The position numbers and the translations under genes are program-made. Positions 1 to 64,000 of a stretch of DNA of 64,000 nt are shown piece after piece. The notes under the pieces were generated by a model. That model saw only the letters and a program-made list of their open reading frames with translations, was not told where the DNA came from and did no database searches. Positions within the stretch are counted from its first letter, which is position 1. Each line of letters starts with the position of its first letter. This DNA is from a virus (taxonomy: Duplodnaviria > Caudoviricetes), in the IMG/VR virus record IMGVR_UViG_3300030376_003877, positions 1 to 64,000 of that record. One strand, written 5' to 3'.

Positions 1-72
1 TCTAAAGAAATTTAAAAACGATTTCATTACACTAGGATTACCCATAAGAATATTTATATACCAACTAGATAG

Positions 73-1812
73 TCAAAATGAATGTTTAGAACCAAGTTGT
101 CGCTGCTTATGTTTTAAGTATCTTTGAAATGTTCTGTGGATGAATACCTGAAACTGTGGATTGTTAGTGATTGCTCCTTTATATCTTACCTCAAGATTAG
201 CGATAGGTAAACCAGTTCCTGTTCCTTTTCCAATTTTCAATGTATAGAAAAGTTTTGCTGCAGTTGCTCCTGATTCAAATGCCTGTTTCTTTCCTCTAGT
301 TGTTTGAACAATAAAGTCCTTTGGAGTTGGAGGTCTTCCATTAGGCATCGTAAACAGTTCTGTAAATACTTCATTCATCAATCTAGATGATTTTTCATTT
401 GGTTCTTTTACATTTAATGTTCCATCTTTATTAATATCACCTGAACCTGTTATCAAACTAAAATGAAATACTTCCTGGTTGTTGACATAGCTATCAATAT
501 TAATTCTGAAGGCAATATCTAAAAACTCTTTAAAAGTATCAGGATCAGAAAATACTTTCCTAAATGCCTCGTCAATGGATTCAAAATAACTATTCTTTGG
601 ATATGAAATAACGCCATTACGAGTTCTATATTCTCCTCCAGTCAATGCAGCATTCTTTTCATCCCCACTCAATGAATTATCCAATTCCTTCATCCAGCTA
701 TTTCTATTTCCTTTCGGTCTCTTTGCAAACTTTGCAAGGTATACTGCAGACCAGAATTTTTCCTCTTCTTTCGCAAGGGAACGTCCTTCCTGACCTAGTT
801 TATATGTAAGATATCCGTCTCTAGTTCCCTTACCAGTAGAAGAGTTAAATGATCCTGTTCCTGTTACTGGTTTATTGAGAAGGGTAGGATCTGGTTCATT
901 CGTTCTAACACCTTTTTTCTTAAGAGATAATCCCCAAAAGTGTTTGATTTTACCTTTACTAAATTCAATAATCAGATCAGATGAGTTATATGCTTTAATA
1001 ATATAATCTTGTTTCTTTAGATCTTTAGCATTAAATCCTTCAAATGCCTTAACTTGCCTGTCCCATTTAGAACCAGTTTGATATACTTTATCTATTTTAT
1101 ATCCTTTTTCCTTAACTAATAATTTGACAATATAGTTAGAAACAGAAAGTGCCTTAGCAAGATTTACTAGATCACCTTTAATTGCTTTTACTTCTTTATC
1201 TTTATGCCCATTAACATTCTTTGCATTGGTAGCAATAGATTCAGACAATTCAATCAGTTCTTCTTCTCTTTTTTGTGGTAACTTGTTATTGATTGTGTCA
1301 ACATTAATAAATTTAGAATCTGAAATAAGTGCTGCTGTCATCAGTTCATGAGGGTCAGCACTATCATTCTTCAATCCCTTAAAACCAATAACAAATTTCT
1401 TCGGTGCTTGACGAGTTCCATCCTTTTTTAAAGGATACATATTCATGTAAATAGTTTTAGATCCGCTGGACCATGTTGTATCTCTTACATATTCAATATC
1501 CTCAATCTCAACGGAACGTTTCTCTTTATCCCATGCTTCTTTAAATATTGTTCGTATCTCTTCAACATGAGGTGAAAGTTGATTCCAAACTTTGGATCCA
1601 ACTTCATCTCTTTTTGATCTAAGTTGGACGTTTAGTACAACTCCATATCCAGTTTTTGGTTTTTCTACTTTTCCTACCTCACTTGCAGGTGCAGGAAAAG
1701 TAAAAGTAGATTCATCACCACTAGAGTTATGTTTCTCTAATGTTTCTACAATTTTATACTTCCTATAAACCTCTCGCGAAGGTTCAATAAGAAAGTCATG
1801 GTTTGCTGCCAT
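73..1812 (-). CDS. Hypothetical protein, candidate PD-(D/E)xK-fold nuclease
   Basis: 579-aa ORF; segment YNSSDLIIEF...WGLSLKKK resembles the (P/S)D...(D/E/S)xK core of restriction-endonuclease-like folds; start overlaps the upstream gene's stop. Confidence 0.45.
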   Translation of the reverse strand: MAANHDFLIEPSREVYRKYKIVETLEKHNSSGDESTFTFPAPASEVGKVEKPKTGYGVVLNVQLRSKRDEVGSKVWNQLSPHVEEIRTIFKEAWDKEKRSVEIEDIEYVRDTTWSSGSKTIYMNMYPLKKDGTRQAPKKFVIGFKGLKNDSADPHELMTAALISDSKFINVDTINNKLPQKREEELIELSESIATNAKNVNGHKDKEVKAIKGDLVNLAKALSVSNYIVKLLVKEKGYKIDKVYQTGSKWDRQVKAFEGFNAKDLKKQDYIIKAYNSSDLIIEFSKGKIKHFWGLSLKKKGVRTNEPDPTLLNKPVTGTGSFNSSTGKGTRDGYLTYKLGQEGRSLAKEEEKFWSAVYLAKFAKRPKGNRNSWMKELDNSLSGDEKNAALTGGEYRTRNGVISYPKNSYFESIDEAFRKVFSDPDTFKEFLDIAFRINIDSYVNNQEVFHFSLITGSGDINKDGTLNVKEPNEKSSRLMNEVFTELFTMPNGRPPTPKDFIVQTTRGKKQAFESGATAAKLFYTLKIGKGTGTGLPIANLEVRYKGAITNNPQFQVFIHRTFQRYLKHKQRQLGSKHSF

Positions 1813-2726
1813 CAGTCAATCCAAGAGTTTACAATCTCTTCAAACTTTTTCAATTCTGTTTCCGAGAAAGACACTTCTTCGTTTGCTTTGTTGAGAGTCT
1901 TGACGATCTTCTTAGAACGATCATATGCTTTCTGACGCTTTTCAGGGTCAATGGGTGTGCTGATTGCTTCGCGTCCTAGGTTACCTGCCTTACGGAACAT
2001 CTTGTTCTTAGGAAGTTCCTTATAACCTTCTTCCATTTTCTTATCACACTCACAGGGGTCTTTGCCACACTTAGGGCACTTACCGCCTTTCTTTTTATCC
2101 TTAAGAGCCTTCTTCATTGACTCCTTTTCATTACCATCTTTGTCAAAGTCTAGGTAATCAGGTTTTGCTCCTTCACTCATTCTCTTAGCAACTTTCTGAG
2201 CACCAGAGGATACTTTCTCTGCTGCTTTCTTCAGCATACCTTTAATACCAGACTTTGCTTTTGCCTTAGCATCAACTGCTGCTCTAGCAGTCTGAGCAGA
2301 CATATTCTTAGCAGTCTGTGCTGTTCTTCTTGCTTTGTCTTGTGCTGCTACTTTAGCAGTTCTATATGCACCATATGTTTTAACAGCACCAGTTGATGCT
2401 TTGGACTTTACTTTGTCCATCGCGCCTTTAAGTCCGGTCTTCATTGCCTTGACTTTCATTGCTCTAGGACTATCAGTATCACTACCATAAGTCACTTTTG
2501 CTTCAGAAAGCATTCCGTCAACTATAAGGTCAACACCGGTTACATCATAACCTTCATCAAATAGTTCTTGAACGATCTCTTCACAAATATCATTAAGTTC
2601 TTCTTCGTTAATCAAGGAGAAGTCTAACTCACTTAATGAATCTCTGCTAGCATAGAACTCTTCTTTAGCTTCAGGATTATGGACAGCTTTGTAAGCCTCC
2701 ATGAAATTACGCAATACAGAAGACAT
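1812..2726 (-). CDS. Late-expressed hypothetical protein, probable virion/internal head protein (Lys/Ala-rich, EF-hand-like DxDxDG and Cys cluster)
   Basis: ORF track 1812..2738; start moved to MSSVL (2726) downstream of TATAAATA at 2751-2758; motifs PDYLDFDKDGNEKE and KCPKCGKDPCEC. Confidence 0.65.
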   Translation of the reverse strand: MSSVLRNFMEAYKAVHNPEAKEEFYASRDSLSELDFSLINEEELNDICEEIVQELFDEGYDVTGVDLIVDGMLSEAKVTYGSDTDSPRAMKVKAMKTGLKGAMDKVKSKASTGAVKTYGAYRTAKVAAQDKARRTAQTAKNMSAQTARAAVDAKAKAKSGIKGMLKKAAEKVSSGAQKVAKRMSEGAKPDYLDFDKDGNEKESMKKALKDKKKGGKCPKCGKDPCECDKKMEEGYKELPKNKMFRKAGNLGREAISTPIDPEKRQKAYDRSKKIVKTLNKANEEVSFSETELKKFEEIVNSWID

Positions 2727-2739
2727 TTCTTTTAACACA

Positions 2740-2943
2740 TTACTTTTTTATATTTATATTATTCAAATATTCTCTTTCGGTTTTGTATATTATAGAAGGA
2801 TTAAGATATATTTCAATGCCTGTTTTTATTTCTGGAAACAACCATTCGTGAACTGGTAGACATGCTTCCCAATTCACTGGTTGAATGCAGTTCATAATTA
2901 CAACAGACCAAAAAGCAGTAGCATAGTTAAGGACTATTGTCAT
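2740..2943 (-). CDS. Small hypothetical protein
   Basis: 67-aa ORF in a tightly packed same-strand run. Confidence 0.7.
   Translation of the reverse strand: MTIVLNYATAFWSVVIMNCIQPVNWEACLPVHEWLFPEIKTGIEIYLNPSIIYKTEREYLNNINIKK
2751..2758 (-). promoter_or_regulatory. gp55-dependent late promoter
   Basis: Exact TATAAATA upstream of ORFs 1812..2726 and 73..1812. Confidence 0.75.
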
Positions 2944-3094
2944 TTACTTTTTCGTGTCCATACACGATTACAATTTTTCTATATTCAGTAGGATTACCCG
3001 AATCATAATCCCAACATTTATAGTGCTCTACTTTACCGCCGATGTCTTCAGCGATACGATTTATCTTAGAATAAGGAACGTCATATCTAATCAT
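2927..3094 (-). CDS. Small hypothetical protein, 55 aa (MIRYDVPYSKINRIAEDIGG...), below ORF-track cutoff
   Basis: Hand-translated; ATG overlaps the TGA of the upstream ORF (ATGA coupling) and fills the gap. Confidence 0.65.
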   Translation of the reverse strand: MIRYDVPYSKINRIAEDIGGKVEHYKCWDYDSGNPTEYRKIVIVYGHEKVNDNSP

Positions 3095-3321
3095 AAGTCA
3101 ACTCCAACGCTTGCATCACCAACAACTCTTGTATGTTGGTCAAGAGTTCCATCTTGTTCGCACTTAAGATGCCATCGTGTCATAATGATAACATTATCTT
3201 TATATAATCCAGATAACATTTTACGTCCTTGTTTAGTCTCAGTGCTCCAAAGTCCATATTTGGTTTCCCAAACATAAAAGACATCATCAATTAGTTCTCT
3301 AGTCTCTTTGTCTCCAGTCAT
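3091..3321 (-). CDS. Small hypothetical protein
   Basis: ORF track 3091..3369; likely start MTGDKETRE at 3321 to limit overlap with the upstream gene. Confidence 0.65.
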   Translation of the reverse strand: MTGDKETRELIDDVFYVWETKYGLWSTETKQGRKMLSGLYKDNVIIMTRWHLKCEQDGTLDQHTRVVGDASVGVDL

Positions 3322-3616
3322 CTGTTCTGTTTTGGTGGAACCAATCGCTAATGTCATCTGCGCTATCAAACCCTGTTTTGTGGTTGGATGGATCAGGGTC
3401 TCCCAAGTCCATCCTATTCATAAAATCATCCAAACTTCCTTCTTGAATGTTTGGATTATGTGCTATTCTTTTTGCTCTTCTCAACATTTCACCAGCAGAC
3501 CTATTTGCTTTTGCTAGTTTAGTTGCCCATATCATATCAGATAGTTGTACCTCTTCACCTTGACTGATGCGTTTACAGATAAACTCCATCCGTTGCCGGT
3601 ATTGGTTGGATAACAT
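3299..3616 (-). CDS. Hypothetical protein
   Basis: 105-aa ORF preceded by ATAAATA at 3639-3645. Confidence 0.75.
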   Translation of the reverse strand: MLSNQYRQRMEFICKRISQGEEVQLSDMIWATKLAKANRSAGEMLRRAKRIAHNPNIQEGSLDDFMNRMDLGDPDPSNHKTGFDSADDISDWFHQNRTDDWRQRD

Positions 3617-3641
3617 ATCTTAATCTCTTTTATTCTAGTAT

Positions 3642-3872
3642 TTATTCCTCTTTAGGAGATTCTTCTTCTGCAATAAAACCTTTTTTATTAAATCCAAATG
3701 GTCCAGTTTTTTCTTCTGCTCGATTCTTCATAGCAACACCAGCAAGAGATTCCATGATTTTTAAAATGTCTTCTGCTTTTGCATTTTCGCCAAGTTCTTT
3801 AGCAACATACCAATACTTAGGCCAAAACTCTTCACCTGCAATGAGGTATTCATTAAGACTAATGGTTTTCAT
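3642..3872 (-). CDS. Small hypothetical protein
   Basis: 76-aa ORF; ATG overlaps the upstream stop (ATGA). Confidence 0.7.
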   Translation of the reverse strand: MKTISLNEYLIAGEEFWPKYWYVAKELGENAKAEDILKIMESLAGVAMKNRAEEKTGPFGFNKKGFIAEEESPKEE

Positions 3873-4027
3873 TTTCCTCCGGTTTCATAACCAAGTTTGT
3901 CATCTTGTTCTTTCAGTTTACGTTGACGAATATCTTCGTGCAGTTTTGCAATAGCAGCACGAACTTCAGGTGTTTCATCAAACTCCCATTCATCATTCTT
4001 CTTGTTCTTGAACTTTTTCTTGCTCAT
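3869..4027 (-). CDS. Small hypothetical protein, 52 aa (MSKKKFKNKKNDEWEFDETPEV...), below ORF-track cutoff
   Basis: Hand-translated; its TGA overlaps the next ATG; fills the gap between annotated ORFs. Confidence 0.6.
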   Translation of the reverse strand: MSKKKFKNKKNDEWEFDETPEVRAAIAKLHEDIRQRKLKEQDDKLGYETGGK

Positions 4028-4190
4028 TAAGTTGTTCCTGAATTTTAGTGTCTAGTTCTACAATAAGATTACGAATATCAATAATTCTTGTTGGACAACA
4101 AGATAGATCTAAAGTATATCCGTGCTGTTCACGATACAATGCCTGCCGAAGAGCAACTGCAGCTGGTATACTAATTTCAAGATTAATCAT
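3993..4190 (-). CDS. Small hypothetical protein
   Basis: 65-aa ORF coupled to the mazG stop (ATGA overlap). Confidence 0.65.
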   Translation of the reverse strand: MINLEISIPAAVALRQALYREQHGYTLDLSCCPTRIIDIRNLIVELDTKIQEQLNEQEKVQEQEE

Positions 4191-4579
4191 AAGTCTCCCT
4201 CTACACGGTTTTCAGAATAATAGGAATCAAATGTTCCTGATGGATAACGAGCACTCAGTTTTTCGATGTTCATATCAAGAATCTCATCAAAGTTAGTATC
4301 CAATGCCATGAATGCTTGAGCAAGATACCAGCAGATATCTCCAAGTTCACGCTTCATATGAAATACATTATCTTCAGTATAAGGTTTTCCTTGAAACAAA
4401 ATCTTCTTCACTACCTCAGTAAACTCACCTGCTTCTGCAGTCAATCCCAGAGAAGCAGTTAGAAGTTGAGTAGTGTTTACTCCAGAGGCTTCAAGTTCAG
4501 CAAGACGAGATGCCATAGCACCATAGTTCAAACTAGGTTCACTAGTAGTTTGTTTTACAAAATCAACATAGTTATTCAA
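4187..4579 (-). CDS. mazG: MazG-like nucleotide pyrophosphohydrolase
   Basis: GLTAEAGEFTEVVKK...ELGDICWY (ExxE...ExxD) motif; usual position after gp41 in cyanomyoviruses. Confidence 0.9.
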   Translation of the reverse strand: MNNYVDFVKQTTSEPSLNYGAMASRLAELEASGVNTTQLLTASLGLTAEAGEFTEVVKKILFQGKPYTEDNVFHMKRELGDICWYLAQAFMALDTNFDEILDMNIEKLSARYPSGTFDSYYSENRVEGDL

Positions 4580-5949
4580 AACTTAAATCCCTCAAATACT
4601 TTCTTAGGTTTGTTCTCATTACTATACTGCTCTTCCTGATTATTGTCAAGTAAATCATCCTGTGCAGTTTGCTCACAATCATATAGTCTCATCTTTGCAC
4701 GATCAACACCAATCACAAATCGTTTGAATACAGTCTCAGCATTATAGCGGTTCTTCAACTGCTTTACAAGTATCTGTCCCAACTCCTCAAGCTCATCAGT
4801 TTTAATAAGGGCAAACATAAGATCAGCAGTAGCAGGCAACCCAAAGGACTCACTTGTATCAGTAAGCTCAACATCAGAGCTACCATAACCAGAACGAGTG
4901 GTCTGCGTGGCAGAAACGATAGGGACGTTTGCTTCAACAGCCAATCCTCTAAGTTCTTCAGCAATTGCTTTGACAACTGTATATGAATTGACATTGCTAC
5001 CAGCGCGATATCTTTCGGAAGCACATATATTAAGGTAATCAATGAAAATAATATCAGGTCTAAATGACTTCTTAAGTGCAAGTTCATTAAGAAGTGACCT
5101 AAAGTGTCCAGCATGTGCTGATGCCGTTGCATATTCTTTAATTATAAGAGTTCCCTGTGTCTTTTGAGCAACGTTGCTAACTTTACTCATAAACATTTGC
5201 TTAGGAAGATCAGCAATGTCTTGAATATTGATGTTTAAAAGGTTTGCGTCGATTCGTTCAGCAATCTTCTCCTCAGCCATCTCTGCAGTAATATAAAGTA
5301 CGTTCTTATTCTGAAGTAAAACAGAAGAAGCCATATGACACATAAACAAAGACTTGCCGACACCAGTCCCAGCAAGAGCAATATTAAGTGTTTTATTAGG
5401 AAGACCACCTTTTGTGATTTTGTTAAAGAACTCAAGGTCGAACGGAATCCTGGATTCTTTTTTGGTGTATAGATCATATCTTTCAGCACAATCTTCTAAG
5501 TAATCATGACCTACATGATTATCAAAACCAACAGCAAGAGCCTCAGATAGGATTGATGGTATAGCATCAGGACTATGCTTCTCATGCTTACCATCTGCAA
5601 TAGAAATAGATTGAACCAGTGCTAAGTAAATAGCACGATCACGACACCACTTCTCAGTAGTATTCATCAACCATTCAAAGTCAACTGGTTCGCTATCCAA
5701 ATAACTAATAAGTTTTGATATCTCTTTAAATGTAATATCGGAGATGTCTGTTCTTTTTTCTACTTCAATACTTAATATCTCTTTTGTAGGAGTATCGTTA
5801 TATTGAGTAACAAAAGATTCAATCTCTTCGTATACTATCTTCTGATTAGTATCTTCAAAATATTCAGATTTTAAGAAAGGGATAACCTTTCTCCAATAGT
5901 CTTCAGTATGAAGCAGATTCTTAAGGATTAAGAACTCAATTTTATCCAT
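4576..5949 (-). CDS. gp41: Replicative DNA helicase (T4 gp41-like)
   Basis: Walker A AGTGVGKS, IFIDYL, SATQTTR, QLKNRY motifs; 457 aa. Confidence 0.95.
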   Translation of the reverse strand: MDKIEFLILKNLLHTEDYWRKVIPFLKSEYFEDTNQKIVYEEIESFVTQYNDTPTKEILSIEVEKRTDISDITFKEISKLISYLDSEPVDFEWLMNTTEKWCRDRAIYLALVQSISIADGKHEKHSPDAIPSILSEALAVGFDNHVGHDYLEDCAERYDLYTKKESRIPFDLEFFNKITKGGLPNKTLNIALAGTGVGKSLFMCHMASSVLLQNKNVLYITAEMAEEKIAERIDANLLNINIQDIADLPKQMFMSKVSNVAQKTQGTLIIKEYATASAHAGHFRSLLNELALKKSFRPDIIFIDYLNICASERYRAGSNVNSYTVVKAIAEELRGLAVEANVPIVSATQTTRSGYGSSDVELTDTSESFGLPATADLMFALIKTDELEELGQILVKQLKNRYNAETVFKRFVIGVDRAKMRLYDCEQTAQDDLLDNNQEEQYSNENKPKKVFEGFKF

Positions 5950-6508
5950 GTGACCAGAGACAATAAGTTGACATAATATATTTTTTACCTTCTAATACTG
6001 GTTTGCCGCAGTGAGGGAACATCCAGTAAGGCGGGAAGATAAGCACAGATCCTTTTTTAGGTGTGATTGAACATTCGGGATAAAATACAGTTTCTCCACC
6101 CTCAAAGTCATCATTCAAATACCATATCATGGCAAGGTATCTACGTGAAGTGAGAAGTGAACTCGTATCAGCATGATAATCATACCTATCTTCCGTACCA
6201 CTTTCATAGCATTTTATATTTGCTCCTTCAAACTCAAAGATATGTGACTCAAAGTACTTCCCATACTCTCCAATATAATTTTGATATGTATTGAGAAATA
6301 TATGGTTTTGTTTTTCAATCTTTTGTTGAATCACATCATAATGTTCATGATCAGTAAGATCTTGAACGAAAAGATTAGTCCAGTTTGGATATCCATTTCT
6401 ATCAAGTCTCTGCTTTTTATCACTCTCGTCAAAGATGTCAACTAACTCATCACAGATTAAATCAGGAATTGCCTGATCAATCTTCAAACACAAATCTAAT
6501 ACATTCAT
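5942..6508 (-). CDS. 2OG-Fe(II) oxygenase (prolyl-4-hydroxylase-like)
   Basis: YDYHAD...YLNDDFEGGET...FPHCG...GKKY: HxD...H triad and 2OG-binding Lys. Confidence 0.9.
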   Translation of the reverse strand: MNVLDLCLKIDQAIPDLICDELVDIFDESDKKQRLDRNGYPNWTNLFVQDLTDHEHYDVIQQKIEKQNHIFLNTYQNYIGEYGKYFESHIFEFEGANIKCYESGTEDRYDYHADTSSLLTSRRYLAMIWYLNDDFEGGETVFYPECSITPKKGSVLIFPPYWMFPHCGKPVLEGKKYIMSTYCLWSHG

Positions 6509-7509
6509 GAACCGTAAGAAAACTCCTCTTTAGCAATAACATCTAGTTTTTCCATCACCTCTTGGGTGAAGTATGTTTCAGGATCTTTCAGAATTGCTTT
6601 GGCAAAAACTTTCTTGCCATCCATCTCATAACGCCCAGCGATATTCTTCCAAAGACCACCGAGTTCTCCCAATTCTAGCAGACCGTAGTAACGATCAAGA
6701 CCTCGTTCATCATAATACAAACGAATGGTAACATCTTTGTTCTCCTTACTCAGACGCGACTTAGCAGTCTTTGCCTTGATAAGGTTTCCAACGACATCGG
6801 TTCCATCTTTCTCTTTTTTCTTGGACAGATAGATGATTGTAGACGCAGCATACTTGAGTCCGCTACCTCCACCCATTTCTTTAGTTGGCACATAAGATCC
6901 GATGACATCGTAGGTGTGATTGGTTACAATCATTGGAATGTTTGCTTGACCAAGTTTAAGCGTGAGCATACGGAATGCTCCCTTAACAAGTTGAGATTTG
7001 GTCATGTCCCTAACTTGCTTATCGTCTAGTGCATCACGAATCTCTTTCTCCGTCGATAGCATACCCAAAGAGTCTAGCACAAACATGCAAGGTCTGCGTT
7101 CGTCTTCAGATTTTTTTAAATATATATCTACGGCTTTCAGTGCCTTAGTTCGGAACTCTTCAATTGTAACAACATTAACTACAACTAGTCTTTCTAGGTC
7201 GATTCCACGACTTTCAAGAAGAGACCTATTAACTGCTGCTTCAGTGTCAAAGTACAAACAGTAACCGTCAGGATTACTATCCAGAAAATTCTTAACCACA
7301 GCGAGACTAAAGAAAGTCTTGCCAGTAGAAGACTCCCCAGCAATGGCAGTAATCTTATTCCCAGATACACCGCCAAAAATGGAACCTGAACACATTGCGT
7401 TAAGTATATAACTCCCCGTATCCACGTAGGTTTCTGTGTCGTCGATGTCGGCGGCAAGTTTGGTGTAGTCATCTCCGATCTCTTTTACAATATCTTTTAA
7501 AAAATCCAT
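6505..7509 (-). CDS. uvsX: RecA-like recombinase UvsX
   Basis: GESSTGKT Walker A, VLDSLGML, MGGGSGLKYAAS. Confidence 0.95.
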   Translation of the reverse strand: MDFLKDIVKEIGDDYTKLAADIDDTETYVDTGSYILNAMCSGSIFGGVSGNKITAIAGESSTGKTFFSLAVVKNFLDSNPDGYCLYFDTEAAVNRSLLESRGIDLERLVVVNVVTIEEFRTKALKAVDIYLKKSEDERRPCMFVLDSLGMLSTEKEIRDALDDKQVRDMTKSQLVKGAFRMLTLKLGQANIPMIVTNHTYDVIGSYVPTKEMGGGSGLKYAASTIIYLSKKKEKDGTDVVGNLIKAKTAKSRLSKENKDVTIRLYYDERGLDRYYGLLELGELGGLWKNIAGRYEMDGKKVFAKAILKDPETYFTQEVMEKLDVIAKEEFSYGS

Positions 7510-10004
7510 TATTGAAAGAATAATTCAAGGTTTACAACTTTCTCAACGTTCCATCCGATGGCGTCAAGTATGACCTTAAGAGGTTCTAAAAAGGCTTTGT
7601 TGAATTGTAGGTCATAGTCGATATATTTGTCAAGACCAAGTTCGTGAGGGAATTCTGAGATGAATGATAATACATTTTCTCTGATCGGATTTGCTTTTTT
7701 CAATGCTACAAACTTGATCTTTTCTCCATTATTAATAAGAGAATACTTACTATCAAGTTTTTTCTCTTTAATATAATGATTATATAGCAGTGCTCCACGA
7801 ACATGCATTGGACATCCCTTACCATAAATGGTAGAGAAAGACTTATGCTTATTTACATCTGAGATTGACCTTGGAAATGCTATTTCCTCTGGAGTCAACT
7901 TTTTAAACTTCTCTCTAGCACTATCAATAAAATCAATCACCTCATCCTCAGTTCCATTCATCATAAGTTTAAGAGCATCTTTAATCATTTTCCTACAAGG
8001 AGCAGGAGTAGATGACTTAACTGCCTCAATACCCATCATTTTTAGTTTAGGTTCCTCGTAGCGAACACCTTCGCTATCCCATACATTGAGAATATATCTC
8101 TTCTTCGCTGTCCAGATGCCACGTTCAGCAATATTCTCACGCTTCATTTGCATTTTCTGTTCGTATGCATTTACATACGTCGCAAGATCTTGATAAGAGG
8201 ATTCGATGAACGGTTCCAACTTGTCCTCGCAGATCTTGTTAATGATCTCCACAAGTTTAATCTTTTCACTAATACGATTACTATAAAATTTATCAACAAG
8301 AGGTCCAAAATTAATATAGATTGAGTCGGTGTCAGATGCGATGACATAATCGACATTATCTGTTTTTAATAAATTATTTAGATATCCGTTCATACGATTT
8401 TCAATCCAACGGATAGAAGTTTGCCCTGAAAGCGTGATTGCTTCAGCATTTGCTAACTTAAAGTACCTGAAATATTGATTACCAATAGCACCATAAGCAC
8501 TATTAAGAGCAATCTTCTTCGCCATTTGAATGTTGTTACATCGGGCGATTTCCTTTTCAAGTGCGACAGTAGGAGTCTTCTCGTACTGCTGTTTTGCTGC
8601 GAGCATTCGTTTCTTGAAGATAACTCGTTCAGCATACATCTTCTCCATTAACTCAGGTAAAAATCCCTTTATATCCTTTCTGTACATTGCACCATTGCCA
8701 CAGACGGCATAGTCTTTATACTCCTCAAAAGTAATATCTTGATTGAGAATCTTATCAACAGTAACTGATGGATGCTTTGTATCAATCAATGTTTCTGGTG
8801 ATATATTATACTGCATCATTAAGTGAGGATATAGTGAGTTAAGGTCAAACGACACAACCCAATCATACACTCCAGGTTTTGGTTCCTTTACATAAGCACC
8901 AGCATACTTATCATTCTTATCAGACTTATCCTTAGGAGGAATAACAATATTTCTATTCTTGAGGTAGTTGTAGATAATAGTATCCCACATCCTCACCTGG
9001 AACATCACATCAGTATAATTGACTTTGGCAGTATATGCCATCGTTAATGCAAGTTCAATCAGTTTCATCTTGTCCTCCATTCGGTCAACAAGTTCCACGT
9101 CAACAATGTTATAGTCTACAAACTTCTTCCAGTTACCACGATAAAAATCTTTAAAAGTATCAAACTCACTGTGATCTAGTTTCTTTTGTCCTAGTTCTAC
9201 TTCAGCAATATAATCCAATCGATAAGATTCTTGTGCCTTGTAAGTGAACTTCTTATACAGTTCCAAATAATCAAGTGTCGTAATACCAAGAAGTTCAAAA
9301 ACATTAAATACCCTACCAGAGATTTGAATCTCTTGATGGTTGATATATCCCCAAGGTGAAAGTTCCTTCATCTTCTTCTCACCCATAATCCGAGTGATAC
9401 GTCCACAAAGGTATGGAATATCGTACAGACGACAGTTCCATCCAGTCACAACATCAGGTGGATTGGTGGACCACCAATATAGAAATGCCTCAAGCATCTC
9501 TACTTCATCAGGGAAGTAATGATATGTTACGTTCTTCTGAGTAGGTGTATATGGTTTACGTCCCCAGGTTCTAATCTCTTTTGTTGTATAGTCCTGAATA
9601 GAGATTGTAAGCATCTCCTCAGAACAAGATTCTGGATCAGGGAATCCATGCTCTGCTTGAACCTCAATATCAATCGTTACTAGATTGATCTTCTTGATAT
9701 CAAACTTGATTTCTTCTGCTGGATAGTTATCAGAAATATACTGATATACATATCTCTCATTTCCGTAGATTTTGAACCCATCAATACCATCATACTTTTT
9801 ATAGAACTCGCGGCAATCGCGAACTGTTCCTGGTTGAATGGGTTCTACACTCTCACCTTCAAGTGTTTTCCACCTGCTTTCTTTCTTTGATTTTACATAT
9901 AGAGTAGGTTGAAACTTATCCTTATATTTTACTTTTCTTCCGTCTTCATAACCACGAACGAGAAAGTTGTCCCCAATCATTTGGACGTTTGTGTAAAACC
10001 TCAC
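7509..10004 (-). CDS. gp43: Family B DNA polymerase (T4 gp43-like)
   Basis: Exo DIEV, SFDLNSLYP, KIALNSAYG, ASDTDS motifs; 831 aa, uninterrupted. Confidence 0.97.
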   Translation of the reverse strand: MRFYTNVQMIGDNFLVRGYEDGRKVKYKDKFQPTLYVKSKKESRWKTLEGESVEPIQPGTVRDCREFYKKYDGIDGFKIYGNERYVYQYISDNYPAEEIKFDIKKINLVTIDIEVQAEHGFPDPESCSEEMLTISIQDYTTKEIRTWGRKPYTPTQKNVTYHYFPDEVEMLEAFLYWWSTNPPDVVTGWNCRLYDIPYLCGRITRIMGEKKMKELSPWGYINHQEIQISGRVFNVFELLGITTLDYLELYKKFTYKAQESYRLDYIAEVELGQKKLDHSEFDTFKDFYRGNWKKFVDYNIVDVELVDRMEDKMKLIELALTMAYTAKVNYTDVMFQVRMWDTIIYNYLKNRNIVIPPKDKSDKNDKYAGAYVKEPKPGVYDWVVSFDLNSLYPHLMMQYNISPETLIDTKHPSVTVDKILNQDITFEEYKDYAVCGNGAMYRKDIKGFLPELMEKMYAERVIFKKRMLAAKQQYEKTPTVALEKEIARCNNIQMAKKIALNSAYGAIGNQYFRYFKLANAEAITLSGQTSIRWIENRMNGYLNNLLKTDNVDYVIASDTDSIYINFGPLVDKFYSNRISEKIKLVEIINKICEDKLEPFIESSYQDLATYVNAYEQKMQMKRENIAERGIWTAKKRYILNVWDSEGVRYEEPKLKMMGIEAVKSSTPAPCRKMIKDALKLMMNGTEDEVIDFIDSAREKFKKLTPEEIAFPRSISDVNKHKSFSTIYGKGCPMHVRGALLYNHYIKEKKLDSKYSLINNGEKIKFVALKKANPIRENVLSFISEFPHELGLDKYIDYDLQFNKAFLEPLKVILDAIGWNVEKVVNLELFFQ

Positions 10005-10255
10005 TTGATAACTTCTTCGTACTTACCCTTCAGTTTAGTACTAGGTTCGACAATAGTCAAGATCTTATCCGAGGAAATCATGAACTCATTATCCATGGTG
10101 TAGTCTAGCAACCAAGGAGTAAGAGTAAGGTCAGATCCGATTACAAATGGTTCAATCAATTTACAATCAGGTTCTCCCAGTTCAGTGGCCACTTCTTCAA
10201 TCTGAGTGACTAAAGTAAGATTATTGGTCAGTAGTACAACTTTAAGGTTTTTCAT
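10001..10255 (-). CDS. Hypothetical protein between hsp20 and gp43
   Basis: 84-aa ORF with SD AGGAG; stop overlaps the gp43 start. Confidence 0.8.
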   Translation of the reverse strand: MKNLKVVLLTNNLTLVTQIEEVATELGEPDCKLIEPFVIGSDLTLTPWLLDYTMDNEFMISSDKILTIVEPSTKLKGKYEEVIK

Positions 10256-10265
10256 AATAACTCCT

Positions 10266-10308
10266 AAAAAAATAGGGAGATCATCTGGATTTTGCCAGAC
10301 ATCTCCCT
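10266..10308 (-). terminator. Intrinsic terminator after hsp20
   Basis: AGGGAGAT-GTCTGG-CAAAAT-CCAGAT-GATCTCCCT followed by ATTTTTTT. Confidence 0.8.
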
Positions 10309-10329
10309 GCGGCGACGATACAAATATAT

Positions 10330-10761
10330 TTAGAGCCAGTCTTTACGGGCATGATGTTCGGGAACAAGTTTCCCCAAATTAACAGTCAAAAACCCATCCT
10401 CAAAAGTAACTGATCTAATTTCCGTATCCTCAGAGATTGTCCAGGAACGTGCAAACGACCGTTGAGCCAGACCCTTGTGTATGTAGTTCTCCTCGTCCTT
10501 CTTCGCCTCCTTCTTGCCCTCCACAGTGAGTTTACCATATTCTGTGTAGACATTGACTTCTTCCTTCTTAAACCCAGCCAGAGCGATTTCTAGACGCGAT
10601 GCTGTGTTGCTTTCTTGTATAACATTATATGGAGGGTAGTTAGACTCTTGATTGAAACTGAATACATTATCAAAGTAATCATTCATTCCAATACTGTTGC
10701 GTGTGATCCTGTCCATTAACTGGTCCAAGTCCGCAGCATTATACTTCATGAGGTTTCCCAT
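10330..10761 (-). CDS. hsp20: Small heat-shock protein (Hsp20/alpha-crystallin domain)
   Basis: NYPPYNV, LEIALAGF, YIHKGLAQRSF, FEDGFL motifs. Confidence 0.95.
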   Translation of the reverse strand: MGNLMKYNAADLDQLMDRITRNSIGMNDYFDNVFSFNQESNYPPYNVIQESNTASRLEIALAGFKKEEVNVYTEYGKLTVEGKKEAKKDEENYIHKGLAQRSFARSWTISEDTEIRSVTFEDGFLTVNLGKLVPEHHARKDWL

Positions 10762-10767
10762 TGTACT

Positions 10768-10818
10768 TCTCCTTTATTAAGCGAGATTTGATTGTGTGGA
10801 CCCCGAAGGCATCCGCAC
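10768..10818 (-). promoter_or_regulatory. Structured hsp20 5' UTR: cUUCGg hairpin plus ROSE-like SD-sequestering hairpin (candidate RNA thermometer)
   Basis: GUGCGGAUGCC-UUCG-GGGUCCACAC (10794-10818) and UCUC(G)CUU-AAUA-AAGGAGA (10768-10786), the latter containing the U(U/C)GCU motif paired with the SD. Confidence 0.55.
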
Positions 10819-10819
10819 T

Positions 10820-10827
10820 TATTTATA
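10820..10827 (-). promoter_or_regulatory. gp55-dependent late promoter for hsp20
   Basis: Exact TATAAATA just downstream of the regA terminator. Confidence 0.8.
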
Positions 10828-10837
10828 ACATAAAAAC

Positions 10838-10871
10838 AAAAAAAGAGGAGCGGTATTTACCGAACCTCTTT
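10838..10871 (-). terminator. Intrinsic terminator after regA
   Basis: AAAGAGG-TT-CGGT-AAAT-ACCG-CT-CCTCTTT plus U-tract; a second hairpin GAGACC/GGTCTC lies at 10893-10912. Confidence 0.75.
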
Positions 10872-10920
10872 ATAGGGTTTCCGACTTTTGTAGAGACCGC
10901 ACGAAAGGTCTCAGTCTTAT

Positions 10921-11370
10921 TTATTCCTTCTTCTGTTCGGTTTCTTCTACTTTATTCTTTTTGCCAATATTGTATTTTTGTTCTAGTATCCAATTATTTT
11001 TTTCCTTATATGGAAGAACTTTAATTTGATTCAAGGGAGCAATATCCATAATATTGTCTTCAAGTACAACACTTACGAGACCCCAATCAGTAAGCAAACG
11101 AGTAATACGATTCCTACGCTGAACATCGTTAACAGTAAGGTTAGCGTATTTGCCATCAAGAGCAAACAACTCCTTAAAATGCACGATATAATATTTACCT
11201 TGCTTATGTAAAATATGGCATGATTGGTAAAGTTTCTTTTCTTTACGAGATGCCACACCAATACGTGTGAGAGTTTCTCTTACCTTAAGGAAATCATCAG
11301 GAGCATTAAGTCTGACCTCAATCATTTTATCTTGAGACCAATTAACCTGAGGTTCAGAAGTCTGTGTCAT
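10921..11370 (-). CDS. regA: Translational repressor RegA
   Basis: PDDFLKVRETLTRIGVAS, LYQSCHILHKQGKYYIVHFKELFALDG. Confidence 0.97.
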   Translation of the reverse strand: MTQTSEPQVNWSQDKMIEVRLNAPDDFLKVRETLTRIGVASRKEKKLYQSCHILHKQGKYYIVHFKELFALDGKYANLTVNDVQRRNRITRLLTDWGLVSVVLEDNIMDIAPLNQIKVLPYKEKNNWILEQKYNIGKKNKVEETEQKKE

Positions 11371-11753
11371 TTTGTACCACCAGTATCAAGTCGTTGTTTA
11401 ATAAAGTCGATCTGTTCATTTGATAAAATCTTCAGGACCTGAGAGGCTTTCTCATTACTGTAACCATAGTATTGTTTAACACAATCTAAGTTTGTGACTT
11501 TATCCTTTCGGATCCAAGGAGAGAATCTCTTCCTTTTTCTCAAGATATTTATATAAAAATTATATTGCATATCTTTACTGAGGAAATGATACTTGTTCAT
11601 TTCGTTAGCAAACATAATACAATCAAGATGACCAGCAAGACATTTATTAACAATATATGGTGGATATTGATTAACGATATGGGGGTTTTCTTTAATAAGG
11701 TTTTCCTTATTAAAGTTTATTGAGTTCAGCCAGTCCTTCAGTTCCGGTTCCAT
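11367..11753 (-). CDS. gp62: Clamp loader small subunit (T4 gp62-like)
   Basis: LKDWLNSIN, YPPYIVNKCL, LRKRKRFSPW, VKQYYGYS; start set at MEPELK (11753). Confidence 0.92.
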   Translation of the reverse strand: MEPELKDWLNSINFNKENLIKENPHIVNQYPPYIVNKCLAGHLDCIMFANEMNKYHFLSKDMQYNFYINILRKRKRFSPWIRKDKVTNLDCVKQYYGYSNEKASQVLKILSNEQIDFIKQRLDTGGTK

Positions 11754-12567
11754 AATTAAAAAGTAAAAGTTCTTTACGTTGTTTTTGCTCTCGCATGTAC
11801 TCACCAACTGATCTCATAGTATATGTAAGATCAAATTCAGCAGCATTCCATCCTATGAATCTATCCTTCACTAACTGATCTGAGTTATATGATACAAGCA
11901 TATCCATTTTACTAGCAGCACATTTTGCAGCAAAGTCATCATGGTCAAACCCTTTATGCATACTACCTTTCTTACCATATAGATTATCTTTGATATCATA
12001 TGGAGGGTCTAGATATACAAATGCATCAGAATCCTCTAACAACTCTTCATAAGAAAGATTTGTAATCTTCCAGTTTGAGATTAGTTCTGAATACCCAGGA
12101 AGTTTGTCAATTCCTCGCATCGAGAAATTACTATTTGACGCTTGCTTAGAAAATGAACTGGATTCAGTGAGACCAGAAAAAGAACACTTGTTGACAATAT
12201 AAAAACTGACAGCACGAACCAAACTAGATCTTTCAGGATCATTGACTTTTTCCTTTGAGAATAAAAATAAATCTTTTGCTCTATCTGGATTGGGATGAAG
12301 AGATTTGAGTTTTGCTAACTCATCTCGTAACAAGATACCATTACTTTGAACTTGTATCCAAAAGTTAACTAGAGGTTCATATAAATCATTGACCCATATA
12401 GTTAAACGAGGATATAGTTTAGACACATGGATTGCAACAGATCCTCCGCCAAGAAAAGGTTCACGGTATTCACCATAGTTATATAAGTCGGGAAAATATG
12501 GATTCATTTTCCCACATGCTCTGGATTTGCCTCCAGGGTATCTCAAAGGTGTTTTGAACGACTTCAT
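11710..12567 (-). CDS. dam: DNA adenine methyltransferase (Dam/D12 class)
   Basis: LRYPGGKS, YREPFLGGGS (SAM-binding), YLDPPY (motif IV). Confidence 0.92.
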   Translation of the reverse strand: MKSFKTPLRYPGGKSRACGKMNPYFPDLYNYGEYREPFLGGGSVAIHVSKLYPRLTIWVNDLYEPLVNFWIQVQSNGILLRDELAKLKSLHPNPDRAKDLFLFSKEKVNDPERSSLVRAVSFYIVNKCSFSGLTESSSFSKQASNSNFSMRGIDKLPGYSELISNWKITNLSYEELLEDSDAFVYLDPPYDIKDNLYGKKGSMHKGFDHDDFAAKCAASKMDMLVSYNSDQLVKDRFIGWNAAEFDLTYTMRSVGEYMREQKQRKELLLFNYGTGTEGLAELNKL

Positions 12568-12848
12568 AGAATCAGTTTCTTACTGGGTGTTTCAATGGTA
12601 GAGAAGATCTTAGTATAGCTATCGACTACCTCATCCCTAGCATCACAAATATAAACAATATACTGCTTATCAATTGTAAGAGTTGCTTTTTCTTTTTGAA
12701 GATATGACCATGGTCCAAAACCAATTTGACCTTGAGCATTGGGCATTGCTACTAAAGGATTTTCAACCTCAATAGTATTCTCATCTTCATTGATTAGAGT
12801 GAAGATAACTTCTTCACCAGTGTTTGCACGAAAAACTTTTACATTCAT
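12564..12848 (-). CDS. Hypothetical protein (possibly Sm-like beta fold)
   Basis: 94-aa ORF in the operon; beta-rich pattern. Confidence 0.7.
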   Translation of the reverse strand: MNVKVFRANTGEEVIFTLINEDENTIEVENPLVAMPNAQGQIGFGPWSYLQKEKATLTIDKQYIVYICDARDEVVDSYTKIFSTIETPSKKLIL

Positions 12849-12849
12849 T

Positions 12850-13047
12850 TTAATTAACCTTTGCTTTTACTTTAGTTTCATATGTTGCGATAAGAGCAAG
12901 TGCTTGCTTCCTATCTGCCCCACAAGGGGCATTTTTTAAACAAATCAAAATTAATTCATCATCAGTAATGGTAGGTTTAATTGTAAATCCCCACTTATCA
13001 ACTTTACCTTCTACAGGTGCTTCACATGGATCGAATTCATGTGGCAT
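12850..13047 (-). CDS. Small hypothetical protein
   Basis: 65-aa ORF coupled to the purS stop. Confidence 0.7.
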   Translation of the reverse strand: MPHEFDPCEAPVEGKVDKWGFTIKPTITDDELILICLKNAPCGADRKQALALIATYETKVKAKVN

Positions 13048-13322
13048 TATGCGATACCTGGAGGAAAACTATCAATCTCTGTCAGTTCATAATCCCAATC
13101 TTCCATAACAACATTAGCATAGAGACGATCAGAAATCTTTTCTATTTCCTGTTCAGCATACTCTCTGGTTGGTGCTTCCAACCAAAGATCAATCACCTTA
13201 CCTAACCTTAGTTTCTTAATATCCAACTCAGACAATCGCTTAGAGGCATCCCTCACAGCATTTCCAGGAGAGTCATCAACTTGCGATCTCAGACGAATAA
13301 AGATTAGTGCTTTAAATTTCAT
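13047..13322 (-). CDS. purS: Phosphoribosylformylglycinamidine synthase subunit PurS
   Basis: [21 protein letters not shown]...RLGKVIDL...[10 protein letters not shown] matches the PurS pattern (V.LK..V.DP.G.AV...GK...LANPVIE.Y). Confidence 0.85.
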
Positions 13323-13840
13323 GTTAACTCATCTAGTTTTATTAAACTTTTTAAATCAAGTCCAGCATTTTTTAAATATTCTTGCCCACCTTCTTGCCTA
13401 TCAATAATGGTTACAACTCTATTTACAACATATCCCAAAGTTCTTAAAACATTAACTGCTTTAAGAGAAGACCCTCCTGTGGTCACTACATCTTCCAGCA
13501 CTGTTATTTCAGTTCCTTTTGGTGGGAGTGGACCCTCTACCTGAGAGGCAGTCCCATGACCCTTAGGTTCTTTCCTAATGATGAGTCCTGATCCTTTCTT
13601 TACCATAGCAACACCGCTCACAAGAGGATCAGCACCAAGAGTAAGTCCTGCTACTACGTCTGTATCAATGTGTTCTAACATTGCATACGAAACTAGTTCT
13701 AATAAACTACCAGTGAGAATTACAGGTTTGCAGTTTACATAATGACCACTCTTTTTGCCTGAAGATAGTGTGTAATCGCCTTTACGATAAGCATATAGTT
13801 TTAGAATTCTAATTAATTCTTCTTTCATTGGTTCAGTCAT
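13319..13840 (-). CDS. pyrE: Orotate phosphoribosyltransferase
   Basis: [30 protein letters not shown] motif [11 protein letters not shown]. Confidence 0.93.
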
Positions 13841-14787
13841 TTAAACTCACATTCAATCATTATTTCAGTCAAACATGCAAGCATATTTATTTCCTGATCA
13901 GCTACGAACGAACTTTGATACTGATACTTAGCAATAATAAGCACAGCAGCAGCAATCCCAGGACCTGCCAGGTATGTATAAAGAGCATCGTAAATGCTGC
14001 GAAGAAGTACAGTAGGATCATTGTCCAAATTATCAACGACCCACTTTCTCGTAGCAGGGAAATCTTTTTCCCTAAGAAACTTAAAAAGTTCATTAGTCTG
14101 GACATTACTGAACGACGCAAGGATACCACTATCAATCTTACCACTGACGGAATATCTTTGCAACTCATTTAATACTCGTCTCCAATCAGGAAAGTGCTTA
14201 TTGATTAACTCAGCAATGACTTTATCTTCATACTCAATCTTCTCCAGATTGAGTATTTCTTGGATTCTTTTGAAGAAGTTGGCTGCAACTCCCTGTCTTT
14301 CTTTTCCCTTAATGGAGAACTCGATGACGGCACACCGACTATGAAGCGGTTGGATGATTTTGTTTTTGTAGTTGCAGGTGAAGATAAATCTGCAGTTGCC
14401 AACAAACTCCTCAGTAAACGCCCGTAAGGCGAGTTGTACATCTGGGGTTGTGTTATCTGCTTCATCAATGATGACGACTTTGTGTTTTGCAGTTGATGAA
14501 AGCGATACGGTCGAAGCAAAGTTCTTCGCATTATTTCTGACGGTATCAAGGAATCGTCCTTCATCGGATCCATTGATGACATAATAGTCTGCTCCAAGTT
14601 CTTGGCATAGTGCTTTAGCAACGGTAGTCTTACCGCATCCAGGTGGTCCAGATAACAAAAGATTAGGAACCTCCCCTTTATCTAGGAAATCCTGAAACGT
14701 TTTCTTGATATTGTCAGGAAGTATACATTCTTCAATGGTCTTGGGTCGATACTTCTCAACCCATACAAATTCACTACGCATAATCAT
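13837..14787 (-). CDS. gp44: Clamp loader large subunit (T4 gp44-like)
   Basis: [26 protein letters not shown]; ATG start at 14787 or 14781. Confidence 0.96.
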
Positions 14788-14826
14788 AATCAATAATAAA
14801 TTTATCCTTCAAGTGCCAATGTCTCA

Positions 14827-15513
14827 TCATCCAAACGTAGAATCAGGTTCAAGTGCGATGTAGTATGTCACGTCCATATTTTGATTACTAAACCGAGATA
14901 AAAGTTTTGAAGATACTACTACATCATAAGAACCTGGAACAATCTTTAGATTCTCTTCCTTAAAGTTGAAAATAAAATCATCCTGTGCATCACCTACAAT
15001 AATAGAGAAGTCATTAGAAGTATCATTCTTCTTATCACGAGCTACCATTTTGACAACACCATTCTCTCCAATAGCAGAAATATCAGGAAGTTGATATACA
15101 GATGCTGCCTTCTTAAGTTTCTCAAGTTGTTGACTACTTAATGTAAAACATACATCTTGAGTTGGAAGAGATATCTCCTTATCGGGAGGACAAGCAATCA
15201 CTGAAGGATCAGCAAAGAAGTACTTAGATCGCATCTTACCTTCTTTGATAACAACATAATCATCGCTACTAAAATCTAATTGAGGATCATGATGCAGTGA
15301 AAGTCCGTTAAGAAACTGATTAAGGTCATAGATTCCAAAGTCTTTAGAAAACTCTTCAACGATAGTTGCTTCAACCAAAATGTTCTTCAGCACAGAAATA
15401 GAACGCAACTTACTACCCTTCTTAAACAGAATTGATGGATTGATTGTTGAGAAGTTCTTGAGAAGGTTAACAGTAGACTCGGATAGTTTCATGGTTTTTG
15501 ATTTAAGTTTCAT
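14827..15513 (-). CDS. gp45: Sliding clamp (T4 gp45-like)
   Basis: MKLSESTVNLLKNFSTINPSI, FGIYDLNQFL, YYIALEPDS; start 15513 or 15492. Confidence 0.95.
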   Translation of the reverse strand: MKLKSKTMKLSESTVNLLKNFSTINPSILFKKGSKLRSISVLKNILVEATIVEEFSKDFGIYDLNQFLNGLSLHHDPQLDFSSDDYVVIKEGKMRSKYFFADPSVIACPPDKEISLPTQDVCFTLSSQQLEKLKKAASVYQLPDISAIGENGVVKMVARDKKNDTSNDFSIIVGDAQDDFIFNFKEENLKIVPGSYDVVVSSKLLSRFSNQNMDVTYYIALEPDSTFG

Positions 15514-15514
15514 A

Positions 15515-16150
15515 TCACTGAGGATAGGTTTCATGTGGTGCATTCTTGTCGTTGAAATGCATTAGAAGGACAGCATAATGCAAAATCTTCATAATGTCAC
15601 GACGTGCAGTGCCTTTCTTATCATAGCGAGAGGCATACTTGAGGATGTTGCTGCGACAGAATGCCTCACCATCACCACAAGCTTCGATAAGATCCAGAGT
15701 TTGAATCTTATCATCTCCAGCAGAATAGTGCTGGTCATATGTTCTAGTGATGTAATCTTTTAGTTCTTTAATGATTACATCTTCACTATACTTTTGCTTA
15801 GTGTTAGTTGGAGGTTTGGATGTTGATTTAGAGGGTTGATTCATATTAAAAGTAATAGTATCTTCCCCTCCCAGTACTGTCGGTACTGATTGTGCTGCTT
15901 GAGCTGCTCCAAAACTAATCGTATCTGAAGAAGAACTTCCACACATACCAGCAAGAATATAGTCTTCAGTTCCCCAAAAAGATTGATAATCATCCGGTGA
16001 TGCTTCACTTACTGAACTAAATGGATTTGTTCTGTTAATATCGTTTCTATCATACTCATAATAATGTTTTGACTTGATACCATCTTCGTATCGATCTTCA
16101 AAATTTTCACTCATTTCCAATTCCTCATAAAGTAAAGACCAGGCATTCAT
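15515..16150 (-). CDS. Hypothetical protein with C-terminal DUF3310-like domain
   Basis: C-terminal HYSAG...IQTLDLIE...FCRSNILKYASRYDKKG...DIMKILHY; low-complexity N-terminal half. Confidence 0.7.
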   Translation of the reverse strand: MNAWSLLYEELEMSENFEDRYEDGIKSKHYYEYDRNDINRTNPFSSVSEASPDDYQSFWGTEDYILAGMCGSSSSDTISFGAAQAAQSVPTVLGGEDTITFNMNQPSKSTSKPPTNTKQKYSEDVIIKELKDYITRTYDQHYSAGDDKIQTLDLIEACGDGEAFCRSNILKYASRYDKKGTARRDIMKILHYAVLLMHFNDKNAPHETYPQ

Positions 16151-16176
16151 TTAGGAAGGCATATTTACCTTCCCAT

Positions 16177-16205
16177 ATTATATCAATATTCTGTCTGAAC
16201 GTCAA
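16177..16205 (-). promoter_or_regulatory. Sigma70-type promoter upstream of the DUF3310-like/gp45/gp44 operon
   Basis: TTGACG-N17-TATAAT with a TG extended -10. Confidence 0.8.
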
Positions 16206-17265
16206 CAGAATCCATTTGAAAGTCAACATCAACTTTGTCATAAAGTTCCAAGAAAGATGCTTTAGTTTCTTCATCAAAACGATTGATACAAACTTGAATT
16301 GCTTTGGACTTATTACCAAAGATGCTATAGGCACGGATGATGTGAACCAGACGACGGGTGCTGATCACTTCCTCAATACCACCATCAAAGAAGGTCTTGC
16401 GAATAATGTCTGCCCAATCAACTAGGTTCTTACAGAAATCACGATCTTCAATACCTAGATCCAGAGAAATACCTTCCAGAATCTTCTTTTCAGTAGAAGG
16501 AGTGGGATATGATTGCTCAAAGGTAACACAGAAACGTTCCAGGAATGCTTCGTTCAAGACGTTGGTGCCGATAAAGCGACCGTCATCGCTTCCTTTACCT
16601 TTAGTATTTGCAGTTGCAATAACATTGAATCCCGTCTTGGGTTTAACAAACAATCCAGTCTTCTTCAAGAAAACACCTTTACCTTCAAGAATAGATTGCA
16701 GACAAAGAATTTTATTAGAAGCAAGGTCAACTTCATCTAAAAGCAACACAGCTCCACGTTCCAAAGCTTCGATGACAGGACCGTTATGCCAAACAGTTTC
16801 GCCATTAATAAGACGAAACCCACCAATAAGATCGTCTTCATCAGTTTCGATGGTAATGTTGACACGAATCAGTTCCCTCTTGAGTTGAGCACATGCTTGT
16901 TCAACACAGAAAGTTTTACCATTACCTGAAAGACCTGTAATAAACGTAGGATAAAATAAACCGGACTGAATAATCTTCTTAATATCACCAAACGTACCAA
17001 ACTTGACGAAAGTATCATCTTTTTCTGGAATAAGAGTCTGTTCGATGGGAGGAGTAGAAGAAGGTGCTTGATATGATTGTTCCAGTTTTTCTTGAGCAGT
17101 AAGGTTCCAACGACCACGACCAGACTTATATGTATCAAGTTTCTTAGAAACCGTCTGATATGTGGTTCCGTTTATACTGCACCATGCACGAACATCAGCA
17201 GCAGTAATTGAATCACCATAAAGATTTTGAAGAGACGTAACGACGTATTCAGTAGAAAGTGCCAT
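16183..17265 (-). CDS. cobS: CobS-like (MoxR-family) AAA+ ATPase
   Basis: GLSGNGKT Walker A, LLLDEVD Walker B, ATANTKG, AFLERF; start set at MALSTEY (17265). Confidence 0.88.
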   Translation of the reverse strand: MALSTEYVVTSLQNLYGDSITAADVRAWCSINGTTYQTVSKKLDTYKSGRGRWNLTAQEKLEQSYQAPSSTPPIEQTLIPEKDDTFVKFGTFGDIKKIIQSGLFYPTFITGLSGNGKTFCVEQACAQLKRELIRVNITIETDEDDLIGGFRLINGETVWHNGPVIEALERGAVLLLDEVDLASNKILCLQSILEGKGVFLKKTGLFVKPKTGFNVIATANTKGKGSDDGRFIGTNVLNEAFLERFCVTFEQSYPTPSTEKKILEGISLDLGIEDRDFCKNLVDWADIIRKTFFDGGIEEVISTRRLVHIIRAYSIFGNKSKAIQVCINRFDEETKASFLELYDKVDVDFQMDSVDVQTEY

Positions 17266-17289
17266 GTGCTTGGTTTGTTCAACAAAGAT

Positions 17290-17333
17290 AGTATAGGACA
17301 AAAGAGGTTGGTTTTCCTCTCGTTTGGACAGTT
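17290..17333 (-). promoter_or_regulatory. Putative promoter for the cobS-like gene (-10 box plus upstream motif)
   Basis: TATACT at 17290-17295, no consensus -35, AACTGTCCA at 17325-17333. Confidence 0.5.
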
Positions 17334-17343
17334 TGATGGGTGG

Positions 17344-19461
17344 TCAGCAGACCAGATCCATGAACTGACTCAGCACTTTTTTATTTAGTGCTTTTGCTTT
17401 AAGATTCTTAACAAAGGCAGATTTGATTTTTGCCTTAGATGCTCCCTCGTCAACATCAAAATCAATATCCGCATGAAGAGAACTTGTAAGGATGCCAAAG
17501 TACTTGGTATATCCAGAATCATCAATGGTAAAAGATTTTTCTTTACGAATTATCTTTTCTTCTGCCTCAGTAAGAATATGATACCTACGAATAAAACTAC
17601 GCAACTCACGACCACAGGTCAAACGAATACCGATAAAGTTTACCTCAGGAAATGACTGTTGAAGATCATTTAGAAGGACTCCAGTAAAATTATAGTATTC
17701 TTTTGGCACTGGATAAGTGTATCCAGTTTTTCTATTACGAACATATGAGTTCATAGTGAGTCTATTTGAACCCATACGTTCTTCTCCTTTATACTGATAG
17801 TTGGTAAGCACAGAGAGGTGATTTGCTTCACCATCAGTCAAGATTACACAATGTGCCTTCTGAACTCCATTTGATTTTTTAAACTCAGGAATAATAGAGT
17901 GGAGACAAATCAATGATTCATTCAAAGGAGTTCCCGAAAGTCCAAAGTTAGAAGGAATACTATAGTTAACCCACTTAGTAATACTATAAGCAACACGCCA
18001 GATAGAACGAAGTTGCTTCTCTAGTTCATTCCGTTTTACATCACTGGTAAAGAATTTCATCAGACTGAACTGAGGATCTATATTAAACTTACCTGCTTTC
18101 ATTTCCGAATGAGTATATTCAGATAGGTCATGCTTCCATTCAAAGGGTGTCTTCTGATAGGTGTGAGTAAAGGCATAAACATCAAAAGGAATACTAACCT
18201 TATTACAAAACCAAATCAAGTTATAAAGTTGCTTGATTGTATCAAGAAGACAGTCCTGCATTGAACCAGACCAATCAAGAATAAAAATCAACCCATGATT
18301 CTTTCCATCAGGAACAACAGTTACCTTTCGGAATAAGTCTTCATTATACTTGTAAGTATGAAGTTTGGTACAATCCAAAACACCAGTTCTAGATACCGCA
18401 GAACGAGAATACGCATCAGCAGATTTTTTACACTCAAACTCTTTTACCATATAACTTACTTCTTTCTGTGCTGATTTTTTAAACTTGGCATATTCTGCGT
18501 CAACACCGATGTAGTCAGAACCTTTTAACATTTGCTCAACCTGACCATCACGACCATAGTAAGGTCTATCTAATGCTTCACCAATCCAGTTTCCATCAAG
18601 TTCAGCATGAATATTCTGATTGCTGACCACAATTTGATTCAAGTCAACACTGGGAACTTCACAATAAAGAGACTCTCCAAAGTCAGCATTACTATTGAAC
18701 TCTTGAGCACCCTCTCGGAATGTCTCATCGGTTTGAACTTTGATGTCACTATTAGAAGTCTCAGTGTTTTCTTCTTGCTCAAACTCAGATTTACTATCAA
18801 CTTCTCCTTCTTCCATTTCAGAAGATGGTGTTGATTCGATTTGTTGATTCTCAGAATTGCCTTTTGTTTCTTTATCAGGTTGCTGTGATTTACTTTGCTG
18901 TTGCTGTTGCTGTTGATTAATCTGATTCTTACAATAATCATAAAGCATCTCTGCTGCTACGCAGGCATCAGCATATGTTTCAGATGCTCCAATGACATCA
19001 ATGATTTTTTGCTCATCTTCTGTAAATGTTAGGTCAATAAACCCACCAATCTTAAACCAGAGGTTAGCACGATCAGCAAGATTCATTGCGTCTACATTTT
19101 CATCTTCCAAACAAAAGAAATCTTCATCAGAAAGTTCATTGTATGCTTTGTAAAATGTTTTAGATAATCCAGGATAACGACGTTTGATTAATTTTTCAAT
19201 ACGGGCATCCTCAGTTACATTAACAAACTGATGTGGAATATGTTTAGGAGGATCTACATTGGGAGTGTACAGTGCATGTCCCACTTCATGTCCTACAAGC
19301 ATATCATACACACTCCCACTTGCGCGTTTCCAGTTAGGAAGAGTTAGTACGCGGGTATCTACATTAAACTGGGCAGTCTCTACATTCCGATTCTCTACAA
19401 CCAGGTCTTCTGTAGCGAGCAGTTTAGCAAGCTGTGATTTGATTTCGTAGTTAACAGGCAT
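17344..19461 (-). CDS. Putative metallopeptidase-vWA domain protein (CobT-like partner of the AAA+ ATPase)
   Basis: N-terminal HEVGH + EDARIE, acidic/Gln-rich linker, C-terminal vWA with MIDAS LDWSGSM, GTPL, LTDGE. Confidence 0.85.
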   Translation of the reverse strand: MPVNYEIKSQLAKLLATEDLVVENRNVETAQFNVDTRVLTLPNWKRASGSVYDMLVGHEVGHALYTPNVDPPKHIPHQFVNVTEDARIEKLIKRRYPGLSKTFYKAYNELSDEDFFCLEDENVDAMNLADRANLWFKIGGFIDLTFTEDEQKIIDVIGASETYADACVAAEMLYDYCKNQINQQQQQQQSKSQQPDKETKGNSENQQIESTPSSEMEEGEVDSKSEFEQEENTETSNSDIKVQTDETFREGAQEFNSNADFGESLYCEVPSVDLNQIVVSNQNIHAELDGNWIGEALDRPYYGRDGQVEQMLKGSDYIGVDAEYAKFKKSAQKEVSYMVKEFECKKSADAYSRSAVSRTGVLDCTKLHTYKYNEDLFRKVTVVPDGKNHGLIFILDWSGSMQDCLLDTIKQLYNLIWFCNKVSIPFDVYAFTHTYQKTPFEWKHDLSEYTHSEMKAGKFNIDPQFSLMKFFTSDVKRNELEKQLRSIWRVAYSITKWVNYSIPSNFGLSGTPLNESLICLHSIIPEFKKSNGVQKAHCVILTDGEANHLSVLTNYQYKGEERMGSNRLTMNSYVRNRKTGYTYPVPKEYYNFTGVLLNDLQQSFPEVNFIGIRLTCGRELRSFIRRYHILTEAEEKIIRKEKSFTIDDSGYTKYFGILTSSLHADIDFDVDEGASKAKIKSAFVKNLKAKALNKKVLSQFMDLVC

Positions 19462-19484
19462 CCTTGCTTTGCTGGTATGTGAAT

Positions 19485-19537
19485 ATCATACCAGAGTCAA
19501 ATCCGTTTTTGAAGGAAGGTAGGCAGTTCTCCAACTG
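19485..19537 (-). promoter_or_regulatory. Putative promoter for the peptidase-vWA gene
   Basis: TGG-TATGAT extended -10 at 19485-19490, TTCAAA at 17-nt spacing, upstream inverted repeat GCCAGTT-GGAG-AACTGCC. Confidence 0.55.
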
Positions 19538-19550
19538 GCACATAAACCAA

Positions 19551-19579
19551 TCCCCCACACCTATTTAAGGTGCAGGGGA
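19551..19579 (-). terminator. Strong hairpin (probable terminator or structured RNA) after the small Cys-rich gene
   Basis: TCCCCTGCACCT-TAAAT-AGGTGTGGGGGA, 12 bp including 2 G-U; weak U-tract (TTGGTTT). Confidence 0.55.
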
Positions 19580-19625
19580 CTTTGGTGGGATACTCCTAAG
19601 TAAGTGTGGGTTTAAAGTTAAGTAA

Positions 19626-19796
19626 CTATTCTTTAGTCAAAATGTGCCTGCAGAACCTCCTTGCAGTTTGATCTATAATACCGCATTCCGAAATACATTG
19701 GAAATAATCAGATACCTGATCGTATTTTTCACTGACAGTTTCTTTATCATCCCATGTCCAGGATGCAAGTTCATTGCGTGATATCAGGTTATGCAT
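19626..19796 (-). CDS. Small Cys-containing protein, 56 aa (MHNLISRNELASW...DYFQCISECGIIDQTARRFCRHIL), below ORF-track cutoff
   Basis: Hand-translated; SD GGAG, own TATAAT at 19817-19822 and a downstream hairpin. Confidence 0.75.
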   Translation of the reverse strand: MHNLISRNELASWTWDDKETVSEKYDQVSDYFQCISECGIIDQTARRFCRHILTKE

Positions 19797-19866
19797 AGTA
19801 TTCTCCGTGTCACTACATTATATAGTCAGCGTTTGCTAACTTAACAAATATTTGTTACAATATAAT

Positions 19867-21579
19867 CTAACTTAACATTTTAGAAAATCCTTTAACTTTT
19901 TCAAACTTTATTACTTTATCAAACTTATCTTCCATACCGGTCTTGTGAGAAATAACAAAGATATTAGCATCCTTGATTACATATCTGATGATCTTAAGGA
20001 ACTCATCTGTTCCAAAACCATCAAGAGATGAATCGAATACTTCATCCATGATTAGTAGATTAGTGTTGACTGAATTTTTAAGTCTAGCAATCTCCCTCCA
20101 AGTGAATAGAAGAGATAAGTCTACTCGCATTTTCTCCCCTTCAGAGAAAGATGCATATGTAAAGTCTTCGTGAATTGGTGTTTCAATAGACTCATTGAAC
20201 TCCTCATCAAGTTTAAAGTTGATGTAAAAGTCCATCATCTGGAGATACCGATTAACTTGTCGATTAATCAGAGGCAGATATTTGTTTATGATTTTTCCTT
20301 TGACACCACCATCCTTCAAGAGGGTATGTATAAAATCATAGTAGGTAACTTTCTCTTTACGTTCAGCAAGTCTATCGTAAGTCTCCTGAAGACTTTCTCT
20401 GAACGTTTCTAGTTTTTCATGTTCAGTATTTCTATTTTCGATCTGACTGGTAATAGTTTGAACTTCTGATTCCAGTCGTTTGACCTGTCTTTGATACCCA
20501 GTGATCTGAGTATTATTTGTAGAAATGCCATTAAGTGAGTTACTAAGTTCCTTAGATAATTGTTTAAATTGGGACTCTCTCAACTCTTCATCTTTAATCG
20601 CTTTTTGGAGATCATCAAACCCCTTACGCAATTCTTCTGCTTTATTTTGTGAGTCCCTGATCCTATTTACACGAAATGATTCTTCGATACTTTGATCGCA
20701 GGTGGGACATACCGTATTGTCTGTGAAAAACTTATGCTCTTTTACAATAGAAGATATCTTCTGCGACATCTTCCCTTTGATGCTGCCAAACTCACGAAGT
20801 CTAGATCCAGAATCTTCAAACTTCAATACTTGTTCACGAATATTATTCAGTTCAAGATCCTTATCCAATCCCCATTGGAATGCCTTTTCAATCTCCGCAT
20901 TGATGCTATCAATAGTGTTTAGTTTAGAGTCAATATCTTCTTTACTTTGGTTTTCTATTTTCTTAATAAAGTCTTTCTGCATATCAACTTTATCTTTGAT
21001 AGATTCTTTCTTGAGTTCTAATGTCTTAACTTCATCTCTAATCATACGAATCTTTGTCTTAATGATATCATTCATCGAGGAAAAGATTTTAATATCTAAA
21101 AGGTCTTCAACAACTTCTCTACGACTTGATACTGGTAGTTGCATAAAAGGAACAAAAGTGCTGCTACCCAAAATTACAATCTGAGTAAAACTTTTATAGT
21201 TCATCTTTAGAACATTCTGTTCTAACCACTTCTGCTGATCAATAGCAGAGTGAGATTGATTCAGTTCTTCACCATTGCGATATATCTTAAAAATATTAGG
21301 TTTAATTCCTCTCTCAACTTTCCAATCAGTATTGTTAACGCTAAACTCAATATTTACAAGACATCCTTTTTCATTTACGCTATTTACTAATTGTCCTTTA
21401 TTGATTTTACGAAAGGATTTACCATATAATGAAAATGTAAGAGCATCCAAAATGGTTGATTTGCCAGCACCATTTGTTCCAACAATAAGAGTTGTAGATG
21501 AGTTATCTAGATTTACAGTAGTAGGGTGCTGTCCGGTAGAAAGAAAGTTTTGCCAGGTAATGGTCTTAAAGATAATCAT
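19867..21579 (-). CDS. gp46: Recombination endonuclease ATPase subunit (gp46, SbcC/Rad50-like)
   Basis: GTNGAGKS, CPTC zinc hook, FSEGE signature, LLIMDE. Confidence 0.96.
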   Translation of the reverse strand: MIIFKTITWQNFLSTGQHPTTVNLDNSSTTLIVGTNGAGKSTILDALTFSLYGKSFRKINKGQLVNSVNEKGCLVNIEFSVNNTDWKVERGIKPNIFKIYRNGEELNQSHSAIDQQKWLEQNVLKMNYKSFTQIVILGSSTFVPFMQLPVSSRREVVEDLLDIKIFSSMNDIIKTKIRMIRDEVKTLELKKESIKDKVDMQKDFIKKIENQSKEDIDSKLNTIDSINAEIEKAFQWGLDKDLELNNIREQVLKFEDSGSRLREFGSIKGKMSQKISSIVKEHKFFTDNTVCPTCDQSIEESFRVNRIRDSQNKAEELRKGFDDLQKAIKDEELRESQFKQLSKELSNSLNGISTNNTQITGYQRQVKRLESEVQTITSQIENRNTEHEKLETFRESLQETYDRLAERKEKVTYYDFIHTLLKDGGVKGKIINKYLPLINRQVNRYLQMMDFYINFKLDEEFNESIETPIHEDFTYASFSEGEKMRVDLSLLFTWREIARLKNSVNTNLLIMDEVFDSSLDGFGTDEFLKIIRYVIKDANIFVISHKTGMEDKFDKVIKFEKVKGFSKMLS

Positions 21580-21838
21580 TAGCGTCGTCAGGTGGAATTA
21601 CAATATCATTTTTAGAAATCACGGCATAGCGATGACCATGCATTTCACATGTCTTTATCATCAACTCATCGTCAACTTCAAGAACGTGCATCTCAGGGTA
21701 TTCTATTTCTTCTAGTTGCATAGCATAACGCATTGCATCATCTTCTTGTTCAAATAGATAAAGAACTTGTTCTCCATCATCATCAATTACAGAATATGCT
21801 CCTTCTTTTTCTTTTCCAGCTACTGTAATAATAAACAT
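21566..21838 (-). CDS. Hypothetical protein (DUF3110-like)
   Basis: VLYLFEQEDDAMRYAMQLE motif; position between gp47 and gp46. Confidence 0.7.
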   Translation of the reverse strand: MFIITVAGKEKEGAYSVIDDDGEQVLYLFEQEDDAMRYAMQLEEIEYPEMHVLEVDDELMIKTCEMHGHRYAVISKNDIVIPPDDANDYL

Positions 21839-22881
21839 TAGATCAGTTCACATGCTTCTTGATAGGTTTCTCTCATAAAGTTTTTGACAGTAGATTTATC
21901 TAAACTAATGTCTGCTTCTTCAATATATCTATCAAGAATAGAAAGAGTGTTTTCTGTTTCTACGTCGCCAACATCTACGTCTTCGTCGTTAAGAATAAAG
22001 TTTTCAGCAATTTTCAAATCAGCAACGTTTGCATTGTATAACTTATCAATATACTTTTCAAACTTAACACTATCAGTTTTCTTACGAACAACAACTTTTA
22101 CAATTTTGTTTTCATATTTGGTAGCATCAAATAGTTGGTGGTCTGTATCTTCGTAGTAAAGAACATGAAACAGGGTATATGGATTGTTTATTGGAGCATG
22201 TTCCAGAGTTTCTGTATCAAAGATGTGAAATCCTCTCCGATCACCGACATCGTTCCAGAACATCTCATAGGGGTTGCCTAGGTAATAGATTCGTCCATCA
22301 TCCGATCTAGTGTGATAGTGACCGGAGAAGACCTTGGTGAACTTTGAATATAACTCGCTTGCATGACCATGATCCATGACGAGTTGTTTACTAACTCTAA
22401 ATCCTGCGAGTTCAAGGTGCCCCATCGCGCACTCGCAAGTTGAACTTTTAATAAGTTTATAAGTTTCTTCTTCATTGTCTTCACATATCCATGGAATGTA
22501 TAATAGTTTGCGTCCATCTATTTCTACTTCCGTAGCACTAGAATATGTGGTTACATTATCATACTCTTTGAGAAGAAGTTCTACTGCATTGATAGAGTTG
22601 GTATTTTTATAGTAAGCATCATGATTGCCAACCATCAGGTCCATAGTAATGCCCATCTTTTTCAGAGGTTCAAATACTACTCTCTTCGCCCAGTCTAATG
22701 ATTTAAACTCTATTCCTTTCCTGCTATCAAAAGCATCACCCATGTGGATAACATGAGTGATTTTTTCTTTTTCTAAAGTAGGAAAGAATATATCATTGTA
22801 AAACTTCTCAAAGTAATCATGAAATAATCTAGAACCCTTACGTGCTCCAAAATGAGTATCAGTTATAATAGCAACGCGCAT
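21838..22881 (-). CDS. gp47: Recombination endonuclease nuclease subunit (gp47, SbcD/Mre11-like)
   Basis: Metallophosphoesterase motifs DTHFG, MGDAFD, GNHD, GHYH. Confidence 0.96.
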   Translation of the reverse strand: MRVAIITDTHFGARKGSRLFHDYFEKFYNDIFFPTLEKEKITHVIHMGDAFDSRKGIEFKSLDWAKRVVFEPLKKMGITMDLMVGNHDAYYKNTNSINAVELLLKEYDNVTTYSSATEVEIDGRKLLYIPWICEDNEEETYKLIKSSTCECAMGHLELAGFRVSKQLVMDHGHASELYSKFTKVFSGHYHTRSDDGRIYYLGNPYEMFWNDVGDRRGFHIFDTETLEHAPINNPYTLFHVLYYEDTDHQLFDATKYENKIVKVVVRKKTDSVKFEKYIDKLYNANVADLKIAENFILNDEDVDVGDVETENTLSILDRYIEEADISLDKSTVKNFMRETYQEACELI

Positions 22882-23384
22882 CAGTTACGAAGTTTTGAAT
22901 GAACGGCATCTTTGATGCTATTGTACTCGCTATAGTTGGCAGAGTCAAGGTCGTTCGCATCAAAGACTTCATCAAAGTTGGTCTTCTCAAGAATCTTGTT
23001 TTTAATTTCTAACTGCTTCTTCTCTTGCTGAATCCTTCTCAGAAAAGCATAGTAGATGATTTGTGTGAAATACGCAAATGGATTCTTTGACTTCTCTGGA
23101 TTAAAGTTATGAACGTATCTTACACAGTTTTCAATACCATCACAAATCATATCATCTTTGAACATATAGTTCACGAAGTTTGGTTTGTATGATAAATGGT
23201 TAGCAATCTTGAGAAAGCACTCTCCAATATACCTAGGAATCTGAGGTTTGGGTTGATCATTCAACTTTGCTCTTTCTACTTTAATAAAGTAATCCTCTAG
23301 AGCATTAAGAAATTCTTTATTATTAACGTAGTGTTCTGATTTCTTAGGTCTAGGCATAGTTCCATACGATTTAGTTGCATTCAT
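22881..23384 (-). CDS. gp55: Late-transcription sigma factor (T4 gp55-like)
   Basis: HYVNNKEF, YMFKDDMICDG, NPFAYFTQIIYYAFLRRI; start 23384 or 23357 because the ORF-track start lies within the promoter. Confidence 0.95.
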   Translation of the reverse strand: MNATKSYGTMPRPKKSEHYVNNKEFLNALEDYFIKVERAKLNDQPKPQIPRYIGECFLKIANHLSYKPNFVNYMFKDDMICDGIENCVRYVHNFNPEKSKNPFAYFTQIIYYAFLRRIQQEKKQLEIKNKILEKTNFDEVFDANDLDSANYSEYNSIKDAVHSKLRN

Positions 23385-23408
23385 AATATATTTAAATCTG
23401 TTCCTTAC

Positions 23409-23437
23409 ATTATAACAGAAAAACAAGTAGTTGACAA
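23409..23437 (-). promoter_or_regulatory. Sigma70-type promoter for gp55-gp47-gp46
   Basis: TTGTCA-N17-TATAAT with a TG extended -10. Confidence 0.8.
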
Positions 23438-23459
23438 GATTACGATTACCCTATAGACT
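23431..23459 (+). promoter_or_regulatory. Divergent sigma70-type promoter (antisense to the phage genes)
   Basis: TTGACA-N17-TAGACT on the plus strand, sharing the -35 region with the gp55 promoter. Confidence 0.6.
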
Positions 23460-23486
23460 AGGTTTGTCGCCTTTGAAGAAAAGGTT

Positions 23487-23873
23487 CTAGCTATTATTAT
23501 AGAGTTTCTCTAAAACCTCTTTTGCTTCATGGACAGAAGAGATGTATCCCATCTTTCTGTCTAGTTTGGAGTTATTACCTTTAAACATTTTACGAATATA
23601 ATCTTGATAATATACAATCATTTCAATATCAGATGATTCAGACAATGTAAGAACATCTTCTAAGTTAATAATGAACATATCTTCTTTAGTGGTCTTTAGC
23701 CAAGGTTCAAACTTATAACCTGTTGAAGTTCCTCTTATTCGTATCTCTTCAACCATAATAGGATTAGAAATAATTAACATTGTCCTATTTTCTTCTTCTG
23801 ATGCTGCCACCTTAGCAAATATCTCTTCTCCACATTTAAGTTTTATCGTTGCATAAAAGTCATCTTCAATCAT
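23487..23873 (-). CDS. Hypothetical protein between uvsW and gp55
   Basis: 128-aa ORF, FYATIKLKCGEEIFAKV...PWLK; usual position in cyanomyoviruses. Confidence 0.8.
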   Translation of the reverse strand: MIEDDFYATIKLKCGEEIFAKVAASEEENRTMLIISNPIMVEEIRIRGTSTGYKFEPWLKTTKEDMFIINLEDVLTLSESSDIEMIVYYQDYIRKMFKGNNSKLDRKMGYISSVHEAKEVLEKLYNNS

Positions 23874-23889
23874 AAATTAATCTCCTTTG

Positions 23890-25353
23890 CTAGTCTTTTA
23901 TATCAATAGATATGATGTCATAGTTAAATTGTTCTTGAACATATATTTTCACTCTTTCAATAAAATGGTTTAAGGTATAGTTTTTCCTAGAACCACTAGT
24001 TAAGTCATCAGCAATATCATAAAGTTTTGCTTTAGTCTTATCTTTGCCTTTTCGCAGGACTCTACCAATACTTTGTAAATTGCGTATACGAGATTTTGAT
24101 GGAGAGGCAAATATTACGTTATGAAGATTCTTGATATTGATTCCTGTACTGAATGTTCCGTAAGAAGCAACGATGATTGCATCCTTTTCCAGTTCAGTAA
24201 TCGCTCTTACGTGTTCTCTATCTTGGGCGTCTACACCACCATGAATAAAGAATACTTTTCTTTCTTCATCTACGTTTTTATTTATTAATTCAAAAAGTAC
24301 CTTACCATGTGCTTCAACACGACTGAATAGAATTAAAGTATTACCTTTCAAATCTATTGATAGATTTTTAATGAAGTTATTTCTTTTCTCATGTGATATA
24401 AGAAACTGAATCTCATCTTCATAAGTATCAAACTTTTTTGGTTTATACTTCAAGACTAGACATTGTATATCCAATGTAGCAAGATGACCTTGATCGATTA
24501 GTTTCTTAGTTTGAGTGACTTTATATGATGGGCCAAAGAGACCCTCTAACACCCACTTATGCGTCTGTGTGCCGTCTAAAGTACCTGTGAATCCATATCT
24601 ATACTTAGCATGATGTAACTTGTCCATAATCCCTACAAGGGACTTACTTTTAAAAAGGTGCGCCTCATCACCAATCACCACATCATAGTCCTCAAAGAAC
24701 GTTCTATCTAACTGATACACAGACTGCCAAGTAGTAATAGTTACTTCATTAGTATTGACTCTCTCACGCCCTGCATAGATTCTATGGCAGTAGTTCTCTG
24801 CATCCCACCCATAGTCCTGGAAGTCTTTAAACATCTGCTCTACAAGCGATGTAGTAGGGACTACAAGAAGTATCTTTTTACCTGAGTTAACAAAGTATCT
24901 CACAATCGTATAGATCATGAATGACTTGCCAGATGCAGTTGGAGATATAAGAAGTTTTCTGTTATACCTTAACGCATCATGAACAGCATCAATCTGATAA
25001 TCTCTTGGTTTGAGATTAGTGATTGTTCCCATAAAGTCTTTGACACCCTCCTCTGAAATCATTTGATTGACTTCAAATGGAGGACCATAAAATTTATTAT
25101 CTTCAAACTGATATGAATATCCTGCTTGCTCACAAAATGCTACAATCTTATCCAAGAGACCAACATAGATTCTCTTAGTCTTCATATTGAATAAGTGTAC
25201 ATATCCATCCCAGTACTTGCTTCTGTACTGAGGCATAAACTTTTTATTTGGAACCTCAAAAGTGAATCTATCTCTCAGTTCATGTTCAACATGAGGTTCA
25301 GTATCAATCTTCAAATAAACTTCATTTACCTTCTGTATCACCAGGTTGGTCAT
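23890..25353 (-). CDS. uvsW: SF2 DNA helicase UvsW
   Basis: SPTASGKS, DEAH, GFTGTL, QSIGRVLR; ATAAATA at 25374-25380. Confidence 0.96.
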   Translation of the reverse strand: MTNLVIQKVNEVYLKIDTEPHVEHELRDRFTFEVPNKKFMPQYRSKYWDGYVHLFNMKTKRIYVGLLDKIVAFCEQAGYSYQFEDNKFYGPPFEVNQMISEEGVKDFMGTITNLKPRDYQIDAVHDALRYNRKLLISPTASGKSFMIYTIVRYFVNSGKKILLVVPTTSLVEQMFKDFQDYGWDAENYCHRIYAGRERVNTNEVTITTWQSVYQLDRTFFEDYDVVIGDEAHLFKSKSLVGIMDKLHHAKYRYGFTGTLDGTQTHKWVLEGLFGPSYKVTQTKKLIDQGHLATLDIQCLVLKYKPKKFDTYEDEIQFLISHEKRNNFIKNLSIDLKGNTLILFSRVEAHGKVLFELINKNVDEERKVFFIHGGVDAQDREHVRAITELEKDAIIVASYGTFSTGINIKNLHNVIFASPSKSRIRNLQSIGRVLRKGKDKTKAKLYDIADDLTSGSRKNYTLNHFIERVKIYVQEQFNYDIISIDIKD

Positions 25354-25379
25354 AATATACTCTTACCTGGAAATATTTA

Positions 25380-25580
25380 TTACATATTATTAAACTTATA
25401 ATCCAATATCATCCTATACAATGAGTCTCTCAAAACCCATAAGTGCTCTTGCTCCATTGGGTCTCTGGATGGAGATCCTTCCCATAATCTTATACGCTCA
25501 AGAACACAATGATGTAACAGATGAATATCCTGTATGGTTAAGTTTACAGTATAATCGTATTCTGGTTGTTCTTGATTCAT
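25380..25580 (-). CDS. Small hypothetical protein
   Basis: 66-aa ORF between uvsY and uvsW. Confidence 0.7.
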   Translation of the reverse strand: MNQEQPEYDYTVNLTIQDIHLLHHCVLERIRLWEGSPSRDPMEQEHLWVLRDSLYRMILDYKFNNM

Positions 25581-26014
25581 TAACCTAGTCCTGATGAAAA
25601 CTTCATAAATTCCAGTGCATTCTTGATTTGATATGTCCTATTGTATATCATCTTCAATATCTCTTCAATATATTTTAATGTTGTATCATAATATTCTATT
25701 TTTAACGAAAGTCCTGAGAGTTTTGTATCCGCATCCAAATATTTTTGCATAGTGTCTTTATCTCTAATCTTTTTAGGAAATGGATTTTCAGCATATACTT
25801 CTGGATCTGCTTTTCCAGAGTAATATTCATATCTTTCGTGTCTAATATTTTTTCTTTGTTGTTCTGCTTTCTTTCTGAGAAGTATTAAGTTATTGTAGAT
25901 ATCATAATATTTGGCATGTAAAACTGGAATATTAAGTGATTCAGTATGTAAATTATCTGGATCAATCTTTGAGTCCTTTTCCCACATACCTTGCACAGTC
26001 ACAAGATCAATCAT
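25580..26014 (-). CDS. uvsY: Recombination mediator UvsY
   Basis: WEKDSKID...LHAKY...YYSGKADPEVY...RTYQIKNALEF; start MIDL overlaps the gp3 stop. Confidence 0.9.
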   Translation of the reverse strand: MIDLVTVQGMWEKDSKIDPDNLHTESLNIPVLHAKYYDIYNNLILLRKKAEQQRKNIRHERYEYYSGKADPEVYAENPFPKKIRDKDTMQKYLDADTKLSGLSLKIEYYDTTLKYIEEILKMIYNRTYQIKNALEFMKFSSGLG

Positions 26015-26652
26015 GCACAACAACCAACAGATTCAATGTTGTATATAGTATACTTGAAACTAACCTCTGCTGTAAAGTATTCTGTGTCGGCAAGTGTAGC
26101 ATCAAACTGTAATGTGGTCAAAGAGTATGGAAACATATCTTGAAAATGAACTTTGAAGTTTGGATTCATCATTGAATCGTACACTAGAAGAGTTCCATCA
26201 GAATACAGATTAAGACCTGTTTGTAAATCTGGTCTAGCAACTCCTTCTGTATTCTCCTGGAAATCATAGATTTGATCTAGTGATTCTGGAAAACCAATAC
26301 CTCTTATCCAGTTCTGTATTTCAATATAGTTTTCTAAATTTTCATCAACTAAAAATCTTAAATTTAAATCACCAAACTCAATGACATCTCCAGGTCTATC
26401 GATATTCTTCAAACCTGCAGTTGGTTGTATAGTAGTTCCTAAAATCAACTCAGGAATATTTACTGCATTACCAAAGAAAGCAACTTTAGGCGATCTTGAT
26501 ATAATCATCTTAAACCCAGAAGGTTGAAGAAAGTTTCTATCAGCAACTTGTTTTAACTTTGCTACTCTTTCTTTTTCCGAAGAACTACCTCTAATTGGTT
26601 GCCTAGTTCTTACTTGAGCAGCAGTTCCAAGTTTTCGTGATTGACCTGCCAT
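26011..26652 (-). CDS. gp3: Tail tube terminator/completion protein (gp3-like)
   Basis: NFLQPSGFK, FLVDENLENY.EIQNWIRGIG, FPYSLTTLQFD; ATAAATA at 26665-26671. Confidence 0.88.
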   Translation of the reverse strand: MAGQSRKLGTAAQVRTRQPIRGSSSEKERVAKLKQVADRNFLQPSGFKMIISRSPKVAFFGNAVNIPELILGTTIQPTAGLKNIDRPGDVIEFGDLNLRFLVDENLENYIEIQNWIRGIGFPESLDQIYDFQENTEGVARPDLQTGLNLYSDGTLLVYDSMMNPNFKVHFQDMFPYSLTTLQFDATLADTEYFTAEVSFKYTIYNIESVGCCA

Positions 26653-26681
26653 AATCTTTTTAGTTATTTATCTATTACCAT

Positions 26682-26708
26682 AAAAAAAGGACCCCACAAT
26701 GGGGGTCC
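26682..26708 (-). terminator. Intrinsic terminator after gp23
   Basis: GGACCCCC-ATTG-TGGGGTCC followed by T7. Confidence 0.85.
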
Positions 26709-26730
26709 CAGTGTTGTGTATCCTAATGGA

Positions 26731-28170
26731 TCACATAAGGTTCTTAACAGCAACTCTTCTGTAGTAACGGTTAGAGTTAATACGAAGTCTGCCAAGACCC
26801 TGAGTAGTACCCTCAGCGAATGGGTTAGCAACAAGACCATAACGAGTCTTAAAGCCAATTTTGGGCTGGAAGGTGTTCTCACCAACGGCGCGAACCATCT
26901 GGAGAGGAACATAAGGACAATAGAACAGTCCAGCGTCATAAGGAGAAGAACCCTTATAACCAACGACGTAATACTGGTTACCGGAAGCAGAAGCAGCATT
27001 GCCACTGGTCAGGTTTGCAGCGTATGGGTCGATGTATACGCGGAACTTGCCATTGATTGTACCAGCGAAAGTATTGCCGGTGTCGTCAACATTAAGGTTG
27101 GAGTTCAGAGCAGGGGTGTAATCCAGGATTCCTGCCATGGTCAGAGCGGAAGCAACGTCTGCGGAACACAGAACCATGTTGCCCTTCCCTCTACGAGTGC
27201 GCTGGGCAATCGCGTTGGCGTCTCTTTCGATTTGGAAAAGAAGACCTTTGAACTTCTCAACAGACCAGCGACCGTTGGAGTCAACGTCGAGGTCAAATAC
27301 GCCTTGAGTAGCGGTGTTAGAAACAGCACCCTGTTCAGCAACCTTGTAGATGGTTCTGATAACTTCTCTGTTGATTTCCGCAAGGATTTCAGTAGAGAGG
27401 ATGTTAGCAAGTTCTGCTTCAGCGTTAAGACCGTGGATTGCCTTAAGGTCTTGTGCCAGTTCCAAAGAGTACTCTGCTTTCAGAGCTCTGGACTTAGCGG
27501 TTACAGTGACTTTCTCGATAGAGAATGCCATCTGGTTGAAGTGATCTCCAGTACCTGATCCCAGGTTCTCAGAGTCACCAGTAACCATACCTTCACCAAC
27601 GTTGTATGGTGAGGGGTTGGTGGTTGCAGTACCAACGGGGTTAAGAACGGAAGGATTACCGCCTGAACCTTGTGAAGTAGTACCAAGACCGACAGGGCCA
27701 TCGGCAAAACCTGATTCCAGGTTGAAACCGTCGTCCTGACCGGAGAATGCGGTATCGACTTCATCGAAGAATGTCTCGTTACCGCTCTGATTGTTGTAGC
27801 GGGAACGCATTGCGAAGATCAGTCCAGTAGGACCGTTCATCGGTTGAACGCCAGCAAGGTCATATGCGACCAGGTTAGGCATTGCGCGTCTGATCAAGGA
27901 GATCAGAACAGGGTCGAAACCAGCAACAGGGCCAGCAGCGGTTGCATTAGCACCAAAACCACCTGAAGCACCAGCAGCATTAGCTGCGTTGGTGGGGGTT
28001 TCCATCAGGTTAATGCCCTGACTAAATGCTGCTTCCTCTTTAAGGAACTTTTCTTGGTTTTCGAGCAGGACGGCGGTTACCGATCTACGATGAGAGTCTT
28101 TGATTGGATCAAGACCCTCATAATCGAGAAGGGGACTCCACTTTTCCTGCAGATGTTCAGATTGGAACAT
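26731..28170 (-). CDS. gp23: Major capsid protein precursor
   Basis: LQEKWSPLL, FDPVLISLIRRAMP, GVQPMNGPTGLIFAMR, YCPYVPLQM, FQPKIGFKTRYG. Confidence 0.98.
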   Translation of the reverse strand: MFQSEHLQEKWSPLLDYEGLDPIKDSHRRSVTAVLLENQEKFLKEEAAFSQGINLMETPTNAANAAGASGGFGANATAAGPVAGFDPVLISLIRRAMPNLVAYDLAGVQPMNGPTGLIFAMRSRYNNQSGNETFFDEVDTAFSGQDDGFNLESGFADGPVGLGTTSQGSGGNPSVLNPVGTATTNPSPYNVGEGMVTGDSENLGSGTGDHFNQMAFSIEKVTVTAKSRALKAEYSLELAQDLKAIHGLNAEAELANILSTEILAEINREVIRTIYKVAEQGAVSNTATQGVFDLDVDSNGRWSVEKFKGLLFQIERDANAIAQRTRRGKGNMVLCSADVASALTMAGILDYTPALNSNLNVDDTGNTFAGTINGKFRVYIDPYAANLTSGNAASASGNQYYVVGYKGSSPYDAGLFYCPYVPLQMVRAVGENTFQPKIGFKTRYGLVANPFAEGTTQGLGRLRINSNRYYRRVAVKNLM

Positions 28171-28223
28171 TTGCTTTACCTCTTTTAAAAATTTTTAGTG
28201 GTTTGTTTGAATCAATTTTGTGT

Positions 28224-29300
28224 TCACTTATTAAAAGCACCCAGTGCTTTAAGATACTGATCCATACCTGCTTTAGCAGGTGCATCCGTAGTATCTACTC
28301 CCTCAGAAAGGGTTTGTTGGGATGCTTGGGGGGCTGAAGTTGATGTTGAGGAGAAATATGACTCCTTAAGGGTTTCCAGCTTCCCACGATATTCTTCTTC
28401 ACTTTCAAACTCAACACTTTCGGCAAGTGAAGCGAGCTTCTCTTTCTGGGTCTCTGCAAGACCTTCAGAAATTTGATCTAAGATACCATCGGCAACCGAC
28501 TCTGCGAGACGCTTGTTTAGGGAAATATTCTTATCGATCTGCTCGTTGAGCTTGGTCTCCATTTCATCAAGTTTGTCTACCATGCTTTCCAGCACATCAT
28601 ATTTTTCTTCAGGGATTGTTACATAATGTTCTTCAAAAAGACCCTTCATTCCGGCAAGGAATGATTCGGTCATATCAGTCTTAAGACCTGCTTCTACAGC
28701 AAGTGCATTCTCGGTCATCCACTCTTCGCAGACGTACTCAAGATAAGAATCAACTCTTTCAGTTAGTGATTCCTTAAGACCTTCTTTTTCTTCTTGTAAT
28801 GCTTGATCATAACGTTCTTCCAGAACTGCCTGGATTTCTTTCACTTTAGAGTTAAGAGCGGCTTCAAAGATAACCTTTGCTTTCTCTCTAAACTCTTCGG
28901 AGAGTTCTTCGCCTCCAAGAAGAGCATTGACATCTTCATCGATATCAATACCATCATCTTCAGAGGACTCCTCTTCGATGACTTCTTCAGTCTCATCAAC
29001 TTGATCCTCTTCAAGGACCTCTTCTTCGACTTCAGTTTCTTCTTTGGACATTTTTGCCATTGCATCAGCAGACTTAGCACCACGATTAACAACGTCTTTG
29101 ACGGTCTTAATCTTGGGTTCTTTAAGTTTTGCTGAATCATCATCAGGCTTGTAGTTCTCTGGGGTAGGACCACCGAGATCTTCAACAGACGCTAGTTGTG
29201 TGCCTGGATCAGCCAATTTAGGCATAGAATCACCAGCTTTAGCGTTCGCGTTCACAGCAGTTTTAGATTGCTCCATTTCTTGTAAATCTCCACGAGACAT
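28224..29300 (-). CDS. gp22: Prohead core scaffolding protein
   Basis: Acidic helical protein, FREKAKVIFEAA, YLEYVCEEW; tandem TAAATA boxes at 29334-29345. Confidence 0.93.
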   Translation of the reverse strand: MSRGDLQEMEQSKTAVNANAKAGDSMPKLADPGTQLASVEDLGGPTPENYKPDDDSAKLKEPKIKTVKDVVNRGAKSADAMAKMSKEETEVEEEVLEEDQVDETEEVIEEESSEDDGIDIDEDVNALLGGEELSEEFREKAKVIFEAALNSKVKEIQAVLEERYDQALQEEKEGLKESLTERVDSYLEYVCEEWMTENALAVEAGLKTDMTESFLAGMKGLFEEHYVTIPEEKYDVLESMVDKLDEMETKLNEQIDKNISLNKRLAESVADGILDQISEGLAETQKEKLASLAESVEFESEEEYRGKLETLKESYFSSTSTSAPQASQQTLSEGVDTTDAPAKAGMDQYLKALGAFNK

Positions 29301-29333
29301 TTGAACTTACTCCGATTAACCTTATTTAATCTA

Positions 29334-29345
29334 TATTTATTTATA
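29334..29345 (-). promoter_or_regulatory. Tandem late promoter boxes for gp22-gp23
   Basis: TATAAATAAATA. Confidence 0.8.
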
Positions 29346-29356
29346 ATTTAGTAACC

Positions 29357-30007
29357 TTACAGGTTACTAAGGAAATTATTGAACAGATTCAGTTTCTGCT
29401 CATCCAGTTGACCTTGATCAACTAAAGTATTGATCTGTTTATATGTTTTGGCGGCTGATCTTTCACGAAGAATACCACCATCCCATACCCAATCTTTTCC
29501 TTCCATAATACCTTCAACGAAAGCATCAGGAGCAGAAGGATCAGCAACAATATCTGCAGCAGTGGAAAGCATGAAGTCGTCACCAACAACATTTACACCT
29601 TCTCTTGTTGCTTTTAAGGATCCAATTCCTCTAGAAGAAACACCAAGTTTAACTCCTTCTCCAATGAGAGATTCTGCAATCTTACCCATTGGAGTCGAAA
29701 GGATCTTTGCTTTACCAATAAAGTTAGTTCCGTTTTCTTTAAGTGAAACGATTTTGTGACTAACGCGATCCAAATTAACAGTTGGACCATCTGGATGTCC
29801 AAGTTCTCCAAGTGCTCTACCTGATTGGATATGATTTTCATTGTATCTTTGAACTTCCTTTCTCAGGACAGACATAGGATACATTCTTCCATTCCTGTTC
29901 TGCATCTCACCTTGAAGAAAGATACCTTCAATGAACATATTTTTCTTACCGTTGCGTTCTTCAACGATAAAATCTACTGATTCGATTTCTTCTCTAATAA
30001 GTTTCAT
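29357..30007 (-). CDS. gp21: Prohead protease
   Basis: IEGIFLQ, NRNGRMYP, ALGELGHP, GVSSRG, DIVADPSAPDAFV. Confidence 0.96.
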   Translation of the reverse strand: MKLIREEIESVDFIVEERNGKKNMFIEGIFLQGEMQNRNGRMYPMSVLRKEVQRYNENHIQSGRALGELGHPDGPTVNLDRVSHKIVSLKENGTNFIGKAKILSTPMGKIAESLIGEGVKLGVSSRGIGSLKATREGVNVVGDDFMLSTAADIVADPSAPDAFVEGIMEGKDWVWDGGILRERSAAKTYKQINTLVDQGQLDEQKLNLFNNFLSNL

Positions 30008-30012
30008 TGTTC

Positions 30013-30579
30013 TTAAGATTGCTGTACTTGTTGGACGTATGCTACACCAGTGCCGGTTTGTGCTTTGACAGCAACTGATATTGATTTTCTAAGTTCAGTG
30101 TAATTATCTGAATTGAAAGCAGTAACTATTCCTGAAGAATCATTATTAACAGTAATTCTGGTATTATAATATCCACCAGATTGAATATTACCAGTGTTAA
30201 TCGCCGTTACAACTTTGTGAGTAAAGTTGTAATATGGTTGAGCGATTTGAGTTCCTGATGTAAGTGTTACTGCATCACCTACAGAAAAAGGAGAACCTGT
30301 CCCTTCTGGAAAATCAATAATCGTGGTAACACCCGTAGTGATACCAACAACTCTTTGCGATGCTGGTCTTCCAATAGCAATTTCTTCTGGTCCAGTCGAA
30401 GGAACATAAAAGTTTGAATTAGTTGCCGTAGGAGTCACTCCAATAGCAACATGAACTCCTACACCTTCAGCAACTACCCTGATAGTATCAGTTTTTTGAC
30501 TGATAGGTAAAGTTACAGCAGTTGAACTTGTAGAAGATGAAATTGATTGCGAAATTCCTACTGGAGTTAAAGCAGACAT
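30013..30579 (-). CDS. Hypothetical virion-module protein
   Basis: 188-aa Thr/Ser/Gly beta-rich ORF in the head cluster; ATAAATA at 30608-30614. Confidence 0.75.
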   Translation of the reverse strand: MSALTPVGISQSISSSTSSTAVTLPISQKTDTIRVVAEGVGVHVAIGVTPTATNSNFYVPSTGPEEIAIGRPASQRVVGITTGVTTIIDFPEGTGSPFSVGDAVTLTSGTQIAQPYYNFTHKVVTAINTGNIQSGGYYNTRITVNNDSSGIVTAFNSDNYTELRKSISVAVKAQTGTGVAYVQQVQQS

Positions 30580-30613
30580 TATTATAAAGTAGACGACTTA
30601 TTAATGTTATTTA

Positions 30614-30799
30614 TTATTCTTCAGATTCGTCGGAATCTTCCTCTGTTTCTAATCTTGGATCGTCAAAAACAGAAGCAGCCACTTGAGGTCTCAAGTCTGA
30701 TATTTTTTCTGCCGACTTAGCAAATAAAATATCTTTGATTTTATCACTTACTTGTGCTGGTGACTCGTCAGCAGCAAGCAAATCTACTAGTTCTTCCAT
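30614..30799 (-). CDS. Small acidic protein, probable prohead core component (gp67/68-like position)
   Basis: 61-aa ORF directly after the portal gene; CTAAATA at 30823-30829. Confidence 0.7.
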   Translation of the reverse strand: MEELVDLLAADESPAQVSDKIKDILFAKSAEKISDLRPQVAASVFDDPRLETEEDSDESEE

Positions 30800-30825
30800 G
30801 TTTAAAATAATGATTTATTATGTAT

Positions 30826-32508
30826 TTAGATTTCTCCACCAGTAGGTGTTTCAAATTTCTTCTCATCAATCTCTGGTGCTTGAGGGGTAGATCCCATAAC
30901 ACCTCCAGAAGTATCTCCAGGAACTGGTGCCATTGGTTGTCCTGTAGCAGGATCAATATCCATAGATGCTGGATCAGGAATCAAACCACTTTCGATTTCT
31001 TTCTCAATCAGTTTATCCTGCTCTTCAATTTCTTGATCGCTTTGACGTAAAATATTTCTTCTAACATAATCGTTAGAGTAGTACTTACCAACATATGGTT
31101 CAACTAACTGAGCAAGATTGACTCTTTCCGTAGTAAGTTCTGCTTCTTTGAGTTCAGCAAAATGGTTGTCGTATAAGAAGTCATATTGAATATGATCAGA
31201 CATTACTTCCCAATCTTCAGGAGTAATGATATTTTTAAGAATTAACTGTGTTCTCAGCATGTCGCTAAACATATCTGAGAATCTCTTTCTCATTCTTCCA
31301 ACAAACTTGGAAAACTTAATCTCATCTCTTAGAATCTCTGATGAACGACCCATTGAGAAACCAGTTTCTCCTTGAATTCTAGTTTCAGGTACATTGAGTG
31401 ATCTATACAACTTCTTTTGGAAGTAGTTGATATCGGTAATTTCTCCAAGATTTTGTCCACCTGGTAGAGTTGTAATCTCAGTTCCTCTACCACCTTCACG
31501 TCTAGGAAGCCAGAAGTCTTCCATCATAGACATATGCTTCTTATCATCACGAACTTCGCCAGTGTTGGCGTCATAGACAAGTTTATTCCTATAACGCATC
31601 ATCACATCACGAAGATACTGTTCTGCCTTTACCTTAGGTAGATTGCCAACATCAATGTAGAAGATTCTTCTTTCTGGTGCTCTTGAAAGTCTATAGATGA
31701 CAAGAGAATCCTCAATCATCATCAATTGATTAAGTGGTTTGATTGCTTTATGCAACCAAGAAAGAGTTGATCCCTTATTTCTATCTACTAATCCCGAAGT
31801 GCAATATGTTATTGAATCTCTAGTCATTTTGATGCCTTTTGAAGCACCACTAGTTGACATTGTTCCAGTATTATATCCTCCAGTTGATCCAGAACCACCG
31901 GGAGAATATATAAAAAACTCTTCAATTTCTGGAAAATCATATGTCGCAGGATCTTCTCTTCTAATATTTGAAAGAGGATTATTACCGTTTTTTGGTTTCT
32001 TTACCTGACGAACATAACGCATTTTTGATGCGTCAATATATCTTAGTTCTTGAATACCAGCAGTGGGATTCTTTTGATCAATAACTTTATTATAGTATAG
32101 TCTTCCATCAATATACCAGTTACGAAAGATTTCATGTGCCTTCTTATCAAAATCAAGAAGTTCTAAAATACGTTTGAACTCTTCTCTTACTTTCTTTTTA
32201 ATTCCATCGCTTGCGTTTAAGTTTGATAGTTCAATACTTACAGGACTATCATTCGTATCAGCAACAATTGCTTCATTTACGACATCTTCAATAGCACTAT
32301 CACATTCTGGATAGAGCGACATTGAACGATATCTTCTGATAAGTTCATTTTCGTTCTTATATACGCCTTCAATATCTACATATGAACCATAAAAACCCGT
32401 CGTGACATAGTGTTCAGATCCATCCTGGTTATTAGGAGGGATCGGAGATACTACACCAGACGAGTCTTTATCATCATCTTCAATTGAGAAACCAAATAAT
32501 CTCGACAT
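30826..32508 (-). CDS. gp20: Portal vertex protein
   Basis: WYIDGRLYY, YRLSRAPERRIFYIDVGNLP, EDFWLPRREGGRGTEITTLPGG. Confidence 0.98.
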   Translation of the reverse strand: MSRLFGFSIEDDDKDSSGVVSPIPPNNQDGSEHYVTTGFYGSYVDIEGVYKNENELIRRYRSMSLYPECDSAIEDVVNEAIVADTNDSPVSIELSNLNASDGIKKKVREEFKRILELLDFDKKAHEIFRNWYIDGRLYYNKVIDQKNPTAGIQELRYIDASKMRYVRQVKKPKNGNNPLSNIRREDPATYDFPEIEEFFIYSPGGSGSTGGYNTGTMSTSGASKGIKMTRDSITYCTSGLVDRNKGSTLSWLHKAIKPLNQLMMIEDSLVIYRLSRAPERRIFYIDVGNLPKVKAEQYLRDVMMRYRNKLVYDANTGEVRDDKKHMSMMEDFWLPRREGGRGTEITTLPGGQNLGEITDINYFQKKLYRSLNVPETRIQGETGFSMGRSSEILRDEIKFSKFVGRMRKRFSDMFSDMLRTQLILKNIITPEDWEVMSDHIQYDFLYDNHFAELKEAELTTERVNLAQLVEPYVGKYYSNDYVRRNILRQSDQEIEEQDKLIEKEIESGLIPDPASMDIDPATGQPMAPVPGDTSGGVMGSTPQAPEIDEKKFETPTGGEI

Positions 32509-32535
32509 TATTAGAATAGAAACGACCGTTCTAGT

Positions 32536-32542
32536 TATTTAT
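32536..32542 (-). promoter_or_regulatory. Late promoter for gp20
   Basis: ATAAATA overlapping the gp19 stop. Confidence 0.7.
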
Positions 32543-33180
32543 CACTGAACCAGAGTCTGTCCTCTAGCGCCTCTATTTCTCTGGAGAGAATTACCAATAG
32601 TGAAGTACTGAACCTGGAAGGTTACTTGGAACTCCTCAATGGTATCACTGCTATCATAACTCAGGTCAATAGCAGATACTTCGGTTGGGAAGATATCATA
32701 GAACTTGTAATTTCTAAGTTCCGAACTTGATCCACCTCTGCTGTTTCTGGTTGCGTTTACCTCTCTACCTCTGCCAAGTTGCTGAACATAAGCATCAGTC
32801 ATATATGAAGAAGGATTGGTGACACCAGTAGCATCGTTTAACTTGCTAAGGGTATTCATCCAAATTTCAAAAGCAGTTCTCAGTTGGAAGTCTTCATCAT
32901 TGATGATGGTAACAGACCATGTATCAAAAGTTCTGTCTCCAGCAACTTTTAAAATACGACCTCTGAAAGGAACGGGTACTTCAGCAATAGTTGATGCTGG
33001 AAGTTGTGCAGTCTTACATAAAAATCTAAACTGACCACTCTCGTTGTTGCCTCCGTTTCTCCAAACTCTTCTGCTGATAGCAGCAGGGAATGCAGGAATA
33101 GAAACTTCAAAGAGATTGGGGCGGGCCCCACCGCCCGCTAATCTGTTCTTAAACTGTGATAAGGTTTTTGTTTGTGCCAT
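32542..33180 (-). CDS. gp19: Tail tube protein
   Basis: GGGARPNLFEV, FRGRILKVAGDRTFDTW, IEEFQVTF. Confidence 0.96.
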   Translation of the reverse strand: MAQTKTLSQFKNRLAGGGARPNLFEVSIPAFPAAISRRVWRNGGNNESGQFRFLCKTAQLPASTIAEVPVPFRGRILKVAGDRTFDTWSVTIINDEDFQLRTAFEIWMNTLSKLNDATGVTNPSSYMTDAYVQQLGRGREVNATRNSRGGSSSELRNYKFYDIFPTEVSAIDLSYDSSDTIEEFQVTFQVQYFTIGNSLQRNRGARGQTLVQ

Positions 33181-33216
33181 GGTTTTGTCCTCTTATACTA
33201 TTATTACGATGTTAAA

Positions 33217-35403
33217 TCAAACTGAACCAACGACTTCTTCAAAACTTACTCCAGTTCTGGTAGCAACAAATGTCAGTGTGACGTAGTTGATGGAACGTGT
33301 AGGAGCGATGAAGATATCTGCTCTAAACTCATTGTTATCAATGATAGCAGGGGTGTTGTTTGTTTCGTCACAGACGATTGAGAACTCTTGAATACCTCTT
33401 TGTGCCTGAACATCTCTCAGGTAAGGTTCAACAATGTTAACGAAGTTTGCCCTCGTCTCATCATCATTGATTTCAAAGAGTTGATCATTTGCTGCTTCTT
33501 CAAGTGCTTGCTCAACTGTGAGGAACAGACGACGAACATTGATTCTATCGAATGCAGAAGAATAACCAAGAGCAGTCTTATCACCAAACAGGATTACGCC
33601 CTGTCCACTTTGATTGATTACAGAGTTGATTCTAGATCCGTATAGGATATCACGCTGTGCTTTGTTTGGATTGAGAGCAAGTTTAATAGTATTATTAATG
33701 TTGCCTCTTTGCTGACCAGCTGGCGAGAACCAAGGGAATGCCTCAATAGATGTTCTTACCATCAATCCAGCAATATCACCATTCATTGGGACATAACGGA
33801 ACTCATTATTGAATCTATCATAAACATACTTGTAACCACTATCCAATACAGCGTAAGAGGATGATGTTACAGGCGAATAGAACTTCAGAAGATTGTTGAC
33901 TTGTGCAGTTGAAGTTGTTACGTTAACAACATTTTCTCTGTGAGGAGAAATGGTTGCCATGCAATCCTTTCTTAGTTCAGCAATAGAAATGAGTTTGTTT
34001 GCCTTTGCTTGTGATTCAATTTCTGAACCAAGTCCAGGACCCATCATCAAATAATCAACAGCAATCTCATCTCTGTTTGCGAACAGTTCATATGAAGTAG
34101 ATAGGGATCCAAGAGTTGCACCCATACCGCCGTTAGCAGAATAGTCAACACCACCACCTAAGGTATATGTCTTGTTTCCAATAGCACTATAGGTTACACC
34201 ACTTGCTTCCTGACCCCATAGACCGTCTCCTCTACTAACTGCAGTGTAGGCAGTTGAGAATCCAGTAGCAACAGGAGTTGTACCTTGATAAGAATCATTT
34301 GCGGATGAAGGATTATATCCTGCAAAAATCCAGTTAGAGTTATTAGCAAGATAACTCTTATAATATGTTTTGGTTGGTGCATCGCCATCTGCTTCGGAAT
34401 CTGATGCCTTAGACAAATTAGACCAAGATTCTAATAGGTTGCCTGAGATGCCAGTTACTGCACCTGTATCATCTACGACAGCAACGTGCATAGAATCATT
34501 CTTTCCACCTCTTGTGGAGACATAGTTGCTAGTTACTGGTCTTGGAGCAATCGACTTCCAGAAAATTGTTGAGTTGGATAGATTCAAAGTTTGTGAATCA
34601 TACCAGTCATTCGCATTGAGTGCAGCGATTGTCGTTGTTGAGGTCACTCCAGCATTGGTAACAAACGAAAGAGTATCTGCTGCTTCAAATGCTTGAGAAG
34701 GATTGTTTTCCTGATATGTAATAGGATAAACAGTTCCAGCAGTTGAAACTCTTGATACGATTCTAACGTCAATCGAACTCTTGCTGTTCGTTGCATCCGT
34801 GCTGACACCTGTAATGATTCCTTTCAGATATCCATTAAAGGTTGAGGTTGTACCAGCACCAGGAATGGGAACGCTAGAAAGGGAGGATGTAATACCGTAA
34901 CCAACAGCAACTCCAAGAGCAGAAGGATCAGTAGTCGTAATTCCTAAAGTCTGATCTGCAAAGTTATCAATCGTGCAAACCTTCAGACTATTTGCCCATG
35001 TACCAGGATTTCTAGCAGCATACGTGAAGTTTGTAGCAGAAGAAAAATTCTCCTCATAGTCATCGTAGTTTTTAATCTTCGATGCGGTCGTACTTGCAGC
35101 ACCAACACCTGCGTTAGCATTGTTCAGTGTTGAACCATCTGTTCTTACAACCTTAAGAACCCCACCATAGGAGAGGTATTCCGAAGCGGTCATCCAGTAT
35201 TCGTATTGTCTATCAGTACTCATAGGAGTACCAAAAACGTTGATCAGTTCTTGTTGAGTAGAAATATCATATGGTTCATCGATAGGACCCAATTTAAATG
35301 GACCAGCAATAGCGCCAATATTATCAAGAACGTTTTCAGCTCTCCCTACTGTTAGATCAACTTCTCTGACTATTACGCCTGGAGATAATTGAGGAGTCGC
35401 CAT
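33217..35403 (-). CDS. gp18: Tail sheath protein
   Basis: SPGVIVREVDLT, WFSPAG, GDKT, FDRINVRRLF, RSINYVTLTF; ATAAATA at 35438-35444. Confidence 0.97.
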   Translation of the reverse strand: MATPQLSPGVIVREVDLTVGRAENVLDNIGAIAGPFKLGPIDEPYDISTQQELINVFGTPMSTDRQYEYWMTASEYLSYGGVLKVVRTDGSTLNNANAGVGAASTTASKIKNYDDYEENFSSATNFTYAARNPGTWANSLKVCTIDNFADQTLGITTTDPSALGVAVGYGITSSLSSVPIPGAGTTSTFNGYLKGIITGVSTDATNSKSSIDVRIVSRVSTAGTVYPITYQENNPSQAFEAADTLSFVTNAGVTSTTTIAALNANDWYDSQTLNLSNSTIFWKSIAPRPVTSNYVSTRGGKNDSMHVAVVDDTGAVTGISGNLLESWSNLSKASDSEADGDAPTKTYYKSYLANNSNWIFAGYNPSSANDSYQGTTPVATGFSTAYTAVSRGDGLWGQEASGVTYSAIGNKTYTLGGGVDYSANGGMGATLGSLSTSYELFANRDEIAVDYLMMGPGLGSEIESQAKANKLISIAELRKDCMATISPHRENVVNVTTSTAQVNNLLKFYSPVTSSSYAVLDSGYKYVYDRFNNEFRYVPMNGDIAGLMVRTSIEAFPWFSPAGQQRGNINNTIKLALNPNKAQRDILYGSRINSVINQSGQGVILFGDKTALGYSSAFDRINVRRLFLTVEQALEEAANDQLFEINDDETRANFVNIVEPYLRDVQAQRGIQEFSIVCDETNNTPAIIDNNEFRADIFIAPTRSINYVTLTFVATRTGVSFEEVVGSV

Positions 35404-35437
35404 GTTTTTCTCCTAAATGTCTCGAATTAACTAAAAA

Positions 35438-35444
35438 TATTTAT
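35438..35444 (-). promoter_or_regulatory. Late promoter for gp18-gp19
   Basis: ATAAATA 35 nt upstream of the gp18 ATG, SD AGGAG. Confidence 0.75.
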
Positions 35445-35481
35445 GAAAATATGAGTTTTGAGAGGGGAAATGTGACGTGAA

Positions 35482-35712
35482 CTACCAATCTGGATAGGAT
35501 TCCCCGATAGAAGGGTGTATATTTTTTCTGCTGTCAATAATTCTTTTGATTGTACAGTCTTTGCATTCATAAGAGAATGATGATGAGACTGGACCTTTAT
35601 CTTTTCTTGTTCTGTAAAATCCATCGATTAAATTTTTTGTCCTTCCACAGGTTCTACACTTTCTATCATCTAGAAGTAAGTGACCAAGTTTAATCTGCTT
35701 GTCTAGATCCAT
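35482..35712 (-). CDS. Small zinc-ribbon protein (CxxC...CxxC)
   Basis: RKCRTCGRTK...FYRTR...YECKDC; 76 aa between gp17 and gp18. Confidence 0.75.
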   Translation of the reverse strand: MDLDKQIKLGHLLLDDRKCRTCGRTKNLIDGFYRTRKDKGPVSSSFSYECKDCTIKRIIDSRKNIHPSIGESYPDW

Positions 35713-37418
35713 TATCTATATTCCCACATATGAGACATATCGCCATACTCATCAGTGTTCCATGTATCTGGAGTATTACCTAATCTTTGAAGATATCTTT
35801 CTCCGTTTGGTTCGACAGTCCATCTATCTCCATCATCATCCACAAAAGTAGAATCATCTAGTCCATCGACAATAAAACCAAAGGGTGCCATGTCTTGCTC
35901 AATTTGATCTTTCTGTTCTTCGTAAATTCTTTTTCTAACATCTTGATCAGTTAACTCTTTAAAATAATCTTGTGCTACTAACCAAGCATAGATGACCAAA
36001 CACATAGCAAGATCATCATTACAACCTTCTTCTGCCTCAAAAGAACCATGTTTCTGAATAAAGGTAGTTAATTCTGAAATGACTTCATAATCATTGAAGA
36101 TAAATTTATCTTCTTCAATCATCGTCTTAAGGTTAAGAGACCCAACTTTTTTGACTGTCTTGGACATCTTAACACCTAACTGTGTTTTAGAACCAGAAAA
36201 TCCTTGACCAACAACTTGACCTGCCCTACCTCTCATTGAAGACATCAAAAGATTTTGATATTCCAAATCGTACTGAAGAATACTTGCTACCTGATCTCCA
36301 ACATCATTTACTTCGCATAAGACATATGCATTATTGTAGTTCTTACATACTTGGTAGATAACACTTGGAAATAACATTGGTTTGATTGTGTTATCTCTAT
36401 ACTTTGCTACCAGTTTATGAGGGAACTGACTTATGTCTATGACTACAAATGCAGAGTAATCTCCTCCAACTCCTCTTGCAACGTCAACTGTGCAAATATA
36501 ATCTCTATCTTCTCTAGGTCCTTCATAAATGTCTAGACCAGCATTTCTTTGGATAGGACTATCGTATACTAAGCTTTTGAGTTTGCTAGGAGCAATCAAA
36601 GTATCAACAGAACCTAAAAACTCACATTCAAACTCAATCTTAAACTGTTGTTCTGATGTGTTAGCAATAGTCTGCTCTTTCCAAACAGCATCTCTACCAG
36701 GAACCTCAGACCAATGAACATCTGTTGGAATATATTCATTAGCACCTTTCTCTGCATCATGCCACATCCTGTAGAAGTGGTTCATGCCGTGAGGCGTAGA
36801 TACAATGATTACTTTCGTGCTTTGACCGGAAGTAATAGTAGGATAAACAGAGGCAAAGAAGGCATCTGCGATATGGTTTGGAACGAAAGCGAACTCATCG
36901 AGGAAGAGGATATTGAACGACATGCCTCGGACAGCACTTGCAGATGTAGAAGCAGCCAGAATCTTTGATCCATTTTCTAGTTCAATGTTACCTTTATTCC
37001 ATACAAGAATACCTTGTTGCATCCACTTCGGCAAGTTCTCATAAGCAGTTGCCAATCTAGCAAGAAGTTCTCTAGCAGTAGTTGCTTTGTTTGCGAGAAT
37101 ACCAATGTTTACACTATCATTAAACAATGCATAATGCAATAAGTAAGACACACAAGTGGTAGACTTACCAGTCTGCCTAGGCATCTTACAAATATTGAAT
37201 CTATTATTATGAAAGTTATTAATTAACTTCTCTTGAAAATCATAAGTCTTGAATGGTTGGAGACCATGATCAAGAGTTACAATTTTTACATAATGTTGTG
37301 CAAAGTAAACTGGGTCATTTTTGCATTTAATATATTCTTCAATATTTTCTTGCGAAAACTCAATAGGGGAATTTGCCTTCTTAAGAAGGGGATTGCCCAA
37401 ATAAACATCATTACTCAT
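35712..37418 (-). CDS. gp17: Terminase large subunit
   Basis: PRQTGKS, FLDEFAF, STPHG, VDVARG, DDLAMC; uninterrupted. Confidence 0.97.
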   Translation of the reverse strand: MSNDVYLGNPLLKKANSPIEFSQENIEEYIKCKNDPVYFAQHYVKIVTLDHGLQPFKTYDFQEKLINNFHNNRFNICKMPRQTGKSTTCVSYLLHYALFNDSVNIGILANKATTARELLARLATAYENLPKWMQQGILVWNKGNIELENGSKILAASTSASAVRGMSFNILFLDEFAFVPNHIADAFFASVYPTITSGQSTKVIIVSTPHGMNHFYRMWHDAEKGANEYIPTDVHWSEVPGRDAVWKEQTIANTSEQQFKIEFECEFLGSVDTLIAPSKLKSLVYDSPIQRNAGLDIYEGPREDRDYICTVDVARGVGGDYSAFVVIDISQFPHKLVAKYRDNTIKPMLFPSVIYQVCKNYNNAYVLCEVNDVGDQVASILQYDLEYQNLLMSSMRGRAGQVVGQGFSGSKTQLGVKMSKTVKKVGSLNLKTMIEEDKFIFNDYEVISELTTFIQKHGSFEAEEGCNDDLAMCLVIYAWLVAQDYFKELTDQDVRKRIYEEQKDQIEQDMAPFGFIVDGLDDSTFVDDDGDRWTVEPNGERYLQRLGNTPDTWNTDEYGDMSHMWEYR

Positions 37419-37421
37419 AAG

Positions 37422-38156
37422 TTACTCAGCAACTTCAGTTTCTTCTACACATGCTACGTTGATGTATAGTTCCTTATTATCAAGAGCAGATAGATCAAAT
37501 CTAGAAATCATTGAACCAGGATATACTTTATCAAGCGCAGACTGAACTTCTTTTCTAGATGGTTTTTTAATTTCAGGGAAGAATAACTTCATCATCATAT
37601 ACTTACCTTTCCAGGTAAATGATACAAGATATACATTTCCATTTTGAGCAGGAACTCTCACTGCTTCTGTAACTTCTTCTACTTCTTCCCCGACAGGAAC
37701 ACAATTAGGTACAGTCTTTTTACCTTTTTTCTTCATTCCTTTTTGAGCGTATCCAACCCAACATTTCTCACCAAGAACTTCAACCTCAATACCAGCATTT
37801 CTCATTGCATTGACTTGCATCTGTGAGAGTTCTGGAAGGTTCTCAAACTCTTCTTTCTTAGTGCTATTGCCATAGTTCTTAGCACCCTTTTTACGACACT
37901 GTACGAGTCTTCCAGAGGCATATGCTGAAGGCCATACAGAAGCACTTGCTTTTACTTTATGATAGCAGGCATCTTTCTTACCACTACTTTTACCTTTCTT
38001 ATCCTCTTCAGTCATTGCTTCGATATCATAAGTATCGTATGTTTCAATGTTAGGTGCAGTTGATTTCATTGGTTTTGGTTTGATAATGTCTTGTACCACT
38101 GCAAAAGGTTCACCGTATGCATCAGTAAGTTCAATATCTTCTTTTACCATTGTCAC
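37422..38156 (-). CDS. Modular hypothetical late protein
   Basis: Modules KKDACYHKVK...WPSAYASG and KCWVGY...VPNCVP; ATAAATA at 38175-38181. Confidence 0.75.
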   Translation of the reverse strand: MTMVKEDIELTDAYGEPFAVVQDIIKPKPMKSTAPNIETYDTYDIEAMTEEDKKGKSSGKKDACYHKVKASASVWPSAYASGRLVQCRKKGAKNYGNSTKKEEFENLPELSQMQVNAMRNAGIEVEVLGEKCWVGYAQKGMKKKGKKTVPNCVPVGEEVEEVTEAVRVPAQNGNVYLVSFTWKGKYMMMKLFFPEIKKPSRKEVQSALDKVYPGSMISRFDLSALDNKELYINVACVEETEVAE

Positions 38157-38195
38157 AATAAAAAGGTCTCTTAGTATTTATTAACTATCAAATCT

Positions 38196-39191
38196 TTAAA
38201 CGGTATATCTTATAATGCATACGCCATCGCCACCTTTATTTGGACTTGCGACATAATAGTTATTTCCTGCACCACCACCTAAACTATCTATTCCCATTTG
38301 AGATGGTCCAGGAGCTCCACTACCACCTCTTCCTCCTCCACCAATAGGTCTAACACTACCATTTTGGGCTATATATCCCCATCCACCACCACCTGCTCCA
38401 TAGTGATTATTTGAGGAGGAATTAGCTTCTGGTGCTACTGGAGATAATCCAACAATTGGATATTCAAATCCAGAAAATGGTTGACCAGGACCACCCGCAC
38501 TGCCAGAACCAGGACCAGGACCAGCAGGATTAGCTGCTCCACCAGCACCACCACCGCCAGCAGCAGAATATGCGCCAGCAGTTGTTCCAGTTCCTCCAGC
38601 ATTTCCATATTGATTAAAACTCGGACTAGGTGTAAATGGTGAATTTAATCCTGGTTGTGTTGCTGCTCCTCCAGGATTAGTTTCTGTTCCTTCTGAGCCA
38701 CCACCAGATCCACCTGATTTGGCTGCTGGACCACTATAGTTGGTTGCTCCTCCGCCACCATCAGCAGTCATTCCTCCAAATGTGGAATCTGTTCCATTAC
38801 CGTTAGGACCTGAACCGCCTCCACCAATAGTTACTGTATATGCTTGTGCCGCGACAGGAAATGCTGCGTGATGAACAACACCTCCACCACCTGCTCCAGA
38901 GTTGTAACTAGGAGCAGATCCGCCTCCTCCAGCAACTAATAGAACATCTACAAGTCCATCACCACTTGTAACTGTAAATGTTCCTGACCCAGTAAATGTA
39001 TGATACTTATATCCATTTCCTGGAGTATTCGTTGTACCTCCAGTCGCAGCAACTGGTATCGCACCAGGTGACCAACCACCTAATCTATTAGCACGATATT
39101 GATCGTTAGCATCATAAACTCCCGATGCAGCATACTCTCCAGGACTGAAAACAATAGATGCTCCTATTTTCCCCCCAATAAATCTTCCCAT
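38196..39191 (-). CDS. Glycine-rich domain protein (fibre/adhesin-associated)
   Basis: YKYHTFT, LLVAGGGG, GGGGAGGA, C-terminal GGDGVCIIRY typical of phage glycine-rich domains. Confidence 0.8.
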   Translation of the reverse strand: MGRFIGGKIGASIVFSPGEYAASGVYDANDQYRANRLGGWSPGAIPVAATGGTTNTPGNGYKYHTFTGSGTFTVTSGDGLVDVLLVAGGGGSAPSYNSGAGGGGVVHHAAFPVAAQAYTVTIGGGGSGPNGNGTDSTFGGMTADGGGGATNYSGPAAKSGGSGGGSEGTETNPGGAATQPGLNSPFTPSPSFNQYGNAGGTGTTAGAYSAAGGGGAGGAANPAGPGPGSGSAGGPGQPFSGFEYPIVGLSPVAPEANSSSNNHYGAGGGGWGYIAQNGSVRPIGGGGRGGSGAPGPSQMGIDSLGGGAGNNYYVASPNKGGDGVCIIRYTV

Positions 39192-39203
39192 TAGAGTCTC
39201 CTA

Positions 39204-39572
39204 TCAAGCATCATCTAATTCTTCATAAGAAATAATGACATCTAAATCACTATTTGCACTAGCACCACCCCTAATAGATTGATTTTCCTCAAGAAAAATA
39301 GGAGCATCTTTTCCAAGAACAATTAATGTTGCATCAGCAGGAACAGCAACAGTAGAAGCAAGATAAAAATCTGTTGATCCATTATAAAATGAAATAGTTA
39401 CATCCGCAGAATCAGTTCCATCTTTATTTCCTACAATAATTGAATTAATCTTTAGTAACTTATTACTTGAAGAAGAATTTGCTAACAAAGACGTTGTTAG
39501 AGTGGTATCTAACGCAGCACCAACGGTCTTACCGTAAATACTAGTTGCATTAATAATATTTGGGGCAGCCAT
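39204..39572 (-). CDS. Hypothetical virion-associated protein
   Basis: 122 aa, MAAPNIIN...IIVGNKDG...LDVIISYE; ATAAATA at 39595-39601. Confidence 0.75.
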   Translation of the reverse strand: MAAPNIINATSIYGKTVGAALDTTLTTSLLANSSSSNKLLKINSIIVGNKDGTDSADVTISFYNGSTDFYLASTVAVPADATLIVLGKDAPIFLEENQSIRGGASANSDLDVIISYEELDDA

Positions 39573-39597
39573 GTCTATTTCTTTTCTATGTTTTTAT

Positions 39598-42500
39598 TTA
39601 TCTACCTAAGAACGATGCAATGGCAGCTGATTTTGCGGCTGAGGCACCAGCGTTAGTGAGATTTGATCCATCACCATAGAATGTGGTTGCTGTAACTGAG
39701 TTGATGCCAGATATATTGGTAGAGTTATCTCCAACTATATTTCCGTTCGCAGTTACATCACCAGTAAAAGTAGAATCCCCAGCAACACTAAGATCGGTGC
39801 CGTTAAGGAGCATCAACTCAGTGCTCTTGAATCTTGCACTAATGTTTTGAGATCCAGCTTTAATATGAGCAATCTCAATAATACCATCTTCAGAAGTATT
39901 ATCTACGTCTGATATTTTGCCGGTAATCTTTGCATAATTTATTTTTCCACCAGAATCATTTTCTCCCTGAAATTTTATCTGTCCAAGATAATCTCCATTA
40001 TCAGGAGATGCACTATTTCTGTATAATTCAATTATAGGTCCAGCAGAACTTCCTGCATCTGTTGAAGTAACTGTAACTATACCAGATGTTGTTATATTAT
40101 CAGTAGAAGCTACGCCAGTTAGTCCACTTCCATCACCAACAAAACTAGCAGCAGTTATAATGCCACTTGTATTGACAGATGAATCTGAGTTTAATGCCGT
40201 TGCTATTCCTGCTGATGATGCATAACCTACTCCACCAACTATATTATATGCATTAGTAGCATTAGTTGTTGATGTAATTCCAGCAATTCTTATTTGATCA
40301 ATCTTTTGAAATTCAACAACATCTCCATCATTAATAAAGGGTGTCATAGTCACAACAGACCCATTAGTGGCTGTGAAATCGACTCCACCTACCTGCTTGG
40401 TTCCGTTAAGAAACACATCAATCATTCCAACTGTATATCCACCGGTAATTGTAAAGACGGTTGTTATTCCAGAAGATGTTTCTACCTGTCTAGTGATTGA
40501 TGCAATTGGAACATCAATAGTTATAGTTGTTCCAGAACCAACAACCGTTACACCCGCACCAGTAAAGTTGATGTCTGTATATCCAGTGCCAATACGTGTT
40601 GAAGTAGATTGAATCCCAACACCAGAGATTATATTACTCAACCCACTACCATCACCAAAGAATGAAGCAGCAGTAATGATACCAGTTACTTTAGTATTTC
40701 CTTCTACATCTAATGAAGTTGCGGTCGCGATACCGATTAATGATGAACGACCAGTAATAGTGGTTTCATATTCAATGCCAGCAACAGCAGCTGGATATAC
40801 TCTACCAGTTCCATCAAAGGATGCTCTAATTGGATTAATAAACCTTGATTGTGTAATTGAACCTAAACTTTGTCCATTACTTGGTGAGGAAAAATTAGAA
40901 CCATTACTATAAATTGCTGACCAATATCCATCAACTAAATTATAGATGATAATTTTTGAGTTATCACTTTCATGTAGGAAATAATAGTAACCACTAATAT
41001 TGGAGAAAGTGGCACTACCAGAGTAAGATGGAGCACCTGTCAGAACAAATGAAGTAGATTGTCTATTGTATGCTCCATCAAGATCGGAACCATACCCTTT
41101 TAAGTTTATTGTAGAATAATCAATAACAAACTTTCCGCTACTTCCAAAGAAAGGTGCTAATGATATTGACGCACCAGAACCAACAACAATATCATCAATT
41201 CCAGTAAGTGACTTTTTGGTTGGGTCAAGTGTAATTGATCCTCGTCCAACAGTGAGGATACCTGTTACTCTGGCATCTCCATCTACAAGTAGTGTTGTTT
41301 GACCAACACCAATATGAACCGTTCCAACTCCTGTGCTAATCGTAGAAACACCAGAAACGTTTAATCCGTTTGATGTAACAGTGATTCCACTTCTTGCGGT
41401 TATAATGCCGATGGAATCTAAGTTTTTAATGTCTTCTTTGGTGATTGTACCACCAACACTCAGATTGCCACTGAAGAATCCATCAACAGCAGTTACAGAA
41501 CCAGCAATACTGATATTGTTAGGTACATCATTGGTTCTACCCGCACCATATACAAGAATGGCACCATTTGCAGTTGACTTCTTAAGAACAACAGCAATCT
41601 TTTGAACAAGATGTGTTGGGTCAGTAGGTCTTACATTCGTAAGTCCTCCACCAGGAGCAACATATAATTCATCAGCAACTTCAAACGCAGAAGTATTGAC
41701 ACCTTCTAATTCTCCATAAACAATAATTTGACCACTAGTGTTGTTAGCAAGATCTGTACTTACAACACCCTTTGCGGGCATTGTTACTGAGTTAGATGCT
41801 CTTGATTCTTCAACACCTAATCTATCAAGTCCACTGTTGTATGCTGTTTGATAAACGGGTGTTCCAATAGTTAAGGCATAACCAATATTGTTATTTCTAA
41901 CATCAAGTACAAGTTTTGATGCGGAATCAGCATCTCCACCACCACCTAAAGCAGTACTAGCAATTCCAACCCACTTACTAGTTGATGCTTCATATATTAA
42001 TAGTGATCCAGTAGTTATTCCAGAAAAATCAACATCATCAAGATCTTTGATATAACCTGCTCCACCACCACCCATTGTTGAGAGTTGAGTGGTAATCCTA
42101 TTAATAAAAAGTCTGTAATGATTTGATAGATCATCAAGAGTCGCAAACTTTTGGTTAAGTGGCGTTAATACGTCAGTTTGATTTCCTGCAGTTTCTTTTT
42201 CGCTAGGAGGTTCATTGAGAAGATAATTTTCTTGTAACTGCTTCTGATCTTTTTTGATTAATGAAGCAATATCCTTAAGTTCTCGGACAGTTGTTTTTAA
42301 AGAATCAATGTCCTTTACAATAGTAGATATTTCATTATCATAATATTTAACTTCTGGAAGTAAATTTACTTGCTCTTTAAGTTCATTAAAAAACTTTAAA
42401 AGTGTTTCATCTGTCTTAATGCTCTGCTCATTGATAGAAGTAATTTCTTTTTCTAACTTCTGTTTTATTTTATTCTGCTCACTCAGAACTGCTTTCTTTA

Positions 42501-43380
42501 GTTTTCTATCATCATCTTTAAATTCTCTGTGATATTCCCAAACTTTTAATGATGACTTACTTAGTTCGGAATATATTTTATCTTTAGTTTCAGTTAATCG
42601 AGTATTAGTCTGATCAATCTTATCATTGACAGTATCTTTAAGGTTTTTGACATTTATATTTTGTTCAAAATCCTTTACTTGGATAGTCTCATTAAGTTCT
42701 GATACCTCAAAAGATATCTTCTCTTTGATTACATCGAGATGTCCTTGAACTCTGGTAAAATCTTCATCAATAGTATTAAAAGTATTTCCAATCCACCTAA
42801 AATCAGGTACATCTCTAGATTTTACCTTATTAAGTTCCTCTATAAGAGATGATATATCACTATCATAGTGTTTAATCTCAGGTAAAGATGTTATATCTTC
42901 CTTTAATTGTGTTATTCTATCATTAATGTGTTCAATATCATGATCATAATACCTTATTGTTGGTATTTCAGGTATTTTTGATTCAATTTCAGTTAATTTT
43001 TCCTCAAAATGTTCATTTCTTACATCTAAGTCATCAATTTTATTACTTTTTTGATCAAACTGTGTAAAATATTCTTCAATATGAGTTAGTTTACTACTTA
43101 AATCACTTAATTCTTCATCATAATATTTTATCTCTGGTATTTCTGGTATCTCTTTTCTTAAATCATTAACAAGACGCACCAATTCTGACCATTCTGGTGC
43201 AGTCTCTGCCAGAACGGGATTAATATTCTCTATTTCTTCAACTAAAACTTCTTCTTTTGGCGATTCTGAGATATAATCTTCTACTGATGGAAGTTCCTTT
43301 TCCTCTATAAAATCTTTATAGGAGGGTAAGTTGTTTTCCTCTACTATATCATTTATTGATGGCAGATCTTCGTTAGACAT
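39598..43380 (-). CDS. Large fibre-like protein: N-terminal coiled coil plus C-terminal fibre modules
   Basis: About 430-aa acidic coiled coil, then a GGGGAG linker, three (F)xGDGSxL repeats and a VFLNG module; ATAAATA at 43422-43428. Confidence 0.75.
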   Translation of the reverse strand: MSNEDLPSINDIVEENNLPSYKDFIEEKELPSVEDYISESPKEEVLVEEIENINPVLAETAPEWSELVRLVNDLRKEIPEIPEIKYYDEELSDLSSKLTHIEEYFTQFDQKSNKIDDLDVRNEHFEEKLTEIESKIPEIPTIRYYDHDIEHINDRITQLKEDITSLPEIKHYDSDISSLIEELNKVKSRDVPDFRWIGNTFNTIDEDFTRVQGHLDVIKEKISFEVSELNETIQVKDFEQNINVKNLKDTVNDKIDQTNTRLTETKDKIYSELSKSSLKVWEYHREFKDDDRKLKKAVLSEQNKIKQKLEKEITSINEQSIKTDETLLKFFNELKEQVNLLPEVKYYDNEISTIVKDIDSLKTTVRELKDIASLIKKDQKQLQENYLLNEPPSEKETAGNQTDVLTPLNQKFATLDDLSNHYRLFINRITTQLSTMGGGGAGYIKDLDDVDFSGITTGSLLIYEASTSKWVGIASTALGGGGDADSASKLVLDVRNNNIGYALTIGTPVYQTAYNSGLDRLGVEESRASNSVTMPAKGVVSTDLANNTSGQIIVYGELEGVNTSAFEVADELYVAPGGGLTNVRPTDPTHLVQKIAVVLKKSTANGAILVYGAGRTNDVPNNISIAGSVTAVDGFFSGNLSVGGTITKEDIKNLDSIGIITARSGITVTSNGLNVSGVSTISTGVGTVHIGVGQTTLLVDGDARVTGILTVGRGSITLDPTKKSLTGIDDIVVGSGASISLAPFFGSSGKFVIDYSTINLKGYGSDLDGAYNRQSTSFVLTGAPSYSGSATFSNISGYYYFLHESDNSKIIIYNLVDGYWSAIYSNGSNFSSPSNGQSLGSITQSRFINPIRASFDGTGRVYPAAVAGIEYETTITGRSSLIGIATATSLDVEGNTKVTGIITAASFFGDGSGLSNIISGVGIQSTSTRIGTGYTDINFTGAGVTVVGSGTTITIDVPIASITRQVETSSGITTVFTITGGYTVGMIDVFLNGTKQVGGVDFTATNGSVVTMTPFINDGDVVEFQKIDQIRIAGITSTTNATNAYNIVGGVGYASSAGIATALNSDSSVNTSGIITAASFVGDGSGLTGVASTDNITTSGIVTVTSTDAGSSAGPIIELYRNSASPDNGDYLGQIKFQGENDSGGKINYAKITGKISDVDNTSEDGIIEIAHIKAGSQNISARFKSTELMLLNGTDLSVAGDSTFTGDVTANGNIVGDNSTNISGINSVTATTFYGDGSNLTNAGASAAKSAAIASFLGR

Positions 43381-43420
43381 TCTATTAGTGCAATACTTTG
43401 GGATTTCTCTCCCCGAAATA

Positions 43421-43846
43421 CTATTTATCTGTCTGACTTGCTTGCTTTAACATTTTTTGAAGATCTGCTGTAGAACCAACAAATAGAGCATTATTGACTG
43501 TGGTAGGACCTTTTTGATCTTTTTCCTCACTAACATCTTTCAGTTTCTTCTGAAGATCCATTAATTTATCAGTAGCATCGGAAACGTTTTTAATAAGTTG
43601 ACCTGCTACTTCATATGCTCTTGGCATCTCACTTTCTTGAGCAAGTTCAAGAATACCATTGATTGCTTCTTGTCCTTTTTCTATTATTGAATAAAGATTA
43701 CCCCTAGTATATTCATAATCTTTTTTGATGTCTTCAGTTGATGATTTAAGTTTTTCAATCTTATTATCAACCTTTGTCTTATCTATTTGAATATCAGTTG
43801 ATTCAACATCAAAAGCATCATCCAAACCGTCATATTTAATAGTCAT
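43421..43846 (-). CDS. gp16: Terminase small subunit
   Basis: DYEYTRGNLY, PRAYEVAGQLIK, NNALFVGSTADLQKML. Confidence 0.93.
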   Translation of the reverse strand: MTIKYDGLDDAFDVESTDIQIDKTKVDNKIEKLKSSTEDIKKDYEYTRGNLYSIIEKGQEAINGILELAQESEMPRAYEVAGQLIKNVSDATDKLMDLQKKLKDVSEEKDQKGPTTVNNALFVGSTADLQKMLKQASQTDK

Positions 43847-43854
43847 AATATTAA

Positions 43855-44862
43855 TTAACTAAATCCCCCATCAAATCCAAAGTTGTCTCCAACTTCAATG
43901 AATGAAGCATCTGCTTTAGTGATATTGTAGATAGCAGAACCTAAAACATGCTGTTGAATCGGAGTCTTATCCTGTGCTCTTCTAACTGTTAACCTATTAT
44001 CAACTATATTATCAACGTACATTTGCTCTTCACCCATGTAGATATATGTCTTCTTGGTAAACTTAGTACCATCTGAAACTTCAATCACAGTATCTTCAAA
44101 ATCAACGTTTGCTGTCAACTGAGCAACTTCACTTCCGTTATAATCTTTCAGTGCTCTTGGTTCTACAGTGTAAGTGACATCTCTTTCGTATTGAGTTGTT
44201 CCTTTTGTTCTTGTTCCTGCAATATATCCAACAGAAACTTTTTCAACAATCGAAGAACTAATATCTGTAAGTGGTCCGTAAAGATAGGTTTTTGCTGTAA
44301 ATCTAAAAGTATAAACTAATGCTCTTCTTGTATCAAAGTTGCCTTCATAATCATCTTCCATTGTTACATTATCGAGCACAACTGGAGTATTGACTACTTC
44401 TGTTAATCCGCTAAGAAGTTTAACTGGTATAGTGTATGCGGGAGTGAAATAAGGTAAAATCTGTTCAGTTATCTGCAACATATCATCATTTAGTTTTGTC
44501 ATTACCGACAATTCAAAAACCATGTTGTATGGTACTGGCATATATGCTTTTTTAGTTTGTTCTCCATCATCGCCAGTTATAACAAACGTTTGAGATTTTG
44601 ATACTTTTCTTTCAGGATCATAAGTCAAATCAATAAACTCAAATGACATTCTAGGCAATGTCATTTGGACAGGAGTATTTAAATCTGGAGTTTGTTCTAA
44701 TCTTGCTAGGAACTTTTGTGTAGGTCCATAAGCAAGAGGAACTTTGACGACACTCCAAGTCTCATCATTTCCGTCTTTATGTTTAATCTCGATACCATTA
44801 AACAGAGAACCAAATGAAATGATTGTAGATCTTAGAATTTCGTTATAGAAATACTCAAACAT
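43855..44862 (-). CDS. gp15: Tail sheath stabiliser/head completion protein
   Basis: FGSLFN, VPLAYGP, LPRMSFE, QILPYF.P, FTAKTYLYGP. Confidence 0.95.
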   Translation of the reverse strand: MFEYFYNEILRSTIISFGSLFNGIEIKHKDGNDETWSVVKVPLAYGPTQKFLARLEQTPDLNTPVQMTLPRMSFEFIDLTYDPERKVSKSQTFVITGDDGEQTKKAYMPVPYNMVFELSVMTKLNDDMLQITEQILPYFTPAYTIPVKLLSGLTEVVNTPVVLDNVTMEDDYEGNFDTRRALVYTFRFTAKTYLYGPLTDISSSIVEKVSVGYIAGTRTKGTTQYERDVTYTVEPRALKDYNGSEVAQLTANVDFEDTVIEVSDGTKFTKKTYIYMGEEQMYVDNIVDNRLTVRRAQDKTPIQQHVLGSAIYNITKADASFIEVGDNFGFDGGFS

Positions 44863-44901
44863 GATCTTTAAAGAATATACTTCTATTTAACAGTTTCATA
44901 C

Positions 44902-47448
44902 CTAAGGCATTCCAAAAGGATTAGTCTCACTAAAATCAATAACCAGACTTGCTTCTCTTTGAATATTATCATTATCTGCGAATGGAGTAACCTCGTCGTA
45001 AATACCTACCGTTCTAATAACACCAACCGCAGAAGACTCTGAACCAGTGATCGTTTCTCCTGCCTTGAAGTCACCACTGACTATTGAAATCTCAAGAGTA
45101 TTGGCAACTGCATCATACTCCTTAACTCTGGCTGTAGTGCCACTAGTTCCACCTGTAACGATTTCATTGTATACAAATGATCCACTTGATGTAACTGTTC
45201 CAGCAACTGGTTTTGATAATGTAACATCTGGTGCAATAACATATTTTGCTCCACCATTTGAGATATAGATGGAAGTAACAAATCCTGCAGAACTGATTGT
45301 GGCAATACCTGTTGCCCTTACTACCCCATTCACTTCTGTATAATAGTTTTTCTCTGAAGTATCATTTGAAATTGTAACAACAGGAGGAGAAGTATATCCA
45401 CCTCCACCAAATGTTACAGTTATGCCTGTTACTATTCCACAATTTTGTATGCCTACTTCGATATTTTGAGTTGTTGTAGTAAGACCAACAGTGGTGTTAT
45501 TCATAACAAGAATTGAAGATCCAATACTCGTCACAAAAGTATCTTTTGGTATGATATAAACTCTTTCATATGGACTATCATATCCAGTCTGTAATCTTAC
45601 ACGGTCTCCAACTACCATATTAGTGGTATTGATTCCTGTAATAACTGTTGAACCTATACCTATTGTTCCAGAAGTTATAATAGAATCAAATCTTATTGTA
45701 GAAATACCTGTAGCAATAAATTGAGTTCCTATACCACCAGGACCAGCAACTGCCACATCTGGAGTAGAAACATATCCAAATCCACTATTACCAATAGATA
45801 TAGCACTAATAGTGCCAGCAATAGAAACAGTAGCAGTTGCTGTTGCCCTAATCGGTTGAGGATTTGAAAAACTAATCGTTGGTTGTACTGTATATCCTGC
45901 CCCAATAGTTGCTCCAGTTCCGACACACCATAATTTAGTCTCTGTATTGAACCCAACTGCCGTAACAATCCCTAAGATTGGATGAATAGTAGCAATACCA
46001 ACTGCTACTTGAGACGGGGTTGCAGTTCCTGTTCCAAGTCCAATTGAAACTGTTGGTGCTGTTGAATATGCTCGACCTGTTGTAGTGAATGCAACAGAAG
46101 TTTCATCAATACTAGATCCATCAATTCCTCCACCATTATCAATGGTAGCAACTGCTGGACTTGTACCTGGATGAGCAATAACAATCTCCGGTGCGCTTGT
46201 GTAGAACTTGCCTTCTGTGGTTATAGCAACTTTTTTAACCGTACCACCTGCTAATGCGATTGGATCCATAATAGCAGAAGCAAGTCCAGCATTGCCGCCT
46301 CCTGTTGGAGCACCAAAAGTCACCGTAGGTGCCTGTTTATAATAAACACCTCCCGTAGTTCCATATGGGAACAGATATGCAGATGCACCAATACTAATAG
46401 GTGCCTTTAATACACTAACTCCTGCTCCCACTTCTGATGCAGTATCAAGAATAGCAGTTGCTGCGGCACCAACATGTTTTGGAGTTGATATTCCAACAGT
46501 TGGTGCTGTAATATATCCTCCTCCGCTATTTGATATTGATACTGTTTGTACAGAACCTGTTGGAACAAGAATACTAGTAGCAGCAGCTCCAGCACCAGAA
46601 AGACCTCCTCCGTGGAATGTAATAATAGGTGCTACAGTATATCCACATCCAGCATTTGTTAGATTTACTGAAACTATTTTTCCTGATGTTCCATCGCACC
46701 CAACATACTCATAAGTAAGTGACGCTACACCAACTGCTGTTGTTCCTCCTGGTGCAGAAGAGAAAGCAACTCTGGGTGGTTCTGTATATCCCCTGCCCAT
46801 GTTTGTAACTACAACAGATCCAACAGAACCAGTTATACACAAACTTGAAGTTGCAGTTGCTTGTGTGCTGACTCCCACAGCAATAAGTCTAAGAGTCTTG
46901 ATATGTCCAATCTGTTCAATTTCTTCATCAATATCATCGATTCCAGTATCAATGACTTCATCTTCATATCTAAAGAGTTCACATCTTAATGTGTAAACAT
47001 AGTTCTTTTGTAGTTGATAGAAAGGTTGTTCGTGTTCTACATATTTGATTTCAAATAATCTCTCTCCCAGTGGAAAATAAATCAAATCCCCTTCTTTTGG
47101 TCTAGTTGCTAGTTCAATATTGGGAAGATTCTTAATCAACGGAGTAATGTACTCCTCAAATCTCTCTCTAGACACAACTAGAGTTAGATCATCTTTTTCT
47201 TGAATACCAAACCGTGATAGTATGGTTCCTTCTCCACCATAACCATCATAGTTATCTACATATGCCTCAATAGGATATGCATTATCAAACTCAGATTGTA
47301 TGACTTCTTTGATTACAGTAAACTTTGTAAGGTATTTACGAGGCATATAATACACCTCAATACCATACATTTTTAACTGTTCATTGACGAGACTTTGGAT
47401 TAATCCCTGTTCTCCTTTAGTTCCGTTTTGAAAAAATGGATTAAGCAT
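44902..47448 (-). CDS. gp14: Neck protein gp14 with a large repeat insertion
   Basis: N-terminal LNPFF, RPKEGDLIYFP, FEIKYVEHEQPFYQL; C-terminal DFSETNPFG; about ten GxGYxxxPxV repeats in between. Confidence 0.9.
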   Translation of the reverse strand: MLNPFFQNGTKGEQGLIQSLVNEQLKMYGIEVYYMPRKYLTKFTVIKEVIQSEFDNAYPIEAYVDNYDGYGGEGTILSRFGIQEKDDLTLVVSRERFEEYITPLIKNLPNIELATRPKEGDLIYFPLGERLFEIKYVEHEQPFYQLQKNYVYTLRCELFRYEDEVIDTGIDDIDEEIEQIGHIKTLRLIAVGVSTQATATSSLCITGSVGSVVVTNMGRGYTEPPRVAFSSAPGGTTAVGVASLTYEYVGCDGTSGKIVSVNLTNAGCGYTVAPIITFHGGGLSGAGAAATSILVPTGSVQTVSISNSGGGYITAPTVGISTPKHVGAAATAILDTASEVGAGVSVLKAPISIGASAYLFPYGTTGGVYYKQAPTVTFGAPTGGGNAGLASAIMDPIALAGGTVKKVAITTEGKFYTSAPEIVIAHPGTSPAVATIDNGGGIDGSSIDETSVAFTTTGRAYSTAPTVSIGLGTGTATPSQVAVGIATIHPILGIVTAVGFNTETKLWCVGTGATIGAGYTVQPTISFSNPQPIRATATATVSIAGTISAISIGNSGFGYVSTPDVAVAGPGGIGTQFIATGISTIRFDSIITSGTIGIGSTVITGINTTNMVVGDRVRLQTGYDSPYERVYIIPKDTFVTSIGSSILVMNNTTVGLTTTTQNIEVGIQNCGIVTGITVTFGGGGYTSPPVVTISNDTSEKNYYTEVNGVVRATGIATISSAGFVTSIYISNGGAKYVIAPDVTLSKPVAGTVTSSGSFVYNEIVTGGTSGTTARVKEYDAVANTLEISIVSGDFKAGETITGSESSAVGVIRTVGIYDEVTPFADNDNIQREASLVIDFSETNPFGMP

Positions 47449-47452
47449 AGCA

Positions 47453-48325
47453 TCAACCGATCATATCTAGAGGTGGAAGTTCATAAGTGCTTAACATTTT
47501 TTGCTTTATTTCATCGATTTCTCTTTGTCCATCATCAAATATTTGTCTACCATTGAACTCAATGCCTCCGGGGAGTTTTACACCCTGGAACTTCATCAGA
47601 TTTTGACCCCATTGTCTTTTGATAAGAGATGTTAGATATGGTTTAATAAACGAATCATTCCATACTCTTGAATAGTCATTACCATCCAATACTGACCAAC
47701 AATCTAGAACTAAAAACTCTCCTGCCTTTAATTGCTCCCAATCTACATCAAGATACATTCTATCTTGTCTTTGATTGAATCTAATTTGCTTATGCGTATT
47801 AAGTAGAAAGTTTATTGTTTCCAGATAATCCATAGTCATTGAATATGAGGTAAGATCATATCCAGTTGCACCCGATCCTTGAAGACCTGCCATATCACTT
47901 AACATCAACTGATATTTAATGTTAAACATACCAGAGGACAATCCATCACTGTATTGAAATACTTTGTTAATCCCAATAATCGATGGAGGAATCGCTATAT
48001 AGTTACTATTTTCATAATATGTAAATGTAGTATTAGTTCCAGCAATATCTGCAGTTGCTGCAATATTAGTTATTCCTGATGTTCCACCATCACCAGAAGG
48101 TGCTCCTGGAGGTCTGGCCTTTCCTCTATTAACATCCTCATCAGTTACTTGATACTTTAAATATGTCTGACTTACACCATCGAAATGTCTTTCTTGAAAA
48201 AACTGAACAGCATCATCAACTAAATCTTGCAGTTGTTCCTCAGCAACATTGATCTCAACAACTGGAGCACCCAGTTGCCTTAAACAATAATCAATTAATT
48301 CTTGCCTAGTAGACGGTTTTGCCAT
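47453..48325 (-). CDS. gp13: Neck protein gp13
   Basis: LIDYCLRQLGAPVVEINV, QWGQNLMKF.GVKLPGG, PPLDMIG; CTAAATA at 48351-48357. Confidence 0.96.
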   Translation of the reverse strand: MAKPSTRQELIDYCLRQLGAPVVEINVAEEQLQDLVDDAVQFFQERHFDGVSQTYLKYQVTDEDVNRGKARPPGAPSGDGGTSGITNIAATADIAGTNTTFTYYENSNYIAIPPSIIGINKVFQYSDGLSSGMFNIKYQLMLSDMAGLQGSGATGYDLTSYSMTMDYLETINFLLNTHKQIRFNQRQDRMYLDVDWEQLKAGEFLVLDCWSVLDGNDYSRVWNDSFIKPYLTSLIKRQWGQNLMKFQGVKLPGGIEFNGRQIFDDGQREIDEIKQKMLSTYELPPLDMIG

Positions 48326-48357
48326 TATTATAAGACAGTTCTTTTTTTATTATTTAG

Positions 48358-48744
48358 TTAGGTATTAGTAGATATTCCTGTAAAAACACTAATATTACCT
48401 CTTGCAAGACTATAAAGACTACTTCCAACCCCCATTATAATGTCATATTCATATCTACCACTTTTAATGGGAATAGTGGTTTCTTTGGAAAGTGTTATCT
48501 TAAACTCACCTTTAGTTGCATCTGTTATAGTTTCAGTAAAACTAGCAGTTGGGACACCAGATGAACCGATTGAAACGGTTTTAGTCATTTGAGAATACAT
48601 TGTATGACTAGTCAAATTGTAGTTTGACCTATCATTATTCAAAATCTTAAATGTCTCTTCAAAGTCAACACCAGTATACATTGTAAGATTAACTCCATAA
48701 GGAGTTCTTACTGAAGGATCAAATGTAATTGTATTATTTGCCAT
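48358..48744 (-). CDS. Hypothetical virion protein (BppU N-terminal-like)
   Basis: G.DF...F...NLT...GEFKITLS..T..IKSGRYEYDI pattern. Confidence 0.7.
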   Translation of the reverse strand: MANNTITFDPSVRTPYGVNLTMYTGVDFEETFKILNNDRSNYNLTSHTMYSQMTKTVSIGSSGVPTASFTETITDATKGEFKITLSKETTIPIKSGRYEYDIIMGVGSSLYSLARGNISVFTGISTNT

Positions 48745-48958
48745 TTGCTATTACTTGGAGGAGAGTTTTGATATCACTAAGATCATTTTGTAGATTGTCC
48801 ACTTTTTGTTCAAGATTATCAACTCTCTCCTTTTCAGAAGAGAGTCTATTTCTTGCATTTATATAGTTTTCATAATCAGTTTTGTTTCGATTCACGATAG
48901 CACCAGTAGTGTTATCTCTAAAAAATCCATCCTTTCCTTCAATTGGTACTAATGCCAT
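48734..48958 (-). CDS. Small coiled-coil hypothetical protein
   Basis: 74 aa; RDNTTGAIVN followed by heptads; directly follows the VrlC-like gene. Confidence 0.75.
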   Translation of the reverse strand: MALVPIEGKDGFFRDNTTGAIVNRNKTDYENYINARNRLSSEKERVDNLEQKVDNLQNDLSDIKTLLQVIANGK

Positions 48959-48959
48959 A

Positions 48960-51900
48960 TCAAACTACCGCGACACATCTAAGATTTCTAAACTGAGGAA
49001 CAATTGCCTGATTAGTAGATGTTCCTACTACTTTAATCCTAAACATATTAAAAGGAGTTAAGTTATCAATGGTGAACCTATATTCTTTAAAGTAGTTCAA
49101 TGATGGATACTGACTGTAAACGTCCGATGGTGGGACATATACATCTGGTCTACCATCAGCATTGAATGGTTGAATGACAGTTCCAAATTCACTCTGATTG
49201 CCGATACCGGGGAAAGGAGTAAATATACATTCTGTAGCAGGAAGATCTTGATCCAAAGCATAGAACATTCGGATATCGTTAAATGTTGAAACATATCCAT
49301 CAATGAATATTCTCAAGGACGATGCTGGATTTTCCAAAATAATATTTCTAGTCACATACATCAAACTAGTTGGGTCGCCTAAGATTCCCTTTGCTTTGCT
49401 ATCTGTAGCATAGTTTGTGATAGGTTGATTTGCCCTATTAGAAACAAATACAACAGCAGCATGATCAAGATCAATAGCAGGAGATAATCTATTATCAACA
49501 GTCAACATATTAGCATTCAAAGTCATTGACTTATTATATGGGAGACCGTTGAGATAACTTCTCTCATTGGTTGAAGAAACAACCATTCTTTGATTATCGA
49601 AGTAGTTCTTTTCATTAAGAGAAACTTCCTGATATCCCTTATCCAAGAAGGAGATTTCAGTTCCACTAACAGATGTTTCACTAACAGTTCTCATTTGAGA
49701 ACTAATAGAAGTTCCATTAGGCGAAATCGTTCTTAGTTTGGGGATAACGATTGAATATGGAAGATTGTAAGTTCCTTTAACCTTAGTTCCACCGCCAGTT
49801 TTGCTGGTAACAAAATAACGAGAACCTAAAGTGGGAGAAGTAGAACTTCTATCAGTTCCATCAACGGCCATATTAATCTTGATAGTATAGTGATCAAGTC
49901 CAATAGCATCACTGGCAGTTGTATCTGCAAATTGATGCTCTTTATTGATTCTTCTCAAAGAAACTCCACCAAATTCATATCTATAAACTAGTTCATTTAT
50001 ATTATGAGTAGCAGCAATAGTATTATCAACTGATCTACTTGAGATTCCTACCAAAGAGTTGCCAGAAGTTCCAGTATACGAAATAATCTCACTACCAATC
50101 TTTACATATCCAGGATTGTTAACACTAACAGGAAGACCTTCAAAAACGGCTAAGTTGACCGTAGATCCAACAGAAATGGCACCTGTATCTGCTTTAGTAT
50201 ATTGAGCAGAAAGTGCTGTTGGAGCAATATCAGAACCAACTTCCTTGAGAAGAACTCTATTTGTGTTTGAATACATTCCATGATTTCTTTGGAATACTTT
50301 CAAATGAAGTCCATCGTTTCTAACAGTAACTGGTGCGTCAGGAACCAAACTTCCACCTACACCTACATTCACATCTGAAGTGATTCCTGCAGATGTAGTG
50401 TATTGTAAGTAGTTATTTGCAGTAAACTTAACTTCTCCCTGTACTTTGCTCAGTTCAAATTCATTAAATCCAAGCAATTCAGTAACAGACAACTTCATGT
50501 CTTTACCTGGTAAGAACGCATCACTACCGGTAGTTAATGGTGACAACACATCGCCAACATTGTATCCACTACCGCCTACATTGATAGTTGCAGCAATAGC
50601 AACTCCATTATTGATAGTAATGTTAGCAGTTGCGTTTACACCTTGACCAGTAAATGCTGTTAAAGCAACTCCAGTGTGGGTAAACTGTGATGCTGCAGGT
50701 GTATAACCTATTCCTGGATTGGAAAGTCCAAGATTTCCAGTTGATGAACCAGCAAGACCAACCAATACTCCCCTAAAGTTTGATGAAGTTTGAGTGATTA
50801 TATCTCCAATAGATAGTTCTCTTCCGGCAACAACCCCTGTATTATTAACAGTTGTTCCGATTCCAACGCTAATTGTTCTAGGAGTAACCGAAATTCCATT
50901 CCTAGTGATTTTTTCAAGTTGCTGAGGAAGTTCTGGATTAAAGAACTGAACAACGCCTTGAGATACGAACTGGCAGCGATACATGACAAACTTGAGGTCT
51001 TCGTATTGACTTGGTGTCCATACTGAAGCATTCTGAGATTTAAACAAAGAACCCAGAAGAGGTTGCTGAGTGACAAGAATCTGTCCTGCTTCTTGAGAAG
51101 CAGTTGTAATATCTGCTTCACCAAATCGTGAAATCCATACGTTGTAATCAGTAACATCTGCCTTAACAACAATCGCATACTCTGTGTTACTGTTCAAATA
51201 TACTGGAGAGTTAAAAGTAAATGTAGTTGGTACAGAACCATCTTCAGATATCTCAACAAATTTTGGATCTAGAGTTACTTCAGAGAATGGGAGAACAATA
51301 TTGGTTGGAGTACCAAGTCTAGTTTCACGAATCTGAATAGTTACAGGGAAATCTGTTGCCTTAGATTGGAAGAATAGATCAATCTTGGAAAGATATATGC
51401 CAGTAAGATCATCAACAAAGAATGTTTGAGCAAGAGGATCTCCACGACGTGGTGGATTGGGTGGACGTGGTGGTGCTGGTGGTGGAGGTGGAGGTGGTAT
51501 TCTAACAACGTTAATATCTTGTATAATATTAACTTCTGTAGACTCACCAACTAGTTGTCTTGTTTCGGGTTGAATGTCATCATTAGTTGCAACTCTAGCA
51601 TTTCTCAACGAAAGCGTTACTTCTTGAGTATTATCAATGTCTCCTTGAGAATAGAATATTTCTTGGGCACTAGTAGAAAGTGATCCTTTGACTCTACTGT
51701 TAATTGAACTACTTGTCAGTCTAAACTCTGTTCTTCCAGTATCAAAGGTTGGATTAGAGACGCTAGATGGGTCAGGAACACGGTAAGAACCAATCAAAGT
51801 TCCAACTCGGTCTGTGATAAGTCTAACAGAGGTTACAGTCGCTTCTGCACCACTTGTACGTCCTCTTAATACCATTCCTGATTGAATGTATCCAAAGAAC

Positions 51901-54900
51901 TGTGAGAACTCTTCCGACTGAAGAGTGTCAGTATCTACATTTATGATAGTAGATGCTCCAGTGTACGCAGTTGGCAAACTATTTGCTCTGGTATATGGAT
52001 TACTATCATAAATGTCAGAAGGTTCAGTAATACTTCCATACTTATGATTTGCAGCTGCTGCTCTGAAGACAATTTCAGGCAAAGAAGAACTACTTATTTG
52101 TTGAGTAGTAACACTACCGGGCATTGCACCTTCAATAGTTTCTCCTACAGTAAAAGTACCAGAAGTCATTGTAACTTCTATGAGTTTAGGAACTGTAAAC
52201 TTACTGATTGATACGCCATCAAAATAAGAATATACTTGCGTAAATGGTTTCATTGCCTTAGCAGTGAACTTAATATTACGAGACCTCATTGTGTGAGTGA
52301 TCTCTCTGTTTACAACTCTATCACCAAGACTTTCAGTATTGATTACCTCTTGAATAGACTGTTGTGAACCAGTTCTTGTTTGTTCAAGTGTGACAGAACC
52401 ATTAATAACTGTACTTTGAACTGTAGTTCTTCCAGTATCAATTCTTCCAGCACCAATTCCTTGTCCTGCAAGGATTGCACCAGCACTAGTCCCATTTCTT
52501 TGAGCAGATTGGGCGAGTGACTCATTTCTATTTGTTGCGCTTAGATCAAGTTGAGCACCAACAGTTTCCCAAGAGTCCCAAACGATAGGAGCAACACCAA
52601 TTCTTGAACCATCTTCAGCAGTTTCAACTTCTGCACCAATCACATCAGCAAGTCCTTGGAAAGATCCTTCCATAAGAACATCACGTATCTGCATTGTGTT
52701 GGTGTCAATCCAAACATCAACAGATGGTTCTAAATCAATACTACCTTGATAGAAGTTAATCAAGAATGGAGTAACATTTTCAAGTCTTGTAGCAAATGGT
52801 TGTTCTAACCAGATATTATTAGCATAATCAAGAGTAACAATATTTCCTGTTCTTCGTACTCCAGCACCTAATAAAGTATTACCAATTCCAACTTGAAGAT
52901 TTACAGCATTAGAATAATGAGGAGGTCTGAGAATCTTTCTCTTTGTATCAATAGAGTTTTTGATTCCAATACTAAGATCTTGTGGAAGTGTAGAACTGAA
53001 GTTATCTACAAAAATACCGGACTTAAATCTATTAAGTCCATTAATATCTGGGACAAATGTATTCAGAGTTGATTGCTCAAGCAAATTCAATGAACTATAA
53101 TATTCAAGATTTTTAACTCTTTGTTCAATTTTTGAAATATCAACCATTTGATATCTCTTATGGTCAATAAATGTTACTTTTGCGTCATCTGTATTATAAA
53201 GATATGGAGGAAGGAATACATTACCAATATTCATTCCATCTGTTACAGACAAAGGAAGTTGAGGAATATCATCTGGAGCACCATTCTTGACTGAGAATGA
53301 ACCATTCTTATCAACATAAATTCTATCTGCTCTAGCAAGATAATAGTTATAACCTAAAGTAATAGACTCATCCGATGCAATAACATTTTTTGAACTATGC
53401 TGACCACCATTAAAGTTTCTACCAAAGAATTCAAGTGGTGATCTTGATCCAGGTGTTACATTGTAGTCGGAAACTCTAGGTCTTCCATCAATAATATCTG
53501 TAACTCTGCTGTTTCCAACGGATGAAATTTCAGTAGAGTAATCAAAAGACCCATAAGAATCAACAGTGGTAATGTCTCCAACATCAGAACTAGCATAATA
53601 GGCATTTGAGAAATAAACTCTCAACTTAGAAGCAGCTTCAGGAACATTTTCTTTTCTTATGATTCTTGAGAAGTCATAAAATGATGATCTTTGACCCCTA
53701 GCAAGATAATAATCTCTAGTTACATTTTGAGATCCAAGTTCAATATTTGAAGAATTGCCCGAAACAGTTGACTGTGAAAATAAAAGTGGTTCTCCAACTT
53801 CAAATACTATATCATTTAAGTAAACAAAACTAATATCAGTATCGTTTTTTCTTTTAATGTACCTTGCTTTAGCGCCTGAAGTTCCTCCAGAGAATGTTTC
53901 ACCAAGAATCAAGTCATTTGTGGTCGCTGAAGGACCATTCATATTAGCAACAGCAAGACTAGGTGCTTCTGGATCTTCTGTTGTTCCTGATTGGAATATA
54001 CCGTATACATCAATTACATCAGGTACATTTAACGAAATAATATTATCTTGAACTCGTGTTCCAAAAGGATAATTGCCATAAGTCAATCCATCTTGTAAAG
54101 TAGCAGTTCCAACTCCAGAAGCACTATTTTTTGATTTATCGATAATAATATTATTAGTTGTATTCTTTAACTTTTTCTTAGATGTAATATTAGATTTACG
54201 AGTGGATGTAATAAGAGTCGCATCAGGATCGGCACTACTTAGACCTTGTAACTGAAGTTGAGTGTTCCCCTGAGAGAATACAAATTTATCAGCAGTGAGG
54301 ACTTCAGTTCCGCCATCTGACCTCAAAAGTGAATATCTTTCTTCATCAAATGCTAAAAATACCTCTTTAGAAGGATCATTTACAGAAAATACTTGAGAAA
54401 GTCCATTAGCATCAATATTGATTGATGTATTGTTTCTAATTACAATACTACTTCCACTCAAGTCTACTGATTCAATATTTTCTTTAGGTAACACACTATA
54501 GATTGAATCATTGCTTGAGAGATTTCCAGTTCCTTGAGAACTTTGCAATCTAGAAGCAATTACCGAAACATTAGTGAGATTTGTAGAAGATTCTGGGGGA
54601 GATCCTTCACAAATGCCAGTTACAGTGGTTACACCAGTAACAGTAACAGTTTTTCCATTAACGCCAGTTACTCTTACAATAGTTGGATCAACATTATCTG
54701 CAATAGTATATTTGATCAAATTGCCTGAGGTAACAACCCCAATAAAACCACCAGAAGCAAGTTCAGGAGCAGATAATGTAGAAATACCGGTATTATCTCT
54801 TGCAGAAATAGATGCAATACCTATTGAAATTGTATCTTTTTGAACTGTATCTGCATTAAATGTATTTGCTGTCCCAACAATACTATAAACTGACTTTACA

Positions 54901-56534
54901 TCAGCAACTGAGTGAGATTTAACTCTAGTAATAAATCTAGAAGTATCTAAAACTCCATTAAAACTTAGTCTTTCTCCAAAAATAAAACTTCCTTGTTGAC
55001 TATATGCAGTCAACGCTGTTCCTGCATTTACATCATATCTTAAGAATGCAGAAGCACCACTTTGCTCTCCTTGAAGATGGACAGGAGATGATAAATTAGC
55101 ACTTACATTAAGGTCTAATGTAGTATATGTTTGTACATCAAATAAGGATAAATCCCAAACATTTAGTTGAGGTGTGGCAGTATTGTAACTTCCAGACTCT
55201 AAAGCAAAATCATATATTCTAGCGAGTCCTATTTCTATTCCAGCAGCTGCGGTAGAAGATGATCCTACTCTTTGATCTCTAAGACTTATCGTGGTTGAGG
55301 TGTTAAATCCAATAATTGGTGATCCAGAAACATTATTAACCTCAATAGTTGGACCAAAAGCAAAATTAACTGCCTGATTTTCTAAAAGTCTTGTGTCTCT
55401 GGGTTTTCTAACATCAATAAGTGATGGAGACGTTATATCAACTTCATAACCCTTAACATATGCTTTTCCTGGAGATACCTTATATACCAACAAATCATCA
55501 GACGGTACATTACCGCCAACAGTAATTTGTCCTGGTTCGTAAACTCCCCTATTTCCTTCTTGATTATTTAAACTTTCTTTTACAGAAGTTACAAATTCAT
55601 TAATGTAATAATTTCCAGATTCTTCAAAAGTTCTTTTTGCTAATTCATCACCTAAAAGATTATATTTGGTATCATCAATTTTTGTTCTTAATAATCCTCT
55701 CTGAACTTCTGCAAGTTGAACAAAATTTTCATCATTAAAGTCATCTGAGTCCTTTTTGACCAGAGTGCAAGAAATCTTTAATCTATCTGCACCTGGTGCA
55801 GTGTAATTATTGAATCCTTGAGCATTATCTGTAAGTTGAGGATCAATATCTGATGAAATAAGTTCTTCATTGATCAAAAGACCAATTCTATAACTAGGTT
55901 GAGTTCCATACTGGTCAAGAATCAATAGTTGACTTTGAACAGTTACAAAATTGCCTCTAATAAAAAATACACCTTCACTAACAACAAATGCCGATCCTGT
56001 TTGTGAAGCATCTCCGACAATAGTATTAGCAAATCCTTCCCCAGCACTTATAAAAGTAGTTGAATATGAAATACCTTCATCTATTGTAAGGACTTCATTA
56101 TCAAAAAATGTTTCAGTGCTATTATCTACACTTGACTCTAAGTAGTTAACATAAAGAGTAGTGTTTCCGTTTTGAGATTCGGAATCAGTAATATAAGTTA
56201 CAACTTGAGCACTAATACCTGAAGATTGTCCAGTAATCTTCTTTCCCAATAGTTGGTCAAGATAGATCTGAACAGGAACACCAAGAAACTCTTGTTGGAT
56301 TTGTATTCCATGAAACAAATCGTTATAACTCAAATTGCCAGGAATTACAACACTTCCTTCTTTGTATAAGTTATTGCCGACACTTTCAATCTGATTCTGA
56401 AGAATAGATTGAAGATTATTTAACTCTCTAGCCTGAACTGGATAGGCAGGTTTGAATAATACTCTATAATAGTTGCTACGAGGGTCAAAGTCGTCAAAGT
56501 AGGGAGCAACGTTGAGGTTAGTTTCCTGGGGCAT
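48960..56534 (-). CDS. Very large virion structural protein (VrlC-like/DUF4815)
   Basis: MPQETNLNVAPYFDDFD, QARELNNLQSILQ, APGADRLK, GIFVDNF, DPLAQTF; position after gp8. Confidence 0.85.
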   Translation of the reverse strand: MPQETNLNVAPYFDDFDPRSNYYRVLFKPAYPVQARELNNLQSILQNQIESVGNNLYKEGSVVIPGNLSYNDLFHGIQIQQEFLGVPVQIYLDQLLGKKITGQSSGISAQVVTYITDSESQNGNTTLYVNYLESSVDNSTETFFDNEVLTIDEGISYSTTFISAGEGFANTIVGDASQTGSAFVVSEGVFFIRGNFVTVQSQLLILDQYGTQPSYRIGLLINEELISSDIDPQLTDNAQGFNNYTAPGADRLKISCTLVKKDSDDFNDENFVQLAEVQRGLLRTKIDDTKYNLLGDELAKRTFEESGNYYINEFVTSVKESLNNQEGNRGVYEPGQITVGGNVPSDDLLVYKVSPGKAYVKGYEVDITSPSLIDVRKPRDTRLLENQAVNFAFGPTIEVNNVSGSPIIGFNTSTTISLRDQRVGSSSTAAAGIEIGLARIYDFALESGSYNTATPQLNVWDLSLFDVQTYTTLDLNVSANLSSPVHLQGEQSGASAFLRYDVNAGTALTAYSQQGSFIFGERLSFNGVLDTSRFITRVKSHSVADVKSVYSIVGTANTFNADTVQKDTISIGIASISARDNTGISTLSAPELASGGFIGVVTSGNLIKYTIADNVDPTIVRVTGVNGKTVTVTGVTTVTGICEGSPPESSTNLTNVSVIASRLQSSQGTGNLSSNDSIYSVLPKENIESVDLSGSSIVIRNNTSINIDANGLSQVFSVNDPSKEVFLAFDEERYSLLRSDGGTEVLTADKFVFSQGNTQLQLQGLSSADPDATLITSTRKSNITSKKKLKNTTNNIIIDKSKNSASGVGTATLQDGLTYGNYPFGTRVQDNIISLNVPDVIDVYGIFQSGTTEDPEAPSLAVANMNGPSATTNDLILGETFSGGTSGAKARYIKRKNDTDISFVYLNDIVFEVGEPLLFSQSTVSGNSSNIELGSQNVTRDYYLARGQRSSFYDFSRIIRKENVPEAASKLRVYFSNAYYASSDVGDITTVDSYGSFDYSTEISSVGNSRVTDIIDGRPRVSDYNVTPGSRSPLEFFGRNFNGGQHSSKNVIASDESITLGYNYYLARADRIYVDKNGSFSVKNGAPDDIPQLPLSVTDGMNIGNVFLPPYLYNTDDAKVTFIDHKRYQMVDISKIEQRVKNLEYYSSLNLLEQSTLNTFVPDINGLNRFKSGIFVDNFSSTLPQDLSIGIKNSIDTKRKILRPPHYSNAVNLQVGIGNTLLGAGVRRTGNIVTLDYANNIWLEQPFATRLENVTPFLINFYQGSIDLEPSVDVWIDTNTMQIRDVLMEGSFQGLADVIGAEVETAEDGSRIGVAPIVWDSWETVGAQLDLSATNRNESLAQSAQRNGTSAGAILAGQGIGAGRIDTGRTTVQSTVINGSVTLEQTRTGSQQSIQEVINTESLGDRVVNREITHTMRSRNIKFTAKAMKPFTQVYSYFDGVSISKFTVPKLIEVTMTSGTFTVGETIEGAMPGSVTTQQISSSSLPEIVFRAAAANHKYGSITEPSDIYDSNPYTRANSLPTAYTGASTIINVDTDTLQSEEFSQFFGYIQSGMVLRGRTSGAEATVTSVRLITDRVGTLIGSYRVPDPSSVSNPTFDTGRTEFRLTSSSINSRVKGSLSTSAQEIFYSQGDIDNTQEVTLSLRNARVATNDDIQPETRQLVGESTEVNIIQDINVVRIPPPPPPPAPPRPPNPPRRGDPLAQTFFVDDLTGIYLSKIDLFFQSKATDFPVTIQIRETRLGTPTNIVLPFSEVTLDPKFVEISEDGSVPTTFTFNSPVYLNSNTEYAIVVKADVTDYNVWISRFGEADITTASQEAGQILVTQQPLLGSLFKSQNASVWTPSQYEDLKFVMYRCQFVSQGVVQFFNPELPQQLEKITRNGISVTPRTISVGIGTTVNNTGVVAGRELSIGDIITQTSSNFRGVLVGLAGSSTGNLGLSNPGIGYTPAASQFTHTGVALTAFTGQGVNATANITINNGVAIAATINVGGSGYNVGDVLSPLTTGSDAFLPGKDMKLSVTELLGFNEFELSKVQGEVKFTANNYLQYTTSAGITSDVNVGVGGSLVPDAPVTVRNDGLHLKVFQRNHGMYSNTNRVLLKEVGSDIAPTALSAQYTKADTGAISVGSTVNLAVFEGLPVSVNNPGYVKIGSEIISYTGTSGNSLVGISSRSVDNTIAATHNINELVYRYEFGGVSLRRINKEHQFADTTASDAIGLDHYTIKINMAVDGTDRSSTSPTLGSRYFVTSKTGGGTKVKGTYNLPYSIVIPKLRTISPNGTSISSQMRTVSETSVSGTEISFLDKGYQEVSLNEKNYFDNQRMVVSSTNERSYLNGLPYNKSMTLNANMLTVDNRLSPAIDLDHAAVVFVSNRANQPITNYATDSKAKGILGDPTSLMYVTRNIILENPASSLRIFIDGYVSTFNDIRMFYALDQDLPATECIFTPFPGIGNQSEFGTVIQPFNADGRPDVYVPPSDVYSQYPSLNYFKEYRFTIDNLTPFNMFRIKVVGTSTNQAIVPQFRNLRCVAVV

Positions 56535-56540
56535 AATTCT

Positions 56541-58115
56541 TTAGAACTGCAAGATAATCTTTACGTCTTCTTTCTGTGAGGATGACCTGGTTACAGAGGG
56601 TCTATTATCAACGTGAATAATATTTCCTGAGTATTTTTTAGACTCTGGTTGAGCAACGCCCTTCACAAAACTTTGACCTAGAAAGTAGGTACGACTATTT
56701 ATTATAGTACTTATACCGGGACTTCCAATAGAACCAAAAGATGTATCAATCCCTAAAGAAACAGATCCTCCAATAATATTAATATTTCCTCCCGTTGCAG
56801 GATCATCCGTAAACATCAAAGACTCAAATCCATAGATAGGATCTGAATTTTGAGTTCCATCGGAGTTAAATCCAGAGTTTGTTCTATCCTGCCAATACTT
56901 GAGAACACCTGTAGATTGGTCATAAGATATGACTCTACCGACCGCAGTTGAACCAACTCCTACTTTCTGAGTGATAGTATCATCGGGAGTGAAAATAGCA
57001 CTTTGATAAGCATCACCCTCACTAGTAAGTTTGAGAGCATATACTGCACTTGCTTTATCTGTGGTTAAGAGAGTGCTTGAGTCATTATTGAGAGGATTAG
57101 CGATTAATCCAACTCTTGCAAACTCATTACCAGTAATAAAGTCAGGATTTTCGGTATCATTTTCAAATCTAGCATAAGTTAGAACATTGAATGCTCCTAA
57201 CTCTCTGTAAATATCAAAACCATGTCCTCCATTTGGCGGAATAATAATATTAAAAACTGGTGATGTCGATCCTGTAGGAACGCCACCAGTCTTAAGATCT
57301 AAAGTTCCATAAGTGTAGTTTGAACCGCCATTTGAGACATTAACAGATTCAATCTTTGAATCATTATTAATAATAACAGTTGCTTCAGCACCTCTTCCAT
57401 CGCCATTAATAGGAACTCTAGTGTATGTTCTAGCACTACCAAGACCAACACCACGATTTTTGATTGTAATAACTTTTAGTTGCCCACTTGTAGAAGCATT
57501 TTGCCTTATAGGTGCAATATCAGTATCAGTATCCCAATCATTTGGAACAGGAATGTAATTTGTTGATTCAAACTTGATTGCTTGACTTGGTTTTATGGTG
57601 TAAAGATACTTCCAAATATATCCATCACCACTACTACCAGCAGATCTTGGTTCCAAATCCGTAAATGTAGGTTCGTCTAGTGACGGACCTCCTTGGAAAG
57701 CATTTTCTGGAGTTGCATTATTATAAAGGCAGATATAAACTCTAAAATCAGAGTTCATTACATAATAATTAGAGTCATAAACATCAAAAGAACCAGATGG
57801 TTGCGATGGATTACTTCTGGTTATATCATTTCTCCACATATCATATGTGGTTCCTGTTGACCAAGTTGTTTTCCTAACGACTTGGCTAACATCACTTGAT
57901 GTGATTTTTTTCATAGCGATCATTGTATCCCAATAATCGTTAGAATCATTTAAACTATCTTTGGGTGACGGGGGATTTGTATTCCACGTAGATTGATAGT
58001 CACCAGCATTAGGTAATCCAATAAAAGTATAATAAGAATTTGAAGTGGATTGTATACCAGCAACAAAGTTCTTAGCGTTCAAAATACGAAGTTGGTCAGT
58101 AATTATAGCTGCCAT
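56541..58115 (-). CDS. gp8: Baseplate wedge subunit gp8
   Basis: MAAIITDQLRILNAKNF, DGYIWKYLYTI, DNRPSVTRSSSQKEDVKIILQF; two ATAAATA boxes at 58134-58140 and 58154-58160. Confidence 0.93.
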   Translation of the reverse strand: MAAIITDQLRILNAKNFVAGIQSTSNSYYTFIGLPNAGDYQSTWNTNPPSPKDSLNDSNDYWDTMIAMKKITSSDVSQVVRKTTWSTGTTYDMWRNDITRSNPSQPSGSFDVYDSNYYVMNSDFRVYICLYNNATPENAFQGGPSLDEPTFTDLEPRSAGSSGDGYIWKYLYTIKPSQAIKFESTNYIPVPNDWDTDTDIAPIRQNASTSGQLKVITIKNRGVGLGSARTYTRVPINGDGRGAEATVIINNDSKIESVNVSNGGSNYTYGTLDLKTGGVPTGSTSPVFNIIIPPNGGHGFDIYRELGAFNVLTYARFENDTENPDFITGNEFARVGLIANPLNNDSSTLLTTDKASAVYALKLTSEGDAYQSAIFTPDDTITQKVGVGSTAVGRVISYDQSTGVLKYWQDRTNSGFNSDGTQNSDPIYGFESLMFTDDPATGGNINIIGGSVSLGIDTSFGSIGSPGISTIINSRTYFLGQSFVKGVAQPESKKYSGNIIHVDNRPSVTRSSSQKEDVKIILQF

Positions 58116-58159
58116 TTTTATAGAACTTTTTGTTATTTATCTTAAATTTCAAGTATTTA

Positions 58160-61100
58160 TTAAATGTAATTAATGAACCTGAGAGAATCTCTTCTAGTGA
58201 CTAATGCAGAAGTAGAAATTCCACTGTAACCATTTTCATTATATGAACTAAATGTAGTAGAAATACTACTTCTACTTACACCAATTTTACCCCAACTGAA
58301 TGATCCAAAACTAGTTGTTCCATATGAAACAGTGCTTATAGAACCCACATTTGTAAATAATCTTCTAACAGCAGTTGTTCCAACTCCAAGCACATCTACT
58401 TGAACAGTTGAGGACGAATAAACTTGGAATACGCCGTCCATAAATGATGTGGTGATTCCTAAAGTAGTTCCGTCATTATAAAGACTTGTAAGAGCAGATC
58501 CTACTGCAGGAGAAATATTAGAGTTGAATACTGTGAAGTAGTCGCCAGTAGAAATACCACTCACAGTTACTGCAGTTCCTACAATATCTGATTTTCTCAT
58601 ATCAGAGTCAGATGGAATATATAAATCAAATCTAAGTTGATTAAATGAACCACTAGTTGTTGTGCCAAATCCTACTATGTTGCCATAATCTCCATTGTAA
58701 CTAGTAACTGGCATAATTTCTTCTACCAAAATAGGTTCTTCAATAATTACAGCAGGTGGATTAGTATATGTGTACCCAGAACCAATGGTATTTACAGATG
58801 CTGTTACTAGTTTGCCTGATGACATAGAACCAACTCCAGATGCTCTATGAGTATTGCCAAGACCAATCGGAGGGGCAACACTAATAGCAATCGTAGACAA
58901 TCCAACATAACCTTGTCCAGAGTTACTAATAACGAAAGATGATATCGTTCCAGCAATGCTTACCACTGCAGTTACAGATGCTCCAACCAAAACATCTTGA
59001 GTATTAACCACAATTGAGTTTTGGAAACTTCTTAGATTAGACTCATTTCTAGAATCAAATATTGGTCTAACAGTATCTACATATACAATAGTGGTGCTAA
59101 TACTCAATGGTTGCGTCAAATATGCTGCTGGAAAAATAGATGGTTCATACGCTAACCTATCTTTACCAATTTCATCACCATCAACAACTTTATCAATTTT
59201 TTGCTTATACCAATTGACTGGTCTGTATAATGTTTGATCAGTTGTAACACCTGGCCCAATGTATGAGTTAGTTGATACACTATCAAGAGTATTGATACCT
59301 ATAACAGTTCTAGGTTTTTGATCTAAAGTAATACTTTGGTTTAAATCAGGATTGTTGGATAGTTTTAACAAATCACCAACTTTGACTGTTTCCTCAATAT
59401 TGGTAAAAATAACATCAGTATCGCCAGAACCCCTATAAAACAAAATCTTAGAGGTGTCGCCAGTATTCCCATAACCTACTAGAGGTCCTTTAGGTGCCTC
59501 ACTGAAAGTGATTACACTGCCACCATCAAACACATATGCTTCACCGGGTTTTTGAAGAATATCATTAATGAATACCAGCAATGTTTGATCAAGTTCAATA
59601 TTTGAACCTTTCTTTGATTGAATTGCTACAGTTTCTTCGTTTACTTTCAATTTAAATGCTTTTGTAGATCCATCAAACTGATCATCTAATACATCAAATA
59701 CTTGGAATTGTCCAATAGACCATCCAGCAAATGCATCCGTGTGGACACGATCAACATTAATCTGAAACTCATCAAATGTTTTAGTAGTATCAGTTGGGAT
59801 TCCAGTCGATCCTCCGAGAGCAACAGTTAGAATTTCTCCTTCCCTGTAACCATAACCAGAATCTCTAATCTCAAAATCAATAACACTAGAACCTTGACCT
59901 ACAATAATGTTTGCTGTGGCGCTTCTGCCTATACCAGAAGGACTTGAAGAACTGAATATGAGAGGAATATCAACATAACTAAGGGGTTCATCAAATACTA
60001 CTACCGGAGCATTTGTGAATGTGTATCCAGCTCCAGGATTTGTAATCGCAACGCTTACAATATTGCCACCAGATATATTAGCAGTTCCAACAAACTCTAC
60101 ATTTGCTATAACACCACTATAGGTTTGAACTCCAACATTTACAACAGTTTGAATTCCAGACCTATACCCAGAACCACTATTTCCAATACTAATAGAAGCA
60201 ATAGTGCCTGCTGCAGATACTAAAGCAGTTCCTGCTGCAGATACTAATGGTTGATACCCAAATCCTCCTGTAGAACCTAATGAAATAAACTGTCCACCAG
60301 CAGGTAAAGTTGATTTATTGTAATCATATCCCAAAGAATTAGCATTACCTGTAAAACTAATGGAACTTATACCTGTTGGAAGATCCTCAATAATATTGTA
60401 ATCACCTTTGTGTGCTTGAACACCTTGCGGTGTCTGGTGTATTCCATTTACAATAACAACTGAGCTTGATGATATTCCAGTTATATTTGAGTTATTAGAA
60501 GTTATCCTATATGTTTGACCAATACCTGTAAACCTATCAGAAATAGAATCAAAAACATAGTTTTGATAATATGTCTCATTTGTAGTTCCTGTCCCAGCAT
60601 TTTTCATAAACGTTCTACCATGGAAGTTAGAACTTGTAGTAATTCCGGTCCAATCTCTACTATTAGGATCACCAGTTGTGGTGCTTAGTGGACTATGCCC
60701 AGTAGGTGCAACACCAAAGAAGAGTTGATTGTTAATAATGTTGTAGTTGCCGTCATATTTTGTAATTGTTGACCCAGTTGTGTGTATGGCAACTGTTGAT
60801 CCAAAATCACCTCTAGATACGGAAACTTTTATTGTATTACCAACTCCAATAGTTTTAAGAATCATGTATTCGTCATCAATTTTGATCACATCTCCTGATA
60901 TAAATGAGGTTACTCCAGTGGTGTTGAATACAAGATCAAAGGTAATATTTTGATCCAATGTTGTAGTGATATCTGTAACAGCAAGTGGAGATTGAATCAT
61001 ATTGTCAATTGCAATCACTCCTTTAGCATTCTGATTTGTAGAGTTAAAGGCATGAGACGCACCAGCTCCTACAGCACTTATTCCAACAGGAACAGGTGGT

Positions 61101-64000
61101 GTACTTAAAGCATTTTCAGCAGATGTTGCCAACTGTATTGATGCTTCATCAATTTTAATAACAAAAAGTTCAGTGTTAGGTAACTTAGTTGTAGCACCAA
61201 TACTTGGGAATGTTGTATTATCAATGACGATTGCCATTGTTGTTCCAGTACCCGGATGAGAATACTCAATTCCTTCTCCACTTACAAAGTAGTGATTGGG
61301 CATAATGATCTTATTTTTGGATACATCAACAGTTGCTGCAGATGAACCGTCAAATACTCTTCTAAAGATATCAAGTCCATCGTGTTTTAGATCAAATTTC
61401 GTCTTAAGATCTAGTTTAGTGCCCTCATAATCCTTATGATCAGTTTTGATTATAGTGTTAGATATGTCAATTTCATCATTTCTAACATTATCATCATATA
61501 TTATCATTTCTGTAAAATAAGTTCTTACATCAACGTCAATGTTGGGTTCGGGAGTATATACAATTTGAAGTCCACTAGTTGATGCGGCAACACCTACTGT
61601 TCCAATCGTGCCTCCAGTATTGATATTGCCCCATTCAACATAAACATCATTTGTGCTAGAGTTAAGTGCTCCAAATTCAAGGATTTCGTACTTATTATTT
61701 GTATTATCTTCAATGGTCATAAAGTAGTATGCCGACTCTGAAGGATCCTCATAGGATGCTACTACATTGGCAGTAGGAGATCCAGAGGAAGCAATAGTGG
61801 CATAACTAGATCCAACTCTAGTAACATCTAATAGTGTATTAGATACTGTAGTCCCTGCGTCAGAAATAGCAATGACACTTGCGTTGCAAGTCATCGCGAG
61901 TGACCCATTAGGGAAGAACTTAACAATAATATTTCCACCTGAAAGTCTAGAGTCAAAAGTTCCAAAACCAACACCAGTCACTCCTTCATTTTCATCAATT
62001 GACCCAAGTTCAAGTTGATATACATCAGTTCCATCATGAACTAAGTTTAACTCAGAAATAAACATTGTATTGTCAGATGCTTCAAAGTTAGCCATAACTT
62101 TTGCTGATCTGTATGTTGCTCCAATAGAAATAATATCAGTATTGGTTGATGCTGGAATGGTAGTGATTTCTGATTTTATAAAAGCAACATCTCCAAATCC
62201 CTTAGAACCCTCTGTAGATATTCCAGTTAAAATAGAGAAGTTTGCAGTTGAAACATCATAAGTGTTAAATTCAAACTTTGTAGGATAGAATAATAATCTC
62301 CAACCGTCAGATCCTGAAGCATAATCATAATATCCAAGATATGGATATGATTCAATGGATGCAAACTGGTTAATGTAACCTATGTTATTATTTTGAAGGC
62401 AAGAAACAATTGCAAACTGCCTCTCATCCGTAAAAACTCTATCTCGTACATGAGTGATGAGTTTATTGTACTTGAAGTCATTTCCAAATATTGAAATAAC
62501 TTCAAAAGGAGTTGTTCTTTCGTTGCTATTAAACTGAGGACTAATATCATCTATACTTAGAACTCTATTTCCTACTGACTGGAAATAATCAGAAAGAATT
62601 CTCGTATCTAATACAATTTCATCAGATATATCAACATTGCCCAATCTCCTAGTTCTTTCAATCGCACTATCAAAATCATAGTAACAATTTAGATCTGCAG
62701 AACTAACAATATCAACTATCGTTTCAATATTGGAATCTGGGGATGAAACTGTCAGTGTAAGATCATCATTCACTTCTCCACTAAGGATTTGCAAATCTGC
62801 ATATTTTTTAAACCCAGAAGTATGCACTAGTGAGTTTACTGGATCACTCCAAGTATCAAAATCGACTTCAGAACTAATTGAATATGAAAGATTTTGATAG
62901 TACTCATTATCAGGTAGTCTTTGAAGATTATCATTTAAGAATCCAGTGTTCTTTTGCCATCCTTCAGTGATTGTTGTACCTGTTCCTATAGTGATTTCTG
63001 CGTCAAATACTGAGATAAACTCAATAGCGCCTTCAGCACCAGAAGTTGCTCCTCTAATAATATCACCAGGTTGTGCAACTCCATCTATCTTTGCTTTGAT
63101 GATTTCAATATTATTATTGTAACTATCAACTCTTCCTTTATATGAAGGACCTTCAAATCTTTCTCCTTTAAGGAAATCATTTTTTCTAATCTGAGAATCA
63201 AAGATTGGGAAGTTGACCTTAGGAATAACTCTACCTAGAGAATCACTACTATAGTTGCCTGGATATCCCTTTCCGACATATTGGTTTAGATCGTACTCCA
63301 CCCATGCTCCAGATCCTCCTGCAGCAGCGTTGACACCAGATACTGAGAATAGTGCATAGTTATAATCTTTTGAGTTGAACCCAGAACCGGTAGATCCAAT
63401 ACTTATGTTTTCAACCATTATGGACTTGCCAACTTCAAATGGGAAGTCTCCTCCAGAGAACTGATGAGGAAGGAAGAGTCTTACAATTTTTGTTGAGTTG
63501 TTATATGTGATTGATGATATACTAAAACCATTTGAGTTATTAATGGGAATAATAGTAGGAGGAATATCATATAAAGAAGAAGTATTCTTAAGAATTTTTA
63601 CCTCTGTGTCTCCCAAGTCATATTCAAGATCTACTTCAACAACTTTACCACTAGATCCATCAATAACAATTAAATCAGGAGATACCAGATAATTTATTCC
63701 TGAGGATGTGATACCGATTGATTGGAATGATGAAAGAGGAGAAAGTTTAATAACCTCAGGGACTCCTGCCAAAACTCTTAGAGTTGGATCAGTAGGATAA
63801 TCATAACCAATGTTACTTGAATTGAAATCAGACTTTAAAAGTATTCCAATACTATTACTATCTGGTTCCAGGTATGCTCCAGTTCCAAATCCACTCGTTA
63901 TAGATGATATAGATGGAATACTCTTATATCCAGAACCAGGATCTAAAATTTTAACTTTTGATATTGCACCTTGAGCAGTTTTTGATGTTGTTTCATATGT
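58160..64000 (-). CDS. gp7: Baseplate wedge initiator gp7-like protein (5'-truncated at the window edge)
   Basis: Frame stays open from 63772 to 64000 by hand translation; LPDNEYYQNLSYSI, LVHTSGFKKYADL; immediately upstream of gp8. Confidence 0.8.
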   Translation of the reverse strand, partial: TYETTSKTAQGAISKVKILDPGSGYKSIPSISSITSGFGTGAYLEPDSNSIGILLKSDFNSSNIGYDYPTDPTLRVLAGVPEVIKLSPLSSFQSIGITSSGINYLVSPDLIVIDGSSGKVVEVDLEYDLGDTEVKILKNTSSLYDIPPTIIPINNSNGFSISSITYNNSTKIVRLFLPHQFSGGDFPFEVGKSIMVENISIGSTGSGFNSKDYNYALFSVSGVNAAAGGSGAWVEYDLNQYVGKGYPGNYSSDSLGRVIPKVNFPIFDSQIRKNDFLKGERFEGPSYKGRVDSYNNNIEIIKAKIDGVAQPGDIIRGATSGAEGAIEFISVFDAEITIGTGTTITEGWQKNTGFLNDNLQRLPDNEYYQNLSYSISSEVDFDTWSDPVNSLVHTSGFKKYADLQILSGEVNDDLTLTVSSPDSNIETIVDIVSSADLNCYYDFDSAIERTRRLGNVDISDEIVLDTRILSDYFQSVGNRVLSIDDISPQFNSNERTTPFEVISIFGNDFKYNKLITHVRDRVFTDERQFAIVSCLQNNNIGYINQFASIESYPYLGYYDYASGSDGWRLLFYPTKFEFNTYDVSTANFSILTGISTEGSKGFGDVAFIKSEITTIPASTNTDIISIGATYRSAKVMANFEASDNTMFISELNLVHDGTDVYQLELGSIDENEGVTGVGFGTFDSRLSGGNIIVKFFPNGSLAMTCNASVIAISDAGTTVSNTLLDVTRVGSSYATIASSGSPTANVVASYEDPSESAYYFMTIEDNTNNKYEILEFGALNSSTNDVYVEWGNINTGGTIGTVGVAASTSGLQIVYTPEPNIDVDVRTYFTEMIIYDDNVRNDEIDISNTIIKTDHKDYEGTKLDLKTKFDLKHDGLDIFRRVFDGSSAATVDVSKNKIIMPNHYFVSGEGIEYSHPGTGTTMAIVIDNTTFPSIGATTKLPNTELFVIKIDEASIQLATSAENALSTPPVPVGISAVGAGASHAFNSTNQNAKGVIAIDNMIQSPLAVTDITTTLDQNITFDLVFNTTGVTSFISGDVIKIDDEYMILKTIGVGNTIKVSVSRGDFGSTVAIHTTGSTITKYDGNYNIINNQLFFGVAPTGHSPLSTTTGDPNSRDWTGITTSSNFHGRTFMKNAGTGTTNETYYQNYVFDSISDRFTGIGQTYRITSNNSNITGISSSSVVIVNGIHQTPQGVQAHKGDYNIIEDLPTGISSISFTGNANSLGYDYNKSTLPAGGQFISLGSTGGFGYQPLVSAAGTALVSAAGTIASISIGNSGSGYRSGIQTVVNVGVQTYSGVIANVEFVGTANISGGNIVSVAITNPGAGYTFTNAPVVVFDEPLSYVDIPLIFSSSSPSGIGRSATANIIVGQGSSVIDFEIRDSGYGYREGEILTVALGGSTGIPTDTTKTFDEFQINVDRVHTDAFAGWSIGQFQVFDVLDDQFDGSTKAFKLKVNEETVAIQSKKGSNIELDQTLLVFINDILQKPGEAYVFDGGSVITFSEAPKGPLVGYGNTGDTSKILFYRGSGDTDVIFTNIEETVKVGDLLKLSNNPDLNQSITLDQKPRTVIGINTLDSVSTNSYIGPGVTTDQTLYRPVNWYKQKIDKVVDGDEIGKDRLAYEPSIFPAAYLTQPLSISTTIVYVDTVRPIFDSRNESNLRSFQNSIVVNTQDVLVGASVTAVVSIAGTISSFVISNSGQGYVGLSTIAISVAPPIGLGNTHRASGVGSMSSGKLVTASVNTIGSGYTYTNPPAVIIEEPILVEEIMPVTSYNGDYGNIVGFGTTTSGSFNQLRFDLYIPSDSDMRKSDIVGTAVTVSGISTGDYFTVFNSNISPAVGSALTSLYNDGTTLGITTSFMDGVFQVYSSSTVQVDVLGVGTTAVRRLFTNVGSISTVSYGTTSFGSFSWGKIGVSRSSISTTFSSYNENGYSGISTSALVTRRDSLRFINYI

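Follow-up and report, generated by a model that had tools for sequence, protein, structure and literature searches.

A conserved ROSE-like two-hairpin leader occludes the ribosome-binding site of the small heat-shock gene hsp20 in T4-like cyanophages

Introduction

Why does the small heat-shock gene of a cyanophage begin with a leader folded over its own ribosome-binding site, and what, if anything, does this leader sense? T4-like cyanophages are among the most numerous viruses of the ocean, their hosts live at roughly 10-30 °C, and the small heat-shock genes of marine picocyanobacteria themselves use other designs. In proteobacteria, the ibpA leaders of Escherichia coli and Pseudomonas are validated thermosensors, and work by Gaubig et al. 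from 2011 reportedly describes an intergenic thermometer for E. coli ibpB. The window analyzed here, a 64,000-nt stretch of a Caudoviricetes record, encodes hsp20, which is part of the core gene set of the T4-like cyanophages (PMC3037559). A preliminary description of this window proposed that the gene carries a ROSE-like RNA thermometer, and stated that none was known to have been described for cyanophage hsp20; consistent with this, no published description of a ROSE-type leader on cyanophage hsp20 was found in the searchable literature.

Architecture of the hsp20 leader

The hsp20 gene (10330-10761, minus strand) encodes a 143-aa, IbpA/IbpB-like small heat-shock protein (Pfam HSP20, 1.9e-15). 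Its upstream neighbor on the same strand is regA (10921-11370), encoding a translational repressor (Pfam Translat_reg, 1.8e-43), and this regA-hsp20 synteny occurs in many cultured phages. The regA unit ends in a terminator-like stem-loop with a U-run (10838-10871, minus strand), which was read by eye, was missed by a simple terminator scan, and directly precedes the -10 element of hsp20; an analogous G+C-rich hairpin followed by a T-run is present in most relatives.

The promoter element TATAAATA is present on the minus strand at 10827-10820, and its letters are read directly, while its class is assigned provisionally as a -10 or T4-late-type element. A T4-type late promoter is defined by TATAAATA about 6-7 nt upstream of the start, without a -35 element; a TG at 10830-10829 gives TGnTATAAA, which is also compatible with an extended -10. 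This phage has the exact TATAAATA, but the label "late promoter," applied in the preliminary description, does not generalize: among 119 distinct leaders the -10 position is occupied by TATAAT(TA) in 67, by TAAATA in 26, and by TATAAATA in 12, and most relatives carry TATAATTA or TTAAATA instead. The 8-mer ends ∼5 nt before the first hairpin, with the same spacing across all 119. The number of TATAAATA occurrences in the window (5 found, 5.9 expected) is no more than chance and was set aside as evidence for late promoters, and no promoter class is given for hsp20 in the cyanophage papers examined.

With a putative start ∼6-7 nt past the -10 element, the leader would be 57-58 nt long, in agreement with the ∼57 nt originally proposed, and it folds into two hairpins that are recovered both in the minimum free energy (MFE) fold and by RNAalifold. 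Hairpin I (10818-10794, minus strand), anticipated as a cUUCGg-capped stem at the 5′ end, has core arms GGAUGCC and GGGUCC with one bulged G and a UUCG tetraloop on top. Its outer pairs are GUG/CAC, its lower core pairs are G10814-C10798, G10813-C10799, A10812-U10800, and U10811-G10801, and C10809-G10802 and C10808-G10803 lie above the bulged G10810. An A-rich linker, AAUCAAA (10793-10787), is unpaired and joins hairpin I to hairpin II (10786-10768, minus strand). The 5′ arm of hairpin II is the anti-Shine-Dalgarno strand UCUC(G)CUU (10786-10779), the loop is AAUA (10778-10775), and the 3′ arm AAGGAGA (10774-10768) contains the Shine-Dalgarno sequence AAGGAG (10774-10769). In the fold of the single sequence, UCUCGCUU pairs with AAGGAGA and leaves G10782 bulged, which is the geometry that had been predicted, and the hsp20 ATG (10761-10759) follows 7 nt past the Shine-Dalgarno. 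A two-hairpin leader that hides the ribosome-binding site of hsp20 is thus confirmed on the minus strand as described.

The fold also contains a predicted third hairpin at the start codon (10741-10766, minus strand), in which AUGGG pairs with CUCAU of codons 4-5. This hairpin is subclade-specific and, not being conserved across the family, was rejected as one of its features: the median probability that the AUG is unpaired is 0.45 across the family, and only 48 of 126 leaders have a value under 0.3.

Predicted stability

Both hairpins belong to an MFE structure of -18.6 kcal/mol, with a z-score of -1.94 and 11 of 200 shuffled sequences folding equally well, and the predicted occlusion of the hsp20 Shine-Dalgarno ranks 7th among 29 genes of the window (crude gene calls). 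Taken singly, this leader is not clearly above chance, and these single-sequence values were set aside as evidence, whereas the comparison across relatives, given below, shows more than chance.

In the energy model, hairpin II of this phage starts from -7.1 kcal/mol at 20 °C and weakens to -5.6 (30 °C) and then -4.6 (37 °C). At the last temperature the estimates here span -4.1 to -4.6 kcal/mol, the family median is -3.3, and the values are close to those of the equivalent hairpins of E. coli ibpA (-4.6) and ibpB (-5.1). Hairpin I, with a median of -7.6 kcal/mol at 37 °C, is predicted to be by far the more stable of the two. Structure probing of the Pseudomonas thermometers distinguished a melting from a non-melting hairpin (PMC3669281), and the weak hairpin II and stable hairpin I of the phage leaders fit that division. 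In nearest-neighbor folding, the accessibility of the Shine-Dalgarno is 0.06 at 20 °C and climbs gradually to reach 0.18 at 50 °C, a predicted weakening with warming that is what any hairpin shows.

Conservation and covariation across relatives

To compare relatives, 100 hsp20 loci were picked by protein alone, and a covariance model of the leader matched directly before the hsp20 ATG in 100/100 of them; in the 83-kb phage record, the model has a single match, at 10759-10819 on the minus strand (70.6 bits). The element is kept down to 35-45% Hsp20 protein identity, and it is present in Syn9, S-RIM2, S-ShM2, ACG-2014f, and S-CAM1, and also in freshwater S-CRM01, S-CREM2, P-TIM40, and C48C1. RNAalifold, applied to an unfitted MAFFT alignment of 61 leaders, independently yields both hairpins.

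In an alignment of 99 leaders, 88% of the cells in paired columns are paired, and both-side (compensatory) changes occur in 12 of 15 pairs, which bears out the covariation among hsp20 leaders that had been suggested as a check. Compensated cells number 43, compared with 6.5 in shuffles, none of 500 shuffles attains any of the measures, and slid pairing registers all score far lower than the true one. Each of the nine pairs of hairpin I has changes on both sides, and its six core pairs are paired in 100% of the leaders. Column conservation is 0.82 in the leader, 0.63 at third codon positions, and 0.57 in the upstream spacer, and the leader is on a par with first codon positions. This conservation resides in the stems: loops vary and take indels, and the linker between the hairpins varies in sequence while staying A-rich throughout the relatives. 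An open reading frame on the plus strand (10761-11024) was ruled out as coding, since any frame would be disrupted by the one-nucleotide indels that occur in the loops and linker.

The preliminary description had tied its proposal to the conservation of the Shine-Dalgarno pairing and the bulge in homologs, and both are found: 98.7% of hairpin II cells are paired, and the bulged Gs of hairpins I and II are each invariant (99/99 leaders). The anti-Shine-Dalgarno strand reads CUCGCU in 92 of the 99 and CUUGCU in the other 7, where the C to U change at the third pair retains a wobble, and rare Shine-Dalgarno variants are compensated (e.g., CUUGCCU...AGGGAG in S-CREM2). The core of hairpin II is nearly invariant because its 3′ strand is the Shine-Dalgarno, and its support therefore consists of anti-Shine-Dalgarno conservation, not covariation. 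U-G pairs recur at fixed positions, in 67/99 leaders at one pair of hairpin I and as C-G to U-G changes in hairpin II, and they make sense only in RNA of the minus strand.

This last observation bears on a published reading of the same stretch as DNA. A putative Pho box has been listed at -31 of hsp20 in S-PM2d, a gene that responded to phosphate limitation (PMC10976474), and it covers the anti-Shine-Dalgarno strand; the conserved sequence could accordingly be a protein-binding site, whether Pho box, operator, or part of a promoter. The stretch, however, lies downstream of the conserved -10 element and within the transcript, its TTAA-like part coincides with the loop of hairpin II, where both sequence and length are variable, and some of the compensatory changes create G-U pairs, which would have no meaning in a DNA duplex. 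We consider a DNA site of any of these kinds highly improbable and reject the Pho box reading on these grounds.

It is also conceivable that the element is constitutive and takes no signal, with hairpin I guarding the 5′ end against RNases (host or phage-induced) and hairpin II damping translation to a fixed low level. Terminal stem-loops at the 5′ end are known stabilizers (PMC3669281), predicted Shine-Dalgarno occlusion is common among the genes of this phage, and UNCG and GNRA tetraloops interchange on hairpin I (UUCG in 26 leaders, GAAA in 25, GUAA in 23), a pattern typical of stems whose role is only structural. In one natural variant, L112, the 5′ arm of hairpin I is gone while hairpin II is retained. 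A plain damper, however, needs neither an invariant bulged G nor an exact U(U/C)GCU across proteins that share 35-45% identity, and it would not be expected to resemble the bacterial ROSE-type leaders of the same gene family, and we regard this explanation as unlikely.

Resemblance to bacterial ROSE thermometers

The phage leader has the positional and structural features by which ROSE elements (RF00435, RF01832, and RF02523 in Rfam) are recognized: it occupies the 5′ UTR of an IbpA/Hsp20-type gene and ends at the ATG, a U(U/C)GCU strand pairs with the Shine-Dalgarno, a G is bulged opposite, and a stable 5′ hairpin stands ahead. The ROSE_3 model (RF02523, the Pseudomonas ibpA thermometer; cut-off 43 bits) aligns to this leader along its entire length of 69 positions, with matching pairs throughout, at 20.5 bits. 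It matches 14 of 20 relatives at 19-39.4 bits (best E 7e-5) and also C48C1 at 26.8 bits, and it is the only Rfam family to match repeatedly. None of the phage leaders scored reaches the gathering score of a ROSE family. The designation "ROSE-like" thus stands as regards structure, the U(U/C)GCU strand, and the bulged G, which are conserved in a covarying element, but not as formal Rfam membership. In a positive control, ROSE_2 gave 100 bits on the leader of E. coli ibpA; Rfam has no match at E ≤ 1, however, to the leaders of E. coli ibpB and Roseibium, and the ROSE models are therefore narrow. In the opposite direction, the phage-derived model matches the leader of E. coli ibpB (19 bits, E 0.006) and that of an IbpA-like gene in Roseibium marinum, and in E. 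coli ibpA it matches the Shine-Dalgarno hairpin. A loose pattern scan of genome contigs gave 120 matches, nearly all of them chance occurrences in G+C-rich genomes, with only that of Roseibium marinum real.

The closest counterpart is the Pseudomonas ibpA element (ROSE_3; Krajewski, Nagel and Narberhaus 2013, PMC3669281), likewise a 5′ UTR of ∼60 nt on an IbpA-type gene. There, too, hairpin I at the 5′ side is stable and hairpin II at the 3′ side is weak, and the Shine-Dalgarno is held against U(U/C)GCU, facing a bulged G. The core arms of the phage hairpin I, with their own bulged G, match its consensus GGAUGCC...GGGUCc. The two differ in that the phage leaders score below the gathering cut-off (20.5-39.4 vs. 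43 bits), the phage gene has a -10/late-type element in place of a sigma-32 promoter, the AUG is free in Pseudomonas and predicted to be paired in this phage subclade, and the phage element belongs to viruses of cyanobacteria living at ∼10-30 °C. In the Pseudomonas thermometers, the Shine-Dalgarno/anti-Shine-Dalgarno core is bracketed by G-C pairs above and below, and repression depends on the upper one (PMC3669281); of these, only the lower C-G is found in the phage hairpin II, whereas the upper clamp is absent and the loop, in this phage as in most relatives, is closed by two U-A pairs.

The Shine-Dalgarno hairpins of E. coli ibpA and ibpB share the form seen in the phage, CUCGCU(U/G), a loop, and AGGAG. 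In the ibpB leader, as in the phage, a hairpin I with a UUCG cap comes first and ACUCGCUU...AAGGAG comes after it, although the hairpin I sequence of ibpB is unlike the phage one, and ibpA (ROSE_2, RF01832) has more hairpins and belongs to a family that matches no phage leader. Among cyanobacteria, Synechocystis hsp17 and Anabaena avashort and avalong also carry a Shine-Dalgarno-occluding hairpin on a small heat-shock gene, and such host-type elements work in the cyanobacterial cytoplasm (PMC4152365). Anabaena avalong shares a ROSE-like anti-Shine-Dalgarno strand with the phage but has a bulged U and a long hairpin 1, and Synechocystis hsp17 is a separate class; the phage leader follows the proteobacterial pattern instead of that of its hosts, and it is probably related to the proteobacterial ibpA/ibpB leaders.

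Hairpin I deserves separate mention. Its sequence is nearly fixed, (U/C)GCC...GG(G/A) with the invariant bulged G, and is common to the Pseudomonas consensus, to Roseibium, and to one Agrobacterium phage. That Pseudomonas, an alphaproteobacterium, an Agrobacterium phage, and the cyanophages share it suggests, at the level of sequence comparison, a sequence-specific role that has not been explained in the bacterial systems. In addition, both hairpins bear one and the same module, Y-G-C-Y (with the G bulged) paired to GGR.

The Hsp20 protein and possible self-repression

In E. coli, IbpA represses its own translation via its 5′ UTR (Cheng, Miwa and Taguchi 2023, PMC10474464), a pairing of an IbpA-like protein with a ROSE-type leader that is also found in the phage. 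For this activity of IbpA, R93 cannot be replaced, the residue at Y34 must be aromatic and those at R97/K98 cationic, and structured, thermometer-like RNAs are favored (PMC10474464). The phage Hsp20 shares 30-32% identity with E. coli IbpA and IbpB, and its best NCBIfam families are likewise IbpB and IbpA, both below cut-off. Among 13 divergent phage Hsp20s, R101, which aligns with IbpA R93, is invariant, the residue aligned with Y34 (Y42 here) is aromatic (Y or F), and that aligned with R97 (R105 here) is R or K in 12/13, whereas the K98 equivalent is cationic in none. E. coli IbpB, which lacks self-repression activity, has Q at the R93 position. The preliminary description did not mention self-repression by the chaperone.

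The leader may accordingly sense mainly chaperone demand, either alone or atop thermosensing: free Hsp20 oligomers would bind the leader and repress their own translation, and aggregating protein in the infected cell would titrate Hsp20 away and lift the block. By analogy with the self-repression of IbpA on its ROSE-type 5′ UTR (PMC10474464), the retained R93 and Y34 equivalents and the largely retained R97 equivalent point in this direction, and the near-fixed hairpin I with its invariant bulged G exceeds the needs of simple end protection, and the recurrence of one module in both hairpins points the same way. Against this, the K98 equivalent is cationic in no phage sequence, and an R93-like arginine is not diagnostic, because such arginines are common in small heat-shock proteins generally. 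We regard demand sensing as the principal function as a tentative and less probable reading, and because the R93, Y34, and R97 equivalents are conserved, IbpA-type self-repression stays a live alternative or a second layer. A more speculative proposal, to which we give slightly less credence, is that of a dual sensor, in which the two bulged-G modules would serve as paired docking sites for Hsp20 oligomers, on an IbpA-type gene of proteobacterial descent.

A model for hsp20 control and its significance

The reading that we favor, at a probability of somewhat under 0.6, is that the hsp20 leader is a ROSE-type translational control element opened by warming or stress. The mRNA would start a few bases before hairpin I, and hairpin II would hold the Shine-Dalgarno against the U(C/U)GCU strand, with the invariant G bulged opposite, such that few ribosomes bind at low temperature. 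Warming, or a stress that shifts the equilibrium, would then open the weak hairpin II and yield more Hsp20, a rise that would need no heat-shock sigma factor. Hairpin I would act as a stable 5′-terminal tetraloop stem that does not melt, and most likely shields the 5′ end and aids the folding of hairpin II. Since every related phage examined keeps the leader, hsp20 output is probably set at translation, with heat, the chaperone, or the two together as the signal, as judged from sequence.

A ROSE-type leader would provide a concrete control point for hsp20, in the form of a 60-nt RNA, and would correct the published Pho box reading of the anti-Shine-Dalgarno strand. As far as the searchable literature shows, it would be the first RNA thermometer of the ROSE family assigned to a virus, as well as the first working in marine picocyanobacteria. 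If the dual-sensor proposal is true, translation would respond not to temperature alone but also to how much protein is aggregating in the infected cell, and the virus, a member of one of the most abundant groups in the sea, would run its own proteostasis feedback loop without recourse to the heat-shock regulation of its host. More generally, the leader would tie the supply of phage chaperone to water temperature or proteotoxic load, a connection that bears on the outcome of infection as the sea warms.

Organization of the hsp20 Leader

The small heat-shock gene hsp20 (143 aa; Pfam HSP20) occupies positions 10761-10330 of the minus strand. Upstream on the same strand lies regA (11370-10921; Pfam Translat_reg), followed by two stem-loops, the second of which (10871-10838) closes with a U run; a small DUF6561 gene (10001-10255, minus strand; 1e-31) lies between hsp20 and DNA polymerase. 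Then come TGT-TATAAATA (10830-10820), hairpin I (10818-10794; core GGAU(G)CC/GGGUCC, capped by UUCG), an A-rich linker of 7 nt, hairpin II (10786-10768; UCUC(G)CUU, an AAUA loop, then AAGGAGA), and a spacer of 7 nt before the ATG, all on the minus strand. Both hairpins are present in the minimum-free-energy fold, and the preliminary description of the promoter element and two-hairpin leader was correct in all coordinates, motifs, and pairings. A third hairpin (10741-10766, minus strand), specific to this subclade, is also predicted, in which the start codon pairs with codons 4-5 (AUGGG/CUCAU). The fold of the window leader has a z-score of -1.94, with 11 of 200 shuffles folding equally well, and predicted occlusion of the hsp20 Shine-Dalgarno ranks 7th among 29 window genes (rough gene calls). 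This single leader does not stand above chance; the case depends on comparison with relatives.

Conservation and Covariation Among Phage Leaders

The comparison set consisted of 160 IMG/VR loci fetched by Hsp20 protein alone, 11 cultured Kyanoviridae-type phages, and one Agrobacterium jumbo phage. A common plan was found in every leader compared, including those of Syn9, S-RIM2, S-ShM2, ACG-2014f, S-CAM1, the freshwater phage S-CRM01, S-CREM2, P-TIM40, and C48C1, at Hsp20 identities to the window protein of only 35-45% in most of these named phages (excluding S-RIM2, P-TIM40, and C48C1, which were unaligned). Column conservation was 0.82 in the leader, comparable to first codon positions (0.83) and above third positions (0.63) and the upstream spacer (0.57); within the leader, stems reached at least 0.9 and loops 0.5-0.7. 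From an unfitted MAFFT alignment of 61 leaders, RNAalifold predicted the same two hairpins and both bulged Gs. A covariance model built from phage hsp20 leaders (R1) had one match in the window, at 10759-10819 (minus strand; 70.6 bits), and no other in the full 83-kb record; in 100 of 100 sources its match lay immediately 5' of the hsp20 ATG.

Pairs were counted in a model-fitted alignment of 99 leaders, which is biased toward the structure, yet the unfitted alignment concurs: 88% of cells were paired, 12 of 15 pairs showed changes on both sides, and 43 cells were compensated, as opposed to 6.5 in shuffles. None of 500 shuffles reached any of the pairing measures, and slid registers dropped to 26-56% paired. 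Hairpin I arms vary in concert (GGAUGCC/GGGUCC, GAAUGCC/GGGUUC, GGUUGCC/GGGACC, GAUCGCC/GGGAUC, GUACGCC/GGGUAC), and its loops are interchangeable stable tetraloops (UUCG in 26, GAAA in 25, GUAA in 23). Having the Shine-Dalgarno sequence as its 3' strand keeps the core of hairpin II near-constant; the opposing strand is invariant apart from a C-to-U change that retains a wobble pair (CUCGCU in 92, CUUGCU in 7), and a few Shine-Dalgarno variants are compensated (e.g., S-CREM2, CUUGCCU...AGGGAG). The bulged G of each hairpin is G in 99 of 99 leaders. A signal-free stabilizer or damper is improbable, as it would account neither for the invariance of the bulged G nor for the exact anti-Shine-Dalgarno strand.

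Since fixed U-G pairs switch to U-A or C-G, the constraint acts on the minus-strand RNA. This bears on the S-PM2d hsp20 gene, listed as responsive to phosphate limitation, upstream of which the stretch containing the anti-Shine-Dalgarno strand has been tabulated at -31 as a putative Pho box (PMC10976474). The stretch is located inside the transcript, however, with a variable loop and G-U covariation; its conservation is better explained by the RNA reading, and a DNA site is very improbable.

One IMG/VR locus (IMGVR_UViG_3300008111_000018; L112:355-403) carries a natural hairpin I deletion that lacks the 5' arm and the loop but keeps hairpin II and the Shine-Dalgarno intact; the end of regA joins ...GGTCCACA directly. 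The manA RNA motif (RF01745), a known cyanophage motif, occurs ∼90 nt 3' of hsp20 in two related contigs (L050:1118-1312, 137 bits; L039:1116-1310, 114 bits; cut-off 55.2).

Promoter Element

An 8-mer ends ∼5 nt before the hairpin I stem in nearly all leaders, and with this spacing the transcript should start at the base of hairpin I and contain both strands of hairpin II. Its identity among 119 distinct leaders is TATAAT(TA) in 67, TAAATA in 26, and TATAAATA in only 12. The five TATAAATA copies in the window, all on the minus (coding) strand (51-58, 2751-2758, 10820-10827, 11546-11553, and 29338-29345), are no excess over chance. S-CAM1 and ACG-2014j have no -10-like element adjoining hairpin I; either their leader is longer or transcription is otherwise arranged. 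Thus, TATAAATA is present at 10827-10820 as first described, but its designation as a late promoter is insecure. S-CAM1 and ACG-2014j share TTTTACGCCAA after a G+C-rich, terminator-like hairpin ∼60-110 nt before the hsp20 ATG, and S-CAM1 has a TATAAT-type element farther upstream.

Relation to ROSE Elements

Small heat-shock genes are the usual target of ROSE elements. When Rfam was scanned by E-value, the Pseudomonas ibpA family ROSE_3 (RF02523) aligned with the window leader over all 69 model positions and with the same pairing pattern (20.5 bits, E 0.094), including the unpaired G of its consensus hairpin I (GGAUGCC...GGGUCc). It was the sole Rfam family recurring at this position in relatives, with matches at 14 of 20 loci (up to 39.4 bits, E 7e-5); C48C1 scored 26.8 bits. 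None of the scored phage leaders reached the cut-off of 43, and by this curated test they are not ROSE_3 members. The curated models are themselves narrow: the Rfam control, E. coli ibpA, scored 100 bits (ROSE_2), but the leaders of E. coli ibpB and Roseibium marinum were missed by the Rfam ROSE families at E ≤ 1. R1 matched the ibpB leader (19 bits, E 0.006 in 607 kb; K-12 ibpA-ibpB spacer, L174:2896-2954), the Shine-Dalgarno hairpin of E. coli ibpA, and a Roseibium site directly 5' of an IbpA-like gene (GGAUGCC...GGGUCC and GUCGCUU...GAGGAC). A ROSE-like two-hairpin leader also precedes the small heat-shock gene of the Agrobacterium jumbo phage Atu_ph07, which has an alphaproteobacterial host (L296:200-260; GGAUGC...GGUCC, then AUCUUGCU...GGAGAU, the second hairpin being CUUGCU...GGAG); it matched no Rfam ROSE family at E ≤ 1.

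The phage protein belongs to the IbpA/IbpB class (30-32% identity; best NCBIfam families IbpB and IbpA, both under cut-off). E. coli IbpA binds the thermometer-type leader of its own mRNA; R93, aromaticity at position Y34, and positive charge at R97/K98 are needed for this (PMC10474464). Comparable self-repression by the phage chaperone is the main rival to a thermosensor, less likely than it, and could also form a second layer. In the phage proteins R101 (= R93) is invariant, and Y42 (= Y34) and mostly R105 (= R97) are retained, while the K98 equivalent is not. A protein site would also fit the near-fixed hairpin I sequence across very distant genomes and the bulged-G module common to both hairpins.

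Energetics and Proposed Function

In the energy model, isolated hairpin II weakens on warming, from -7.1 kcal/mol (20°C) through -5.6 (30°C) to -4.6 (37°C). At 37°C the phage family median is -3.3, in comparison with -4.6 for E. coli ibpA, -5.1 for ibpB, and -4.5 for Roseibium; hairpin I is far more stable (median -7.6). Shine-Dalgarno accessibility is predicted to climb only slowly, from 0.06 to 0.18 over 20-50°C. Slightly lower stability than in the enterobacterial stems would be appropriate for hosts living at 10-30°C. In Pseudomonas, hairpin II opens over the range 25-42°C while hairpin I remains closed, and hairpin II alone confers regulation (Krajewski et al., PMC3669281); its top clamp is a G-C pair, whereas the phage hairpin has U-A pairs instead.

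The most likely reading, to which we assign a probability of about 0.6, is a ROSE-type thermosensor in which hairpin II would gate access of the 30S subunit and hairpin I would serve as a 5' stabilizer and folding aid. The kind of leader is already known, since the architecture fits ROSE_3 on a gene family usually under ROSE control. Full-text literature searches returned no paper linking cyanophage hsp20 to an RNA thermometer, and phages are unmentioned in the ROSE surveys checked. What would be notable is the setting of such a ROSE-type leader: in a virus, in cyanobacterial hosts, and on a cyanophage core gene.
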